Below, one piece after another: positions 1-64,000 of a stretch of 64,000 nucleotides of DNA. The notes under the pieces were generated by a model. That model was not told the origin of the DNA. It saw nothing but the letters and a program-made list of their open reading frames with translations, and did no database searches. The stretch lies in the IMG/VR virus record IMGVR_UViG_3300042541_001760, positions 124,001-188,000 of that record; one strand, given 5' to 3'. The translations under genes and the position numbers were made by a program. Position 1 is the first letter of the stretch. Every line of letters begins with the position of its first letter.

Positions 1-5
1 GTCAT

Positions 6-473
6 ATGAATATTTTCGTTTTAGATTGGGATATTAAACAGTGCGCAAAAGACCATTGTGATAAACATTGCGTTAAAATGATTCTTGAGACCGCTCAATT
101 ATTGTGTGGTGTTCATTGGTTGTTGGGTAATGACGCTCCATATAAATTGAGTCATAGGAATCACCCGTGTTCTATATGGACAAGAAAATCATTAAGTAAC
201 TATCTTTGGTTATGTGAATTAGGTTTAGAGTTATGTAACGAGTATACTCGTAGGTATGGTAAAACTCATAAGACTAAACAAATACTTGAATGGTGTTTAG
301 ATAATAAACCTCAAATCCCTGATATAGGTTTTACAGAACCATCATTAGCAATGCCTGACGATTATAAAACTAATGATGTTGTTGAATCTTATAGGAGATA
401 CTACGTTAATGATAAGAAAGAAATTGCTAAGTGGAAAGATGGATATGTTCCAAGTTGGTTTAAATTATCCTAA
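6..473 (+). CDS. Pyrimidine-dimer DNA glycosylase / T4 endonuclease V-like protein
   Basis: MNIFVLD...HCDKHCVKMILETAQLL...HRNHPC...W and YRRYY...K...W motifs typical of the phage Pyr_excise/DenV-like family. Confidence 0.75.
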   Translation: MNIFVLDWDIKQCAKDHCDKHCVKMILETAQLLCGVHWLLGNDAPYKLSHRNHPCSIWTRKSLSNYLWLCELGLELCNEYTRRYGKTHKTKQILEWCLDNKPQIPDIGFTEPSLAMPDDYKTNDVVESYRRYYVNDKKEIAKWKDGYVPSWFKLS

Positions 474-1357
474 GCAGTACAACCACCATCTCTACAGAAT
501 AAATTCTTTTCTTTTTCTCTTCTTGTTTTTAATCCTGAAAATCCGGCTTTATCTGAGTTGAATGTGAGTATCCTTTTTGATGCCTCAGCAAATTTACCCG
601 CTCTAACATAATCAATTAAATCGTTTTGGGCTGAATCTCCTCGTATTGATCCACATCCAGCATTAAACGTTAAAGAAGTTAAAGCATCAAACATGCTTTG
701 AGTTATCGTTCTATTAATGTTATTTCTTTTCCACTCACCGAATATTCTTTTAACGCAATCGGATGCGGTTTTAGTATCCTTTTGTAATAATTGCTCCGCC
801 TTTGATTGGTTTATTGTCATATTAGGTTTTACATTTTCACCTGTATGACCAAATCCTACGGTCCATTTATCACCTGGTACTCTATAAGATTTTAACATAG
901 GTTGACAATTAGAACCCGGTTTACCTTCTTCACATTTCAAAAACTTAATAAGTTCTTCGGAAGGTTGTAATGATAAAGGGTCTAGTAATGTTTTTTGTTG
1001 TGATGATGTCTTTTTTTGTGATGGTAATGTATTTTGTTTTTTACCATTTAAAATTAGATTTAAAAGTCCGTTGGTTTTAAAAATATTGTAAATTGTTTTT
1101 TTCTCCTCATCGGTAAACTCATAAGGTTCTAATATTATTTGTTGTAGATTTTGACTATGATTCTTAACTAATATATTATTAACAGAATTTAAAATATTCT
1201 GATTATTTATTAGTTTTAATGCGGAATACATTTTTTCTTCATCCGTACCAACACCACTAACAGACGACCATATAGTGTCGGCAATTTCTTGGGGGTTCGG
1301 GGATTTTAATTGCTCAATTAAAATTTTACACTGACTTTCATTAATTATTAACTTCAT
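470..1357 (-). CDS. Phage lysozyme (GH24) with N-terminal leader and annexin-like repeat
   Basis: C-terminal EEG...Y...WTVGFGH...FDALTSLTFNAG...GLKTRREKE is T4/P21-type muramidase; N-terminal MKLIINESQ leader and SGVGTDEEKMYSAL segment. Confidence 0.85.
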   Translation of the reverse strand: MKLIINESQCKILIEQLKSPNPQEIADTIWSSVSGVGTDEEKMYSALKLINNQNILNSVNNILVKNHSQNLQQIILEPYEFTDEEKKTIYNIFKTNGLLNLILNGKKQNTLPSQKKTSSQQKTLLDPLSLQPSEELIKFLKCEEGKPGSNCQPMLKSYRVPGDKWTVGFGHTGENVKPNMTINQSKAEQLLQKDTKTASDCVKRIFGEWKRNNINRTITQSMFDALTSLTFNAGCGSIRGDSAQNDLIDYVRAGKFAEASKRILTFNSDKAGFSGLKTRREKEKNLFCRDGGCTA

Positions 1358-1430
1358 ACATATAAATATACCGAAGTTGTATTGATATTAAGGATTTTTA
1401 TATTTATGATTTGAAAAAACAGAAACTATT

Positions 1431-1856
1431 ATGAAAAAAATTCAGAGCGGAGACACCGTAAAAGTAAATTACACAGGTAAATTTGAAGATGGATCAGTAT
1501 TTGACACATCTATGGTTGAAGGTAGAGAACCTTTGACAGTAACTTTGGGTCAAGGACAACTTATCCCAGGTTTTGAAAATGGTCTAATTGATATGACTAT
1601 TGGTGAAACAAAAACTATTGAGATTGAACCGAAAGACGCTTATGGTGAACCTGTTGAGGGTATGCTACAAGAGGTTGATAAATCTCAGCTTCCTGAAGAA
1701 CTTGAGGTTGGTGGTATGTTACAAGCACAAGGACCGGAAGGGGTATTTAATGTTGTTATCAAGGAAATTAAAGAAACTACCGTTATTTTGGATGCTAATC
1801 ACCCATTAGCAGGTAAAAAATTGGTATTTGATTTAGAAGTTGTTGAGGTAATGTAA
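1431..1856 (+). CDS. FKBP-type peptidyl-prolyl isomerase (SlyD/SlpA-like, no His tail)
   Basis: GDTVKVNYTGKFEDGSVFDTS...GQGQLIPGFE...DANHPLAGKKLVFDLEVVEV. Confidence 0.93.
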   Translation: MKKIQSGDTVKVNYTGKFEDGSVFDTSMVEGREPLTVTLGQGQLIPGFENGLIDMTIGETKTIEIEPKDAYGEPVEGMLQEVDKSQLPEELEVGGMLQAQGPEGVFNVVIKEIKETTVILDANHPLAGKKLVFDLEVVEVM

Positions 1857-1862
1857 TAAATT

Positions 1863-1891
1863 AAAACCCCAATCAAAAGTTGGGGTTTTTT
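1863..1891. terminator. Bidirectional intrinsic terminator-like hairpin
   Basis: AAAACCCC-AATCAAAAGTT-GGGGTTTTTT right after the FKBP stop. Confidence 0.7.
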
Positions 1892-2026
1892 AATTATGAA
1901 AGTAACTATTTTAGAATATTTAGGTAAGGGTATGTATTTGGTTATGTCTGATGACGGACAAACCTCAATATGTTCAGAAGAGGATATTGAGAGACTAAGA
2001 GAAATCGGTAATCTCCACGAATAACT

Positions 2027-2524
2027 CTATCTCAATTTAACTTTTAACGAATCAATGGAGGTTAGTATTTTGGAGAAGTCCAATTTAACCTTCTTTTTTT
2101 TGCGTTTCGGCGATGAAACCGATTTCCTCAATGGTTGGACAACCTCACAACTATCATAAACAACGATAGGGGTTACCACAATCTCTTCAGGTTGATATTC
2201 CACAGATTGATACTCCATTGACTTTATTCGGTCTCTAATCTCATCTAATTGATTTGTCATATCTCTTTTATCGGCAATTATTCGATCCTGTAATTCAACA
2301 ATAGTTGTAGTACATTCCGACTTACTATCAATAATTTGTTTATTTAGGGATATAATCTCATCCCTTTGTTCTTTGGTGAGTTCTTTAACATCCTTTTCAT
2401 CAAATATATTAATTACGGACGGTCCTAAAACTATTAAGATAATTGAAAACACAACTATCAGTAATGCCAATATTCTCTGTCCTTGTGTAAAATTTTTTAG
2501 TATCTGAGATATATATTTAAACAT
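2027..2524 (-). CDS. Membrane-anchored coiled-coil protein (possible lysis accessory)
   Basis: One N-terminal hydrophobic helix (ILALLIVVFSIILIVLG) then coiled coil; start moved to Met at 2524 downstream of TATTTATA. Confidence 0.5.
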   Translation of the reverse strand: MFKYISQILKNFTQGQRILALLIVVFSIILIVLGPSVINIFDEKDVKELTKEQRDEIISLNKQIIDSKSECTTTIVELQDRIIADKRDMTNQLDEIRDRIKSMEYQSVEYQPEEIVVTPIVVYDSCEVVQPLRKSVSSPKRKKKKVKLDFSKILTSIDSLKVKLR

Positions 2525-2565
2525 ATATATAAATATCTTACTATTTATATTAAACACACAAAATT

Positions 2566-3726
2566 ATGGTCAAATTTACGAAAGATGTTTTATTGGAGGC
2601 GTTAGGAGTCCCTGAAGGGATATTAAAGTCGGCGGAATCAATGTATAAGAAATTAATTAAATTTATTTCTGAGGAGGGTGATAATGATGTTGATGATGAA
2701 AATTATTATTTTAAGTTGGATGGACCTTTTAAAATTAATGAATATAAAATTAAATCAATAAATTTAAGATTAACATTTATAACAACAGATAATGTTGATA
2801 CCATAACTCTTGTTAGTATGGGATTTTCATCTAAGGTTAGATTTGATGATGTTAATTTAACACTTATTGACACTAACGATAAAAAGAATTTGGATATGTC
2901 TATTAATATAGCAATACCAGATACAATAACTTTCTCTGAATTATATCAATTTATTAAAGTTAAGGATAAAGACATAATATCGTCTTTTGCACACGAACTT
3001 AAACACTCTTACGATTCAGTTAAAAAACCTTTGGAGTCCATTGGAGACAGATCAAAATATGTCGCATACACTTCTTTTGGTATTGGATTAGAATCGATTG
3101 ATAAATTTATTTTTAACCTTTATTATACAACAGTAATAGAATCGTTAGTTAGACCTACGGAAGTTATGTCATTACTAAAACAAAATAAGGTTAAGAGGAA
3201 AAATTTCATAGATTTCCTTTTAAATAATGAGACATACACCACACTTAAAAAAATATATAACTTCTCATTAGAAAATTTAAGAATGGAGTTATCTAAAGAA
3301 ATACCAACCATTAATAAGATTTTAACTCAGTTAAATGAGCGTGGGAGATATAAAACTAACGAAGAAAAGATAGACAGGATATTATACCTAACATATATTA
3401 ATTTAGGTAATGATATGGGTAGAACATTCCAATCCGTCTTAACAACTCACCCATTTGAAGGTATTTTTGGTTTTATGGATAAAAGAAAGGATATGATGTT
3501 CAATGACTTCATTAAGGAAATATCAAAATTTAACGATAACCCTAATGATTTTTTTGAATATGAAGAAAAAAAGTTTAAATTTGTATCAAGTAAGATGATG
3601 AAAAAACTATCCAAACTTTACGCTATGTTACCTGAAGATAAGAAATCAATCAAAAATTGGGATTTACATCAAAAAATAACTAAGAGGGCTCCGCTTGAAT
3701 CAGTATCTATATTTAAAAAGGATTAA
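2566..3726 (+). CDS. Hypothetical protein with zincin-like HExxH motif
   Basis: SFAHELKH motif; TATTTATA at 2542-2549; leader ending LLE. Confidence 0.5.
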   Translation: MVKFTKDVLLEALGVPEGILKSAESMYKKLIKFISEEGDNDVDDENYYFKLDGPFKINEYKIKSINLRLTFITTDNVDTITLVSMGFSSKVRFDDVNLTLIDTNDKKNLDMSINIAIPDTITFSELYQFIKVKDKDIISSFAHELKHSYDSVKKPLESIGDRSKYVAYTSFGIGLESIDKFIFNLYYTTVIESLVRPTEVMSLLKQNKVKRKNFIDFLLNNETYTTLKKIYNFSLENLRMELSKEIPTINKILTQLNERGRYKTNEEKIDRILYLTYINLGNDMGRTFQSVLTTHPFEGIFGFMDKRKDMMFNDFIKEISKFNDNPNDFFEYEEKKFKFVSSKMMKKLSKLYAMLPEDKKSIKNWDLHQKITKRAPLESVSIFKKD

Positions 3727-4061
3727 TCCCAAACACTATCATATACAACCATAACTGAAAACTTTTCTGAGAACCATTTATTTATTGCATCACAAGTAAT
3801 ATCGTAGAAATCTTGCGGAGCCATATCTGAAGGTTTTAACGTCCTTGTTATTTGGTCTATAATTGACCCTTTATATTCCAACACCCTACCCTTTTTATTA
3901 TACAATAGTTCCCAATAATAATCTTCAGAATCATAATCAGCATCCATACTGCTAAATTTTTTTTTATCACAATATATATACTTACCATTCTCCTCAACAT
4001 CTTTACAATAATGTCTATCCATCCACTTACCTATTAATTTATCATATTTACTCATAATCAT
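3723..4061 (-). CDS. Hypothetical protein, distant member of the ~100 aa expanded family
   Basis: KLIGKWMDRHY near the N-terminus and KWFSEKF near the C-terminus resemble the MDIQVN-family pattern. Confidence 0.45.
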   Translation of the reverse strand: MIMSKYDKLIGKWMDRHYCKDVEENGKYIYCDKKKFSSMDADYDSEDYYWELLYNKKGRVLEYKGSIIDQITRTLKPSDMAPQDFYDITCDAINKWFSEKFSVMVVYDSVWD

Positions 4062-4081
4062 TCTATTTAATTATTCTGGTA

Positions 4082-4093
4082 TATTTATAAATA
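4082..4093. promoter_or_regulatory. Palindromic TATTTATAAATA (divergent late-type promoter motif)
   Basis: Perfect palindrome between divergent genes 3723-4061 and 4112-4426; same palindrome at 54057-54068. Confidence 0.55.
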
Positions 4094-4111
4094 TCAATTT
4101 TTATATAAAAT

Positions 4112-4426
4112 ATGAATCACAGGTTACCAATAATAGAAAAATTTATAATTAAATACTATCCTGATGTTATGGATGTTTATTTTACCGAAACAAGTGTATA
4201 TTTAGCGAGTTCTTTTGAATTACCTGAAGAAGAAAGGACTATTACTCAGACGGTAATAAATATAGTTATTAATAACTTAAAAAATAATTTACGTAATAGA
4301 AGTCAAAAAAATGAACTTATTAGTAATATAAACGATAGATTAAGTGGTTTTGGTGTTGACCAATTTGAATACGGTTCTAAATGGGGTACTCAATATCATA
4401 TTGCTGAGATTAAAAAGTATGAATAA
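4112..4426 (+). CDS. Hypothetical protein
   Basis: ORF 104 aa. Confidence 0.6.
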   Translation: MNHRLPIIEKFIIKYYPDVMDVYFTETSVYLASSFELPEEERTITQTVINIVINNLKNNLRNRSQKNELISNINDRLSGFGVDQFEYGSKWGTQYHIAEIKKYE

Positions 4427-4432
4427 GTTATT

Positions 4433-6013
4433 ATGAAAAAAAGATTAGACGAACAGATTAATAAAATAAAAAACATAATGGGTATTTCTGAATTAATAAC
4501 GGAAGTATCCAAAAAAGACATTTTAATTAATAAATTAGGTTTTAATGAGGGTAATGCAAATTATTTAGATAAATTGTGTGGTCCGTTATCTGTAATAATC
4601 GGCAAAAAACTTATTGATAGATTTGAAGATACTCAATCGGGGTTAAAACGTTTGAACGATTTCGGAATTAATAGATTATTTATGGGTGATATAACATCAA
4701 TAATGGATTGGATTAGAGTCGGTTTAAATGGTAATTTTACTTCATATAAAAATTTAACATTTGACGAACTTTATAATAAATCAATAGAATGGCATGACTC
4801 ACTTCAAATTGGTCAAGGAGAAATTAACTATGTTGAGAACCATCCAATTGCGGTAGATTTCAGGAAAGAGGATGGTACCGGTTTTTATTGGGTTGATTTG
4901 GAAACCAATGAGTCGGATGAAGAATGTGATAGAATGGGTCATTGTGGAAGAACAGATAAGGGTAATAACCTATTCTCATTAAGAGAAACGATTAAACTAC
5001 CAGGTGGAAAATACACATTGAATAGGAGTCATTTAACCGCATCTATAAGTGATGAGGGTATTCTATATCAATTAAAAGGTTCAAAAAACTCAAAACCTAA
5101 AGCTGAATTTCACCAATATATAGTTCCGTTATTTTTTATGATAGGTGGTGGGGGAGAAGAACACGATTATTATATTAATGGTTTTGGATCTGAATACGCA
5201 TCAAACTTAGATTTTAAATTATCCGATTTACCTGAAGAAAGTATTAAAGTATTATATAGAGATAGACCTGAATTATTTTCTGGTTATGGAATGCAGAAAT
5301 TATTAATTAAGATGGGTATAATTGAAAACAAAATATCTAGTGTTTTTGAACTTGAATTAGATACTGATGAAATTAGTGAATATGTTAATGGTGACTATGC
5401 CATATCCACAAGGAAATGGGTGGATGATAACGGTAATAAAAGAACGTCATCAAATTACCTATTTAAAGCCATTATGGAAGACCCTTGGGATTTGTGGAAT
5501 AATTATGATGTTGATTGGGAAAGTTCCTTACAATATCATGTTAACGATAAAAACGAAGCAAAGATAAGAGAAATTTTATCTAAGGATACGGAAGAAGACA
5601 CGTCAGAATATTCAATAGAGGATTTGATTGAAGAATTTGATGGTGGTGATATTGTTACGGCAATATCAATTGTGACAAGTGAAGCCGAACGTGATAGTTA
5701 CGGAAATATGTTAAGAAATACTTTAAAATCTTGTTTAGAAGAATATGGTAAAGTAACTAAATTTGATGATGAGGGTGTGAAAGTTACAATAGATTTGGAT
5801 AACTTCACAGATAACGTTGATGAGGAAGATTTAAATGAGTTTTTTGAAAATTGTAAAGATGAGCCCTCTTGCGTTTTTTATGATATAATGAATGGTAGTG
5901 GTTATGGTGGTTATGTAGACAAACCAAAATTTAGTGTTGATGAAAGATGGTATCCTGATATTAACGAGACGTATTTTAACGAATATTTAAGTGAAAGATT
6001 ATCTGAAATATAA
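4433..6013 (+). CDS. PcfJ-like domain protein with acidic C-terminal region
   Basis: EECDRMGHCG...FSLRE...HLTASI...LYQLKGSKNSKP matches the PcfJ-like pattern; leader MKKRLDEQINKIKNIM. Confidence 0.55.
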   Translation: MKKRLDEQINKIKNIMGISELITEVSKKDILINKLGFNEGNANYLDKLCGPLSVIIGKKLIDRFEDTQSGLKRLNDFGINRLFMGDITSIMDWIRVGLNGNFTSYKNLTFDELYNKSIEWHDSLQIGQGEINYVENHPIAVDFRKEDGTGFYWVDLETNESDEECDRMGHCGRTDKGNNLFSLRETIKLPGGKYTLNRSHLTASISDEGILYQLKGSKNSKPKAEFHQYIVPLFFMIGGGGEEHDYYINGFGSEYASNLDFKLSDLPEESIKVLYRDRPELFSGYGMQKLLIKMGIIENKISSVFELELDTDEISEYVNGDYAISTRKWVDDNGNKRTSSNYLFKAIMEDPWDLWNNYDVDWESSLQYHVNDKNEAKIREILSKDTEEDTSEYSIEDLIEEFDGGDIVTAISIVTSEAERDSYGNMLRNTLKSCLEEYGKVTKFDDEGVKVTIDLDNFTDNVDEEDLNEFFENCKDEPSCVFYDIMNGSGYGGYVDKPKFSVDERWYPDINETYFNEYLSERLSEI

Positions 6014-6541
6014 TTATAGGTAATCTACACTAATATTAAAACTTAAACCATTGTAGGGTTTATGTATCTTAGAATATATTGCCGATACTATATCACCTAT
6101 TTCATCACTTATTTCCCATAAGATATCTTCATACTCTTTATCACCCAAATTATTAAAATCAATACGATGTCCAGAATCAATTAAAGTCAGTTCTCCATCC
6201 ATTATTTGAGCCAAGACAGTTATATCTTCACCCCAATCACTACCATCTAATATTTCCATCATAAACCTAAATGAATACGACCCCATATTAACCACATCCG
6301 CATAGTCGTCTGTATTGAAAACTTTATTTTTAGTAATTCTGGTAAGATTACTTATTACATTATCCATACCACCAAAATACTCAATAAAAATCATTCTAAT
6401 AACCGCTTCATCAAATCCTGTAAGGATGGCTTTAACCACGGGATCATCAACTCTAGGTTTTTTACCTTGTAGTTTTATCTTATCGTAATAATTAAAAACT
6501 ACTTTTTTTAAAGGTTCGTATTCTTCCATACTAAAAATCAT
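6014..6541 (-). CDS. Hypothetical protein
   Basis: ORF 175 aa. Confidence 0.6.
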   Translation of the reverse strand: MIFSMEEYEPLKKVVFNYYDKIKLQGKKPRVDDPVVKAILTGFDEAVIRMIFIEYFGGMDNVISNLTRITKNKVFNTDDYADVVNMGSYSFRFMMEILDGSDWGEDITVLAQIMDGELTLIDSGHRIDFNNLGDKEYEDILWEISDEIGDIVSAIYSKIHKPYNGLSFNISVDYL

Positions 6542-7989
6542 ACCCCCCTAAGTATGTAAATTTTTTTCTAAGTTTCATCCCTGATATTTTAGAGAAATAT
6601 TTAGTTACGATCTTATTAATTTCGTCTTCATCAGTCGCTCTAAAAATACTTGATACTCTTTCTAATAATTGTAAAGATATAGACCATTTGTGTCCGGATT
6701 CACCATCCCCAATCTTTAAGTCAACAACAAATACTAATCTTTCCTTATCATCAAAATAAGCGACTCTTGTATTAAGTTGGTTTTTCTCCCCTTCTAATAC
6801 ACCTAAAATATTGTCAATGTATTTAGTTACTAAACTATATAATCTTTCTTCACTTATTACTATATTCATATGAATAAATAGTGTGAATATAATAAAAATT
6901 AACGCATCATTTCGTTAATAATATTCATAAGATAGGTTTGTTTTTCTGATAAAACTCTAATCCGTTTTAATTGGGTTTCATTTAAATCAAATGATTCTGA
7001 TTTAACTTGGGAAATTTGATTTCCTAAGTGGTGATATTCCGACATCAATTGGTCGTATTTTTTTGCTTTGTTCTCGTTGTCCATATTATGAAATATATGT
7101 GGTATGGTGTGTTAGTCAATAGATGTTAAACTGCAAAAAACGTAACATCAACATCATAACTTTTTTCAAACCATACAACTAAATCATTTTTATTAATAAA
7201 AGGAAATGCGGATTTTAACATTTGGTAAAAATCATTATGAATATGTAACTTTTCATCCTTAAAATCGTAATATAATACCAAGTCCTTATTAAGTGTTACC
7301 CAAATACTGGTTTCCTGATGGTCATGACCAAACTTTAAATTATTCATATAGTCATAGAAGATTTCCATCAACCGACCATTCTGAGATTCAGAAATTAGTA
7401 TCTTCATAATCGGCAATATTATCCGAATCTTCAGCCCATTGTGTAAAATAGTCCAATTCCATATTATAGGACATACCTATTGAATCCTTAACATATTGTT
7501 CAAACATATCTTCAATTCTATCTTCACTAACACCCAACTCCATTGCTTTTTCAATAATACTTTCAGGAACTTCCAGTGTAATATATTTTAATTCACCTTC
7601 TAATGGTTGTTCGCTAATAACTCTTTTAACTAAACGAGTTAAATCTTTTTCTGTTAATTTTATAATTTTTTTCATACGCTTGCTTTAGATATTTTAACAC
7701 CTACGGTCCTATATTCAGGAAAATTATCCTTAAACCAATTATAAATATCGTCTTGATCAATAAACACAAATATGGATGTTATTCTTTCATAGAATTTCAA
7801 CGATATGTAAAGATAATATTCACCTTCATAATCTTGTTTTAGTAAAAAAACAAAATCTTTACCGGACTCAAATGCTGGTATGCCGAGACCCAACCAATTA
7901 TCATTCACTTTTAAATTAAGTTTGGACATATAATCCTCAAAGTGTTTATATAACCTGTCTTTACGTTCTTGTGATATTATTATTTTCAT
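6531..7989 (-). CDS. Cluster of short leader-bearing hypothetical genes (6531-6869, 6899-7084, 7126-7407, 7388-7675, 7672-7989)
   Basis: Contiguous ORFs starting MNIVISEE, MKILISES, MKKIIKLTEKDL, MKIIISQE; 6899-7084 lacks a leader. Confidence 0.65.
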
Positions 7990-8833
7990 TTTATTCTAAA
8001 GTATGGATTACCATATGGTTTTAATTCCCTTGTTAAAAATTCAGTAATGGTTGGTATCCAATATTCCTCAACATCTTTACGATACCATTTAACATCTATT
8101 GGTACCAACATTCTATTATCAACCAGTACGGGTGTACCCAAAACAATAATTTTATCAACATTAGAAAAAATACTTAGATACCAATTTTCAGATGATATCT
8201 CTTGCTCTTTATATTTTTGTTTCAAGTTAGATAATGTCTTATCTAATAAGTTTTGATACATGTTTTTTATGACAATATCTTTTGATTGTTCAGTTAATAT
8301 GTTTTTAATAATCTCTCTCATAATTAGTAACTATATTCTTCTCTATATAAATATAAATATTCCAATAATAGACCATACACTTCATTTAAATATGTGGTAT
8401 TAAACCAATGAACTAATTCACTAACACTATTAAATGGGTCTAGATTATCTAACTTGATTGTGGTATTATCCAAATCATATACGGAATCATTATTACGATA
8501 AGTATATTCTGTCATATCTATTGGTATATATTTCCCACCATCCCAAAATGGGGTACACATAGCATCCATATTCTCACCAGGTAGATTAAGTGTCCAATGG
8601 ACAATACCATCTATTTCACTAAATCTCAACTTAGCATATCCGATTTTATCGTGTAATAAATTAGTATTTTTCTTTAATTCAAATAATAATTGATATGCGG
8701 TTTCAGAATCTATCTTAATTTTATCTTCAAGAGCCATAAAAAGTTCAAGTATGCTATACCCTGTAATATCTAATGTTTTTTGGACTCCACTCTTATTAAC
8801 GAGTTTCGCTAATACCTCTGATTTTGATTTCAT
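7986..8833 (-). CDS. Two hypothetical proteins (7986-8321, 8324-8833)
   Basis: Abutting ORFs; TATTTATA upstream of 8833; MREIIKNILTE leader on the downstream gene. Confidence 0.6.
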
Positions 8834-8866
8834 ATTACTTATAAATATAAAATATTTTGAAATTGT

Positions 8867-8896
8867 TTTGTAGTGTTGTTTTTTTGCCTATCTTTG
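8867..8896 (+). promoter_or_regulatory. Bacteroidota housekeeping-sigma promoter
   Basis: TTTG (8867-70), 18 nt spacer, TATCTTTG (8889-96), matching the established -33/-7 consensus. Confidence 0.7.
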
Positions 8897-8919
8897 TAAA
8901 ACCAAAAACTAAACGACCT

Positions 8920-9672
8920 ATGATGACTCACGAAATGATTAAACAAGTTGCTCCCTCAGTGTTCGCAACATCTCCATCTCCAAAAGTATCTAGCAGATAC
9001 GTATTCGTTCCGACTATGGACATTATTGAAAACTTTGAACGCGAAGGTTGGAATGTCGCCTCAGCAAAACAAACAGGTCGTGGCATACACGGACTCCACG
9101 AGATTAAATTCCGAAATGGTGACTTACCAAATGTTGGTGACACATTAATTGAAGCAATTATTAAGAACTCCCACAACGGGGTGGCAACATTAAACATTAG
9201 TTCAGGATTACACCGATTAGTATGTTCAAATGGTCTAACGGTACCGACATCAGTATCGGATTCATTTAAAGTTAGACACTCAGGATTTGAATTTGAGGAT
9301 GTGAAACGATTAACAGAAGATTTCTCAAAGCGTCTTCCTATCATCCAAGGTTCTGTAAACAGAATGATGGAACACCAATTAACAATGGACGAGAAATTAA
9401 AATTCGCAAAGAAGTCCGCTGAGGTTCGTTGGGGTATTGGATCAGTTCCCGTAACTTTAAATTACGATAGTATCTTAAATCCTCTCCGTGATGAGGACAA
9501 AGGTGACTCACTATGGCAAGTATTCAATGTCGTTCAAGAGAAGTTTATTCGTGGTGGTGTGGAATATACAACAAACTCAGGAAGAAAGACAGGGTTGAGA
9601 ACAATGAACGACATTTATAATGTCAATAGAATTAACACCAAACTTTGGGAATTAGCTGAAGATATGTTTTAA
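8920..9672 (+). CDS. DUF932 / DUF945 family phage protein
   Basis: APSVFA...SSRYVFVPT...NSHNG...GLHRLVCSNGL...LWQVFNVVQE...N..LWELA; start moved to Met at 8920. Confidence 0.8.
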   Translation: MMTHEMIKQVAPSVFATSPSPKVSSRYVFVPTMDIIENFEREGWNVASAKQTGRGIHGLHEIKFRNGDLPNVGDTLIEAIIKNSHNGVATLNISSGLHRLVCSNGLTVPTSVSDSFKVRHSGFEFEDVKRLTEDFSKRLPIIQGSVNRMMEHQLTMDEKLKFAKKSAEVRWGIGSVPVTLNYDSILNPLRDEDKGDSLWQVFNVVQEKFIRGGVEYTTNSGRKTGLRTMNDIYNVNRINTKLWELAEDMF

Positions 9673-10038
9673 CTAAACGGGGGTGGAAACACCCCCACTT
9701 TCTACTTATATGGACAATATTTCACTCTGCGAATCACATATTTCATTATTTCACAAATTCTTTAAGATTGGTGAAATTAAGATAGGACCTAAGGTTATAA
9801 CCGGAACCGGAATGACATATGGTAGAGTTCAAATTATATCAAGAAAACCAAATCCATTTTTGGATGATTATCGATATATTAGTATATACGATGATGATAT
9901 TTTGGGTTGTAATGTTTTTTCAGTTTTTTTTGATAGGTATCTTTCGGTAACATCAAGTAACCAATTTACATTATATCTACATTTAAAACAAATCTACGCT
10001 AGTGTGGATAAAGAATTTAATAAAAATGTTTTAGATAG

Positions 10039-10833
10039 TTAAATATTTTTATCCTCTTTTAATATTCTGAATCTTAATAGTGGTTTTCCGTTAATTGTAA
10101 TATCACCCTTTTCATTTTTACCAATTGTCTTAACAATAACTTTTTTATTTTTAAACTTACCACCCATAACGACATCACCAACATTAATATCAAGTTTTAT
10201 CATTTCGGATAGGGGGTTATTTTGTGTTTTTAACTTATAGGCAACTATTTCATAAGCCTTTCTAAGGTCGTGACTCCAAGCGTTATCAAGCCATCCTTCA
10301 CTATATTCGTTTGAGTTGGATCTGATAAAATCCATCATTTCACCATCTGAAATTTTTTCAGGTATTTCTATCTCACCTGGACATATAGCACCTTTAAAAT
10401 CATAACTTTCACAATACGAAACTTCTATCTCAGGATGACCCATCTCCTCACCAAATTTAGTGGTATAGTTGTCGTCATACCACTCCGCAATAACATTTAA
10501 GACATAACTTTCTCTAATGGAAAATAACCTTTTAATGTCATCAATAATTTTTTTTGAAAAAACTATGTGTCCTTCATTAAAATTATGAAGTTCAGGACCG
10601 TCATCGTCTTCATCATTATTAAAATAATAAATCGATCTGGCAATTACAACACCGTTCTTACACCAGTGTTCATCAAGGTTACCATAAAATTCTTTAGGGT
10701 CACCGACAATCCTTTTAGCTCCGACCATTTGTTTATTTAGGTAAGATATAATAACCTTTTCCATATTAGCATTTGATCTAACATATTTTTTTTGACTTTC
10801 TTCTCGTAATACTTTTCTAATTAGGTCTTTCAT
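10039..10833 (-). CDS. Hypothetical leader-bearing two-module protein
   Basis: MKDLIRKVLREE leader; internal PLSE followed by a small beta-rich module (DINVGDVVMGGKFKNKK). Confidence 0.55.
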   Translation of the reverse strand: MKDLIRKVLREESQKKYVRSNANMEKVIISYLNKQMVGAKRIVGDPKEFYGNLDEHWCKNGVVIARSIYYFNNDEDDDGPELHNFNEGHIVFSKKIIDDIKRLFSIRESYVLNVIAEWYDDNYTTKFGEEMGHPEIEVSYCESYDFKGAICPGEIEIPEKISDGEMMDFIRSNSNEYSEGWLDNAWSHDLRKAYEIVAYKLKTQNNPLSEMIKLDINVGDVVMGGKFKNKKVIVKTIGKNEKGDITINGKPLLRFRILKEDKNI

Positions 10834-10836
10834 ATT

Positions 10837-11163
10837 TTAAGGGCAGTTATCTGAATATTTATCTCTAATTAAAGTTCCGTATTTCTCTTCAAGATAAGTA
10901 TTAATAATATCATAATACGATTCAAGAATTTCTGTATTTAAATTTTCATCTTCACCAAAATGACTTAAATACTTATGATAAAACATTTCAAAAACATACT
11001 GAAACACAACCTCAAAGAACGTATTTTCATTATCATATTCATCACAATTATATTCTAACATTTTATTGCTATATATTGACTCAAATTTAGTGGTCATAAT
11101 TTCGTCAACATAAGACAATCTCCTTAACACAAAACTTTGATTCTCATTAATTATAATCTTCAT
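10837..11163 (-). CDS. Hypothetical protein (paralog of 12820-13113)
   Basis: Shared VLRRL...CDxYD...YLxxKxG pattern; MKIIINE leader. Confidence 0.55.
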   Translation of the reverse strand: MKIIINENQSFVLRRLSYVDEIMTTKFESIYSNKMLEYNCDEYDNENTFFEVVFQYVFEMFYHKYLSHFGEDENLNTEILESYYDIINTYLEEKYGTLIRDKYSDNCP

Positions 11164-11238
11164 ATCAATAAATACATAAAAAAGGGGGTAGGGGGAAATT
11201 TTCTGAAAAAAAATTATTAAAATTTATCTTTTTTTAGT

Positions 11239-12354
11239 TCATTTTTCATATAATGGTTTGTCGTTAAACGTGATAAATTTACCACCTCCTGATACAACAT
11301 AATCCTTATTATCAAATATATAGTATTTGTCACCCTTAGTGTTTATGAAAATGAATCTATCCACGGTAGTTCCGTATTTTTTCATACTATGAGTCGGGAT
11401 TAAATATTTACCATCTTCGGTCATTTTCATATCACCCGTCAAAGGTTTAACCTGATAATACATATTCTCCCCATTTATTCTCAAATCCCTCCCGTTTTTA
11501 GTATCCTCAATTGATCCGGGACAGTATTGGGTTATTCCACCCTCATCAACACTATGTAACGGCATTAGAATCCCCAACGCCATTTGTTCTCTGATATAAC
11601 CTGGTCTTAGTGTGCTTAAATTTAACTCTTCAAGTTTCGGTAAATGGTCTGATTTAGGTGCGAATAACTCACGTTTGTTATTTTCCAACCATTTAAAAAA
11701 ATCTTTGGATTTAAATTTATCTGGAGTAATATCACTTTCATTTAAAAATAGATTAACCAAGTATGTTATTACTTTACTATTTGTGTTGAAGTAATTAAGA
11801 ATAGACCAATCAGACACCAACTTATCATTAGGTCCGTATTTAACCCCCATAAAATTGATTACACCACTATTAGTCTTACAATTATCGTCCTTAACTGACT
11901 CCCCATACATCGGCTCGCCCACATCATTAGTTAAATCACCATATAATGATTTCATTATAGAATTCATTTTGGTCATAAAGAAACTTTTACTCTTAATATC
12001 ACTAACAATTGAACCTACGGTAATGTTTAAATCAAAGTCGGGGTTGTATTTTTTAAAATTATCTACAGTGATAAAAAACGCTTTATTATTTGTTGTTGAT
12101 TTTAAAACAGATTTTCCTTTCACATCCATAGAAGGAAATAGGAATGTTCCTCCTTCACCGACCAATTTAAATTCGGGGGTTGGCGCTTCATCATCCTTAT
12201 ACCACCCAAATATTGGATTATCATCTACTAATTCAATATTATTAAAATAAATTATATCCTCTCTTACATTAATGTCGGAAAATTTATAAGTGCCAGAATC
12301 AAAATCCATGGCCTGTTCCAATATTATATCCCTTACTAAATTAACTAATTTCAT
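11239..12354 (-). CDS. Hypothetical protein with possible PD-(D/E)xK nuclease C-terminal domain
   Basis: E...D.KNGRDL...YYQVK spacing is restriction-endonuclease-like; leader MKLVNLVRDIILEQ. Confidence 0.35.
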   Translation of the reverse strand: MKLVNLVRDIILEQAMDFDSGTYKFSDINVREDIIYFNNIELVDDNPIFGWYKDDEAPTPEFKLVGEGGTFLFPSMDVKGKSVLKSTTNNKAFFITVDNFKKYNPDFDLNITVGSIVSDIKSKSFFMTKMNSIMKSLYGDLTNDVGEPMYGESVKDDNCKTNSGVINFMGVKYGPNDKLVSDWSILNYFNTNSKVITYLVNLFLNESDITPDKFKSKDFFKWLENNKRELFAPKSDHLPKLEELNLSTLRPGYIREQMALGILMPLHSVDEGGITQYCPGSIEDTKNGRDLRINGENMYYQVKPLTGDMKMTEDGKYLIPTHSMKKYGTTVDRFIFINTKGDKYYIFDNKDYVVSGGGKFITFNDKPLYEK

Positions 12355-12393
12355 TTAAATTGTGTTATATAACTATAAATATACAAAAAATTT

Positions 12394-13415
12394 TTATTGT
12401 TCGTCTTCTTCAAAATAGATATCAATTATCTCATTCATAGACAAACCCAATTTATCAATACCACACATCTTCATAAACTCACGATCGGTAAGCCAACCGT
12501 CCTCATCAAACATCAGGTGGTCATCACCATTTATATGTTGTTGATATATATAAACCGCATCCTTATTCATAGTAATTAGATACATGGGACCATGATTATT
12601 TAAAAGATAATTAACTCTGTCAGTTGGAATTATGCCGTCAAAAGAGGATGGAACTTGATACCTATTTGTAATCATTTTAATTTTTCCTGTAAGGTCAAAA
12701 TTAAATTTGTTCCTCAAAAACTCTTTGAACTTAGATTGGTTAACTATATATTTCATTTATAGTAAATATATACTTAAAAGGTAATTTAATCTATTTATAT
12801 ATAAATAACTAACACAATTATGGATTATAGAGATAAACTTGATAGTAGAGTTCTTAGAAGGCTTAACGATGATGATTTGGAGTACGAATTTAATTTCCTA
12901 TTGGATGAAGATATGTCGGGGGTGGGATTCAACCCCTGTGATTATGATTACGTCGGTTATTTTGTTGAGGACGTATGTGAGGAACTAAGGGGTAGTTATC
13001 TTGATAATATTGAAATAAAGACAGACCCCAAGACAAGTGACTTTTTATATTCTTATCTTATTGATAAATTTGGGGATACCCTAGCGGAGATTTATTATAA
13101 GAGGAAATGTTAATTTGGTATGGTTGGATACATACTAAAATCGTAATTAAGTTTCTCGGATAAGTATTCCCTAAATATATCGGATAGGTCTCCGTAACTA
13201 ACACCGAAGAAAGAATGCATCTTAGCAAATAGTTCGTGGCTGACCAATATCCTATCCCTACGTAAAGTAATGTGAATTATGTACTCCTTATCATCACTAC
13301 TAATAACTAGATAATTTTCTTCTCTAAGTAAATCCTTATCAAATCCGCTAGCATCAAAATTGGTGTCCAACCACCTAAACAAAAACCCCTTAAATTTATC
13401 CGTTATTTCATTCAT
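12394..13415. CDS. Three short hypothetical genes (12394-12756 -, 12820-13113 +, 13110-13415 -)
   Basis: ORFs each preceded by TATTTA-type motifs. Confidence 0.6.
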
Positions 13416-13478
13416 AATTTATAAATACTCAGTAAAACAAAAAACCCCACCTTTGTGGGATGGGGTTTAAAATATATA

Positions 13479-14636
13479 TTAATATGTTATTTTTACATCG
13501 GGGAAAGCTTCTTTGGCACATCCAAATAGTAATTTCGCATCTTTACCTAAGTCAACCGCACATTTACCTGTATCCCACATAGATGGCACTTCACCCTTTT
13601 TTGCGGAATTAATAACCGATGTACAAGATTCCGTCATTTTTTTATTGGGGAAATTTTTCTGGTAACAAGCGTTAAATTTTTTAATGGTGTCCGATGGTTT
13701 TCCTTGTGTTTGTTGTTCATTAATCTTACTTTTAACCATCTTTTTATTCTCAAGTATTATTGTCATGTTTCCACCAACAGTACTCACAATTGTAGGTTTA
13801 CCACTTCTTTTTGCTATCATATTTAAATGATTAACAATTTTATACTTTTCCGCCGAGTCGTCAAATAATTGGTCATTTAAGAAATTTTGTAAACTACCCA
13901 TTCTAGCGTCTACCATTGCTCTATTTAAATCTTTAATATCAGAATATGTTTGTAGTTTTAAAATTCCCGCAAGTATATCTTGTTCATCGACATTATCCAC
14001 CAACCAATTATTAACAATTGAACTAGCATCAATTAACTTACCACTAATATTACCAATTTGTACGTCATTAAGACCTTTGGTTGTTATTGGTTCAATAACT
14101 ATTGAACATATTCTTTCCTCGGAATCTGGTTTAACTTTAGCAGGATCATAAAAATCTCTATCAATTTTAGATGGGGTGTATGATTTATTGCTTTGGACTA
14201 ATAGTTTATAAGCAACGTCATCTCTAATACCCAATTCGCTCATTACCTGAAGGTAAAGATTGGTTAAATATGACATTCTCTTCTCAGCAACCCTTTTATT
14301 AGTACCGAAATCACCAGTTGATGATGTACCAACATAAAAAGTCACCAATTGAGGTAAATCAAATTTATTACTATTATGGAATTTTTGTATTGTAGGTATG
14401 GAACTTGTAATACGTTCTTTAATAAATTCTTTAACTTTGTTAGATGTTTCAGGTTTAAATTGATACTGACCTTCACCAAATAAAAACATACCTACACTAG
14501 TATCTCCACCATCGGTAGGTACCGGCTCAGGTTCAGGCATTGGGCTAGCCTCATTAATCTTAGATTTCAATATTCTATTTTCAAGAATCATATTAGATTC
14601 CTGCATGTGTCTTATTTTACTGTAACTTTTTCTCAT
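13479..14636 (-). CDS. Multi-module protein with OmpA-like domain, degenerate annexin-like segment and duplicated leader
   Basis: F.EG...YVGTSSTGDFGTNKRVAEKRM resembles the OmpA C-terminal domain; ILEN..KSKINE occurs twice. Confidence 0.45.
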   Translation of the reverse strand: MRKSYSKIRHMQESNMILENRILKSKINEASPMPEPEPVPTDGGDTSVGMFLFGEGQYQFKPETSNKVKEFIKERITSSIPTIQKFHNSNKFDLPQLVTFYVGTSSTGDFGTNKRVAEKRMSYLTNLYLQVMSELGIRDDVAYKLLVQSNKSYTPSKIDRDFYDPAKVKPDSEERICSIVIEPITTKGLNDVQIGNISGKLIDASSIVNNWLVDNVDEQDILAGILKLQTYSDIKDLNRAMVDARMGSLQNFLNDQLFDDSAEKYKIVNHLNMIAKRSGKPTIVSTVGGNMTIILENKKMVKSKINEQQTQGKPSDTIKKFNACYQKNFPNKKMTESCTSVINSAKKGEVPSMWDTGKCAVDLGKDAKLLFGCAKEAFPDVKITY

Positions 14637-14649
14637 AATATATTAATTA

Positions 14650-15018
14650 TTAAACGTAACTACTATCGTTTGACTTTGATTTATTTTGTGTAAACTCCTC
14701 ACAAAAAGATTGAAAGTATTTATCACCTTCAGGGGTAAATTTGTATCTATAAAAATCTCTAAAATCGTCTTTTACTTTATGTCCTGGACAACTGTACCAA
14801 AATTCATGAACTTCTTCCCCTCCACTAGCTTTAAAGTATATATCAATACCTTTAGGTTCGGTACTATATACCGTAATGTTACTGAACAAGGCTCCTGTCA
14901 CATCATTTAACAATTTTAATTTTTTTCCAGATCCACCTTCATTATTGGATTGTTCACTTAGAACTCTTTTTACTAATCTAACTAGATCGTTTTCTGTTAA
15001 TCTTACAATTTTTCTCAT
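14650..15018 (-). CDS. Leader-bearing hypothetical protein
   Basis: MRKIVRLTENDLVRLVKRVLSEQ. Confidence 0.65.
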   Translation of the reverse strand: MRKIVRLTENDLVRLVKRVLSEQSNNEGGSGKKLKLLNDVTGALFSNITVYSTEPKGIDIYFKASGGEEVHEFWYSCPGHKVKDDFRDFYRYKFTPEGDKYFQSFCEEFTQNKSKSNDSSYV

Positions 15019-15058
15019 AATATATTTTTAATTATAAATACTCAGATTTTCTAAAAAA

Positions 15059-16330
15059 TTATGCAGTTGGGTTGGTGGGTGATGTATTATTTTGTTTTAG
15101 TGCCAATTGATTAATATTTTGCCACATTTGATTTACATCAGTAAAACCTCTTTGGGCCCAACATAAAAATAACCAATAGATATCTACACTAGATTTCTCT
15201 CTAGTAATATATGGTTTTATCATATCTAAAGTTATGTTCTGACCTGGTTTTATCCCTAGAAGCCGTCTAATACCGGTAATATTTGACATTTTTTCAGTTT
15301 CTCTACAAATATATCCAGGGTCATGGGCGTAGTCCTTAATGATTTCATTTTTTCTTGCATCTATAATTGATATATATTTTGGATCCACATTTAATTTTTT
15401 CGCCGCCGCGGTAATTTCTGGTGAATACGTTGTGGTTTTATTGGAAGGGTTATAAAGGAAACTACTTTTGATTTGTTCTTTTGATTTTTTTTCGGAATCA
15501 TTTTTACCAAAAACAGAAGATATTTTCTCTTCAGGATTAAGTGGTTTTATGTCATAAATCATATGTTGAATTTCATGTATCAATATTTCATCAATTTCTT
15601 CTTCGTACGAAGACGAAAAAGAACAATTTACATATATGTTCCCATCAGGTCCATTAACAAATGCTATAGCATCATCGTGATCCGGATGAATACCATTAAT
15701 TTTTATTGTTCTATCATTATAAAAATTTAATTTTATTTTATTAAGTAATTCAAAGTATTTTGGATAGTATAAGGTGACCGCATACGGTTTATCGATATAA
15801 TTTGACAAAAACTTCTTTTTAGTTATTGGATCTGAGAGCCAATCTCTCCACCATTTTATAGCTCCAGGTAATGACTTACTCCAAAGTGATTTACATGATG
15901 CCATATCTGTAGTTGTAACGGAGTATCCATCACCCCCTGATAGTCGGAAACCCTCCATAAAGGTAGTCATACCACCATTATTTTTCCCAAAATTTGCCGT
16001 AGTGAAAACATTTATGTTATGAAGCGTAGCGATTAGAGACTCAACATCTTCCGCATTATCCCTTTCATATTCTTCGTTAATCATCTCAAAAAAATCGGAA
16101 TATCCCGTTTTTTTGTCTTTAAATAATGTTAATAAATATTTGAACTCATTTTGGTTCTTCAATTTTTTTATGGCTGAGAGTACTCCATCCGGATCGGTTC
16201 CCCAACCCTCAACCGCATCAATTATTTCGTTATAAATGGTAATTACAGAACTATTTGATTGGTCTTCCATAATAACCCTTTTAACAATACGAGTTAAATC
16301 AGATTCCGTTAATTTTATAACTTTTTTCAT
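15059..16330 (-). CDS. Putative metallopeptidase with annexin-like repeat and N-terminal leader
   Basis: MKKVIKLTESDL leader; AVEGWGTDPDGVLSAI; ILIHEIQH zincin motif with downstream E. Confidence 0.55.
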   Translation of the reverse strand: MKKVIKLTESDLTRIVKRVIMEDQSNSSVITIYNEIIDAVEGWGTDPDGVLSAIKKLKNQNEFKYLLTLFKDKKTGYSDFFEMINEEYERDNAEDVESLIATLHNINVFTTANFGKNNGGMTTFMEGFRLSGGDGYSVTTTDMASCKSLWSKSLPGAIKWWRDWLSDPITKKKFLSNYIDKPYAVTLYYPKYFELLNKIKLNFYNDRTIKINGIHPDHDDAIAFVNGPDGNIYVNCSFSSSYEEEIDEILIHEIQHMIYDIKPLNPEEKISSVFGKNDSEKKSKEQIKSSFLYNPSNKTTTYSPEITAAAKKLNVDPKYISIIDARKNEIIKDYAHDPGYICRETEKMSNITGIRRLLGIKPGQNITLDMIKPYITREKSSVDIYWLFLCWAQRGFTDVNQMWQNINQLALKQNNTSPTNPTA

Positions 16331-16361
16331 AATATAATTTTAATTATAAATACTAAGGGGG

Positions 16362-17981
16362 TTAAAAATATTGATTCATAAAAAATTCTTTCGCTAATTC
16401 TCTTGCCTTACGTTCAAAATACTTGTTCACTTCGGGGTTATTACCAAGATAACTAAATATTCCACCTTCAAGTTCAATTAGACTATTTCCCGATTCATAA
16501 GAAACATCTTTCTTATTAAGATTAAAAGTATAACAATGATATTGTTCATAATTCTTTCTACCTTTATAATGAGCGGTTATCAATACACAAATACTTTGAC
16601 CGTCTTTTGTGTAGTATATATTACTTGCTCTTTTAATTTCTAATCGTATACCCAACCGATCAATAAATTTTTCAATAGCTCTATCCATATAAATAAATAC
16701 TCAGGATTACTTATTAAGTTCTTCATCCAATATCCTTCTTGATTCATTCACCACCCACATATCCAATTCATTATGTGAATGAAAAAATCTTAACAAAGGC
16801 ATTTCATCTTCAGTTATAAACCATATATCGCTAAGTTTAATTTGGTCGTCTGAATAAACGTTAAAATCCGCCAATGAGGACGTTTCTTCAGGAGTTAGGT
16901 AATATATTGTCTTAGGTTCAAATGATATTAAAATACTATAAACTGTTTTATCCCACTTTTCAACTACCATTATGGAGTGTGAGATATTATAATGTTTGAA
17001 AATTAAGGTTAATAAAGATCCCATATAATTAAATATAATAAAACGGTTATCCCCACTTAACAATCTCCCAACGAATCTCAGGTCGGCTCTTTGTGCCCTT
17101 CTTAACTTGTTTAAGGTCAACTAACGCCTCGGCCCTTGTCTCATATGATTTTGGTGGAGTGTCCATCTCGTCATCCATCCTTCTTCTAAATTCAGAAGAT
17201 GTGGGTATCATACTATAACCATCATCACCTGTATATATAAACATACCATTTCCATTAAGATGTCTAGGGTGAGCAACAATATAATATCGTTCTTCCATTT
17301 CATTAATAACCCTTTCAACAATCCTTGTTAAATCGGATTCCGTTAATCTTATAACTTTTTTCATAATATATAAATACCCAAAATCATACTTTTTTATTTA
17401 ATAAACACAACACCAACATACTTCATGTTAATACCAAGATATTCAAACATTTTTTTAAATTCGGACCTGATTACAGAGATGTGAACACCATCAGAGGTTA
17501 TATTTTTTTCTTCCTTTACTTCAGGTCTATAATATAATGACTCCGGCATTGGTGGTTTAGAGTAAACCTCAATTACGTAATCATAAATTTGATTATTTCT
17601 ATCATACCTAATTTTTACCTCAAATTCAAATGGTTCGGTAATGAAGTTTTTGGTAAGATATCTATTGCCCAACTTATTATAAAGTTTTTCTACCGTTGCG
17701 GATAATTCATTCAGATTCATAACAGATAAATATATTGTAAAATAAAAAACCCCATACAAAGATGGGGAATTTAATTAACCATTCATTTCGGTTAAGAACT
17801 CACTAACGATTTGGTGACACTCATCATCGGTTAAATCTTGATCATAAAAATCAATCTCATCAGGGGTTACGTTCCATTCATCCCAATTGGCCATAATTGT
17901 AAACTCCTTACCTTGTTCGGTCTCACCTTTAAACCAAACCGTCTTTGATTGTAGTTTTCCGTTTTCGTAATCTATATTCAT
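16362..17981 (-). CDS. Run of short hypothetical genes (16362-16688, ~16707-17030, 17047-17364, 17394-17759, 17775-17981)
   Basis: ORF track; 17047-17364 carries the MKKVIRLTESDL leader. Confidence 0.55.
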
Positions 17982-17992
17982 AATTATTATTT

Positions 17993-18388
17993 TTAATAAT
18001 TACCACTAACTGTGGCAATTGTATATGCCCCATATCCTGTATTTGTGGCAACAACAACATTGTTTCTATAAATTTTAACTGTCACATCACCCGAAGAATT
18101 ATTATTCTGAGCGGATACGTACAACCATCTAGTTTGGTTTTCTAGTGGAGTTCCATCCCCATCAACAGTTAATTTTTGAGTCCACGAATAAACCCATCCA
18201 TTACCAACACTAGACCATTGTTGTGTATTATCACTAGTGTTTTGTATTGTCATAGAATAATCACCGCCAGATCCACTAACTTCATACTTATAATTATAGG
18301 TTACTTCTTTTGTTAAATCCTCTTTTGAACAAGAACTTAATACTAAGCACATCATTAGTGCCATCATCGTCATCTTAATTGTTTTCAT
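17993..18388 (-). CDS. Putative lipoprotein
   Basis: Signal peptide with lipobox LSSC followed by a beta-rich domain. Confidence 0.65.
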   Translation of the reverse strand: MKTIKMTMMALMMCLVLSSCSKEDLTKEVTYNYKYEVSGSGGDYSMTIQNTSDNTQQWSSVGNGWVYSWTQKLTVDGDGTPLENQTRWLYVSAQNNNSSGDVTVKIYRNNVVVATNTGYGAYTIATVSGNY

Positions 18389-18390
18389 AA

Positions 18391-18924
18391 TTATTTAATG
18401 AATTTAGATAGTTCAGATTTATTTGAATCAAATTCCTCCTGAGTAATTAAACCAAGTTCAAGTTTATCTTTACATTTCTTTAATTCGGATAAGGCCTCAT
18501 CACTTGTCATACCTAACCCTTTAACTTCACCTGTTTCAATTGCATTCTCTAATAGTATTCTATAACTACCTGACAAAGCGTAAGGACCTTTACAAACTAA
18601 TAAGGCCGAGAAACCGACTCTCCTACTCCCACTATATGTAATACTTTTAATCTCCACAATTTGTCCCATTGCGGTAGCACCAGCATTTGTCATAGGGGTT
18701 AAAACATTATCACCAATAAAGATAAAGGCAAAAGTTTTATTTGATGAGGTAACCCCTATTTTGATTTTATCACCCACTTTATATAGATAACCATCCTTAC
18801 TTTCATACTGTTCAAATTTCCATTGAGATGGTTTTTCTGATAAGTCACTATATTTAAGGGTTTCTTGTCCAAAAGACACAATAGTTGAGTACATCATTAG
18901 TACCATCATCATAAGTTGTTTCAT
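18391..18924 (-). CDS. Secreted protein with C-terminal SHOCT-like domain
   Basis: Signal peptide ending SFGQ; DEALSELKKCKDKLELGLITQEEFD; TAnnTTTG promoter upstream (~18990). Confidence 0.65.
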   Translation of the reverse strand: MKQLMMMVLMMYSTIVSFGQETLKYSDLSEKPSQWKFEQYESKDGYLYKVGDKIKIGVTSSNKTFAFIFIGDNVLTPMTNAGATAMGQIVEIKSITYSGSRRVGFSALLVCKGPYALSGSYRILLENAIETGEVKGLGMTSDEALSELKKCKDKLELGLITQEEFDSNKSELSKFIK

Positions 18925-19189
18925 AAAAATACATTAATATAATTTCCTACTCTAATCGGTTTTCGGATACCCCGTTCTTATAACACAACAAAGATATAAT
19001 AATAATCCCATAAAATCCAAAAATTTTTCAGAAATTTTATTTCGTATATTAGGTCTTAAATTAAAACGGGGGTCAATGTTATGGAACGAAGGTAATTGTC
19101 ACCCTCATTCAGAATACAAAGGCAAATATTACCCTTAATAAAAAACCCCTCTTTATGGGAGGGGATTAGTATTGATGTTATTAAAAACC

Positions 19190-19444
19190 TCAATTTGTAT
19201 CACTTTCATAAGAACTAAATATTCTATCACCGAAATATTTATTATACTCTTTTGGCCTGTAATGTCTTAAAAGATTTAAACCTTCTAAAACGGCCTCAAT
19301 ATTCAGATTATTTAAATCGTGTTTAAAGTCTTCGGCACCCCCAAAATACTCATTAATATTTGAGGAATCAAATTTATCTTCTTTAATGACCCTCTTTACC
19401 AATCTAACAAGATCGGACTCTGTTAATCTTATAACTTTTTTCAT
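19190..19444 (-). CDS. Leader-bearing small protein
   Basis: MKKVIRLTESDLVRLVKRVIKED. Confidence 0.6.
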   Translation of the reverse strand: MKKVIRLTESDLVRLVKRVIKEDKFDSSNINEYFGGAEDFKHDLNNLNIEAVLEGLNLLRHYRPKEYNKYFGDRIFSSYESDTN

Positions 19445-19567
19445 AATATATTTTTAATTATAAATACTCGGATTTTCTAAAAAATTTTCCAGAAAACTTT
19501 TTTTGACACCCTTATTTGTGAGAGGGGATTATCCCCCCTAAAACAGGTCAAAATGTCACTATACGGA

Positions 19568-19591
19568 GGGGGGATACGGGGAGGGGAGGGG
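19568..19591 (+). other. Putative G-quadruplex motif
   Basis: GGGGGG-ATAC-GGGG-A-GGGG-A-GGGG in an intergenic region of an AT-rich genome. Confidence 0.65.
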
Positions 19592-19942
19592 TATCACCCC
19601 ATACAGGGGGGTAGTACCACACCCATACCACCCCCTCATTACTGTTTTACCCCTCCCACCATAATATGATTCATCTAATGTGACCTATTAAAGTTCTGAC
19701 ATAACCTAATTAAGTTATCAACTGACGATGTGACATTGTTAATAACTATCGCTTGTATATGTGGGGGAAAAGAATTATCTTTGTAGTGTGATAATGATTA
19801 AGTTCAGTCAAGGGTTGGGGACGTTGATGTTCGCTGGAGCGTATACTCCGTTACGTACTAACGTAAGTAACGTCGGTAGATGTTACGCTCCAACCTGCTT
19901 TATTATATATAATAAATCCCCATCGTTTATTATGTACGGATG

Positions 19943-19974
19943 TTTGGCAGTGTCAGATATTAATTGTATCTTTG
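19943..19974 (+). promoter_or_regulatory. Bacteroidota-type promoter driving a tRNA-like RNA
   Basis: TTTG-N20-TATCTTTG ending 7 nt before the tRNA-like 5' end. Confidence 0.7.
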
Positions 19975-19981
19975 TGGTGTT

Positions 19982-20050
19982 AGTTAGGTGGTGTAATTGG
20001 TAACACGGGAACTTATAGGCCAATCACAGGTTCGAGTCCTGTTCTGACTA
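19982..20050 (+). ncRNA. tRNA-like RNA with shortened, non-pairing anticodon region
   Basis: Acceptor AGTTAGG/TCTGACT plus A; D arm GTGT-AATTGGTA-ACAC; T arm ACAGG-TTCGAGT-CCTGT; only 19 nt between D and T arms, no anticodon stem; no encoded CCA. Confidence 0.7.
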
Positions 20051-20146
20051 CATCTGTATAACAGATTGGTGGAGCGACCTTTACGGTCCCAACTATTTGT
20101 GGGGGTTAAATTCCCCCACATTTAGTTTGTATATGTCAATATCTTT

Positions 20147-20563
20147 TTGTATATTAGCAATATGAAAGACGGACACATACTTCAGAGAGACATACACGTT
20201 AAGGCAATGAATAAACTTCTCCCCAAGTTTACCGTTGAACATAGCAGGATGTATAATATGGGTGAGACCGTTGTATCCTGTAAGATTAAGGTTAAGAGGG
20301 TTCGTAAGTATCACTATAACTATCTTCTTAATCCCCCTGATAAGATAAAGGCCATATACGAACTTGATGTTATTATTAGTGATGTTGTATTTAATGATGT
20401 CACAGGTCGTACTCGTGACCCCAAGTTATTCATTATTAATAACAAGAGATCCTTTAATAGGGGGTTGAAATGGTTTGGTGTGGAAAAGATTGAGAAGTAT
20501 ATTAATATGATTGACTCTGACCCTATGTCAATTAGAATATCAAAAATTGAATATAACCTCTAA
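20147..20563 (+). CDS. Hypothetical protein
   Basis: ORF, probable start at Met 20162. Confidence 0.5.
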   Translation: MYISNMKDGHILQRDIHVKAMNKLLPKFTVEHSRMYNMGETVVSCKIKVKRVRKYHYNYLLNPPDKIKAIYELDVIISDVVFNDVTGRTRDPKLFIINNKRSFNRGLKWFGVEKIEKYINMIDSDPMSIRISKIEYNL

Positions 20564-20732
20564 TTAATTATCATATTGATAATTGAACCTATTACCTTTT
20601 GATTATTATTCGTAATTATTCCCCACTTTTATTATCAATATGATAATATGGGGAATAATATAGGTAAAATATGGGGACTTTTTACATTATAAATAATTAA
20701 TCCCCCATTTCATTAACACATCTGTAATTAAA

Positions 20733-21047
20733 CTACGTGGTTTGATTATCATAATGATAATTTTCCACCATCTTCTTTGAGTGATCCATAATTGCCACCC
20801 TGACATCATTGTAATCTTCCTCTGACAGTGGGGACATATCGTTGAAGTATGATATAATGTCAGTCATATCCGATGACAATAATATAAAGAACTCCTGTCT
20901 AATTGGTTTATTCACCCCAATCATCTTGGTCATCTCATAATGTACCTGTCCTTTTAGTCCATTAACTTCATAATTGGTGGTAAAAAGTGGGAACTCACTT
21001 TCAGTGTTAATAAATACGTGATTTAAGTGTTCGTAAAATTTATTCAT
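20733..21047 (-). CDS. Hypothetical protein
   Basis: ORF 104 aa. Confidence 0.5.
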   Translation of the reverse strand: MNKFYEHLNHVFINTESEFPLFTTNYEVNGLKGQVHYEMTKMIGVNKPIRQEFFILLSSDMTDIISYFNDMSPLSEEDYNDVRVAIMDHSKKMVENYHYDNQTT

Positions 21048-21915
21048 TGTTGATAACTTTATATGTCTGACACTATGTCAGGGGGTCATTTTGTTGATAA
21101 CTATATCTAAAATAACTTGTTTATGTCATAATGTCAGTCGGGGTTGAGATAGGGGATAATCCCCACGACAACGCTTCACAAGGTTTTTGTCTCCCACTTT
21201 CTACCACAAATATAGTAGAAATGGTTACTACATATCCGTGAAGGGTATTTTTCCCCTCTGACGCTATCTGTATGACCACTTTTTTAACTACATACATTTC
21301 CCAGCAAAAAAATACACCCTTACAGGAGTATCGGCGGGAAGACACATTTATGTGTTGTTGTAATAATTACTATATAATCTTCAACGGATATCGTCAGATC
21401 CACCCATTAATAACACCTCAATAATACACCATTCATTCGTCCTTGTCAATAAATCCCCCCTTATTAATTTACTATATCCTTTAACATATAAAAAACCATT
21501 TATGGTTACCATTATATCCATTCACATATAAATTACTTAATTGATTATCTTATACCCCTTCATCATTAAATCCCCTCAAATGGGTCGATTCACACCCCTT
21601 TGGGTATAGTGGAAAATATTTTCCAAAAACAACGTTTTAGTGGAAAAAAAGTGTATTATATGACACTTTTATATGTTTATATAAGTTTATTTTTATAAAA
21701 ACCACTTGAAAGTGCAATTAAATACACTATTCGATGGGTATATTAATAACCCACCATAATGATTTACAAGAGTCCTTAATATGGACAACTTAATTGGTGT
21801 GGTAATATGTGGGGGTTTTAAGGTAAAGTATGAACGAACTTAAACGAGGTTTTGTGACCCCTTTTTTGGGGGAACAACTACCGAAGATGGGGTGAGTGAA
21901 TGATTTACCTTAAAA

Positions 21916-22926
21916 TCAAACAGCCCTAAGAGCCTCTGCGGTATCAGGTCCTACAAATCCATCAATAACTAAATCGTTTGCATCTTGGAACTCCTTAACC
22001 GCCGCAAGTGTTTTTTTGCCGAATGTTCCGTGACATTGTTTGTAGTCTTGTTTACACGCCTCGTTATCTTTTGCCAACTGAAATGCGGTGGTAAGTTGTC
22101 CACTGTTTAAAAGTGCTGATTGGATTCGTCTTACAATATCTCCTTTCATTCCATATTTAACGTATTTGTTACTATACGTTAAATCCTGTAAATCTAAATC
22201 AGTGGTACCTCTTCCTGTGGTTTTGGTTGATTTTCTATCTTTTTCGAAGGTAATTTTATTACCATCTAATACGTATTCTTTACTAAATGAACCATTTCCA
22301 TATGAAACGAATACTTCATAGCCAACTATATCTATACGTTTAACTTTGTTATCGGGATTTTTACTCTTAAAAACTAATTCGGGTAGGATTTCTTTGATTT
22401 GGTTACCACCTTCTAAATATATATTTAAATTAATTAAATAAGCATCATATCCCTCTAAACTATTATTTTCATAGAACTCGTAAAATTTAGGGTAGTTCCC
22501 GTCTCCTTTGGATACAAGGTTTTTATCAAGTTTTCCGTTAACGACACTTTGAACTATAGTTTTAATGGTTTCAATCTTTGTTGTATTATTTATATTGTTA
22601 ATACTAAAAAAGGTATTATCATCTTTAAGATAGTTATTGGGTAATTTTGAATCTATCTTATCGATGAATATCTCCACCTCATTAGTATCTCTTCTTAATA
22701 AAAGATTATAGTTACTACCATTACCCCCAAATAATTGATTACCGTTTTTTATATTATAATTAGATTCATCTAATTTTTCTAAATCTAATCCCAAGTTAGT
22801 TACAATCTGATTAAATTCAGGAGTACCTGTTACGGTTTCATCTTCTGTAATTAATGGTCTAACATCACCCATTGTTGACTCCAATAGGTTATAAAATCTG
22901 TTTTTGTATTCATTAATAATATCCAT
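21916..22926 (-). CDS. Peptidoglycan-binding domain protein with leader
   Basis: C-terminal VKYGMKGDIVRRIQ...G.FGKKTLAAVKEFQ...DGFVGPDT (PG_binding_1); leader ending PLITE. Confidence 0.8.
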   Translation of the reverse strand: MDIINEYKNRFYNLLESTMGDVRPLITEDETVTGTPEFNQIVTNLGLDLEKLDESNYNIKNGNQLFGGNGSNYNLLLRRDTNEVEIFIDKIDSKLPNNYLKDDNTFFSINNINNTTKIETIKTIVQSVVNGKLDKNLVSKGDGNYPKFYEFYENNSLEGYDAYLINLNIYLEGGNQIKEILPELVFKSKNPDNKVKRIDIVGYEVFVSYGNGSFSKEYVLDGNKITFEKDRKSTKTTGRGTTDLDLQDLTYSNKYVKYGMKGDIVRRIQSALLNSGQLTTAFQLAKDNEACKQDYKQCHGTFGKKTLAAVKEFQDANDLVIDGFVGPDTAEALRAV

Positions 22927-22989
22927 AATATTGTTTTATATATAAATATAATGATTCATATTAAACAACACCACGATATATTTATTGTT

Positions 22990-23298
22990 ATGATTGAAAA
23001 ATATGATAATATAATCCGTAAAGTTATCTTGAGAAAGTACCCCTTAATAACTGATGTTAAAGTTAATGACGAATATGAAGGATGGGGTTATCCATTTATT
23101 GGTAATTCTTATGTTGTATTATATAAAACGGAAGAATGTTTACCTGATGAAATGATGCGGAAGATTGATAAGGACACCAAATCATTGGTAAAATATTTTC
23201 CTAATGGTAGTCCCCTAAATATTACTCACGACGCAAAATGTTATTTTGATTGTGGGAATGGTTATGAATTCCGTGGGGGTTTAGGTTATAAACATTAA
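22990..23298 (+). CDS. Hypothetical protein
   Basis: ORF; TATTTATT immediately upstream of Met 22990. Confidence 0.55.
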   Translation: MIEKYDNIIRKVILRKYPLITDVKVNDEYEGWGYPFIGNSYVVLYKTEECLPDEMMRKIDKDTKSLVKYFPNGSPLNITHDAKCYFDCGNGYEFRGGLGYKH

Positions 23299-23329
23299 AT
23301 AACCCCACCATCTGTATAGTCGCAATGTT

Positions 23330-23701
23330 TTATCGGGTATCACGTAATTTAACACACATTTCATAGTTTTCATTATCTATACATTCTTGAAGTGCTTTTT
23401 CACGTTGTTTTTTTATTATAAATTGCTCTAAATCATTTTCGTACTCTTTTATTTGATTTTCTTTAAAAATTGATAAATACTCATCAAAATATTCTATCAT
23501 AGTATTATCAGAGATAAAAAAATTTGAACAAACAATAGCAAAATCATGTTTAACTGAATCTATTGAATATGATTCTGATGGTTCTTCCCATAAATCAAAT
23601 TCAGTTCTGTCATAATTTTCTTTAATATGTTTGATTAATAATGATAACTTATCAATAAAATATTTAGGTGCGTTTGGACAAAATTCATTCATATACTCCA
23701 T
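23330..23701 (-). CDS. Hypothetical protein with C-terminal UVR-like motif
   Basis: ALQECIDNENYEMCVKLRD. Confidence 0.5.
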   Translation of the reverse strand: MEYMNEFCPNAPKYFIDKLSLLIKHIKENYDRTEFDLWEEPSESYSIDSVKHDFAIVCSNFFISDNTMIEYFDEYLSIFKENQIKEYENDLEQFIIKKQREKALQECIDNENYEMCVKLRDTR

Positions 23702-23945
23702 ACTTTAAATATGATATTATTAATTGGTAATGTCAAATTTCAACCGCACCAGTATCGTCATATCTCAAGGTCGGCTCCACTATTGCACCCGTAGATGTGT
23801 TTCTCAGCCTCTGACGTATCCTGATATACTGTAGTTGTGCAGTATAGATGGTTTTTGTCACGGTACCACCAACCTCATCACCCTTCTTTAGGGGGTCTGC
23901 GCAGTCTCACCTATTTCAGAGGATAATACACCTCACCTGCCGTTG

Positions 23946-24071
23946 TAGTCAGGACAGGATTCGAACCTGCATCGCTTCCGCACTTCTGCGTTGATACCCT
24001 TTTTATTTAATGTGAGGGTTGGAAATACCTCATTACAGTTTTTCATCGTCTTCCATTTCCGCCACCTGACT
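23946..24071 (-). ncRNA. tRNA-like RNA (Leu-type D arm) with 76 nt expanded anticodon/variable region
   Basis: AGTCAGG/CCTGACT plus A; TG-GCGG-AAATGGAA-GACG; T arm GCAGG-TTCGAAT-CCTGT; the insert has hairpins TGAGG/CCTCA and CGCA-GAAG-TGCG but no canonical 7 nt anticodon loop. Confidence 0.75.
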
Positions 24072-24426
24072 ATAATCCTTTTCTCATTATTTCACTGTGG
24101 TAATTCTTTAATTTACTAATTCTATTTATTAACGTAGTACAAACGAATCTACCAAAACTTCTTTTAGTATAGTCAAACTTAATTTGTGTTCCCGTACTAG
24201 TCCCTGCGAATTTTGTATAACCTTTACCCCAATTCATTCCATTATCCACAACATCATACACTGAGAAAATGACATTTGTTTTTGTAACCTTATGGAGGGT
24301 AACAATTACTTCGTGTAATGGGCTATATAACGATTGCTTACTATTAACCTCTCTTGGATTACTAACATATCCGTAAATGTTTCTTAGTTCGTCAAGAATA
24401 TTATCTACCATTTCTGTCTCGTTCAT
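24070..24426 (-). CDS. Hypothetical protein whose TAG stop overlaps the tRNA-like 5' end
   Basis: ORF behind promoter 24451-24482; start moved to Met 24426. Confidence 0.6.
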   Translation of the reverse strand: MNETEMVDNILDELRNIYGYVSNPREVNSKQSLYSPLHEVIVTLHKVTKTNVIFSVYDVVDNGMNWGKGYTKFAGTSTGTQIKFDYTKRSFGRFVCTTLINRISKLKNYHSEIMRKGL

Positions 24427-24450
24427 AGTGTCGTCGTTTTTAGTACACAT

Positions 24451-24482
24451 CAAAGATACAATTAATATTTGAATCCACCAAA
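24451..24482 (-). promoter_or_regulatory. Bacteroidota-type promoter (repeat copy)
   Basis: TTTG-N20-TATCTTTG; near-identical to 19943-19974 and 24964-24995. Confidence 0.7.
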
Positions 24483-24501
24483 CATCCGTATAAAATAAAT
24501 G

Positions 24502-24716
24502 TAGTCAGGACAGGATTCGAACCTGCATGAGATGAGGAGTCAACTTAACTATCTCCTACGCTTCCCTTGTATATTTCTACAGACATTACTGTCGGGCATC
24601 TCTAACCTAGATAATGTAGCGTCTACCAAGAAATAACATTGACCTCGTTGTGGATTTTCACCACTATTAGTTAATCTTCCGATACGAGGTTAATTAAATC
24701 ATTCCGCCACCTGACT
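24502..24716 (-). ncRNA. tRNA-like RNA with 73 nt insertion in the D loop and 92 nt anticodon/variable region
   Basis: Same acceptor and T arms as 23946-24071; GGCGGAA and TGGTAGACGC halves of the D arm are separated by a structured insert (AACCTCGT/ACGAGGT stem, GGAA tetraloop). Confidence 0.7.
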
Positions 24717-24719
24717 ATT

Positions 24720-24941
24720 TTATTCTAACTCTTTTATCATTTTCAATATCTTATCAATACTCTCAATGACTTTGAAACCACCGTTATTGTGGGTTGTTAC
24801 ACCAACCAAAGTATGAGCGACTGTCTGTTCAAGTCGGCCGTATTTGTACTTTTCAGTTACTTCGTATATATGCCCGATAAATGCAGGATTAATGAAGATT
24901 GTTGATTTGTCCTGTAAACTCGTGAGTTTAATGAATTTCAT
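24720..24941 (-). CDS. FlbD-like small protein
   Basis: MKFIKLT...FINP..I..I...KVIESIDKI; a similar protein lies at 27587-27784. Confidence 0.5.
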   Translation of the reverse strand: MKFIKLTSLQDKSTIFINPAFIGHIYEVTEKYKYGRLEQTVAHTLVGVTTHNNGGFKVIESIDKILKMIKELE

Positions 24942-24963
24942 ATCTATCGTTTTTAGTACACAC

Positions 24964-24995
24964 CAAAGATACAATTAATATTTGAATCTGCCAAA
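24964..24995 (-). promoter_or_regulatory. Bacteroidota-type promoter (repeat copy)
   Basis: TTTG-N20-TATCTTTG. Confidence 0.7.
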
Positions 24996-25409
24996 CACCA
25001 AAGTTTTAATATCCCGTCTCTTTTCCCCAACTTTCTGAATTATTTATTTCTTTTCCTATCATCGCAGCCATATATCCCTTGATATAGAAATACTTATCAT
25101 TCTCTGTACATCCATCACATCCCTCCCAAGAATTTTCCGCCATCTTTTGGTAATCGGATGTCTTTACTTCTTTATCACTTTTGTCAGGTATTATGTTTAC
25201 TAACTTAGCATAGGGAACTCTATTACTTAGGTATTCCTTAACTACCACATCTACATGGATGATTTCAAACTCAATATCTCTTGTGAATGATGAAGTGAAG
25301 ACTGACTTCACCATTTCCACATCTTTTGGATGGAGTGGTAATCTACTATTATTAAATGCTTGGGGGTAATCCACCATCCATCCTTCTTCTGTTTTATGTA
25401 AAAATCCTT

Positions 25410-26471
25410 TCATTTGTTGTAAGTTTTGTTATAATAGTCGTTTCCATCTTCATAGGTAATATCAGTCCATTCAGATTCACCGATCTCATAAGCCTCAATT
25501 ATCTGACCCTTCTCCATTATTTTGGCAAAGTCAAACGCAACTGTATTCTTAATATCTATGTGGGTGTGGTAGGTTTCTAATTCCTCCACCAACCATTCTA
25601 CTGCGGTTCGTTTTTCCATTCTTTCCATTTTTCAAAATCTTTTAATTCTTCCATCTGAGCCTTCTCCATTTCTTTAGCCTTTTCAAAGTATGGATTTAAG
25701 TCCACTGTTTCTCTAAATGAAGACCATCTTTGCCCAAACCCATCGTCATATGTTATTTCTTCTAATAACCACTCAACTGCCGTTTGCTTTTTAGTTTCCA
25801 TAAATGTAGTCGTAGTATTCTTCTTCTGATGTGTTTCCACCTCTGAAAATATAAGAATCGTATTCCTCTAAAAAATTCATTACGTGTTGTTTCTCCATTG
25901 CTTTGGCTTGCTGAATTTCATCATCTGTTACTACTTGAGAAAATCCTTGCTTGTTTAATTGGCTAACCAACCACTCAACTGCCGTTTGCTTATTTTCCAT
26001 ATTAGTATTTTTCAAAACTGTCTTCTAATTCTTTGAGTTCTTGAGTTAAATTTTTGTGATGTGATTTTAATATTTTATTAGTTAATTCTTTATCGTAAAA
26101 TTCATATTCTCTTTTGTTAAATGAACCACGAGAAGTTCCTGATATTTTACAACTAACTCCACAACTTTTGGAAAGTGAATCAATCACATTTAATTTTATT
26201 TTTATATTCTCAATTTTTGATTCGAGTTCCTTCAACTCCTTTAATTTTTCCTGTGTCATTTGGATTTTATATATTTAATGTAATTTTCTAAATGATTTGG
26301 GTTATTATCAAGACCTCTATTATATCCCGCCATATAAGCGAATCTAATTTTACTTTCTTCTATGTTTTCTTCCATCTTTTTGGCTTGTTCAAATAATGAT
26401 GTGGGAATAAAATCAATCCCCTCCTCAATTTTCAATTGTTCAACCAACCACTCAACTGCCGTTTGTTTCAT
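25410..26471 (-). repeat. Tandem family of four small KQTAVEWL proteins (25410-25628, 25598-25801, 25791-26000, 26256-26471)
   Basis: Shared TAVEWL start and AKxME motif; 20 nt repeat AACCACTCAACTGCCGTTTG at 25767, 25969, 26446 and a variant at 25591. Confidence 0.8.
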
Positions 26472-26478
26472 ATTTTTT

Positions 26479-27237
26479 CTATTTCTTTTTAAATTGTTCA
26501 AACCATTCATTAAAATCAGAAGAGTTTTTTGCAGCCATCCAAGCAGCTCTTAAATCTTCCTTACTATAACTTCTTTCTTGTTGCCATTTAATTATTTCTT
26601 TACAAACAGCAATCATTAACATTCCATTTGGAGTAGTAGTTTCAAATGATTTTGTATCTGCTCTTGTTTCATAACCAAAATTTGGTGCTAAATTCTCATA
26701 AGTATTATGAAATAAAATAGCTAATTGAACTTCTTCAAGTGTTTCTTGTTTAGGCTCTTCATATATCCCCAATTCTTCATCTCCTCTCATCATGTCAATA
26801 AGATGTTGCTTTTGCTCTTCTTGTGGAATGATTCTTAATTTATATTCCCAACTTTTATCTAATGGGTAATTCCAATTTTTGTCAACCTTAACCTTCTCAC
26901 AACTTGGATTCTTAACAAACCACTCTAAGAACTCATTATCGATATCTTGTACACCATCTTTGATTAAGTCTTGGTCTGTTGTTAGGATGATTTTTTTACT
27001 TAAATGAAAAAGTTCATTATCACCTCTTCCTATCTTAAAAACTTTATTATTATAAATAACCCAATCTCCTTCTTTAATATCTTCATCAGAAGTGATGTAG
27101 ATGTGTCGGTTTGTGTAAGAATCATTTTTACTTACAATATAACTTTGTACTAATCCTAATACAAAGTTAAAATTGGATCCAATTCTTAACCTACTTGGTT
27201 TATCTGTTGGCAATACATATATGTTTTTCATATCCAC
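26479..27237 (-). CDS. Modular hypothetical protein (MKNIYVLPTDKPSRL type) with ETLEE...FNEWFEQFKKK tail
   Basis: C-terminal module shared with 29473-29751 at protein and DNA level. Confidence 0.6.
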   Translation of the reverse strand: MDMKNIYVLPTDKPSRLRIGSNFNFVLGLVQSYIVSKNDSYTNRHIYITSDEDIKEGDWVIYNNKVFKIGRGDNELFHLSKKIILTTDQDLIKDGVQDIDNEFLEWFVKNPSCEKVKVDKNWNYPLDKSWEYKLRIIPQEEQKQHLIDMMRGDEELGIYEEPKQETLEEVQLAILFHNTYENLAPNFGYETRADTKSFETTTPNGMLMIAVCKEIIKWQQERSYSKEDLRAAWMAAKNSSDFNEWFEQFKKK

Positions 27238-28400
27238 TCCTTATCTTTTAAGTATTGTAAAAACGCCATTAAGAATTTAATATCTTCACTTCCCAAATCA
27301 GGTAATTCTTTCCACGATCCAGAATCGTATTCTAAAATACCTCTCATCCAATTGTTATTATCCCAATTATCTTCCTTCCAAGGTTTGCTTCTTTTATCGG
27401 TAACTTTAATATCAACACCCTCATAAAAACCACCTTTATCATTACCAATTCTTGTTGCTTCATAAGAAAAGTTGGTGTTTTCCACATGACATCCATGCGT
27501 TTCCATAACATCCAATTTAATTGGTTCATCGTTTTGGTTGTCCTCTTTGACATACCAAACTCCGTCTATTTGAATCCTATCTTTAATCATAACCATCGTT
27601 GTTGTTCTTTGTTAATAATTTGCATTACTTCTTCTTGCGATTCTTTTACGTTATAAGTTCCTCTTACGGTTTGTATTCTTACGGTTTGTATTGTTGCGGT
27701 ACCACCAATATCAACAATATTTCTTATATTGATGTATACAGGAAGGTCTGTACTTGTAGTTAATTTAATGAATATTTCTTTCATTGTTGTTTCGTTTTTA
27801 CAATTTCTATTAATTTTTTAAGACAAGCAAGTTCTGCTTCTTCGTATGTATCTAACCCAGGTCGAGATGGATGCCATTTACCATTAATACTATAAACGTA
27901 ATATCTTTTGTGGTCATATCCTTTTCCTTCTACAACGCCAAATAAATCATACTTCTCTCTAAACCATCTAAATGCTTGTGAGAATGTTGGTGCAGTTACA
28001 ACTATTTTATTTGGATTATCAATATCATGATTACTAAGAGTATGAAAACCAAATCTTTGATAGTATGGTTCAACACCACCTAATTCTTCCATACCTAAAT
28101 TAATACCCCTGAGTTCACCATCAACATAATATCCAAAACAAGGTTCATCAAATCCTAATTCTTTTAAAGCAAATGCTTGTTCGTACGGGATGAAGTCTTT
28201 CATAGTTATTTAATATCTTCGTTAATTGATTCCACAGGTTGTTCCCAAGTTCTACAAAAGAAGTATTCACCCAAGTTGTCTATTTCTTTTTGTGGATATC
28301 CTTCTTCCACAAGCCACTTCAATTGGTCATTAATTCTATCATCAGGAATTGGTTTAGGAAATCCGTATTTCCATCCTGAAGGGGGATCTATCATTTTCAT
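27228..28400 (-). CDS. Four short hypothetical genes (27228-27596, 27587-27784, 27781-28203, 28206-28400)
   Basis: Overlapping stop/start operon-like ORFs. Confidence 0.6.
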
Positions 28401-28468
28401 ATGTCAAAGATATACAAAATATTTGACATAAAAAAACCCCATCATTATTTTGTGGGGTTTTAATTGTA

Positions 28469-29002
28469 TTATTCTCCGATCCAAGCCTTTATTTTAACTT
28501 TTCTCCATTTCTTATAGTTATTCGTACCATCCGAACCTAAAGAAAGTATTGACATTGTTCTATGCCAACCCTCCATTAAATCATATCCCTTATTTGTTTT
28601 TATTAAGATGACAGGTTCGTTATTACCTTCACCATATTTATCCATAAGTTCTTTTTGTTTCTCATTTCTTTGGATATCGTTCGGAACTCCTTCCTCTTCC
28701 TTTTGTCCCATTTTTCTTCTAACCATATCTCTCTGTGATGACTTAGTGAAGTCGGATATGTTAACCGTAATAACTTTCTTGCTCCATTGTAGGTCTATGA
28801 AATCCTCAAATTGCTCGTAAATATCATCGTCATCCGCACCTTCATTAGATAACCTCTCAAACTCTGTCTTGAAGAATCCATCCTTTACATAAAATAACTC
28901 CTTGAAAACATATTCTGGTGTTGAGTCAAAGAAGGGTCTCATCTCGGAGTATGTACCCTTATCTCTTATCTCTTTTAATACTTTCTTTATTAAACCTCTC
29001 AT
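28469..29002 (-). CDS. ParB/Srx-like domain protein with leader
   Basis: EPVILI...YDLMEGWHRT motif; MRGLIKKVLKE leader; TATTTATT upstream. Confidence 0.6.
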   Translation of the reverse strand: MRGLIKKVLKEIRDKGTYSEMRPFFDSTPEYVFKELFYVKDGFFKTEFERLSNEGADDDDIYEQFEDFIDLQWSKKVITVNISDFTKSSQRDMVRRKMGQKEEEGVPNDIQRNEKQKELMDKYGEGNNEPVILIKTNKGYDLMEGWHRTMSILSLGSDGTNNYKKWRKVKIKAWIGE

Positions 29003-29758
29003 AATGTAATAAATACCCACATATCATTAATTACTTCTTTATGTGATGGTATATCCATTAATTTTTTTCGTTAATTCGTTTCAACAACTTTGATATGATA
29101 TCATCATTGAATTTTATTACCTTTGTATTCTTATTTATGTTCTCTTTGTTACCTCTTGGTTTCTGTGGATTCTTAGATTTTCCCATGATTAGTGTTTTAC
29201 CATAAATATTACAACTTACAGTAATTAACTAATAATTTCAATTTCGTCCATCTTATATCTTACACCACTACTAGAAATTACGCAGTATATATCCTCTTTA
29301 TCGTATTCTCTATGAAATGGTATTGTCCCTTTGTGAGTTTCTATGAATTTTATTGGTTCTCCAAGACCTTTTACACGTACGTGACTCTTTACCACATCAG
29401 CAATTTCATCGGTCCAATCGGATAATCCTGAATATTTGGACTTGTATTTGAATTTACAACCTATGAGATGTTTCATTTATTTTTAAATTGTTCAAACCAT
29501 TGATTGAATTCTTCTTCAAATGTTTCTTCTATATTAGGATTGTTACCTTGGGCGTACTCTCCATTCCAACCTTCTCCTGTTGATTTGATTGCTGAGAAAT
29601 AAGCAGTTTTTAAATCTTCCTCACTATACATTCTTTCTTCTTGCCATTTAGCACCATTGAAGAAATCATTTGCCGAACCTACATAACCATAAGGTATTGG
29701 ATAATCTATATTACCATAAGATGCCGCTGCTTCTTCAAGTGTTTCTTTCATAACTTTT

Positions 29759-29977
29759 TTATTTTAAACTACGGATGATGTCAAATATTTGTGAGTCGGC
29801 CTTCATAAGCAAACTCTTATTAAAATCAAATGGAACTTCATATGTGTATGTTCGGGTTAAGATTCTTCCCGTCCCATTACACTTACCACAAACATTATTA
29901 TCAAACTCATTTGTAATACGTTCTCTGACGATTAACTCACCATTACCACTACAATTAGGACATATCTTGATTTCCAT
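29759..29977 (-). CDS. Small DnaJ-type zinc-finger protein
   Basis: CPNCSGNG and CGKCNGTG. Confidence 0.65.
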   Translation of the reverse strand: MEIKICPNCSGNGELIVRERITNEFDNNVCGKCNGTGRILTRTYTYEVPFDFNKSLLMKADSQIFDIIRSLK

Positions 29978-30021
29978 AGGTTAGTTTTTTAGTTTGTGTT
30001 TCACAAAGGTAATGATAATTT

Positions 30022-30550
30022 TTAACTTTTCCTATGTAAGACAAAAGTTTTTATTCCGAACATATTTAGGTAATGGGTCAGAACTTCTCTGAGATTACCA
30101 CTATATTTATACCCTGGTTGTATAACATAAATCACCCTAAGAGCGTTTTTAGATTGGATCATATCATCCAATTTTATTTCGTAATTACCACTATAACCAT
30201 CAACTTTAATGACTTTACCGATTAGTGATTTTTTAGCCAACTCTATGTTCATAACTTTATTTTTTGTAAACCTACAAAAAATAATTGACATTACCAAATT
30301 ATTCAGAAGAGTCAACGTATATAATAAAATTAACAATACCAAACATATTTAAATGGTATTTTAGTACTTCACGAATATAACTCGCACTTGAGAATTTATC
30401 TTTTTCAAATCGTATTATGATTTCATACTTGTCGTCATGCGGTAATTTTATTATCGCCATTATTAATAAATAATATTCGCCAAATATCTTATCATTTATC
30501 TTAAAGACCTTATCTTTGACGTATTTCTTGGCAATATCAACATTTGTCAT
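30022..30550 (-). CDS. Tandem paralog pair of small proteins
   Basis: Both have AKK...KV.K...REVL..xLNMFGI. Confidence 0.6.
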
Positions 30551-30853
30551 AACTTTTTTCTATTGGCGATAAGAAGTATTGCGTATATAACCGAAACTAC
30601 ACCCCAAATATATAGTAATACCTCCATCTTAGTTTCAGAATATTAACTTAGCCTTACCATCAATAACATCGTAGGAGAAGAATTTAAACTCGTGGTCTTT
30701 TTGATTAATCTTATCAATACTCTCAGGATGTAATGGAAGTTCCAAATCGTATTTCACATTCTCATCTATCCAATAATTTTGACTCTTTAATATCTTCCAA
30801 GTAAATTCATTTCCCTTCTTAATTTTTCTTAATACTCCCTTCATAATACGTTT

Positions 30854-31726
30854 TTAAAATTTTTTAAAGTTATAATCTTTTATATGTTCCTTCACTGATT
30901 TATAGTGTTCAATAATTTCTTCACTAACGTAAGCATTTTCTAAAGCCGTAAGTATTTCGTCAGCAACTTTTGTTGACATAATTACTATATCCATCTGTGA
31001 TATATGGAAACGATAATTCTTAAAGTAACTCACTATTCTTTCCGCATCTTCATATGGTGTTGAATAAACCCGAATATTCTCATATGCTCCATCAGGACCA
31101 ATTTGAAAGTCATCACTCACATAAGGTGGTTTAGCGTCAAGCATCGCCTCGTATTTTTCCTTGGCAGATATCAATGCTTCGTTTGGTTCGGGGGATTCAT
31201 ATTCCACCTCATTAAGGTAATAGGAGAATCCTTTACTATCGTAATCACCATACTCTTTGTTATCGGTTAAGTCCTTACCATCATATGTAAAATCTGTAAT
31301 TATTTCAAGATTCTCACATAAATCAAGTACAACGGGTTTTAGTTTTCCAATGTCAAACTCATCCTCAATATCAATTTCATAATTCAGGATATTACCCTTA
31401 ACTTGGTCACTAATGATTAGGTAATTATCGTCACGATAAATTGACGTATAATCATAATCATCAAAATAGTATTCTATGAGCTCTAATGTTTTATTATCAT
31501 CAACATATCTAATCGTTATATTATAGTTTTCAGAGTCATTATAGAACCCCGTATGGACTAAATCAGTGTCAAATACATCATCAATTGATAAGATATTGGC
31601 AACATCGTCAATTGAATCAACATTCATTTCAATCTCATTGTCAATTAAATCATTTTTTTGGAACTCAGTTATCTTATGGACATAACAATCCACACCGCGA
31701 CCTGTTATTTCTATTTTATATTTCAT
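30854..31726 (-). CDS. Hypothetical acidic protein
   Basis: ORF 290 aa. Confidence 0.6.
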   Translation of the reverse strand: MKYKIEITGRGVDCYVHKITEFQKNDLIDNEIEMNVDSIDDVANILSIDDVFDTDLVHTGFYNDSENYNITIRYVDDNKTLELIEYYFDDYDYTSIYRDDNYLIISDQVKGNILNYEIDIEDEFDIGKLKPVVLDLCENLEIITDFTYDGKDLTDNKEYGDYDSKGFSYYLNEVEYESPEPNEALISAKEKYEAMLDAKPPYVSDDFQIGPDGAYENIRVYSTPYEDAERIVSYFKNYRFHISQMDIVIMSTKVADEILTALENAYVSEEIIEHYKSVKEHIKDYNFKKF

Positions 31727-31749
31727 AGTTAAATGATAATTATAATTTT

Positions 31750-32391
31750 TTACACTTTCAATCTGTTCTCAATAATTTTACAATAAGTCCCATCAACTTC
31801 ATAACCGATCGTATCATAACCCAAATCCTGAGCAACCTTTAATGTTGTTCCACTACCGGCAAAGATATCAATAATGGTTTCACCCTCCTTTGCGGTTGTT
31901 AAGATTATTTTCCTAATAACTTCTTCGGGTATCTGACAAGGATGTTCAGTTTTTTCCTTACTTACATTCTTAACTTGGTTAATCTCCCACCAATCATATA
32001 ACTTAGCACCCGTCTTACCCTCAGATATTCTCTGTTGTATTCTTTTATCTTTAAGGTTTTTATATGGTTGTAGAACTTTCTTAAAGTCAGGTTTACATCC
32101 CCACCAAGAGATTAATCTGCTCTGTTTCCCTGTGTTTGAATTATATACCCAACAAACAACTTGGTCACACTTTTCCTTGATTGCTCTCGGTAATAAATTA
32201 ATTGTTTCTTCGGGGTAATGAATGATAACACAAGGCGTTGGAATGTGTGATAACAACTCCACATAATCCTCCTCGGACATTCTATCTTTATATTCGTTAT
32301 ATGCGTAACCTTGATTGTATGGTGGGTCGGTTATTACTAAACCATCAGGTATTTCACACTCTCTAAAATCTTCATTAATTATTTTAACCAT
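31750..32391 (-). CDS. DNA methyltransferase (N6-A/N4-C, beta class)
   Basis: TDPPYN catalytic motif; HPCQIPE; DIFAGSGTT SAM-binding motif. Confidence 0.9.
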   Translation of the reverse strand: MVKIINEDFRECEIPDGLVITDPPYNQGYAYNEYKDRMSEEDYVELLSHIPTPCVIIHYPEETINLLPRAIKEKCDQVVCWVYNSNTGKQSRLISWWGCKPDFKKVLQPYKNLKDKRIQQRISEGKTGAKLYDWWEINQVKNVSKEKTEHPCQIPEEVIRKIILTTAKEGETIIDIFAGSGTTLKVAQDLGYDTIGYEVDGTYCKIIENRLKV

Positions 32392-32414
32392 TGGATAATG
32401 ATAATGATTATCCT

Positions 32415-34486
32415 CTAATAAGTCAAACCTCCCATTACTGGTGTTACATTATCTAAGTTATAAGTTTCTTTCAACCACCCCTTCAAAATTAATCTCTCAT
32501 CATCCTGACTAAGATGGAAAATAGATTCAACTTTTGACCAAATATGTTTATAACTAATAAAAATAAATCCATTTTTTTCATTGTGTTCCATTACTAACTC
32601 ATGATCGGAATTCAAATAAAATACTTTATTAGAAAAATTATTATATTTGTTTGGTGTTAAATTACCGTAGTGTTGTTTTAACCACTTGATAGCCACCCTA
32701 TATAACTGATCCTTATTTACCTGTATGTCCATAATCTATAAATACCTTAATTAAGGACTATAAGGTCTAAAACCACCCAATTTGTAAGTCTCTTTCAACC
32801 ATTTATGAATAATTGATTCGCTATCTTCATAACTAAGATTAAAAATAGTTTTTATTTGTTCAAAAATTAAATCGTCAATATAAATATATTTACCATATTT
32901 AGCTTTAAGGTGGGACATCATAATCTCATCACTTGAATTTACATAAAACATTTCGTCAGGATGATCATCAAACTCCTTTTGTTTTAAATCACCATAGTAT
33001 ATGTTTAACCACTTTATAGCCACTCTCTCTAACTGATCCTTATTTACTTGTATGTCCATAATATATAAATACCTTAACTATCCCAATCCGTAATCTCATC
33101 AAACCCCCAATTATTCTTTAGTGGTGTTACATCATCATCCAATCCGTATGTTTCTTTTAACCAAACGTTAATAATTGATTGTACTTCCAAATATTTAAGA
33201 TGAAAAATGGAGTGAAGTTTTGACCATATACGGTCATTATCAATAAGAATATCTTTACGATGTCTAAGAATGTAATCGTATTCCATTATTATTTCATTTT
33301 TGTTATTAACAAAAAAGATAGTATATGGCACGTTTGTATGTTTTTTTGGTGTTAGATTACCATAGTGTTGATTTAACCACTTTATAACTACTCTCTCTAA
33401 CTGATGTCTATTTACCTGTATGTCCATAATATCTTATTCAAAACCAAAATTTAATGCTAAACGAGTCTGGCTTACCGTTATTCCCTCTAAGTTATATGTT
33501 TCTTTCAACCATACCTCTAATATTGATTGGATTTCATTATACTTAATATGGAAGATGTCTGTTATTTTTGACCAAAGGATATCACTATCAACCCAAACAG
33601 TGGGTTCATATTTATTATCCTTTTCATATTCTAATACGGTTACCCCTCGTTTATCTACGTAAAATACTTTACCAGGGATATTCAAATACGTTTTTGTTGT
33701 TAAGTCACCATAGTATATGTTTAACCACTTGATAACTACCCTAAACATTTGTTCTTTATTTACCTGTATGTCCATTATTTATTAGTTTTTTTTATTAAGG
33801 CTATCCGCAACCTTCCTCCAACGGAACTCGTAAAACCCTGAATCACTGGAAGGTCTAACATCTTTTAATCCGTAAGTATCTCTCAACCATACCTGCATAA
33901 TTGATTGAGTATCCATTTCATTAAGGTGAAAGATAGATTCTATCATTAACCAAATATCAGTATCAACCCAAACATCTTCATGTTCTGGAACCCACTCCAT
34001 TATAACTTTATTTTTGGGATCAACATAAAATAACGATTCAGAATAAGTATTATGTTCTACAGGTCTTAAATTACCAAAGTATTTATTTAACCACTTGATA
34101 ACTACCCTATATACTTGTTCTTCATTTACCTCTATATCCATAATTTATCCTAAATATTATATTGTATGACCTTGCCAACTTGTATCCTCTAACGGCATCA
34201 CACCCTCCAATTTGTATGTTTCTTCCAACCAAGCACTCATAATCGCTCTATTTTCACGAAGGCTAAGATGAAAAATGGATTCAACTTTTGACCAAATACC
34301 TTCTCTATCAATCCAAACACGATTGGTTTCTTGATTGTGCTCTATCATAATATAACTACCCGAATTTACATAAAATACTTTATTGGGGTAATCTTTATGC
34401 GTCTTTGGTGTTAAGTTTCCGTAGTGTTTGTTTAACCACTTGATAACTACCCTAAATACTTGTTCTCTATTTACCTGTATGTCCAT
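32415..34486 (-). repeat. Tandem array of six MDIQVN paralogs (32415-32732, 32751-33059, 33074-33427, 33434-33775, 33782-34141, 34157-34486)
   Basis: All start MDI[QE]VN..Q..RV.IKWL..xxGxL and contain IFxL...WLxxTYxL; the 5' nucleotide block ATGGAYATACARGTAAATA is conserved. Confidence 0.9.
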
Positions 34487-34541
34487 TATCCAATAAATAT
34501 ATAATAAAACAAAAAACCCCAATTAAAGTTGGGGTTTTATA

Positions 34542-35248
34542 TTAATCTTCGGGTACATTTAGATATATCCAAGATATATCAGTATACTCTATTAAGAGAT
34601 ACAATGTATTAGTTTCCAAATTATGACCTACATAAGTGAAGCATCTTTTACCATCGGGATCAACACATAAAAACTTTGTGGACTCAGATAGTTTTTCACT
34701 ACCACCGATTGTTCTGTAAACTTGTTCGTCTTTTGAATATATTGTTATTGTGTTATTAAGATATTTTATTAATACATTTGTCTTGATAGATTCACTCCAA
34801 TCAACTTTACCTGTTGAGTCATTTTTAATTCCGTAACTGAAACTATAAGACCTCACATATGTTGGTTGTGAGAATCCGTAGGTTGTTAATAAAAGTAATA
34901 GTAATATTGTTAGTATTTTTTTCATAATATGTATTAGTTATTTATTTTCCATTTTGTTTCCTCTTTATTGGTTGTCCAATATATTTTTAGGTCAGCCTCA
35001 TTTGGATCAGTAACAAAAAATACTTTACGACCCCTTGAATATGTGATGGGGGCAAGGTAAATACATCCAGGTCTTGTACATTCAAGTTCTGACTTTACTT
35101 TAACACCAATGATGTCAGCCTCTGACTTTACTTTTGTTTCATATACAAGGTAGTCAGCCTGTAATCTGTTCTTAATAGGTTTCCAAATCTGACCAAAAGA
35201 TGTTATGGTGATTAACATTAATACCACAGAAAAAATCGCTTTAGACAT
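34542..35248 (-). CDS. Two secreted Bacteroidota-like proteins
   Basis: Signal peptides ending GFSQ and SFGQ; the second has repeated EAD motifs. Confidence 0.6.
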
Positions 35249-36304
35249 AGTTAAGTTGTTTTTATATGTTAAAATCCTTCTTCGTCAAATTCTTCACCAA
35301 TACCCATAAAATAATCTTGTGCCTTATCATTGACGTATTTCTCAAGTTCGTTCGCGGCTTTAAGGTATTTTTTTCGTAGTTCGTGGAATTTTTCGTCGTT
35401 AACTTCGGGGAATGAACTATAGTTTGCGAAACAATAGTGAAACCCCTCTTGATTCATTTTAGCCCTTACATATTCAAAATTTTCTCCGTCCATAGTATTA
35501 TATGTTATGTTTTTTTCGTAAGTAATCAAAATATAAGTTCGATCCTTTATATACAAGGTAAAAACTCATACAAGTTGCGCCGAATATTATCAACTCAATA
35601 AAGTTTGACAATACAAAATAAATCGCAAATACGATTATGAATATGGCGAACCAAACAGATGTTCGTACAATTGAACCTAAGAATCTACCGAATTGATTGA
35701 ATATTTCCATATGAAAGTTTATTGATATACAAATATACTTACTATATTTGACATATCAAAATTTATTTTATGACTTAACCTCCCTGTTTGTAAGTAAAAT
35801 CTACATCTATATCAAATAATCCTTTCGGTAATAATCCATATAATCTGTCCGTTATTTGGCTAAATAGTTCCAACTCACCACCTGAAGGTACATCACGTCT
35901 CACAGGATTAATGTTAGTATCAGTTAATCCATCCATATCATAGGTTTCAATTTTTACAATTCTAACATACACAGTTCCATAATATTTTACACCTTCTTGA
36001 ATTCTATCTAAACCTCTGTGAGTTTTATTATGATTCTCAATATATTCCTCATCAATTTCAACTATATCTGTTTTAGGATCATACATAACGGTAACGATAT
36101 CTAAGTAATCGTCACCCATTGGTGATCCATATTGTATTTCATAACGATTAACTATGTTAACCATTTTTTCAATCACTCTTTCAATCCTTTTTTGTGTTGG
36201 TGTTTTTCCCATATTAATAAATATAGTTATATTTGCGTTTATCTACACCATTTCCCATTGAGTATTTACTTAATTTGTTTTATTTTTAATTAAAATTTAT
36301 AGAA

Positions 36305-36655
36305 ATGCATCCAATTATACACGCAAAATCAAACGCAAAGAAGTTCGGAGGTAAGTGGGAGGATTATATTCACCTACACGAATGGATGGACTCAACTAAA
36401 TCTTGGGTTTGTCATTCCATACATAGAATGTTCAGACATCATGCAGAGGGTATTTTTGATGGTGAAAAGGTATTTGGATCCCACTTTACAAATTCCGATG
36501 GTAAAGTGGTATATACTCGTTATTGTTTGGAACAACACGTAAAGGAGGATTGTAATAATTATGTTCCAACGGCAAAGGAATGGTTGGATGCTATTGACTC
36601 CAAAGAAAAACCATTATGGATGTTAAAAACAATGAAACTAAACATAGAAGATTGA
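36305..36655 (+). CDS. DUF6915-like (HD-like) protein
   Basis: MHPIIHAKSNAKKFGG...HEWMDSTK...HR..RHH..GI...EQHVKEDC; family name from recollection. Confidence 0.55.
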   Translation: MHPIIHAKSNAKKFGGKWEDYIHLHEWMDSTKSWVCHSIHRMFRHHAEGIFDGEKVFGSHFTNSDGKVVYTRYCLEQHVKEDCNNYVPTAKEWLDAIDSKEKPLWMLKTMKLNIED

Positions 36656-36668
36656 TATTTATTAAATT

Positions 36669-37403
36669 ATGGAATTTAATTTTACAGACGAGGACAAAAA
36701 AACCCTAAATGTTCTAAGAGCGAGATGTAAAGTCGCTGGGTTAGGTGATGGGATTATTAGAGAATTTAGAATAGATGAAAATGGTAATCTTGACGACTCT
36801 TGGTATACGGATGATTTTACATCTATAACTAACGAGTTGACTATAGATTCATATCCCGAAATTAACAAATTATTTTATCAGATATATGAAGATAATCAAT
36901 CTTATTTTTTATCACCATTTGATGAATATTCAGAGGAAACAAGGGGTAGGTTTATGTTTTACATAAACTTTAAAGATAAGATTATCTCATTCTCATCAGT
37001 AATAAATTACTATACAACAAACGAATCCGAAACTGAGGGTATTGTTTCAGAATTATTTAATACAAAGCCTCAAGCTTATGATGAGTTTATTGAGATATAT
37101 CAAAACACAACACCTGAATATAGGAAGTTAACATTCACATTTGATGGTGGTGGTGATAGTGGTTATGTTGAGAATCAAGGTGAGAATGAAGATGGTGATT
37201 CTGTTGAACTAACGGGTCCGATTGAAGATGTTTGTTATGAAATATTAAATAAAGAATTTAGTGGTTGGGAAATTAACGAGGGATCAAATGGAAGAATAGT
37301 TTTTGATTTTAGTGATGTTAATAATGTAACATACTATGTTGATTTTCATATGAATGTTGAGGCCGCTGATGACCACGAATATGAAGAAGTGTTAAAGTTT
37401 TAA
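36669..37403 (+). CDS. DUF6878-like protein
   Basis: FDGGGDSG and GWEINEGSNG motifs; adjacent to the DUF6915-like gene. Confidence 0.5.
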   Translation: MEFNFTDEDKKTLNVLRARCKVAGLGDGIIREFRIDENGNLDDSWYTDDFTSITNELTIDSYPEINKLFYQIYEDNQSYFLSPFDEYSEETRGRFMFYINFKDKIISFSSVINYYTTNESETEGIVSELFNTKPQAYDEFIEIYQNTTPEYRKLTFTFDGGGDSGYVENQGENEDGDSVELTGPIEDVCYEILNKEFSGWEINEGSNGRIVFDFSDVNNVTYYVDFHMNVEAADDHEYEEVLKF

Positions 37404-37459
37404 TAAAAAACCCCACCTTAAATTAATAGAGTGGGGTTATTTTTTGCCAGGTCGGGGTA

Positions 37460-37903
37460 TTATTTTAAGTTTTCCAACTTATATATTGTGGATTGGATTA
37501 ACTCAACCGCACCATCAATTTGATTTTGAATGTAACTTTCCTGTATTGATTGACGAAGATTCTCAATATCCTCAGATAATCCTTTTAGAAACCCAATAAC
37601 CTCATCAGATGTCGTATAATCAGCAACCTGATATGATTTATAACCTTTAAGGATTCCGTACTTACCTTGATATGATTCAACCAACCCATCGGTAATATCA
37701 GGAACTCCATCATAATAAGTATTCAAAGCCATATGTTCTGAAAATGATTGACTTTGCCAGTGATATACGTGAGTTTGGTCTCTTGAGAATACTAATTTAG
37801 ATATCATCTCAACGAATGGATTTGTATCCATTATCTCTTGCTCTTTAAGAAGTCCTCTTTTTTTCATTTCTTGTTCTACTTGCTTTAATGTATTATCTTC
37901 CAT
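37460..37903 (-). CDS. Ferritin/Dps-like protein (DUF5856-like)
   Basis: HVYHWQ...EHMALNTYYD...DGLVESYQGKYG four-helix pattern. Confidence 0.75.
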   Translation of the reverse strand: MEDNTLKQVEQEMKKRGLLKEQEIMDTNPFVEMISKLVFSRDQTHVYHWQSQSFSEHMALNTYYDGVPDITDGLVESYQGKYGILKGYKSYQVADYTTSDEVIGFLKGLSEDIENLRQSIQESYIQNQIDGAVELIQSTIYKLENLK

Positions 37904-37939
37904 AATGTTTTTTATTAATAAATATATCAACTAACCTGT

Positions 37940-38749
37940 TTATTCTTGTAATAACTTATACGCTCTTGCTAATCTTGTGAGACCTATTCCTGCACCAAAT
38001 CTGCTAAAGAAATTTAATGACAGGAACTCATCCAATTCTTTCTCAACTCTTTCTTTTCCGAACAGTTCAAAAAGTTTATCCGAGTATTTACCATCCTCAA
38101 TTGTATAAAACAACTCTCTCATTTCTTTCACATCACAACTTCTCTCAGCGCTTCCGATTGTTTCTTGTCCGAACAATATAACATCAACCTTATTAAATGT
38201 TCCATCCTCGTTTCTTTTCATATTCCAAAATGGATTGGTTCTTAATGGGAACTTTTGAAGTGATATTGACGATCCTAAACTTCCCCACATCATTGTCTCT
38301 TGTTCATCCTCTAAAATAGATACATTATATTTTCTACACATATCTTCATATGTAATTTCCAATGGTGGTTTAAACCCTAAGAATTCCAATAACTCTTTTT
38401 CTAATTGTTTTAAATCCTCAAAAGTTCCTTTACTCTCCACCTCAAACATTGGGAATATTAATTCGTGTCTACCAGGGATTGGATTCTTCTCTTGTCTGTA
38501 TGATGTTGATATACAAAATACACCTTCCCATTCAGGATTCTTCAATAATTCATACTCCAACCACATCTGTCCTGTTTGTGGTAATGGCCAAACCTCACCA
38601 TTGTAATCAAATGTTGTGATTGAATGTGGATTCTCGCATGCCGCCAAAATTGATAATCTTGATTGTGTTGGTACCTCAACATACCCTTTACGAAGAAAAA
38701 ATGTTCTCATTCGCTGAACTAACTCATTGTAAATTTTTGTGTCTTTCAT
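37940..38749 (-). CDS. Class II aaRS catalytic core without anticodon-binding domain (archaeal-type asparagine synthetase A-like)
   Basis: Motif 1 FF..GYVEVPT, motif 2 YRQE...RH..IFPMFE, motif 3 GAGIGLTRL; only 269 aa, no OB fold. Confidence 0.8.
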   Translation of the reverse strand: MKDTKIYNELVQRMRTFFLRKGYVEVPTQSRLSILAACENPHSITTFDYNGEVWPLPQTGQMWLEYELLKNPEWEGVFCISTSYRQEKNPIPGRHELIFPMFEVESKGTFEDLKQLEKELLEFLGFKPPLEITYEDMCRKYNVSILEDEQETMMWGSLGSSISLQKFPLRTNPFWNMKRNEDGTFNKVDVILFGQETIGSAERSCDVKEMRELFYTIEDGKYSDKLFELFGKERVEKELDEFLSLNFFSRFGAGIGLTRLARAYKLLQE

Positions 38750-38809
38750 TTTTTATTTTTATTTTAGTTTATAGGCAAAAAAAATCCCCAAATAAGATGG
38801 GGATTAATA

Positions 38810-39175
38810 TTACTTAATTAATTTTATGTATTCTTTTCGGTCAGAATAAAAACTGAAACAAGTTAATGCTACAAGTAAAAGTCCGATGCCAGGTGCTCCA
38901 ACCATTAAAAGTTCAAACAATAGAATGTTAATCACAATTGGGGTTAACATAATAAGTGATATTTTTTTAAATCGTGGAATTAGTAATGTGATTCCCAATA
39001 CAATCTCTAACACTTTAATTACGGATAGATATCCTGTTGAGTATAGAACTCCCATAAATGTTGCGGGGTCTCCTTCCATTGGTGGAAGCGGCATAAAGTT
39101 CAGAAAGAAATTTAATCCGAATACGATAAAGATTAATGATAGTAAGTAGTTTGGTAAGTTTTTTAAGTATTTCAT
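38810..39175 (-). CDS. DoxX-family membrane protein
   Basis: Four hydrophobic segments, FGLNFF, LE..LG..LL, PI.INI..F. Confidence 0.75.
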   Translation of the reverse strand: MKYLKNLPNYLLSLIFIVFGLNFFLNFMPLPPMEGDPATFMGVLYSTGYLSVIKVLEIVLGITLLIPRFKKISLIMLTPIVINILLFELLMVGAPGIGLLLVALTCFSFYSDRKEYIKLIK

Positions 39176-39224
39176 AAGATATATTTTTTTATTAAACTTA
39201 TGAAAAATAGTTGTATTGTAAACT

Positions 39225-40280
39225 CTACTTCTTGATTTTTATATCCGTATGACTATCGTAATACTCGGTATCTCTATGAATTCTATCTACTTCGTAGTCA
39301 TATTTGTTAATACCATCCGCACTATCATCATCTAAATAATATTCAATAATATCTCTTTCACCTTCAGAGTATGTTTCAATTTCAATATAATAACTAGTAT
39401 CAACTATCTCATGATGAGTTTCGGTATATGTGACCATTGCCGTTTTCAATTCGGGGATAATAATATTATCAACACTTAAAGTTCCATTTTTTAAATGTTC
39501 TTTATTCTTCTTTATTAAGGCATAAACATAATCGGCATCGGCCGTATATTCAGTTTTAATACCTAACTTTTTACTTGCATTATTTAAATCACGATGAGTA
39601 AACCCATAATAATATTCCGCACTTAAAGTAGGATATACTTGTTTTAAAAAAAACACCAAAAAACGATTGTCAAATTCTGTAATTCTTACCATTTTATTTT
39701 AATTAAACTCACAAATACCAAAATACTCAATATTAATCTTTCCTAATATACCTGACAATACACTACTAAATAAAGAACCCTCCTCACCATATTTACCTCT
39801 TAAATGATTTTGTACCTCTAATACAATTTCAGTTGCTAGTGGGGTTTCGTCGGGGACTAAACTACCAATTAATTTTATTATCCCTTGAAACATCGGAGCG
39901 TTAAATGAGTTATAAAGGATTTTTATCGCCTCATTAACCGTACTAACCTTTAAATCTGTTTTAAGATTTACAAAAAAGTCATCTATTACTCCAAAAATTG
40001 GTGTTAGTTTTGATTTAAGATACGGATCTAACTTAGCTTTATTCTCGCCACAATATTGGGTTGTCCATTCCTTATAATCACTCATATGATTTGCGGGAAA
40101 AACGCTAACAAGTAGTTTAACTATGTTTTGTATTTGGTCTCTATATTTCCAAATTATCCCTATGCCGCCCTTTTCATCCGCTCCTTTAGTTGGGGTTTGT
40201 TTTGTTGTTCCTGAAGTTGTTTGTTCATACAGGCTCAATATTCTTTTTTTCTCTTCTTCGGTGATTACAAATTTTTTCAT
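39225..40280 (-). CDS. Two hypothetical proteins (39225-39692, 39699-40280)
   Basis: 39699-40280 has the MKKFVITEEEKKRIL leader and TATTTATA upstream. Confidence 0.6.
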
Positions 40281-40294
40281 ATATATAAATATAC

Positions 40295-41023
40295 CTATCT
40301 TCCCATTTTAACATTTGATCTTGGTCTGACATTCATATTATTTTTATGAGATGGTTGTGGTGAATGTCTTGGTTGTTGTTTAACAGGTTGTTGATATTGT
40401 CTAACGTCTTGTCTTGGTTGTTGTCTAACAGGTTGTTGATACTCTTGTCTTTGTTGAACCTGTCTATCGGGTTGTTTGTATTGTCTGATATCCTGTCTTG
40501 GTTGTTCCTTTACAGGTTGGGTATATTGTCTTACAGGATTATTATCAGAATATGTTTTATAGTTTGTTTGTTTTACCGAACTATAATTGTTTTGTTTTAC
40601 AGAATTATAATTATTTTGTTGTACGGGTTTCCAACAATTATTTGCCGATTGATAAAAAGGATTGTAGTAATTGTGGTGGTGATGATGGTTGTGATAATTC
40701 CAATTATTATATCCGTATGTTGGATAAGGATTATACCAATTATAGTAATTATTATAACCATAAAATTGATAAGGATTCCAATTAAAATTCCAACTATTAG
40801 CGTAGTAATTATAATTCACAAAATAGTATCTATAAAATGGTAGATAATAGTCGATCGAGTAGAAGGATGTGAACGAATATGTCGGAACATATGTTATCGT
40901 TGGGTAATCCTGAACTATAATTTCTTGTACTGGTGTATATGAACTCAGTGATTGACTCTTCACATAGTATCTTGAACAAGACGATAATAATACAATTAAT
41001 AGGATGTAGAATAAATTTTTCAT
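40295..41023 (-). CDS. Low-complexity lipoprotein (Y/N-rich then Q/P/R repeats)
   Basis: Lipobox LSSC; repeated YQQPVRQQPRQD units. Confidence 0.65.
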   Translation of the reverse strand: MKNLFYILLIVLLSSCSRYYVKSQSLSSYTPVQEIIVQDYPTITYVPTYSFTSFYSIDYYLPFYRYYFVNYNYYANSWNFNWNPYQFYGYNNYYNWYNPYPTYGYNNWNYHNHHHHHNYYNPFYQSANNCWKPVQQNNYNSVKQNNYSSVKQTNYKTYSDNNPVRQYTQPVKEQPRQDIRQYKQPDRQVQQRQEYQQPVRQQPRQDVRQYQQPVKQQPRHSPQPSHKNNMNVRPRSNVKMGR

Positions 41024-44000
41024 TTTTTGTTCTTAATTAGTTCCTTAATAATTAACAATTCTTGTTCCAAATATTTTACCTTTGAGAAGGTGGCGGCATT
41101 TACTAAAATTGATGTAATGCTAATTAACGATAAAGATATCAATGACATTATCGTTATGTTTTTCCATTTTGCTAGAGTTTGTCCGATTGTTTTCATAGTT
41201 AGTCGTTTAAAGGTATAAAGAACCAAATCTCTTGGGAAACTTTGTCCGATAATATTTGACTATGAAATAGGTCATCAATGTCAAACTTTAGTTTCTTGAA
41301 ACTTGTCTTGGTTGATCTCTCAAAATCATCAATAAACATTTTATACTTATCTTGGGGTATATCAATACCCATATCATATATATGTTTATTTAAATGAACA
41401 TTTATATAATAGATTACCGTTCCATTACTTAAAGTGTAATGGTAAGGAATGACAATGCGGTCAATCCACTCGTACTTGTGTTTTAGAATTATATTCAAGA
41501 GTTTATCTAAATTAGAGTAATCCATATTTGTTATAAATATCTAAGGATTACGTAATTTAGATATTAAATATAATCAATAACAAAACATTCTTCAATCTCC
41601 GCAATCATCGTTCCACTTCCATCGTCAACAAATATAGTTCCATCAATAATATCAGTTCCGATGTATGTTCCCATTTTTTGTTCTTTTTCGTCATATAACG
41701 TGACTCCTATTGGGTTAGGTTGATAATACGCCATATAGGTGTACAAAGGTATTTTATCCATAATTTAATTTTTTATTTACCTAGTAAGTGATATAGGATT
41801 ATAAATTGTATAATCAATACTACAACACCAATACTAGTCCTGACCAACTCCATCCTATTTTTATATGGAACTAATCTTTCCTCAAAACTTTTTATTTTCT
41901 TCATTTCTTTTTATCGGTTCTTTTTTAAATGTATATCCTGATATATCAACATACTTTAATAGTTCCCTATCTCCTTGAATTGATATAATTCCGTTGCCTG
42001 TCTTAATCATCGCGATTTTAAATCCGAATCGGTTTGCCAACCATTTAACCAAGTTAATTTTTATTTTATTCATTTGTTGTCCTCCAAGAATTTTTCAATT
42101 TCTTCTCTTGTTATTTTCATTGGGTCAGAACCTATTTCTTCCACAAATTTATCACGAAGTTCAATTGGGATTTGAATGGTTCTTAAGACCAAAGATACTT
42201 CACCTTCTTTTGAGTTTTTTTCATCTTTTTCAAAAAAGTAAGCCGTCATATGTGTTTGTTTTTCAGGATTTATCCCTACTAAATCAGGTAACTCAACACC
42301 AGATGTGGAATGAACTTCCTCAAAATATCCTCTAACCAAAAGTCCTCTTTCACCTTTGACTTGATAATTTTCAGGGTTATCTAAAATTTTATCAAGTGTT
42401 TCGTGTAATTGTTTTCTTATAATTTTTTCTCCGTTTTTTTCGGCGTCTTCAATCATAGATGGACTACCTAACCCATAAATGTATTGGTCTTGTAAGGCTT
42501 CAGGTGAGAATTCCAATACAATTTTCTTTTTTGGTTCAAATGTCGTTGGGTCATACATAGTCGGTGTAATACAAGCACCATCTAAAACGGGTGTGTGCAT
42601 CATCTTGGGGTCAAACATTTGGGGTGTTAAAGATAATGACAACAAATAACATTTACCTTTAAATTTTTGACCTTCTTTGTGTTTATATGTAACATTATGA
42701 ACAGTTTTACCATCTTCTAATTTGGTTACAGGATATTTCATAATGATTAATTCTTCACATTCTGAGAATTCCTCTGTTTGTAATATTCTTTCTTTATATT
42801 GTTCCAAATCTTCACCATATAGGTATTCAAATGATGATGTAATTTCTGCTACTAATTCTCGTAATTTCATAATTTAATCTAATTCATTTTCATTTATTTC
42901 ATCTTCTCCGAATAAATCTTCTCCTTTATAGTTTGGGTGATTGTTCTTCATGTTATCAATTCCTGTCGCCCAAAAATATCCGATGACCGACGATAACATT
43001 AAACATACTGATAATAAAATAAAACCCTTCATATCTTTTTAATATCCCAATTGTAATGAGAATCTGTATGACCATCTTAACCAAGCAAGTTGTATACCAA
43101 ATGCCGGTGTTCCAACTCCCGTTTCTAAGAAAGTATATTTATCATACCATATACTAATACAAGGTATGATCCAAATCCTCCCTTTAAAAGTAGAGAATTT
43201 ATTTTGACTTATAAACCATTTTTTCATAATTTATTGTTTAATATTTAATACCCAACGCATTATAGCATTCATCTGATGTTGAGCGTTTTGCTCACAAATC
43301 ATTACTTCAATTTGGTGATTTGTTAAGTCAGGCTCATTTTCTATATTACGCATTACGTGTTCAGTATGTTTTAACATCTCATCATACTTTTTTAATATTT
43401 CTTCTTCTGTTCTCATAGTTTAATTTTTTAAACGTCCATTTCATGTTCTTTACATAAACTATATTCCACACAATCAGGGTTTGAGGTATCAACAGGATTT
43501 CCACAATAACATAATTCATTATCACTATCAATCTCAAACCATTGTCCGTTTAATGAATATGCAGTATCTTTTACTTTTTCACGTTCTTCTATACAGTGTT
43601 TACATTCCAAATCTTCCGATGAATGAACACATACCACCCTTTCGTGAAGTGGATTCCATCTAACATATACTTTCATAATTTAATTTTTTCAATTACCCTT
43701 TTGGCTTGTTCAAGATTATGCTGACAATCTTTTTTATATCTTTCTAATCTATCTAATATGTAAACTTGCTCAGGTTTATCTGTAATCAAATTTTCATCTG
43801 TGGTTGGATATTCACTATGGACTGTCCAATAATCTTTATGGATGTAAATTGGGTTTAATTTACTATGTGGCGGTCTAATTAACATAATCGTACCACCATC
43901 CCTAATAGTTGACATACGGTCTATTGACCATAATATACCACCTTCTTTAATGTACTCATTAATATACTCTTTTTTTTCAAAAATATCAACCTCTGGAAAT

Positions 44001-44497
44001 ATAAGTTTGGCTGAGTTAGTTGGAGTGTAATTTGTTTCATCATAACCGGTCGTTACCATTTCAAATTCAATATTTAAACCTTCTTCTAATGGTTTAACCA
44101 TAATCAGATTATCCTTTATGTATCGTATTGAATTTGAGTCAGATGATAACTCGGTATACATCCAATGTGTTCCGTGTCCGAATGAATGTAAATCTGACCA
44201 TTTTACATTCCAAATACCTTGTTCGTCTCTTGTTAATATTCCTTTCATAATTTAATGTGTTCCGTTGGTTAAACTTACTCCGTGTCTAAATCCACTTATA
44301 AAGTCACTTATCTCTTCTTGTGTCATATTTTCAATAACAAAACCAACCGCAATTCCGATCTCATTTCCAATATCTGAGATGTCTCCCTCATCATATGGAA
44401 TTGCCGGTAATTTCATATAAATTTCATTCATTGCTTTTTTAAAATCTATTTGTCGTTCCATAGGTTTAAAATTAATCTTTATATCTGTAATTGCCAA
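41020..44497 (-). CDS. Run of hypothetical genes including 42070-42870 and 43673-44248
   Basis: Co-oriented ORFs with no recognisable motifs. Confidence 0.55.
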
Positions 44498-44511
44498 CTC
44501 TAATTTTAAAT

Positions 44512-45720
44512 TTAATTAGAGAGGGGCGCTTTAATTGTTGGGTGTGATTGATAGTTCTCCAAAATAACATCATTGACTGAACTACAGAATATACCATCTC
44601 TAACGTGTACTGTTGGTAGTGGATATGGTTCTCTTGTTCGTATTGGGACTTTTAACTCATCCAAAAGTAGTGAAGAGATAACCTCCGGTTCATTTAAATC
44701 TTGTGATAATAATGATTTTGCGTCTTTGTTTGTTTCAAATAATTTTTCTATTCTTTCTATGTGAGTTAATTCTCTTCCAATCTGCTCCTTGGCTTGTTCA
44801 ATATGATTCAAATACAAATGTGTATCACCTAAGTTTCCAATCAATTCATCAGGTACCATATTTACTTCATCAGCAATCATCATTAGTAACAATCCATAAG
44901 AAGCAATGTTGAATGGTAAACCTAAGAATGTATCACAACTTCTCATATTAAACATTAAAGATATTGCTCTACGAGGTACCCCTCTTTTATCTAATGTAAT
45001 ATGATGGTCTGGGTATTCACCAATTAAACTATCAAAATGATTATCATACTTCTGTCTTTCTTGAACTGACATTTCTCTTGTATAAACTTGAAAACTATAA
45101 TGACAAGGCGGTAACACTTGATGTGGTAAATCTGCAGGATTCCACGCTGAGACCATTAATCGTCTTGAGTCTGGATTTGTTTTAAGGTCGTTGATTAGAT
45201 TTGCGATTTGGTCTATTGGATTTCTTTCCCAACTCCCCCACTCCGTACCAATACCATTTTCTATTTTTCCTTTCTCTATTGTTAGTATTTTAGGTACATC
45301 CCAACTTCTCCATTGTTTACCATACACGGGCCCGAGTTCCCCAATTCTCCAACCATTTGCGTCTACTCTACTCTCTTCACCGTTCTTTATCATTTCAATA
45401 AATCTTTCTTTGGTTGCGGGTTCTAATCCATCACCAACCCGTTTAAGGTAACCTTGATAAGCATCACCATCCCAAATATGACAATCATTATCAACAAGGT
45501 ATTTGATATTGGTATCACCTCGTAAAAACCATAATAATTCAGTTACCATTGTTTTGAACGCCATTTTCTTAGTAGTCAAGAGTGGAAATCCAGTTTTCAT
45601 ATCGTGACGGATTTGTCTACCAAACACTGAGATTGTTCCGCCATTTCTTGTTTCTTTCTTTACTCCATTATCAAGAATGTCTTGAAGGAGTGATGTGTAT
45701 GTTTTATCTATGTTATTCAT
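44512..45720 (-). CDS. thyA: Thymidylate synthase with insertions
   Basis: FPLLTTKK, ELLWFLRG, LGPVYGKQWR, LPPCH, RSCDTFLGLPFNIASY, GDTHLY.NH, YQSHPTIKAPLS. Confidence 0.97.
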   Translation of the reverse strand: MNNIDKTYTSLLQDILDNGVKKETRNGGTISVFGRQIRHDMKTGFPLLTTKKMAFKTMVTELLWFLRGDTNIKYLVDNDCHIWDGDAYQGYLKRVGDGLEPATKERFIEMIKNGEESRVDANGWRIGELGPVYGKQWRSWDVPKILTIEKGKIENGIGTEWGSWERNPIDQIANLINDLKTNPDSRRLMVSAWNPADLPHQVLPPCHYSFQVYTREMSVQERQKYDNHFDSLIGEYPDHHITLDKRGVPRRAISLMFNMRSCDTFLGLPFNIASYGLLLMMIADEVNMVPDELIGNLGDTHLYLNHIEQAKEQIGRELTHIERIEKLFETNKDAKSLLSQDLNEPEVISSLLLDELKVPIRTREPYPLPTVHVRDGIFCSSVNDVILENYQSHPTIKAPLSN

Positions 45721-46096
45721 AACTTTCTATTATAGTGTCTTTGTATGTTATTGTGATTTGTTTGGTTGGGGTGTTATTATCGTCCAAATTTTTATGTAAT
45801 GTATGGTCTTCATCGATACCAGTAAACATCTTTATGTTCTGAGATACTTCATTATGGTTTGAACCTGCAATAATACTCCTCTCTTCTAAACTCAACTCTC
45901 TTTCCTCAATGGTTAATCCCCACTTTTCAGAGAACTCTGTATCGGTTTTGATTTTGTTGATGAATTCACCTCTAGTTAATATCCCTTCCCCATTTAATAT
46001 AGGCTTACCGCTAACAGATGGTGCCGCATTATCATAAAACCATTTAGTATATTCTTGACCAACCAACTCAATAAGACCTTCTTGTTCTTTACTCAT
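45713..46096 (-). CDS. Hypothetical protein resembling phage ThyA insertion segments
   Basis: EFINKIKTD..F..KWG and RELSLEER motifs. Confidence 0.45.
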   Translation of the reverse strand: MSKEQEGLIELVGQEYTKWFYDNAAPSVSGKPILNGEGILTRGEFINKIKTDTEFSEKWGLTIEERELSLEERSIIAGSNHNEVSQNIKMFTGIDEDHTLHKNLDDNNTPTKQITITYKDTIIESYE

Positions 46097-46816
46097 AACC
46101 TTCTATTTTAGTTCCTCTAATGACATATCTAATTTCGTTCATTACTCCATAATCACCAACAAAGGACGCTAATCTCTCCTCAATAACTTGGTAGATATGG
46201 GTGAAGTTATCATTTATAAAATCCTCCAACTCTTTTTTTATTTGAGAATTATCCGCAAGATTTGAAAAGTTCTCATCTAAATTATGGATTCTTAATAAAG
46301 GTGCTTTTCTAATTCGACATTGGAATGACCGTCCATTGTATTCAAACACAGATTGTTCTACTTTTGTTATATTAATGTTTAATTCATTTAATGGAATGTT
46401 GTAGTTCCACGGGTCATTTCCTTCACCTATTTGAGATGTTTTTTCCTCAATGAATTTATTAAAACCTTCGGGAAATCCTGGTTGATTCCACACGGATTCA
46501 TCACCAAATTTAGTCTTTATTATTTCGCTATTCATAACTTTTTATTAATTTCATTATATCTCTAGTAAGAGAACCCGCAGTTTTAGTTCCGTCAATAGTC
46601 CATCGGATAATAAGATGTTCAATTTCTGAGTAGAGTGTTTCGTTGGATGGTCTAACTTCTTCCCACTCCTTATGTTCGTCATCACCAACTAACTTATAGT
46701 GTTTACCGTCCTTTTCCCAAATACAATCCCAATTTTCTTTTATGTGTGGATTGTCGGGATATGCTCTACCTGATTGGTCAAAATTAAGATTTCCTTTTTT
46801 GATTTCTTTTTCCATA

Positions 46817-47245
46817 TCAATCAATTATTGTTTCTATTGTGTGAGGTACAATCCATCTAACACAATCTTGTGGTAATCGGTGAATGTGTTTATAATTATT
46901 AATGTAACCCATCATATTGGCGGATCCCACGGCATTTGCCGAATGAACCATTACCTTACAAACAGGTGACCCATCTAACCATTTTTCAACTAACCACTTG
47001 GTACAATCCATTCCCGTTTTTTCGGTGATGTTTTCGTAGTTTAAAGTATAGTTGTGATAGACATTTGTATGCCATTCCTTCATCGCCGAATCACCTAAAT
47101 CGTGGTCTAAGGAAATCAATTCAATGTTTTCCAATCCGATTTCGGTAATCTTCTCTACGAACTCATCGTAGTTTCTTACAACAACCCAATCACCTGTTTC
47201 AGGTTTTGGTGTTCTAAGGTCATCTAGGTAAATGCTCTGTCCCAT
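46817..47245 (-). CDS. Cyclic-phosphate-processing receiver-like domain protein
   Basis: IYLDDLRTP...ISLDHDLG...TGMD..KWL...VHSANAVG..NM. Confidence 0.75.
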   Translation of the reverse strand: MGQSIYLDDLRTPKPETGDWVVVRNYDEFVEKITEIGLENIELISLDHDLGDSAMKEWHTNVYHNYTLNYENITEKTGMDCTKWLVEKWLDGSPVCKVMVHSANAVGSANMMGYINNYKHIHRLPQDCVRWIVPHTIETIID

Positions 47246-47497
47246 AATTAATCTACTAAATTTAAATTGTGTGTATTGAGTATGTCTCGTAATTCTTCAC
47301 GGATTTTCTCAGCGAAATCTATCTCTTCACTTGTTGCTTCTTGACCAGGATTGGATAAACTCACTGCGTATTTGGTTACGGTACGTAGTTTTTGGTCTAA
47401 GTCCCACATTGCCATTTTCCATTTCCAACCATCTAAGGCGGTTGCCGCCTCTTGTGATTCTTCAACCGAATCAAATTCCAATATTATCTTTCCCATA

Positions 47498-47761
47498 TTA
47501 ATCTACTTGAATTATTGTTTGGTTTACTGTTGCTTTACCTTGTTTTTGAGAATAATTTATGACTTGTGGTTGTTTGTCCGCACTATCTTTAGGATACATA
47601 ATCCATATACCACTACAACCATCACAAGGTATAACATTCATTAGTTTATAGATTTTACCGTGAATTTCTATAAAATCTATAGGTTGTTGAGTAACTTTAC
47701 CTCTATCTTCACAAGAGATTAATGTTGTAAGTAACCCCATTACTATTAGTATCTTTTTCAT
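47498..47761 (-). CDS. Small lipoprotein
   Basis: Lipobox LISC. Confidence 0.55.
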   Translation of the reverse strand: MKKILIVMGLLTTLISCEDRGKVTQQPIDFIEIHGKIYKLMNVIPCDGCSGIWIMYPKDSADKQPQVINYSQKQGKATVNQTIIQVD

Positions 47762-47762
47762 A

Positions 47763-48054
47763 TTATTGTTTTATAAAAAGTTCGTAAACACTATTTGATG
47801 TTCTGAATTTAATGTAATCCTCTCTCTGTTCAATGATTTCGGTAATCGTGGTAGTCATCCAAGTGTAACTACCTAAGTAAGGATCTAAAATTAATGACCT
47901 TTCTAACTTTGGTTCGTCATGAGATGAATTAAATGTTCCATCTGTTTCCCAATCAATCCTTAGTTAAACCATCACTTTCTCGCACTAGTTTATACTTTTC
48001 CGTATTTACATCCTCAATGGATAATGAAATTATTGGTTGGTTGTCTATCTTCAT
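47763..48054 (-). pseudogene. Frameshifted gene (not in ORF track)
   Basis: MKIDNQ...KYKLVRESDGLTK stops at TGA; after a 1 nt shift near 47960 it continues IDWETDGTF...RSLILDP...YTWMTTTITEIIEQREDYIKFRTSNSVYELF to TAA. Confidence 0.65.
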
Positions 48055-48111
48055 TGTAATAGTTTTTTACAAAGATAAGACAAATTAAGTTAACATACAA
48101 TATTATTAACC

Positions 48112-49125
48112 TTATCTTTTTAACAATTTACCATCAATACCATAATAATATTGAGTTTGTTTATCAATAGGTATTATTGGATATAGATGTGGTACACTTA
48201 AAGGATTATATATTGTTATCACTTCTTGTATTGTCTTGGAACATCCATTTCTTGTTATCGTAAGCTTTAATATAAAAATCCCTGTCTCTGTATACCCGTG
48301 AACAGGATTAACATCGTTATAAAGGATTGGTGTTCCGTCTCCAAAATCCCAAGATATTTCATCATAAGGTTGTGCTGGTACTAAATAAGGGATGATATAT
48401 GGATCTTGTATGGCTAATAAAGTATATGGAACGACTAACTCATCTTCAAATATTGTATTTGATACTCCGAATTGGACTTGTTCAAATATGGTATCATTCA
48501 GGGTTAATAGGTAATCCCCATTCGGTAGATTAAATATTGTGTCCGTATTTGGTGGTAACTCATAGTATGTGGATGGATCATTATAAGGTGTTAGTTCGTA
48601 AGATGATGATGATTCGTCATTGTTAATAATGACATAACCCTCCTCACAACCGCCAACCACATCCACAGTTAAGGGATATTCAAAAAAAACACTAAATCTT
48701 CCATTGGAGACAGGTCCTTGACAAGTGTATGGCATTTGATGGTAACCAGGATTTTGTGTATCTAATAATCTGTATGGGGGTATATCACCGATTATAAAAT
48801 CCTGACCTATAACGAATGTTCCCGTGTCAGGTGAGATAATAATATTTAACGGGATTATCTTATCTTCGGTTAAGTTGGGAAAGCAATTAAAGACGTATGA
48901 AGTGTTTCCTATGGTTGTTGTTATGGAATTTAAATTGGATCCGAATTGTATTGCGTCATAATCCCAATCCAAACCATCGGTACAAGAATCTGAAAAGATT
49001 AATATGGTATTACTTCCATTCCAAACATTTGGTTTATTAATAAAAATTCGTATGTATTTCGCATCTGATTGTCCATAACCAAATAGACAAGTAATAATTA
49101 ATAGTATCGTTAATAAGTTTTTCAT
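48112..49125 (-). CDS. Secreted protein with PKD domain
   Basis: Signal peptide ending GYGQ; WDFGDGT...HGYTETGIF.LKLT. Confidence 0.7.
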   Translation of the reverse strand: MKNLLTILLIITCLFGYGQSDAKYIRIFINKPNVWNGSNTILIFSDSCTDGLDWDYDAIQFGSNLNSITTTIGNTSYVFNCFPNLTEDKIIPLNIIISPDTGTFVIGQDFIIGDIPPYRLLDTQNPGYHQMPYTCQGPVSNGRFSVFFEYPLTVDVVGGCEEGYVIINNDESSSSYELTPYNDPSTYYELPPNTDTIFNLPNGDYLLTLNDTIFEQVQFGVSNTIFEDELVVPYTLLAIQDPYIIPYLVPAQPYDEISWDFGDGTPILYNDVNPVHGYTETGIFILKLTITRNGCSKTIQEVITIYNPLSVPHLYPIIPIDKQTQYYYGIDGKLLKR

Positions 49126-49147
49126 ATAACGATAAATATATGAAAAA

Positions 49148-49603
49148 TTATCTATAAGTCCGCATCAATCTTAAGTATTGGAAGTGAAAATAACTTATTA
49201 ATAACACTGAAACCAACTCAAAATGATAAATTGATAGTATTAGAAGAGGTAATGAACCCAAAATACAATAAGAGACCCATTTGAATCTCTTATCCGTGTA
49301 AATTAAAAATGTACTGTGTGTGAAGAATATAAACGCCGATAAATTATGGATTAAGGCGAAATCGGTACAATTAAAATAGGTAAGTAATAACAGAGTTATT
49401 GATGGGATAATCCACTTTCTGTTTATAGTTACGAAACTAATTGCGATGATGGTAAGTGATACTATAAAAACTAACTTGGCATCGGTGAAGTAATACCTTG
49501 AAAAGGATTTCTCATTAAATCCCCCAATTAAACCTAACAATATTGGCAACAAAAACCCTAATATATTCCCTATTGTACTGAATACTCTCAGGAGGGTTTT
49601 CAT
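49148..49603 (-). CDS. Multi-pass membrane protein
   Basis: About five hydrophobic segments. Confidence 0.55.
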   Translation of the reverse strand: MKTLLRVFSTIGNILGFLLPILLGLIGGFNEKSFSRYYFTDAKLVFIVSLTIIAISFVTINRKWIIPSITLLLLTYFNCTDFALIHNLSAFIFFTHSTFLIYTDKRFKWVSYCILGSLPLLILSIYHFELVSVLLISYFHFQYLRLMRTYR

Positions 49604-49624
49604 CCCTTTAATGTTATTTAAGGT

Positions 49625-49930
49625 TTATTGTCCAATTACCAAATCATCAAAATTTAATTTACCCATTCCTTTGTCACCCTCAACAAACTCATCATAAAAA
49701 TAGGCTTTAACAACGGAAGTAATACTTTGTTCGGCTTGAGCGATTTTACTTTCCATCCAATCGTCCATATCACCATTCTCTTCAAGGCTCTCCCACATTT
49801 TATAAGCCAATGTAGCGATGGTGAATAATTGTTGTTTCGCCATTTTATTTCCATCAGCATCTTCATTAATAGGTTTCAATTTATTAATGATTCTTTGTAG
49901 TTGATCCTCCGTTAATACGATATTTGCCAT
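49625..49930 (-). CDS. Leader-bearing hypothetical protein
   Basis: MANIVLTEDQL; KMAKQQL...DDWMESKIAQA. Confidence 0.6.
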   Translation of the reverse strand: MANIVLTEDQLQRIINKLKPINEDADGNKMAKQQLFTIATLAYKMWESLEENGDMDDWMESKIAQAEQSITSVVKAYFYDEFVEGDKGMGKLNFDDLVIGQ

Positions 49931-49976
49931 AATAGTTTCTTTATTAATAAATAGTCGTGTATGAGTAAAAATATTT

Positions 49977-50414
49977 TTAGATTTTTCTCATCCAAATTAT
50001 CCATTTTTGGTTTCTATTATAGACATTAATAAATTCTTGTTGTAATAGTTCCCCATAATTTATTGGACCTTCACTAACAAATGAATTAACACTACCGACA
50101 AATCTTGGTGTCTGTTTCAATTCAAAATACCACAAGTATCCACTTGGGTAAAACGAATATTCACATTGAATCCCATTATAAAACAGTTCTGAATTATTAA
50201 CAAACATCAATGTATCTGAAACCAATTCAGGTTCGGTGATAAAATTAAGTGATTGGAATTTATATATCACCCAAGTCGTATTAACAAAAGACGGAATATC
50301 GGATGTTGGTGGTTGAGTAATTTGTTTGTATATTGGTGGTTCAATTGGGTCTTTTTCCTGACAAGATGTCATAAGACCCAAAATAAGTGATAAAATAACA
50401 ATTACGTTTTTCAT
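49977..50414 (-). CDS. Putative lipoprotein
   Basis: Lipobox MTSC. Confidence 0.6.
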   Translation of the reverse strand: MKNVIVILSLILGLMTSCQEKDPIEPPIYKQITQPPTSDIPSFVNTTWVIYKFQSLNFITEPELVSDTLMFVNNSELFYNGIQCEYSFYPSGYLWYFELKQTPRFVGSVNSFVSEGPINYGELLQQEFINVYNRNQKWIIWMRKI

Positions 50415-52297
50415 TTAATTTAATGATATTTCAAGTTCCTCAATTAACTTTTTAACCAATTTATTTGAGTTTTTATTCTCAACTTCTTCGGTCATTTCCT
50501 CTTCTTGTGGTCTTTCGTCCGTGAGAGCGAATCTACTTTGACACGCCCAACGAATGCCTCTACCCGGTATGGGATGGTCATTTCCATCACAATGACAAGT
50601 TGTATATTTATCATCAAGAGGTTCTCCTGAATTTCTAATTGATAATCCAACATCGTAAGCCACGGTATCACAACAAGGTGTTCTTATCACATCCAACACT
50701 TTATAGACCTTACCATATACAACACAATGTTCCCTATCGTCAATACACTTAACAAATTCACCGGGTTTTGCATATCTCGGCTCATTACTTTTAATATCTT
50801 CGGTTTTTTTCTCTCCGAACCAATTTTTAAACATACTATTGTGCTTTAATTTTTTCGCAGTTTGAATAAATCTGATTAATCATCTCCTTCTCGTCAGATA
50901 TTAAATCTTTAAGTTTATTTACAATTTCACTAACAATTTCAATTTTTGTTTGCGCATCATCGTAATTGGTGCGAGACATAATTTCAAGTTGAGTCATCTT
51001 GTCATCACAAAACGACAAGGCTTTTTGGATAGGTGTTTCCATATTAGTTACAGGTTAGGATTTTAGAGAAACCTTTAACGAATTCATTTCCAATGAAATA
51101 ATTAACGCAAAGGACTTCTGATTGATGTGATAATTGATTATAAAGATTTTCGGATTTTAGGACATCACCCCTTCGGGAAACATCAAAGTCAAAAAACTCA
51201 GATTCGTCTTTGTCCTTGAATGTACATAGGATTGTGATTTGAGTATTTTTCTCTATCGTTATCATCGTTTAGGTTTTTGGTTATACAAATGTAGTTCTTT
51301 TAAACGACAATCACAAATTTATTGTCTATCAAATGTGGTTTAAAGTTAGCGTCGGAGAATTCATGACAATTACAATTAGCGCAAGAAGCTCCATCACACT
51401 CATTATTAATCTCTCGTATCTGACAGGACATAAAATTCTTTACAATCATATTGAGATGTGTCACAGAGAAAGGATATATTTGATTCTCCTTTACATTATA
51501 AAACCAAGCAATCTGTTCAGGTAAAACATAAACCCTTTTCTGATTGGTATTAAATTTACCTTTGGTCAGTACATGATCTATCTCGGTATTAAACTTAACT
51601 TGGGGTTTCTTATCAAAGTCAATGTAATACTTGTTTTGAGTTATAGGTTCGTTGTCAATCAAGTATGGTGTGACTGGTGTAAGTTTTATTGTATTGTCAT
51701 TCATAAGGGGTTCGGTAACAACTAATACCTCACCCGTTTCATCTATCGCGTATGATCCTTGGGATAACTTATCTCCCTCTATTAATATTAAATTTACTTG
51801 TTTGTTCATTTCCTGTATCTATATGCGAAATTTATCCTTATCATAAGGGTTAAATAAGCAACTACTAATATTATATCTAACATTAAATTATCTTGTTACT
51901 AAGGCTTCAACCTTGCTCTTCATTTGTTCAACCAAGTCGTATTGACCGACTGAGGTAATGATAATTGATTCGCAAAGAAATTTATAGGGAATATTAAATA
52001 AAAAGTCATCTCCGTTGAAGAATGTCATATTATTTTTAAGTTCCAAACATCCGTGAATGGTCTTTAAGAAAATTTTGAACTGTATGCTATCAACGAATAC
52101 TTCGTCAATCAATACACCAAATTTTTCGTGTTCTATTTTGATTCTATGTGTCGTTTTCATCATTTTACAATTTTTCCGTCGTTAAAAATCATTACGTAAA
52201 TTAGGTAGAGACATATACATCCCATCACAACTGCTCTTACAATTTCGCTTGTAGCCATAGTTTATGTCTTTAGTTTTACAAAGATATATAAAATATT

Positions 52298-52732
52298 TTA
52301 ATCCACCAAATTTAATTGTCGGGTAATATCTCTCTCCTTGATTGTGTTGCGTTTATCATACTCTTTCTTACCCTTACAAACAGAAATCTCCATCTTTAAG
52401 AATCCCCTCTCATTTAAGTATAATCTTGTTGGTATGATTGTTACCCCCTTTATAAGTTCTTTCTTTAACTTATCCAACTCTTTGCGTTTGAGTAATAACT
52501 TACGATGTCTTAACGGATCGTGTGAGTATGCGGTGTTGTTACCGGGTATGTTCATCCCAACAACGAATAGTTCATCACCTTGAAACATACAATAACTATC
52601 TACGAGTGATACCTGACCCGCTCTGATTGCCTTTACTTCGGATCCCACCAATTGGATACCCGCATGTTCCTGACGAAGAAAGTGATAATCAAATTTTGCC
52701 TTTTTATTAACAATATTTATTGTCTGTTTCAT
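52298..52732 (-). CDS. smpB: SsrA-binding protein SmpB
   Basis: NKKAKFDY...AGIQLVGSEVKAIR...HDPLRHRKLLL..KEL..L...G.TIIP..LY...KGKKEYDKR..IKERD. Confidence 0.95.
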   Translation of the reverse strand: MKQTINIVNKKAKFDYHFLRQEHAGIQLVGSEVKAIRAGQVSLVDSYCMFQGDELFVVGMNIPGNNTAYSHDPLRHRKLLLKRKELDKLKKELIKGVTIIPTRLYLNERGFLKMEISVCKGKKEYDKRNTIKERDITRQLNLVD

Positions 52733-52929
52733 TCTCCAAATTTACGAAAAATATTTGAAATAAAAAACCCCACCTTACAAAAACTAATCTGATGGCGGGG
52801 TTTAAAGTATAAACCAACTAAATGTGGGGGGTTTGTTGGCTAATATTATGATAAGATAAATATATGATAATTATGTAAAAGTCAACAATAACTCAAATAA
52901 ATTTAATTCTACCTTTGGGGGCTTGTGAT

Positions 52930-53624
52930 TTATCGTCCTTTGGGATAAACAAAATCACCTTCAAATTTTTTTACTCTTAGATTAAACAGATCCATTTTGT
53001 AAGTTTCTTTCAACCACACAGGAATAATTGATTTAACATCATCATTATGAAGGTGAAAAAAGTTTACTAAATGTGACCAAATATAATTATCACTAACAAA
53101 AACTTCCCAATAAGGTGTGGAAAATTGTAATAAAATTTGATTTTCGGAATCAATAAAAAATGTGTCGTTGGGATAATCCTCGTGTTTCCTTAGCGTTAAA
53201 TCACCATAGTGTTTATCTAACCACTTGATAACTACTCTTTCTAACTGATGTTTATTTACCTGTATGTCCATAATATATAAATACCTTAATCATTTTCCAA
53301 CCATGCGGTTGGAATGTCCTTGATACTTACAGGTCTTACTCCCTCTAAGTTGTAATCCTCCTCCATCCATACTCTCATAACTGATTGAGTGTCATCATAG
53401 TTAATGTGAAATAATGATTCAATTTTTGACCAAATTTCGTCATAATGAACATAAACATTATTATATTTTTTATCGTATTCCATCATAACATAATTGTTTG
53501 AATTTATGTAAAATACTGAGTTAGGGTCATTCTTATCTTTTTTTGGTATTAAGTTACCGTAGTATTTATTTAACCACTTGATAACTACTCTTTCTAATTG
53601 GTCTTTATTTACCTGTATGTTCAT
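52930..53624 (-). repeat. Two further MDIQVN paralogs (52930-53271, 53286-53624)
   Basis: Same N-terminal and C-terminal motifs as the 32.4-34.5 kb array. Confidence 0.9.
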
Positions 53625-54046
53625 TGTCTTACACTCAACACTTTTAATATTATCTCCTTCATTTCATTACCCAACGGACTAGGAAGATTATCCGCAGTAA
53701 AATAACCACAATCGGTATGTTCCTCACCATCTTTCGCATTATCCAAGTCAGGTGACACCTCCTCATTTACATCATATAGGAATAAACTCATTACCCCCTT
53801 TAATTTTGTGGTGTCTCTGTTATATCTCTTGATACCACCAATATAACTAAGGTCGCCCGGTGATACCTCAATCATCGTTTCTTCATATAACTCACGAACT
53901 GCGCAAGTTAATTTATCTTCATTGGGTTCTTGGTGACCACAAGGAACTGACCATTCGCCAGGTAAACTCTCATAGGCGTTTCTTTTACACAAAAGAACTT
54001 TGTCCTCAAAACGTATTAAAACACCGGAATACTGCTTATATTTCAT
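53621..54046 (-). CDS. NUDIX hydrolase
   Basis: CGHQEPNEDKLTCAVRELYEETMI nudix box. Confidence 0.85.
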   Translation of the reverse strand: MKYKQYSGVLIRFEDKVLLCKRNAYESLPGEWSVPCGHQEPNEDKLTCAVRELYEETMIEVSPGDLSYIGGIKRYNRDTTKLKGVMSLFLYDVNEEVSPDLDNAKDGEEHTDCGYFTADNLPSPLGNEMKEIILKVLSVRQ

Positions 54047-54067
54047 TTCTATCGTATATTTATAAAT

Positions 54068-54415
54068 ATGATTTTAAGTATAAATAGTCAAAAGTTTAAA
54101 GTAAGAATTGTTTCATCCCCCAAAGATACAAAAAATGGTATGATGAAAAAAAAATTTAATGACGAATTTAATGGGATGTTATTTTTGATGGGTGACGGAA
54201 CTCATTCATTTTGGATGAAGAATTGTATTATACCATTGGATATCATCTATATTAAAGACAACAAGATTACAAAGATACATAACAATTGTCCTCCGTGTGA
54301 TACGGACGATTGTGACCATTATCCCGGTACAGGTAACTTAGTATTGGAATTAAAGGGTGGTACTTGTAAAGATTCTGATATATCAGTTGGTGACTCAATT
54401 AAGTTTGAGTGGTAA
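54068..54415 (+). CDS. DUF192 family protein
   Basis: GMLF...FWMKNCIIPLDIIYI...CPPC...VLELKGG...GD. Confidence 0.88.
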   Translation: MILSINSQKFKVRIVSSPKDTKNGMMKKKFNDEFNGMLFLMGDGTHSFWMKNCIIPLDIIYIKDNKITKIHNNCPPCDTDDCDHYPGTGNLVLELKGGTCKDSDISVGDSIKFEW

Positions 54416-54420
54416 TAAGA

Positions 54421-55815
54421 TTAATCTATCTTACTTTGTAACACTCTAACGAACTCAGCTTGTACCATTTTTACGAATTTAACATAAGGAGCGTCATCGT
54501 CATCCCCAAAAGATTTCCTACCTTTTGGTGGTCTTGTTGACCTTCCAAGATAATTTAATCCCGAAATGTTAGTTATACACTTATGACCACCTGAATTAGA
54601 TTCAATAATATCCCAAGCATTTACAGTAACATCATCCAACATCAACTTTTCCTCTTCGGTTAATTCATTAAAGTGTTTTGACATTGCCTTACCGATATCA
54701 GTTAGTACTTCCTTACCATTGTCCATAGTTTTGAACTTACTACCATATAAAGCCGCAAAGTCCTTGAATGTAAACCCTACCGAACCCTCTTTAACGGATG
54801 TCTCAGACACCCACTTAATAGTTGATAATGGTATTTGTCTTTCATTTAATTGTGACTCCCATTTTGATAATACCTCATCCTTAATCTCACCTAAATTAAT
54901 CCCCTTTAACTCTCTATCTTTCTTAAATGGATTACAAGATGCTTGAACTAATCCTAATGGCCAAGCAATAACCAAGAAGTCAGCCTCAGGATTGTTCTTG
55001 AATGGTGTATATCTATCATACGATCCAGGTTTCATCATGTTACCACCACCATACTGAGTAATTATATTACCACTGATTTTAACATTGGGGTTATTTTTCA
55101 TACTACCTACATAAACATCCTTGTTTTTCTGTAAGGTGGGTATGTCAGCATAACCTTTTTCAACCATTATCCTTTTTATGTTTTGTAGGATGTTCATAAT
55201 GGAGGGCGTGGATTTCATAACCAACTCTTCCAAGAATCCAGGTTTGTTTTTAAATGCTAACAATAATTTATTGGTAACCAATCCCAATAACATTTTGTTT
55301 TTCTGTAATGACTTGTCTTTATCTAAGGAGAATAAATAGTTAATAACTTCTTCGGGTGATATGTCGTTTGTTGCGTAATTTGCCGAATCTACCGTTGAGA
55401 TTAGGTTAATATCCTCAGATGTGAATATGTCTTTTGGTGACAATACTTGTGATATTGTTTCAACATTGGATCTTGATGATCTAAAACTCTTTGACTTTGT
55501 GTCCTCGGCTCCGGCTTGGGTATCGTGGTGGTCTGTATGTATAACAAACATTGGTTTTCCGTGGGCAAAGTCAACTAAAACCGGCATAACCTCGCCAGTC
55601 GCATCCGCCTTCTTTACCGAAAATTCTTTATCCCCATATTGGATTATCTCACAATCAACAACCTTAATACCATTATCTTCAAGATAATTTTTCATCGCCA
55701 ATGCGGTTGTGACCCCATCTAAATCTTGGTGAAAATATATTTTTGCTTTCTTGTATCTTTGGGATAACTTATTGATATCCCTTATCCCTGACTCTTTGAT
55801 TAACCTTTTTTTCAT
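54421..55815 (-). CDS. DHH-like phosphoesterase-fold protein with leader
   Basis: YFHQDLDGV, LVDFAH, HTDHH, GGH motifs; MKKRLIKE leader. Confidence 0.65.
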   Translation of the reverse strand: MKKRLIKESGIRDINKLSQRYKKAKIYFHQDLDGVTTALAMKNYLEDNGIKVVDCEIIQYGDKEFSVKKADATGEVMPVLVDFAHGKPMFVIHTDHHDTQAGAEDTKSKSFRSSRSNVETISQVLSPKDIFTSEDINLISTVDSANYATNDISPEEVINYLFSLDKDKSLQKNKMLLGLVTNKLLLAFKNKPGFLEELVMKSTPSIMNILQNIKRIMVEKGYADIPTLQKNKDVYVGSMKNNPNVKISGNIITQYGGGNMMKPGSYDRYTPFKNNPEADFLVIAWPLGLVQASCNPFKKDRELKGINLGEIKDEVLSKWESQLNERQIPLSTIKWVSETSVKEGSVGFTFKDFAALYGSKFKTMDNGKEVLTDIGKAMSKHFNELTEEEKLMLDDVTVNAWDIIESNSGGHKCITNISGLNYLGRSTRPPKGRKSFGDDDDAPYVKFVKMVQAEFVRVLQSKID

Positions 55816-55931
55816 AATAAATAAATACAATGAAAAACAAAAAAGGAGGTTAAACTACCTCCTCTTTTTTGATAAAACTATTTATTCTATATAAAGTAGG
55901 ATTTTACTTACTTTACTGATATTTATAATAT

Positions 55932-56087
55932 ATGAAAGAATTAAAAAAATTAGAAGAAAAAAAAGTTAAAATATCAATAACTTTAAGTCCTGACTTAAAT
56001 AAAAGAATGGAATACGAATTAACTAATAAATCTAAATTGATTGAGAAATTATTGAGAACATATTATGGAAACAAAAATTTGTTGTAG
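55932..56087 (+). CDS. Small ribbon-helix-helix-like protein (not in ORF track)
   Basis: 51 aa: KVKISITLSPDLNKRM...NKSKLIEKLL; overlaps the HNH start. Confidence 0.5.
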   Translation: MKELKKLEEKKVKISITLSPDLNKRMEYELTNKSKLIEKLLRTYYGNKNLL

Positions 56088-56739
56088 ATGTAAGGAAGAA
56101 AAGGAGTTATGTGAATTTGGTAATTTAAAATCATCAAAAGATGGTCTAATGTATCATTGTAGGGTTTGTAATAGTAATAAAATGAAAAACTACCGTGTAG
56201 AACACCAAGAAACATATAAAAAATCTTTAGAAGAAAATAAAGAAAAAATATCTAAATACCTGAAGGAATATAATAAAACTAATAAAGACAAAATAGTAAA
56301 ATTACGGAAAGAAAATTATATAACTAATCGTGATGAAATTTTATTAAAAAATAAAGAATATCATAAGAATAATAAAGAAAGTGTTAGAATACGCAAAAAT
56401 AATTACACCAAATATAAAAGAAATACGGATATTTTATATTACATAATACATATATCAAGAAAGAGGATTTATAATTTTTTAAAATCAAAAGAATTAAAAA
56501 AAAATAATAAAACATTTGATATTATAGGATGTTCTCCCGAATTTCTTAGAGAATATATTGAAAATCAATTCAGTAATGGAATGTCTTGGGAATTAATGGG
56601 TAAAGGTATTCATATTGACCATATTATTCCATTATCTTCCGCAAATACCGAAGAGGATATATATAAACTTTGTCATTACACTAACCTACAACCATTGTGG
56701 GCGATAGATAATATTAAAAAGGGTAATAAAATATTATAA
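56065..56739 (+). CDS. HNH (homing-type) endonuclease
   Basis: N-terminal CxxC...CxxC; HIDHIIPL...HYTNLQPLWA.DN.KK. Confidence 0.85.
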   Translation: METKICCRCKEEKELCEFGNLKSSKDGLMYHCRVCNSNKMKNYRVEHQETYKKSLEENKEKISKYLKEYNKTNKDKIVKLRKENYITNRDEILLKNKEYHKNNKESVRIRKNNYTKYKRNTDILYYIIHISRKRIYNFLKSKELKKNNKTFDIIGCSPEFLREYIENQFSNGMSWELMGKGIHIDHIIPLSSANTEEDIYKLCHYTNLQPLWAIDNIKKGNKIL

Positions 56740-57582
56740 ATCAAAATTTAATTCTTTTTTACTTTCTATAAAAGAACTTATTCTCTTAGTCGCAACCTCT
56801 ATGTAGTTTGGAGATAGTTCAATTCCTATCCATTTGCGTCCAAGAATTTGTGCTGCCACCAAACTTGTTCCGCTACCAGCGAATGGATCCAATACCACAT
56901 CATTCTTATAGGATAATATCTTAATCGCCTTACTTGGAATATCAAGACTGAAAGTCGCCTTGGTCATTGGTCTTGAATCATTCAGGTATTTCCATTGTCC
57001 GAATACCAACTCCATAAACTCTTTCTTATCTTCGTCCTGATAAACCACTTTGTTTTTGAATGTTCCATCCTCTTGTTCTATTTGGGTTGGAACTCCCTTC
57101 CATTGTGGTTCTCCTTTAACTTTCTTAATGTGTTTGTGTTTGTATGCCAGTATTACACACTCCTTCGGATTATATATGTAGGGGCTCGACGGACTCATCC
57201 ACGAACCCCATGCGGTGGTCTTACTTCGGTGGGGGGAATCTTCTTCTAAGTCAACAATACCAAAAAACTTAAACCCAATTTTTTTCATCAATTGATATAT
57301 CTCTGACACAAAGAAAATCCGTCCACCTTTATCTTGGCGATTGATTTCATATGGAATGTTAATGGCTACTCTACCATCATCTTTTAACACTCTAAATGCT
57401 TGGGTTAACCAATTCTCCGAGAACTTTAAATACTCCTCAAAATAAACATCATCGTCGTGAACATCGTATGCGATACCCACGCCGTAGGGGGGACTACTCA
57501 CAATTAAATCAATTGATGATTCAGGTAATGTTTTCATTACCTCAACACAGTCCCCATTTATAATTCTATTTGTCTCTAACAT
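56734..57582 (-). CDS. DNA methyltransferase (N4-C/N6-A, beta class)
   Basis: IINGDC, SSPPY, VLDPFAGSGTS; start moved to Met 57582. Confidence 0.92.
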   Translation of the reverse strand: MLETNRIINGDCVEVMKTLPESSIDLIVSSPPYGVGIAYDVHDDDVYFEEYLKFSENWLTQAFRVLKDDGRVAINIPYEINRQDKGGRIFFVSEIYQLMKKIGFKFFGIVDLEEDSPHRSKTTAWGSWMSPSSPYIYNPKECVILAYKHKHIKKVKGEPQWKGVPTQIEQEDGTFKNKVVYQDEDKKEFMELVFGQWKYLNDSRPMTKATFSLDIPSKAIKILSYKNDVVLDPFAGSGTSLVAAQILGRKWIGIELSPNYIEVATKRISSFIESKKELNFDL

Positions 57583-57583
57583 A

Positions 57584-58375
57584 TTAATAATTTTTCCAAA
57601 GTGTCTCCACCTTTGTTTTAGGTTTTCTATTTCCGCTAACGGTATTAACATCAAAGTTAATTTTTGTAAATCCGTTTTCAGTTAATCTATCGTATAACGG
57701 ACAATCATATCCGCTAATTAGTATTTTTGAATTGGCGTTGATAACACTATCCAAAAATTGATTATGCATTTCATCATCCATATCAACAATGTATCTTGTC
57801 TCACCCCTCGTTGATTGGACATATGGTGGGTCACAATATATAAACGCATTTGGTAGGTTATATCTATTGATTATGTCAATACCACTCCTATTTAATACGA
57901 TTACTTTTGATAATCTTTGATGTAGTTCGGGTAATCTATCTATTGCTGATAAGAAGTCGGATACCGATTTACCCATCTTTCTTCTGATTACCGTATTAAT
58001 ACTGATACCACCAATTCCGTTATGTGATGTTCTATTAACATAGAAAAAATAAAACGCTCTGTCAAGTACTGATATCTCTTGTTTTAATTTTTCCTTAAAT
58101 TCTTTTCGTAGATCCTCAGAGTAATGAACGAGGTCACACTTAGATTTAAATTGTTCAAATAGTTCGGTATCGGATATTACCTTATATAATGAATATACAT
58201 TCTGTTCAAGGTCATTATATATTTCAATTGGTGTTTCAGGTTTCTTTAACCCTATTGAAAACGAACCCCCAAATGGTTCAATGTATGTATCGTATGTATC
58301 TGACTGGGGGAAGTGTTCTAAAATATTGTTAAACATTGTTGATTTTCCTCCGAAATATTTGATTGGGGTGTTCAT
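57584..58375 (-). CDS. Dam-like (D12 class) DNA adenine methyltransferase
   Basis: PIKYFGGK, YIEPFGG, YNDL, YCDPPY. Confidence 0.92.
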   Translation of the reverse strand: MNTPIKYFGGKSTMFNNILEHFPQSDTYDTYIEPFGGSFSIGLKKPETPIEIYNDLEQNVYSLYKVISDTELFEQFKSKCDLVHYSEDLRKEFKEKLKQEISVLDRAFYFFYVNRTSHNGIGGISINTVIRRKMGKSVSDFLSAIDRLPELHQRLSKVIVLNRSGIDIINRYNLPNAFIYCDPPYVQSTRGETRYIVDMDDEMHNQFLDSVINANSKILISGYDCPLYDRLTENGFTKINFDVNTVSGNRKPKTKVETLWKNY

Positions 58376-58599
58376 TTCTTTTCTAAGTTTTCAATTTTTC
58401 TGTTGAGGTACCATAACGCTTTCTTTAAATCTTGTAGTTCTTTGTCGGTATCTTTTTTCCCTGCCCTTGCCACATATTTAACTACATTGAATAGATATGC
58501 GTCCTTATCTAAATCCCAAGCCTCACACACCTTCACAACTTCATATTGATTCTCCTTTCCCCCGTAATGATTGGGGTGATTTACCATTTCTTTTTCCAT
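58372..58599 (-). CDS. DUF3310-like protein
   Basis: VNHPNHY...NVVKYVARAGKK...DLKKALWYL. Confidence 0.85.
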   Translation of the reverse strand: MEKEMVNHPNHYGGKENQYEVVKVCEAWDLDKDAYLFNVVKYVARAGKKDTDKELQDLKKALWYLNRKIENLEKK

Positions 58600-58602
58600 C
58601 TG

Positions 58603-58983
58603 TTAACTATTTTGATTAATTAAACTAATGGTTTTAGTATTAATTACAAACTGAAAATATATCGTTGATAGGCTATCATCAGCGTAATCATTCTTAAATG
58701 ATATGTTTGAACCCTGAACATCAAAACTTAATCCATTTACTACTTCACCAATTGGATCTAAATATTCAATTTTAACGTCAGTGATTTTAAATATATCCGA
58801 GGGGTTAAATGAATAATCAACGGTTTGAAATATTTTGGTTTTAAATATTAAATTATCACCTTCATTATATATTTTAAAACTCCTAAATAGATATTCAGGT
58901 ACTTTAACCTCGTCGTTAAATTTAATTAAGAACCTATTTGATTTTAATGGTTCAACAGGTGTGAAATCTGTAATTTTGCTCAT
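58603..58983 (-). CDS. Tail-tube (gp19)-like derived protein
   Basis: EPLKSNRFLI.F...P.Y and IEYLDP.GEVV resemble myovirus tube proteins. Confidence 0.4.
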   Translation of the reverse strand: MSKITDFTPVEPLKSNRFLIKFNDEVKVPEYLFRSFKIYNEGDNLIFKTKIFQTVDYSFNPSDIFKITDVKIEYLDPIGEVVNGLSFDVQGSNISFKNDYADDSLSTIYFQFVINTKTISLINQNS

Positions 58984-59629
58984 ACTAATTTTGTTTTTTT
59001 AATCCGAAATAATTCTTCGCCAATGGACTTTCTTCTATAATATCATCTTCAATGTATGGTGCGAGTATTTCCTTTGCCTCAAACTCTTTACACTTTAAAA
59101 GGTATTTAGCGATATAGGAAATATGGACAGGTTGTCTTAACTTACTTAGAAGTTTTTGTTCTTGTTTTGGATCCATTGGTTGATTCAACATTAGTTTCAG
59201 TTTTTGGTTGACGTGTCGCTTTTTTCCATTCTGTCTTTGAGGTGTAATCCCATCCAAATTTAACCTTTGCTTCGGCTTCTTTGTCTTTAACTCGTTCTAA
59301 TTTCCCGTTGTGTTTGTTTTTCAGTGTTTTCATATATCCCAATTTTTAATTTGTTTTTTAACTTCAATTTCACTTACACCATTTTGATACATCTTATAAA
59401 CATCACTGGCTAATTTATCTAAGAATATTAAAGCATCCGCCTTAAATATGTCTTTGAATGCGAACCCTGTATTAAGTTTGTCCTTAATGGCTTCTATTGA
59501 GAGGTATCTCTTATTCATTTTTTTGAATCTTCTATTTGATTAATTAACGCTCTAATAAGTTTTCCCAAAACATAGTCATTTGGATTTTCTTTGACAAGCT
59601 TTATAATCATTTCGTATATGTTTTTATCC

Positions 59630-60400
59630 TCATTCATATTTTTTAACGTTTGTTATACTTAAAGATTGATTACAATAATTCAAGATTCTTCTTTTGAAGA
59701 GTGGTAGTAGTGTTTCTTGTAGGGGATATTCCTCACTACCCATAACCTCAAATATTGAGTATTTGGTGGTTTCGTTTGGTTTTAACCATTTACTAAAATT
59801 AGTAATAATTTCCTGTAATGTCAAATCCTCTTTCTTTCCTGTGTAGATTAAGTTTGATGTGTTTTTGCTATCCTTATCATTTTTATTTTTCTTTATCCTA
59901 TACTCCCAAACATATAGAAGTTTCTCAGTTTTATTATAAAAATAAAAATATCCACATTTTTTATATAACTCACCCTTATTTTTCTTTAATGTTACGGACA
60001 CACTTTCATTGACCAATCCCCATATTGATTTGGCAATGTTAAAGTAATCATATATTTTTGGTGCTGAATATTTTAAAGTTCTTTGGTATTCATCTAACTC
60101 TACTTCCGTTAATGTTGGTATTGGTTTTGTTACCAAATCAGATATCAGTAACTCATCGTCACAATATTCAAACCTCTTCTCGGTGGTCATCATTCTACCC
60201 TCTTTAATTAGAGTTTGTATGTTGGCAAAATGTAATGATAACTCAATGAATGAGGGATATACCTCGTATTTATCAAACCTTTCGTTTAGTTTTTGAAAGT
60301 AACTCAATAAAATATACTCCTTATGCTCTGCATCTATCGGCTCTTGGAACAACCAATTGGTATCCAATAAAAATTCAAACCCTTTCTTTTTTCTTGTCAT
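59630..60400 (-). CDS. Conserved hypothetical protein
   Basis: W..EPID.EHKEYILL.Y; 256 aa. Confidence 0.6.
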   Translation of the reverse strand: MTRKKKGFEFLLDTNWLFQEPIDAEHKEYILLSYFQKLNERFDKYEVYPSFIELSLHFANIQTLIKEGRMMTTEKRFEYCDDELLISDLVTKPIPTLTEVELDEYQRTLKYSAPKIYDYFNIAKSIWGLVNESVSVTLKKNKGELYKKCGYFYFYNKTEKLLYVWEYRIKKNKNDKDSKNTSNLIYTGKKEDLTLQEIITNFSKWLKPNETTKYSIFEVMGSEEYPLQETLLPLFKRRILNYCNQSLSITNVKKYE

Positions 60401-60448
60401 TTCACTTCTTTTTTAAAATATAGTGAAAATAATTTAGGTTTAAAGTGA

Positions 60449-61801
60449 TTAATTATTTCTAATAATGATATATTGTTTTTCTAAAACATATTCAGAATCA
60501 TACGAACCATCATAACCATTCATAATTCCGTATCCATCAGAATCGACTAATCCTTGAGCCATAGCATCAACATCAACCCAATCTTTAACAGGCATCTCCC
60601 ACTCTTTTAACTTATCAAGAGGGTCATTCATTATATCACGCATTATTTCATCAACTTTTTCTTCAATCTGCGCTGGTGTTGGTTCTCTTACTCTATTTTG
60701 GATTTCCTCAATTTCTTCGTTCATTGCGTCAATCTGCTCTTCGTAATTATTCCATTCGTCAGAATTTATATCAGTTTCAGATTGTAGGTCTTCCATTTGA
60801 CTTATTTTATTTTCAAGTTCTTCAATATGTTCTTCTTCTTCATCGGTAGGTCCAAAATCGTTTTCATCAAAATATACATCTGTGTTGTTCATAACATCAT
60901 CCTCATAATGACTTCTAAAGAAGTATTCAATTCCACTCTCATCCAAATAATCTTCAACAAACCCCGTATTATAATTGTCAACACCAAGATCATCTATTGA
61001 GTCTTTTGCATATCGTAAAGCCTCGGCGTCCGCTTCTTCCTCACTACCCACACGATATTCTCTACCTGAAAGATCACCAGTGATAATATCAAAATTTAAC
61101 ATACTATTTCTATACCTACCCCCCGGTATTAATGAATATACATCCATTTTATTTTCTAAGGCTTCAATATCCTCCTCAATTGCGTCTATATTTCCTTGTA
61201 ATTCACCGGTATCGTTTCCTTGTTCTTGGTCATAAAGTAATCCACCTAACATTTCTTTAAGTTGTCTTAATTCAACTTCTTCTTCTTCCGTTATAAACAT
61301 ATCAGATTCTTCCGAAGATAGGTATTGAAATAAGGCTTGAGCTCTCAATCCATCGTAGTCCTCATTTTCAATTGCCCATTCATTTCTCTCCCTTCTTAGC
61401 TGAGCATCCGCCAACAATCCATTTATTCTAATACGTTCTCTCTTTCTCGCTATTGGTGTTCCTCCATCCCATATACTTCCCGTTACGGTAACTCCATCAA
61501 TAGATGATATTTCAGATCTGGATATATCCAACCTTCCATCAACATATTTTATTGGACCCATACTTTTAAACGAATCGTTATTTAAATTTAAACCCCCATT
61601 TATCTTAACCTTTTTACCTCTAAACATTTTTGTTTTAGCCAAAAAGTCCAAATTATTATTTGCTCTCTCAGCGTATTTTTTAAATTCATCTCCGGTCATC
61701 TCAATCCACTGCTCTTCATTTTGAACATCTTCTGTTTGTTCAATAACTAACTTAACTATATTCTCAAGGTCAGATTCCTTTAATTTAATAATTCTTGCCA
61801 T
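60449..61801 (-). CDS. Leader-bearing protein with LRR-like segment and acidic coiled coil
   Basis: MARIIKLKESDL leader; GGLNLNN...DGRLDISRS.ISSI. Confidence 0.55.
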   Translation of the reverse strand: MARIIKLKESDLENIVKLVIEQTEDVQNEEQWIEMTGDEFKKYAERANNNLDFLAKTKMFRGKKVKINGGLNLNNDSFKSMGPIKYVDGRLDISRSEISSIDGVTVTGSIWDGGTPIARKRERIRINGLLADAQLRRERNEWAIENEDYDGLRAQALFQYLSSEESDMFITEEEEVELRQLKEMLGGLLYDQEQGNDTGELQGNIDAIEEDIEALENKMDVYSLIPGGRYRNSMLNFDIITGDLSGREYRVGSEEEADAEALRYAKDSIDDLGVDNYNTGFVEDYLDESGIEYFFRSHYEDDVMNNTDVYFDENDFGPTDEEEEHIEELENKISQMEDLQSETDINSDEWNNYEEQIDAMNEEIEEIQNRVREPTPAQIEEKVDEIMRDIMNDPLDKLKEWEMPVKDWVDVDAMAQGLVDSDGYGIMNGYDGSYDSEYVLEKQYIIIRNN

Positions 61802-61904
61802 ATAACTTAAATATTACTTATTTTATAAATATCAGAATATTATTTACATTAAACCACAATAGTTAAATATTTATGTAAAATAAACTTTTAATAATTATAA
61901 CAAC

Positions 61905-62045
61905 ATGGGATGCGGATGCAAAGGTAAACAAGAACCTGTACAACAACCAGTACAACAACCAGTACAACAACCTGCTACACCACCTCAGAATAATGCTATT
62001 CAAGAGGCGGTTAGAAAAACGGTGGAGAAATACTACAAAAAATAA
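61905..62045 (+). CDS. 46 aa MGCGCK peptide with PVQQ repeats (not in ORF track)
   Basis: ATG 61905 to TAA 62045; TATTTAT upstream, terminator-like hairpin at ~62082; 12 bp unit GTACAACAACC[A/T] x3. Confidence 0.65.
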   Translation: MGCGCKGKQEPVQQPVQQPVQQPATPPQNNAIQEAVRKTVEKYYKK

Positions 62046-62131
62046 AACTATTTGTTAGGGGTTGACAGGTATGAAATTAAGAGAGGGGAAATTTTTTCCC
62101 CTTTTTTTGTATTTATAAGTAAAATATTACT

Positions 62132-63175
62132 ATGAATTTAGATAAAATGATTCAGAATTTTAATAATGGTGATGATGAATTCTTGTTGTTATTTGGTACT
62201 AAGCATGACGAAATAATACATAGATTCTTATCACTAGTTAAACATAAGGGTAAATTAGACCAAATTTTGTGGAAAGATAATGATAATTTAGAGTATGGGG
62301 TTAATAACGTACTACATTTTTTATTTAAAGAACCTGAATATAGAGAGAAGATAATTGATAACGCTATTGATTATTATAGTCGTGATGTGACTAAAGTTGG
62401 TGATATAATTTATTTAAATTTTAATGATATTCGTGATTTGTCTGATTTTTTTTGTAATGAAGAATTCAGAAGAGGAGAGATGACTAGTGGTGAAATAGCG
62501 AACTCCGTTTTATCTGATGATTTTTGGGAGCCTTATGATGACACGGTTAATGATTTATACGATGATGTCATTGAGGAATTGAGTCCTGAAAATCTTGATA
62601 AATTAGGTAATATATTATTAAGACAAATTGGTAATACAAAAATAGAATCTGATGATGACGATTTAATATCAACTATTGCCGATGAACAAGGTCATCCCGA
62701 ATATGTTATATTGGAAAAAGATGATATTACCAGAATATTAAAAGACAAATCGGCAACCAAAACGCTTTTTAGAAATGGTTATGTTGAAGGTGATTTAGAA
62801 ACCGATTTGTATAATCTTCACGGAAATGCTTATAATGGTGCTTATATTAATGAGTTATATAAAATGGTTTGGAATGCTCTTGGGGACTTATTTGGAAAAG
62901 GTGAATATGTTAAAGATGAAAATTCAAGAAGTAAAAACGAATATAGATTTGACATTACAGAATTATTTCCTTTAGTTATTGGTGATTTTATTGAATCTAA
63001 GATGGGTTATAGTGATAATATACAAAATTATTGGAGTTTTAATTCATTAGTAAATGAACTATTTAATTATAGTAGCAAATATGAATGTCTGAAATTAGGT
63101 AGAATACCTGATTACCCTGACCACATTGATGTTAGGAACAACTTAAACTCATCATTTGATGATTACATATACTAA
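62132..63175 (+). CDS. Acidic hypothetical protein
   Basis: ORF 347 aa with TATTTATA upstream; loosely similar to the C-terminal part of 4433-6013. Confidence 0.6.
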   Translation: MNLDKMIQNFNNGDDEFLLLFGTKHDEIIHRFLSLVKHKGKLDQILWKDNDNLEYGVNNVLHFLFKEPEYREKIIDNAIDYYSRDVTKVGDIIYLNFNDIRDLSDFFCNEEFRRGEMTSGEIANSVLSDDFWEPYDDTVNDLYDDVIEELSPENLDKLGNILLRQIGNTKIESDDDDLISTIADEQGHPEYVILEKDDITRILKDKSATKTLFRNGYVEGDLETDLYNLHGNAYNGAYINELYKMVWNALGDLFGKGEYVKDENSRSKNEYRFDITELFPLVIGDFIESKMGYSDNIQNYWSFNSLVNELFNYSSKYECLKLGRIPDYPDHIDVRNNLNSSFDDYIY

Positions 63176-63447
63176 GGATTAACTTTCCCGCAAATATTAA
63201 TTATTAATGACTCTTCTTCTGATGAAAGTTTATATCTATTATTAATTAAAGACATAACTTTCATATTAAAGTCCTCATCAGATTCTTTTGAAACTACATT
63301 GGATAACTTACTTGTTACGTTTGAGTTTTTTAAACACTCCATAATTACTTTATGATCCATATCATCCATTAATGATTCTAGCATTTCTCTTTTCTCTGAA
63401 CGAGTCATACCGTATAACATTTCGTCAACACTTATATCAATATCCAT
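63172..63447 (-). CDS. Hypothetical protein
   Basis: ORF 91 aa. Confidence 0.55.
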   Translation of the reverse strand: MDIDISVDEMLYGMTRSEKREMLESLMDDMDHKVIMECLKNSNVTSKLSNVVSKESDEDFNMKVMSLINNRYKLSSEEESLIINICGKVNP

Positions 63448-63545
63448 ATTTTAGTTTTTAGTTAAACATATAAAATTATAGTTTTATTGTCAAATACTAT
63501 TTATCCCTAATTTTATTTTATCTATTAATTATCAAAACAATAGAT

Positions 63546-64000
63546 ATGAAATATATTAATTTAAATTCAAAAAAAGGTTTAGTAAATTTATTCGCCGATT
63601 ACATAGTTAAAGAGTTTAGTCACAATACTATGATACAAGTTTCAGATTGTGGGGCATTCTTCTTAGTCAAAGGTAAAACAGATAAAGAAGAGTATGTTGA
63701 TTTAAACGAAATAAAGAAAACATTCTTAAGTGACAATAAAAACAATTATCAATTTTTAGGTTTAGAGAATATTAATATCATTGATATTATTGAGTATGAT
63801 ACTGAAATCCTACCTAAAGATAGATGGCATTCGTTTTATCCCACTGAGAGACCTATATACACTCAATCTGTTATAGATAGACACGAAGACCTGATTAACA
63901 CAATAAACTCGTTAAATGAGGTTAATGGTAGGTCTGTTATTGAATCTGAGGAGGAGGTTATCGGTTTTGATTATTATGAATACCCATCTATGATTATAAC
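63546..64000 (+). CDS. Partial ORF, possibly a degenerate MetK-like N-terminal domain
   Basis: Open to the window end; NLFADYI...QV...FFLVKG...YVDLNEI loosely parallels the MetK N-domain but lacks GHPD. Confidence 0.35.
   Translation, partial: MKYINLNSKKGLVNLFADYIVKEFSHNTMIQVSDCGAFFLVKGKTDKEEYVDLNEIKKTFLSDNKNNYQFLGLENINIIDIIEYDTEILPKDRWHSFYPTERPIYTQSVIDRHEDLINTINSLNEVNGRSVIESEEEVIGFDYYEYPSMII

What the first reader, a model, noticed from the sequence alone, without database searches (positions are those of the whole stretch)
52298..52732. Phage-encoded SmpB with an altered C-terminal tail and no tmRNA in the window
Seen: a clear SmpB ending DKRNTIKERDITRQLNLVD, without the terminal basic residues typical of bacterial tails. 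Established: SmpB binds the anticodon-less tRNA-like domain of tmRNA, and its tail enters the mRNA channel. Inference: it may support, retune or poison host trans-translation, or partner the anticodon-less tRNA-like RNAs at 19.98 and 23.9-24.7 kb. Those RNAs lack the G3-U70 Ala identity, so they would not be classical tmRNA.
Basis: partly seen in the sequence, partly recalled or inferred. Interest (0 to 1): 0.6.

Follow-up and report, generated by a model that had tools for sequence, protein, structure and literature searches.

The report
Phage SmpB paired with phage tmRNA
A 261-kb freshwater phage carries an intact ribosome-rescue protein (SmpB), and its partner RNA (tmRNA) sits about 104 kb away outside the window, so this is a phage-borne copy of a known bacterial rescue system rather than an orphan protein.

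Summary
The ORF at 52298-52732 (-) is a bona fide SmpB: it passes both NCBIfam equivalog cut-offs, keeps 28 of 29 highly conserved positions, and has dN/dS of 0.02-0.07. Its tail is unusual. It keeps KGKK, DKR and the basic residues at +4, +6 and +10. It lacks the distal K/R (the E. coli R153 position) found in 85-94% of relatives. The window holds no tmRNA, but the same virus record does, about 104 kb upstream (Rfam 83 bits, G3:U70). That tmRNA encodes a 22-residue tag that is conserved as a peptide in related phages. It is unlike the 9-residue ...YALAA tags of Bacteroidota, the likely hosts. Contigs from three metatranscriptome studies lie wholly inside the tmRNA gene. All four near-complete SmpB-bearing phage genomes also have a tmRNA, and in nine related records the two genes lie 0.5-2.3 kb apart. 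The anticodon-less tRNA-like RNAs belong to a very widespread phage family that does not track SmpB (1 of 19 large records). Huge-phage SmpB and tmRNA were reported in 2020, so this is a new member of a known kind. The lineage-specific tag and a phage ClpP plus ClpA/C-like ATPase are modest extras.

The parts
52298..52732 (-). smpB coding sequence (144 aa plus TAA stop). It is the only SmpB gene in the 261-kb record. Its partner tmRNA lies outside the window at G000:C1:71764-72157 (+), about 104 kb upstream.
   Evidence: tmRNA:
52301..52357 (-). C-terminal tail from DKR to the last residue (residues 126-144). K132, R134 and R138 are kept. The distal basic pair at +13/+14 is replaced by N and L. 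The last residue aligns with E. coli residue 155.
   Evidence: residue roles from PMC4151336
52737..52759 (-). Promoter-like element ending in TAAATTTG (the Bacteroidota -7 type, TAnnTTTG) 4 nt before the ATG. It resembles the element upstream of the phage tmRNA and suggests a leaderless or nearly leaderless mRNA.
   Evidence: the Bacteroidota consensus is from my own knowledge; the TTTG-N18-21-TAnnTTTG motif occurs 37 times in the genome against 10.8 in shuffles
52758..52803 (-). G+C-rich hairpin (-18.2 kcal/mol) followed by a T run. It looks like the terminator of the upstream gene and would make smpB its own transcription unit.
   Evidence: the simple terminator scan did not list it, probably because the loop is too long

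Best explanation
This is a functional, phage-encoded SmpB that works with the phage's own tmRNA as a two-part trans-translation module in a Bacteroidota host.

Shown:
- The gene is an intact SmpB under strong purifying selection.
- A full-length tmRNA with the alanine identity pair G3:U70 and a conserved tag frame lies in the same genome.
- RNA-library contigs match only the tmRNA gene body.
- smpB and ssrA are co-inherited, and usually adjacent, in related phages.

Inferred:
- Host AlaRS charges the phage tmRNA, since no phage AlaRS was found.
- Phage SmpB binds the tRNA-like domain of the tmRNA and EF-Tu delivers the complex to ribosomes stalled at mRNA 3' ends.
- The SmpB tail (KGKK, Tyr at the E. 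coli H136 position, DKR, K132, R134, R138) probes the empty mRNA channel.
- Translation resumes at GGC and adds Ala plus the 22-residue tag GNVINKLSAVGLVRTSETVAVA.
- The purpose is probably to keep ribosomes available during infection, when mRNA decay or RNA-cleaving defences create non-stop messages.
- The less basic distal tail is a derived, conserved fine-tuning of channel binding, not a loss of function.
For: - SmpB identity.
- 28 of 29 positions that are at least 90% conserved in 80 bacterial SmpBs are kept.
- dN/dS is 0.02-0.07 against three close relatives. The odd tail is identical in a relative that is only 76% identical overall.
- tmRNA: Rfam 83.2 bits (gathering 47) over the full model, acceptor GGGUCCA/UGGAUCC-A with G3:U70, and an intact T arm.
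- Tag frame: homologous 21-22-aa tags in 10 related phage tmRNAs, with synonymous codon changes. Of 7 strain variants inside the frame, 5 are synonymous third-position changes and 2 are conservative.
- Expression: contigs from three metatranscriptome studies lie at L001:1517-1869, inside the gene (1501-1894). A DNA contig runs into the flank.
- Co-occurrence: the 4 SmpB-bearing records that are at least 89% complete all have a tmRNA. The two genes are 0.5-2.3 kb apart in 9 related records.
- Both genes have similar Bacteroidota-type promoter elements.
- Phylogeny: SmpB sits in a clade of 72 viral and metagenomic sequences beside Bacteroidota, and the relatives checked have phage-like gene contexts.
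Against: - No binding, charging or tagging was tested.
- The tail lacks the R153-equivalent arginine, whose mutation impairs tagging in E. coli (PMC4151336), and has Ile at the W147 position.
- smpB and ssrA are 104 kb apart here, unlike most relatives.
- The tmRNA encodes CCU rather than CCA at its 3' end, and ARAGORN does not call it.
- RNA-library contigs cannot exclude DNA carry-over and cannot show RNA ends.
- Co-occurrence is among related phages, so the records are not independent.
Confidence: 0.8

Rival explanations
1. The phage SmpB mainly serves, boosts or captures the host tmRNA, and the phage tmRNA is incidental or works with host SmpB.
For: Many phages carry a tmRNA without SmpB: 7 of the 8 tmRNA-bearing large records, and the mycobacteriophages listed in PMC4131195. 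Cross-use of host SmpB is therefore evidently workable. The SmpB core residues are generic.
Against: Every near-complete SmpB-bearing phage also has a tmRNA, and the two genes are usually adjacent. SmpB and the tag diverge in parallel: the basal G003 SmpB goes with the divergent G003 tag.
Confidence: 0.1
2. The SmpB is a dominant-negative or decoy that blocks host trans-translation through its altered tail.
For: The R153-equivalent basic residue is lost and there is no Trp at the W147 position. In E. coli, tail mutants still bind tmRNA and ribosomes but fail to tag (PMC4151336).
Against: The elements reported as most critical are all kept: KGKK, an aromatic residue at the H136 position, DKR, K143 and R145 equivalents. 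W147 is not conserved in Bacteroidota SmpBs either. T. thermophilus SmpB has an equally short tail. The phage keeps a tmRNA whose tag frame is under peptide-level selection, which would be pointless if tagging were blocked.
Confidence: 0.05
3. The SmpB partners the anticodon-less tRNA-like RNAs at 19982-20050, 23946-24071 and 24502-24716.
For: These RNAs keep acceptor and T arms but lack a normal anticodon arm. A domain-only tmRNA fragment in phage DS6A has been proposed to titrate SmpB (PMC4131195). The family is present in 4 of 5 related SmpB-bearing phage records.
Against: The family is very widespread (at least 120 IMG/VR contigs), and only 1 of 19 large carriers has SmpB. The RNAs have a tRNA-Leu-like D stem, no G3:U70 and no tag frame. 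A canonical partner tmRNA exists.
Confidence: 0.03
4. The gene is host DNA mis-assembled into a viral contig, or a recently captured passenger gene with no role.
For: Some GenBank temperate-phage records carry smpB at a record end, probably as host flank.
Against: The gene lies deep inside a 261-kb, 32% G+C virus record among phage-type genes. It belongs to a large clade with no genome-derived bacterial member, and the best bacterial identity is 57%. It has a phage-type promoter element, dN/dS of 0.02-0.07, and the record's tmRNA locus is found in lake metagenomes from at least 14 studies.
Confidence: 0.02

Closest known systems
Bacterial SmpB (TIGR00086 / PF01668), closest to Bacteroidota SmpBs
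   Same: Full-length match above the equivalog cut-offs. It keeps 28 of 29 conserved positions, KGKK, DKR and the tail basic residues at +4, +6 and +10.
   Different: It is encoded by a phage. The best genome-derived bacterial identity is 57%. The distal tail has lost the +13/+14 basic residues and the protein ends at the E. coli 155 position.
tmRNA and SmpB of huge phages (Al-Shayeb et al. 2020, PMC7162821), including Lak megaphages and the 735-kb phage
   Same: A large phage of a Bacteroidota-type host carries both rescue components. tblastn finds SmpB in the Lak phages and in LR756501 at 44-46% identity. A 69%-identical relative lies on a 305-kb NCBI record.
   Different: This is a different, freshwater lineage. 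The tmRNA here and most of its relatives are missed by ARAGORN, the tool used in that study. The lineage-specific 21-22-aa tag and the tail variant are not mentioned in the passages of that paper on tmRNA and SmpB.
Phage tmRNAs without SmpB (mycobacteriophage Bxz1 group, Bacillus phage G; Hudson et al. 2014, PMC4131195)
   Same: A phage-encoded ssrA.
   Different: Those phages rely on host SmpB, and no phage smpB was known in 2014. Here both parts are phage-encoded.
Thermus thermophilus SmpB (PDB 1j1h, 4v8q)
   Same: It is the same length (144 aa) and the tail ends in the same register to within one residue. In that structure the tail forms a helix in the mRNA channel (PMC4131195).
   Different: The aligned Thermus tail has more basic residues than the query tail.

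Membership tests
SmpB (SsrA-binding protein) | Full-length match to the curated equivalog models above their cut-offs | tested here: met
   TIGR00086 scores 160.2 (cut-off 119.1), NF003843 161.1 (130) and Pfam 159.2 (27)
SmpB (SsrA-binding protein) | Conserved core residues of the beta-barrel and RNA-binding surface | tested here: met
   28 of 29 columns that are at least 90% identical in 80 bacterial SmpBs are kept; the one change is S to A at residue 35
SmpB (SsrA-binding protein) | Proximal tail motifs: KGKK, an aromatic or His residue at the E. coli 136 position, DKR, and the K143 and R145 equivalents | tested here: met
   K120-G-K-K123, Y125, D126-K-R128, K132 and R134; residue roles from PMC4151336
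SmpB (SsrA-binding protein) | Distal tail basic residue (E. coli R153 equivalent) | tested here: not met
   L142 where 85% of bacterial and 94% of metagenomic relatives have K/R. This is a clade-specific, conserved change. It is not a universal family requirement, since 15% of the bacterial sample also lack it.
SmpB (SsrA-binding protein) | A cognate tmRNA in the same genome | tested here: met
   RF00023 scores 83.2 bits at G000:C1:71764-72157
SmpB (SsrA-binding protein) | [quoted passage not shown] | not testable with these tools
   Needs biochemistry or genetics
tmRNA (RF00023), the partner RNA | Covariance-model match over the gathering score, spanning both ends | tested here: met
   83.2 bits against 47, model positions 1-374. 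ARAGORN does not call it.
tmRNA (RF00023), the partner RNA | Alanine identity: G3:U70 in a 7-bp acceptor stem with discriminator A | tested here: met
   5' GGGUCCA pairs with 3' UGGAUCC, followed by A. The 3' end is encoded as CCU, not CCA.
tmRNA (RF00023), the partner RNA | Internal tag reading frame ending in non-polar residues and a stop, conserved as a peptide | tested here: met
   A 22-codon frame ending ...VAVA then TAA. Homologous tags occur in 10 phage tmRNAs. 5 of 7 strain variants are synonymous.
tmRNA (RF00023), the partner RNA | Expressed as a discrete stable RNA | tested here: inconclusive
   Contigs from three metatranscriptome studies lie only inside the gene. Contigs cannot show RNA ends or strand, and DNA carry-over is not excluded.

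The most novel reading that the evidence does not exclude
This freshwater jumbo-phage lineage may run a private tag-and-degrade pathway. The parts would be its own tmRNA with a lineage-specific 21-22-residue tag unlike the host ...YALAA degron, its own SmpB, a bona fide ClpP, and in some members a ClpA/C-like unfoldase with a VGF ClpP-docking loop encoded a few kb from the tmRNA gene. Products of stalled ribosomes would then be routed to phage-controlled proteolysis (or spared from host proteolysis) independently of the host system. The less basic SmpB tail might tune which ribosomes are rescued.
Probability: 0.25. Interest if true: 0.6.

Novelty: new member of a known kind. Interest (0 to 1): 0.35.

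Why it matters
The result corrects a window-edge artefact: the SmpB is not an orphan, because the phage carries its own tmRNA. Phage-borne trans-translation components are known only from genome surveys and have not been tested. This lineage offers a clean case for testing. Both parts are intact, the RNA shows signs of expression in lakes, and the tag is distinct enough from the host tag to be tracked by mass spectrometry. It also gives a practical warning. ARAGORN missed 9 of the 11 tmRNAs of this phage group, so surveys that rely on it undercount phage tmRNAs.

Tried and rejected
- ARAGORN on the window, on the whole genome and on the tmRNA locus found no tmRNA. Only the Rfam model found it.
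- Megablast of the 6 kb around smpB against GenBank phages found nothing.
- An exact 29-mer from the tag region found nothing in IMG/VR.
- The sigma-70 promoter and simple terminator scan was uninformative: 13 sites against 9.0 expected, and no terminators. Bacteroidota-type motifs were searched by script instead.
- No S41 tail-specific protease, RF-1/ArfB-type factor or AlaRS was found in the record, which is 89% complete.
- I considered that RNase P cutting at the tRNA-like elements could create non-stop mRNAs for the tmRNA system. The stop codon overlaps the element at only one of the two ORF-adjacent copies, so I dropped this.
- I considered the ClpP to be a prohead protease. It scores 237 bits against a bacterial ClpP equivalog but 65 bits against the head-maturation model, and it lies between a helicase and an exonuclease. 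It is more likely a true ClpP.
- No structure prediction or complex prediction was run. Sequence evidence was already decisive, and the complex tool does not take RNA.

Full report
**What is at the coordinates.** The window holds a 144-codon ORF at 52298..52732 on the minus strand, ending ...DKRNTIKERDITRQLNLVD.
- It matches Pfam SmpB at 159 bits and both NCBIfam SmpB equivalogs at 160-161 bits, above cut-offs of 119 and 130.
- It matches solved SmpB structures down to E = 4e-36.
- It keeps 28 of the 29 positions that are at least 90% identical in 80 bacterial SmpBs.
- Against three close relatives from IMG/VR, dN/dS is 0.02-0.07.
- It is therefore an intact SmpB gene under purifying selection.

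**The tail.**
- The alignment to full-length E. coli SmpB puts query residue n at E. coli n+11 in the tail.
- KGKK, Tyr at the His136 position, DKR and the K143 and R145 equivalents are present.
- The W147 position is Ile and the R153 position is Leu. The protein ends at the E. coli 155 position.
- Miller and Buskirk (PMC4151336) report that H136Y is nearly neutral. They also report that DKR, K143, R145, R153 and W147 all contribute to tagging.
- After DKR the tail is 16 aa with 3 K/R and none in the last six residues. In 80 bacterial SmpBs the median is 19 aa and 7 K/R, and none lacks K/R in the last six.
- Position by position, the query keeps the conserved basic residues at +4, +6 and +10 but lacks those at +13/+14. 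Net charge is unchanged, because neighbouring acidic residues are also replaced.
- Only the query's own subclade shares this tail, including a relative that is 76% identical overall.
- That subclade is nested inside a clade with the ordinary ...DRDMKRDLK type of tail. The change is therefore derived and conserved, not decay.
- The tail is not truncated. T. thermophilus SmpB is also 144 aa and ends in the same register to within one residue. In the ribosome structure of that protein the tail forms a helix in the mRNA channel (PMC4131195).

**The missing tmRNA.**
- Neither ARAGORN nor Rfam finds a tmRNA in the window.
- The window is positions 124001-188000 of a 261,052-bp IMG/VR virus record (89% complete, 32% G+C).
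- Rfam's tmRNA model matches that record at 71764-72157 (+) with 83.2 bits (gathering 47) over the whole model.
- The acceptor stem GGGUCCA/UGGAUCC has G3:U70 and discriminator A, and the T arm is canonical. The 3' end is encoded as CCU.
- The Rfam alignment places the resume codon at GGC. This gives a 22-codon frame, GNVINKLSAVGLVRTSETVAVA, followed by TAA.
- A Bacteroidota-type promoter (TTTG, 19 nt, TAnnTTTG) ends 28 nt upstream of the mature 5' end. A similar element ends 4 nt before the smpB start codon, behind a terminator-like hairpin. The consensus itself is from my own knowledge.

**Is the tag frame real?**
- ARAGORN calls the tmRNA of a related phage with the tag GNILDKMSAIGLIRAEEVVVA.
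- Reading the same frame in nine further related phage tmRNAs gives homologous 21-22-aa tags.
- The differences between them are conservative, and the codon changes include synonymous ones for Gly, Leu, Arg and Ala.
- One basal relative has a different 25-aa tag ending VAA.
- Strain variants seen in sequencing runs add support. Of seven differences inside the frame, five are synonymous third-position changes and two are conservative (V to L, S to T).
- By contrast, tmRNAs of four Bacteroidota genomes whose SmpBs are among the closest bacterial relatives score 126-153 bits. ARAGORN called three of them, with 9-aa tags ending YALAA.

**Expression.**
- The tmRNA locus occurs in lake-water metagenomes of at least 14 studies and, in part, in six metatranscriptome runs.
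- Contigs from three RNA studies lie at L001:1517-1869, wholly inside the gene (1501-1894), at 97-99% identity.
- A DNA contig extends into the upstream flank.
- This fits a discrete, abundant RNA. Contigs cannot show ends or strand, and DNA carry-over is not excluded.

**Relatives and co-occurrence.**
- SmpB relatives occur in 21 IMG/VR contigs and in many metagenomic proteins at 58-97% identity.
- The closest genome-derived bacterial SmpBs are from Bacteroidota, at 57% identity or less.
- In a maximum-likelihood tree the query lies in a clade of 72 viral and metagenomic sequences with no bacterial-genome member, beside Bacteroidota (SH-aLRT 90).
- Three metagenomic members were checked and all have phage-like contexts: thymidylate synthase, homing endonucleases, NAD ligase, NUDIX and many small ORFs. 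One lies on a 305-kb NCBI record.
- All four SmpB-bearing records that are at least 89% complete also have a tmRNA: G000, G003, G004 and G032. G004 scores 45.6 bits, just under the cut-off of 47.
- In nine related records the tmRNA lies 0.5-2.3 kb from smpB. In the query the genes are 104 kb apart and in G003 they are 91 kb apart.
- These phages are related to one another, so the counts are not independent events.

**The tRNA-like RNAs.**
- The window holds three copies: 19982-20050 (+), 23946-24071 (-) and 24502-24716 (-).
- They share an acceptor stem (AGUCAGG or AGUUAGG), a canonical T arm and, in part, a tRNA-Leu-like D arm. Their centres are 18 to about 165 nt long, and they have no G3:U70.
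- Their 3' 24-mer occurs exactly in at least 120 IMG/VR contigs, often in several copies.
- I recovered 133 elements, 129 of them distinct, 54-322 nt long. ARAGORN calls only 29 of the 129, with inconsistent anticodons.
- Of 19 large records that carry the 24-mer, only one has SmpB (1 of the 7 that are at least 90% complete). Eight have a tmRNA over the cut-off.
- The family therefore does not track SmpB. With a canonical tmRNA present, there is no reason to make these RNAs the partner. Their function remains open.

**Mechanism.**
- The best-supported reading is a phage-borne trans-translation pair.
- Host AlaRS would charge the phage tmRNA, since no phage AlaRS was found.
- Phage SmpB would bind its tRNA-like domain and license entry into ribosomes with an empty mRNA channel.
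- The nascent chain would receive Ala plus the 22-residue tag.
- These steps are inferred from established knowledge of the system (PMC4151336, PMC4131195) and were not tested here.
- The likely benefit is keeping ribosomes free while messages are being degraded during infection.

**An extra observation.**
- The phage also encodes a bona fide ClpP. It scores 237 bits against a bacterial ClpP equivalog but only 65 bits against the head-maturation model. The Ser, His and Asp motifs are present, and the gene lies between a helicase and an exonuclease.
- It also encodes a 680-aa two-ring ClpA/C-like ATPase without an N-domain. A VGF loop sits at the place of the ClpA IGL loop. The gene is 2.8 kb upstream of the tmRNA. 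The identification of that loop rests on my own knowledge.
- High-scoring ClpP (178-192 bits) is present in all 4 SmpB-bearing near-complete phages and in none of 9 SmpB-less ones.
- The ATPase is found in G000, in G004 (about 6.5 kb from its tmRNA) and in G042 (1.3 kb from its tmRNA).
- This suggests, but does not show, a phage-controlled fate for tagged proteins.

**Known or new.**
- Al-Shayeb et al. 2020 (PMC7162821) already reported tmRNAs and SmpB in huge phages.
- SmpB is also detectable in Lak megaphages and in the 735-kb phage.
- PHROGs holds the family as phrog_6791, labelled 'unknown function'.
- Hudson et al. 2014 listed phage tmRNAs but knew of no phage smpB.
- I found no paper on this lineage's tag, on the tail variant or on a tmRNA-Clp link in phages.
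- The finding is therefore a new member of a known kind, with modest lineage-specific features.

Noticed in passing
window 19982-20050 (+), 23946-24071 (-), 24502-24716 (-): A family of tRNA-Leu-derived RNAs with constant acceptor, D and T arms and a hypervariable centre. The 3' 24-mer occurs exactly in at least 120 IMG/VR contigs. I recovered 133 elements (129 distinct, 54-322 nt), and ARAGORN calls only 29 of the 129, with inconsistent anticodons. The function is unknown and the family deserves its own study.
   Followed up: partly
G000:C1:66919-68961 (+) = L257:313-2355, and G000:C1:252721-253398 (-) = L122:1486-2163 (both outside the window): The phage encodes a ClpA/C-like 680-aa ATPase with a VGF loop and no N-domain, 2.8 kb upstream of the tmRNA gene. 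It also encodes a bona fide ClpP in a replication-gene neighbourhood. High-scoring ClpP co-occurs with SmpB in 4 of 4 near-complete SmpB-bearing phages against 0 of 9 without SmpB. These phages are related, so the counts are not independent.
   Followed up: partly
window 19942-19974 (+), 24451-24483 (-), 24964-24996 (-); genome-wide: A strong repeated promoter-like element, GTTTGG..ATATTAATTGTATCTTTG, of the Bacteroidota type (TTTG, about 19-20 nt, TAnnTTTG). The general motif occurs 37 times in the genome against 10.8 in shuffles. This supports a Bacteroidota host.
   Followed up: partly
L001, L025, L026, L129, L131-L135: ARAGORN fails to of the 11 tmRNAs of this phage group that Rfam detects at 46-85 bits. 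ARAGORN-based surveys of phage tmRNA will therefore undercount.
   Followed up: yes
window 52930-53271 (-) and 53286-53624 (-): Two tandem paralogous ORFs (113 and 112 aa, both starting M[DN]IQVNK.QLERVVIKWL) lie directly upstream of smpB. They have no Pfam match.
   Followed up: no
window 18944-18976 (-): An Rfam DUF805b cis-regulatory RNA motif (39.3 bits, gathering 35.6) lies just upstream of a 177-aa ORF at 18391-18924 (-).
   Followed up: no
window 53621-54046 (-), 54068-54415 (+): A NUDIX hydrolase and a DUF192 protein lie next to the smpB region. NUDIX also lies near smpB in related phage contigs.
   Followed up: no
G000:C1:78390-87350 (-), outside the window: A cluster of 7 canonical tRNA genes (Met x2, Tyr, Cys, Thr, Arg, Glu) lies 6-15 kb downstream of the tmRNA. 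There is also a weak tRNA-like hit at 84645-84728 whose 3' end resembles the tRNA-like family.
   Followed up: no
G034, G037, G038, G041, G042, G044, G045 (IMG/VR records reached through L178, L191, L196, L205, L206, L213, L215): Seven large phage records carry a tmRNA over the Rfam cut-off but no detectable SmpB. Phage tmRNA without phage SmpB therefore seems commoner than the pair.
   Followed up: no
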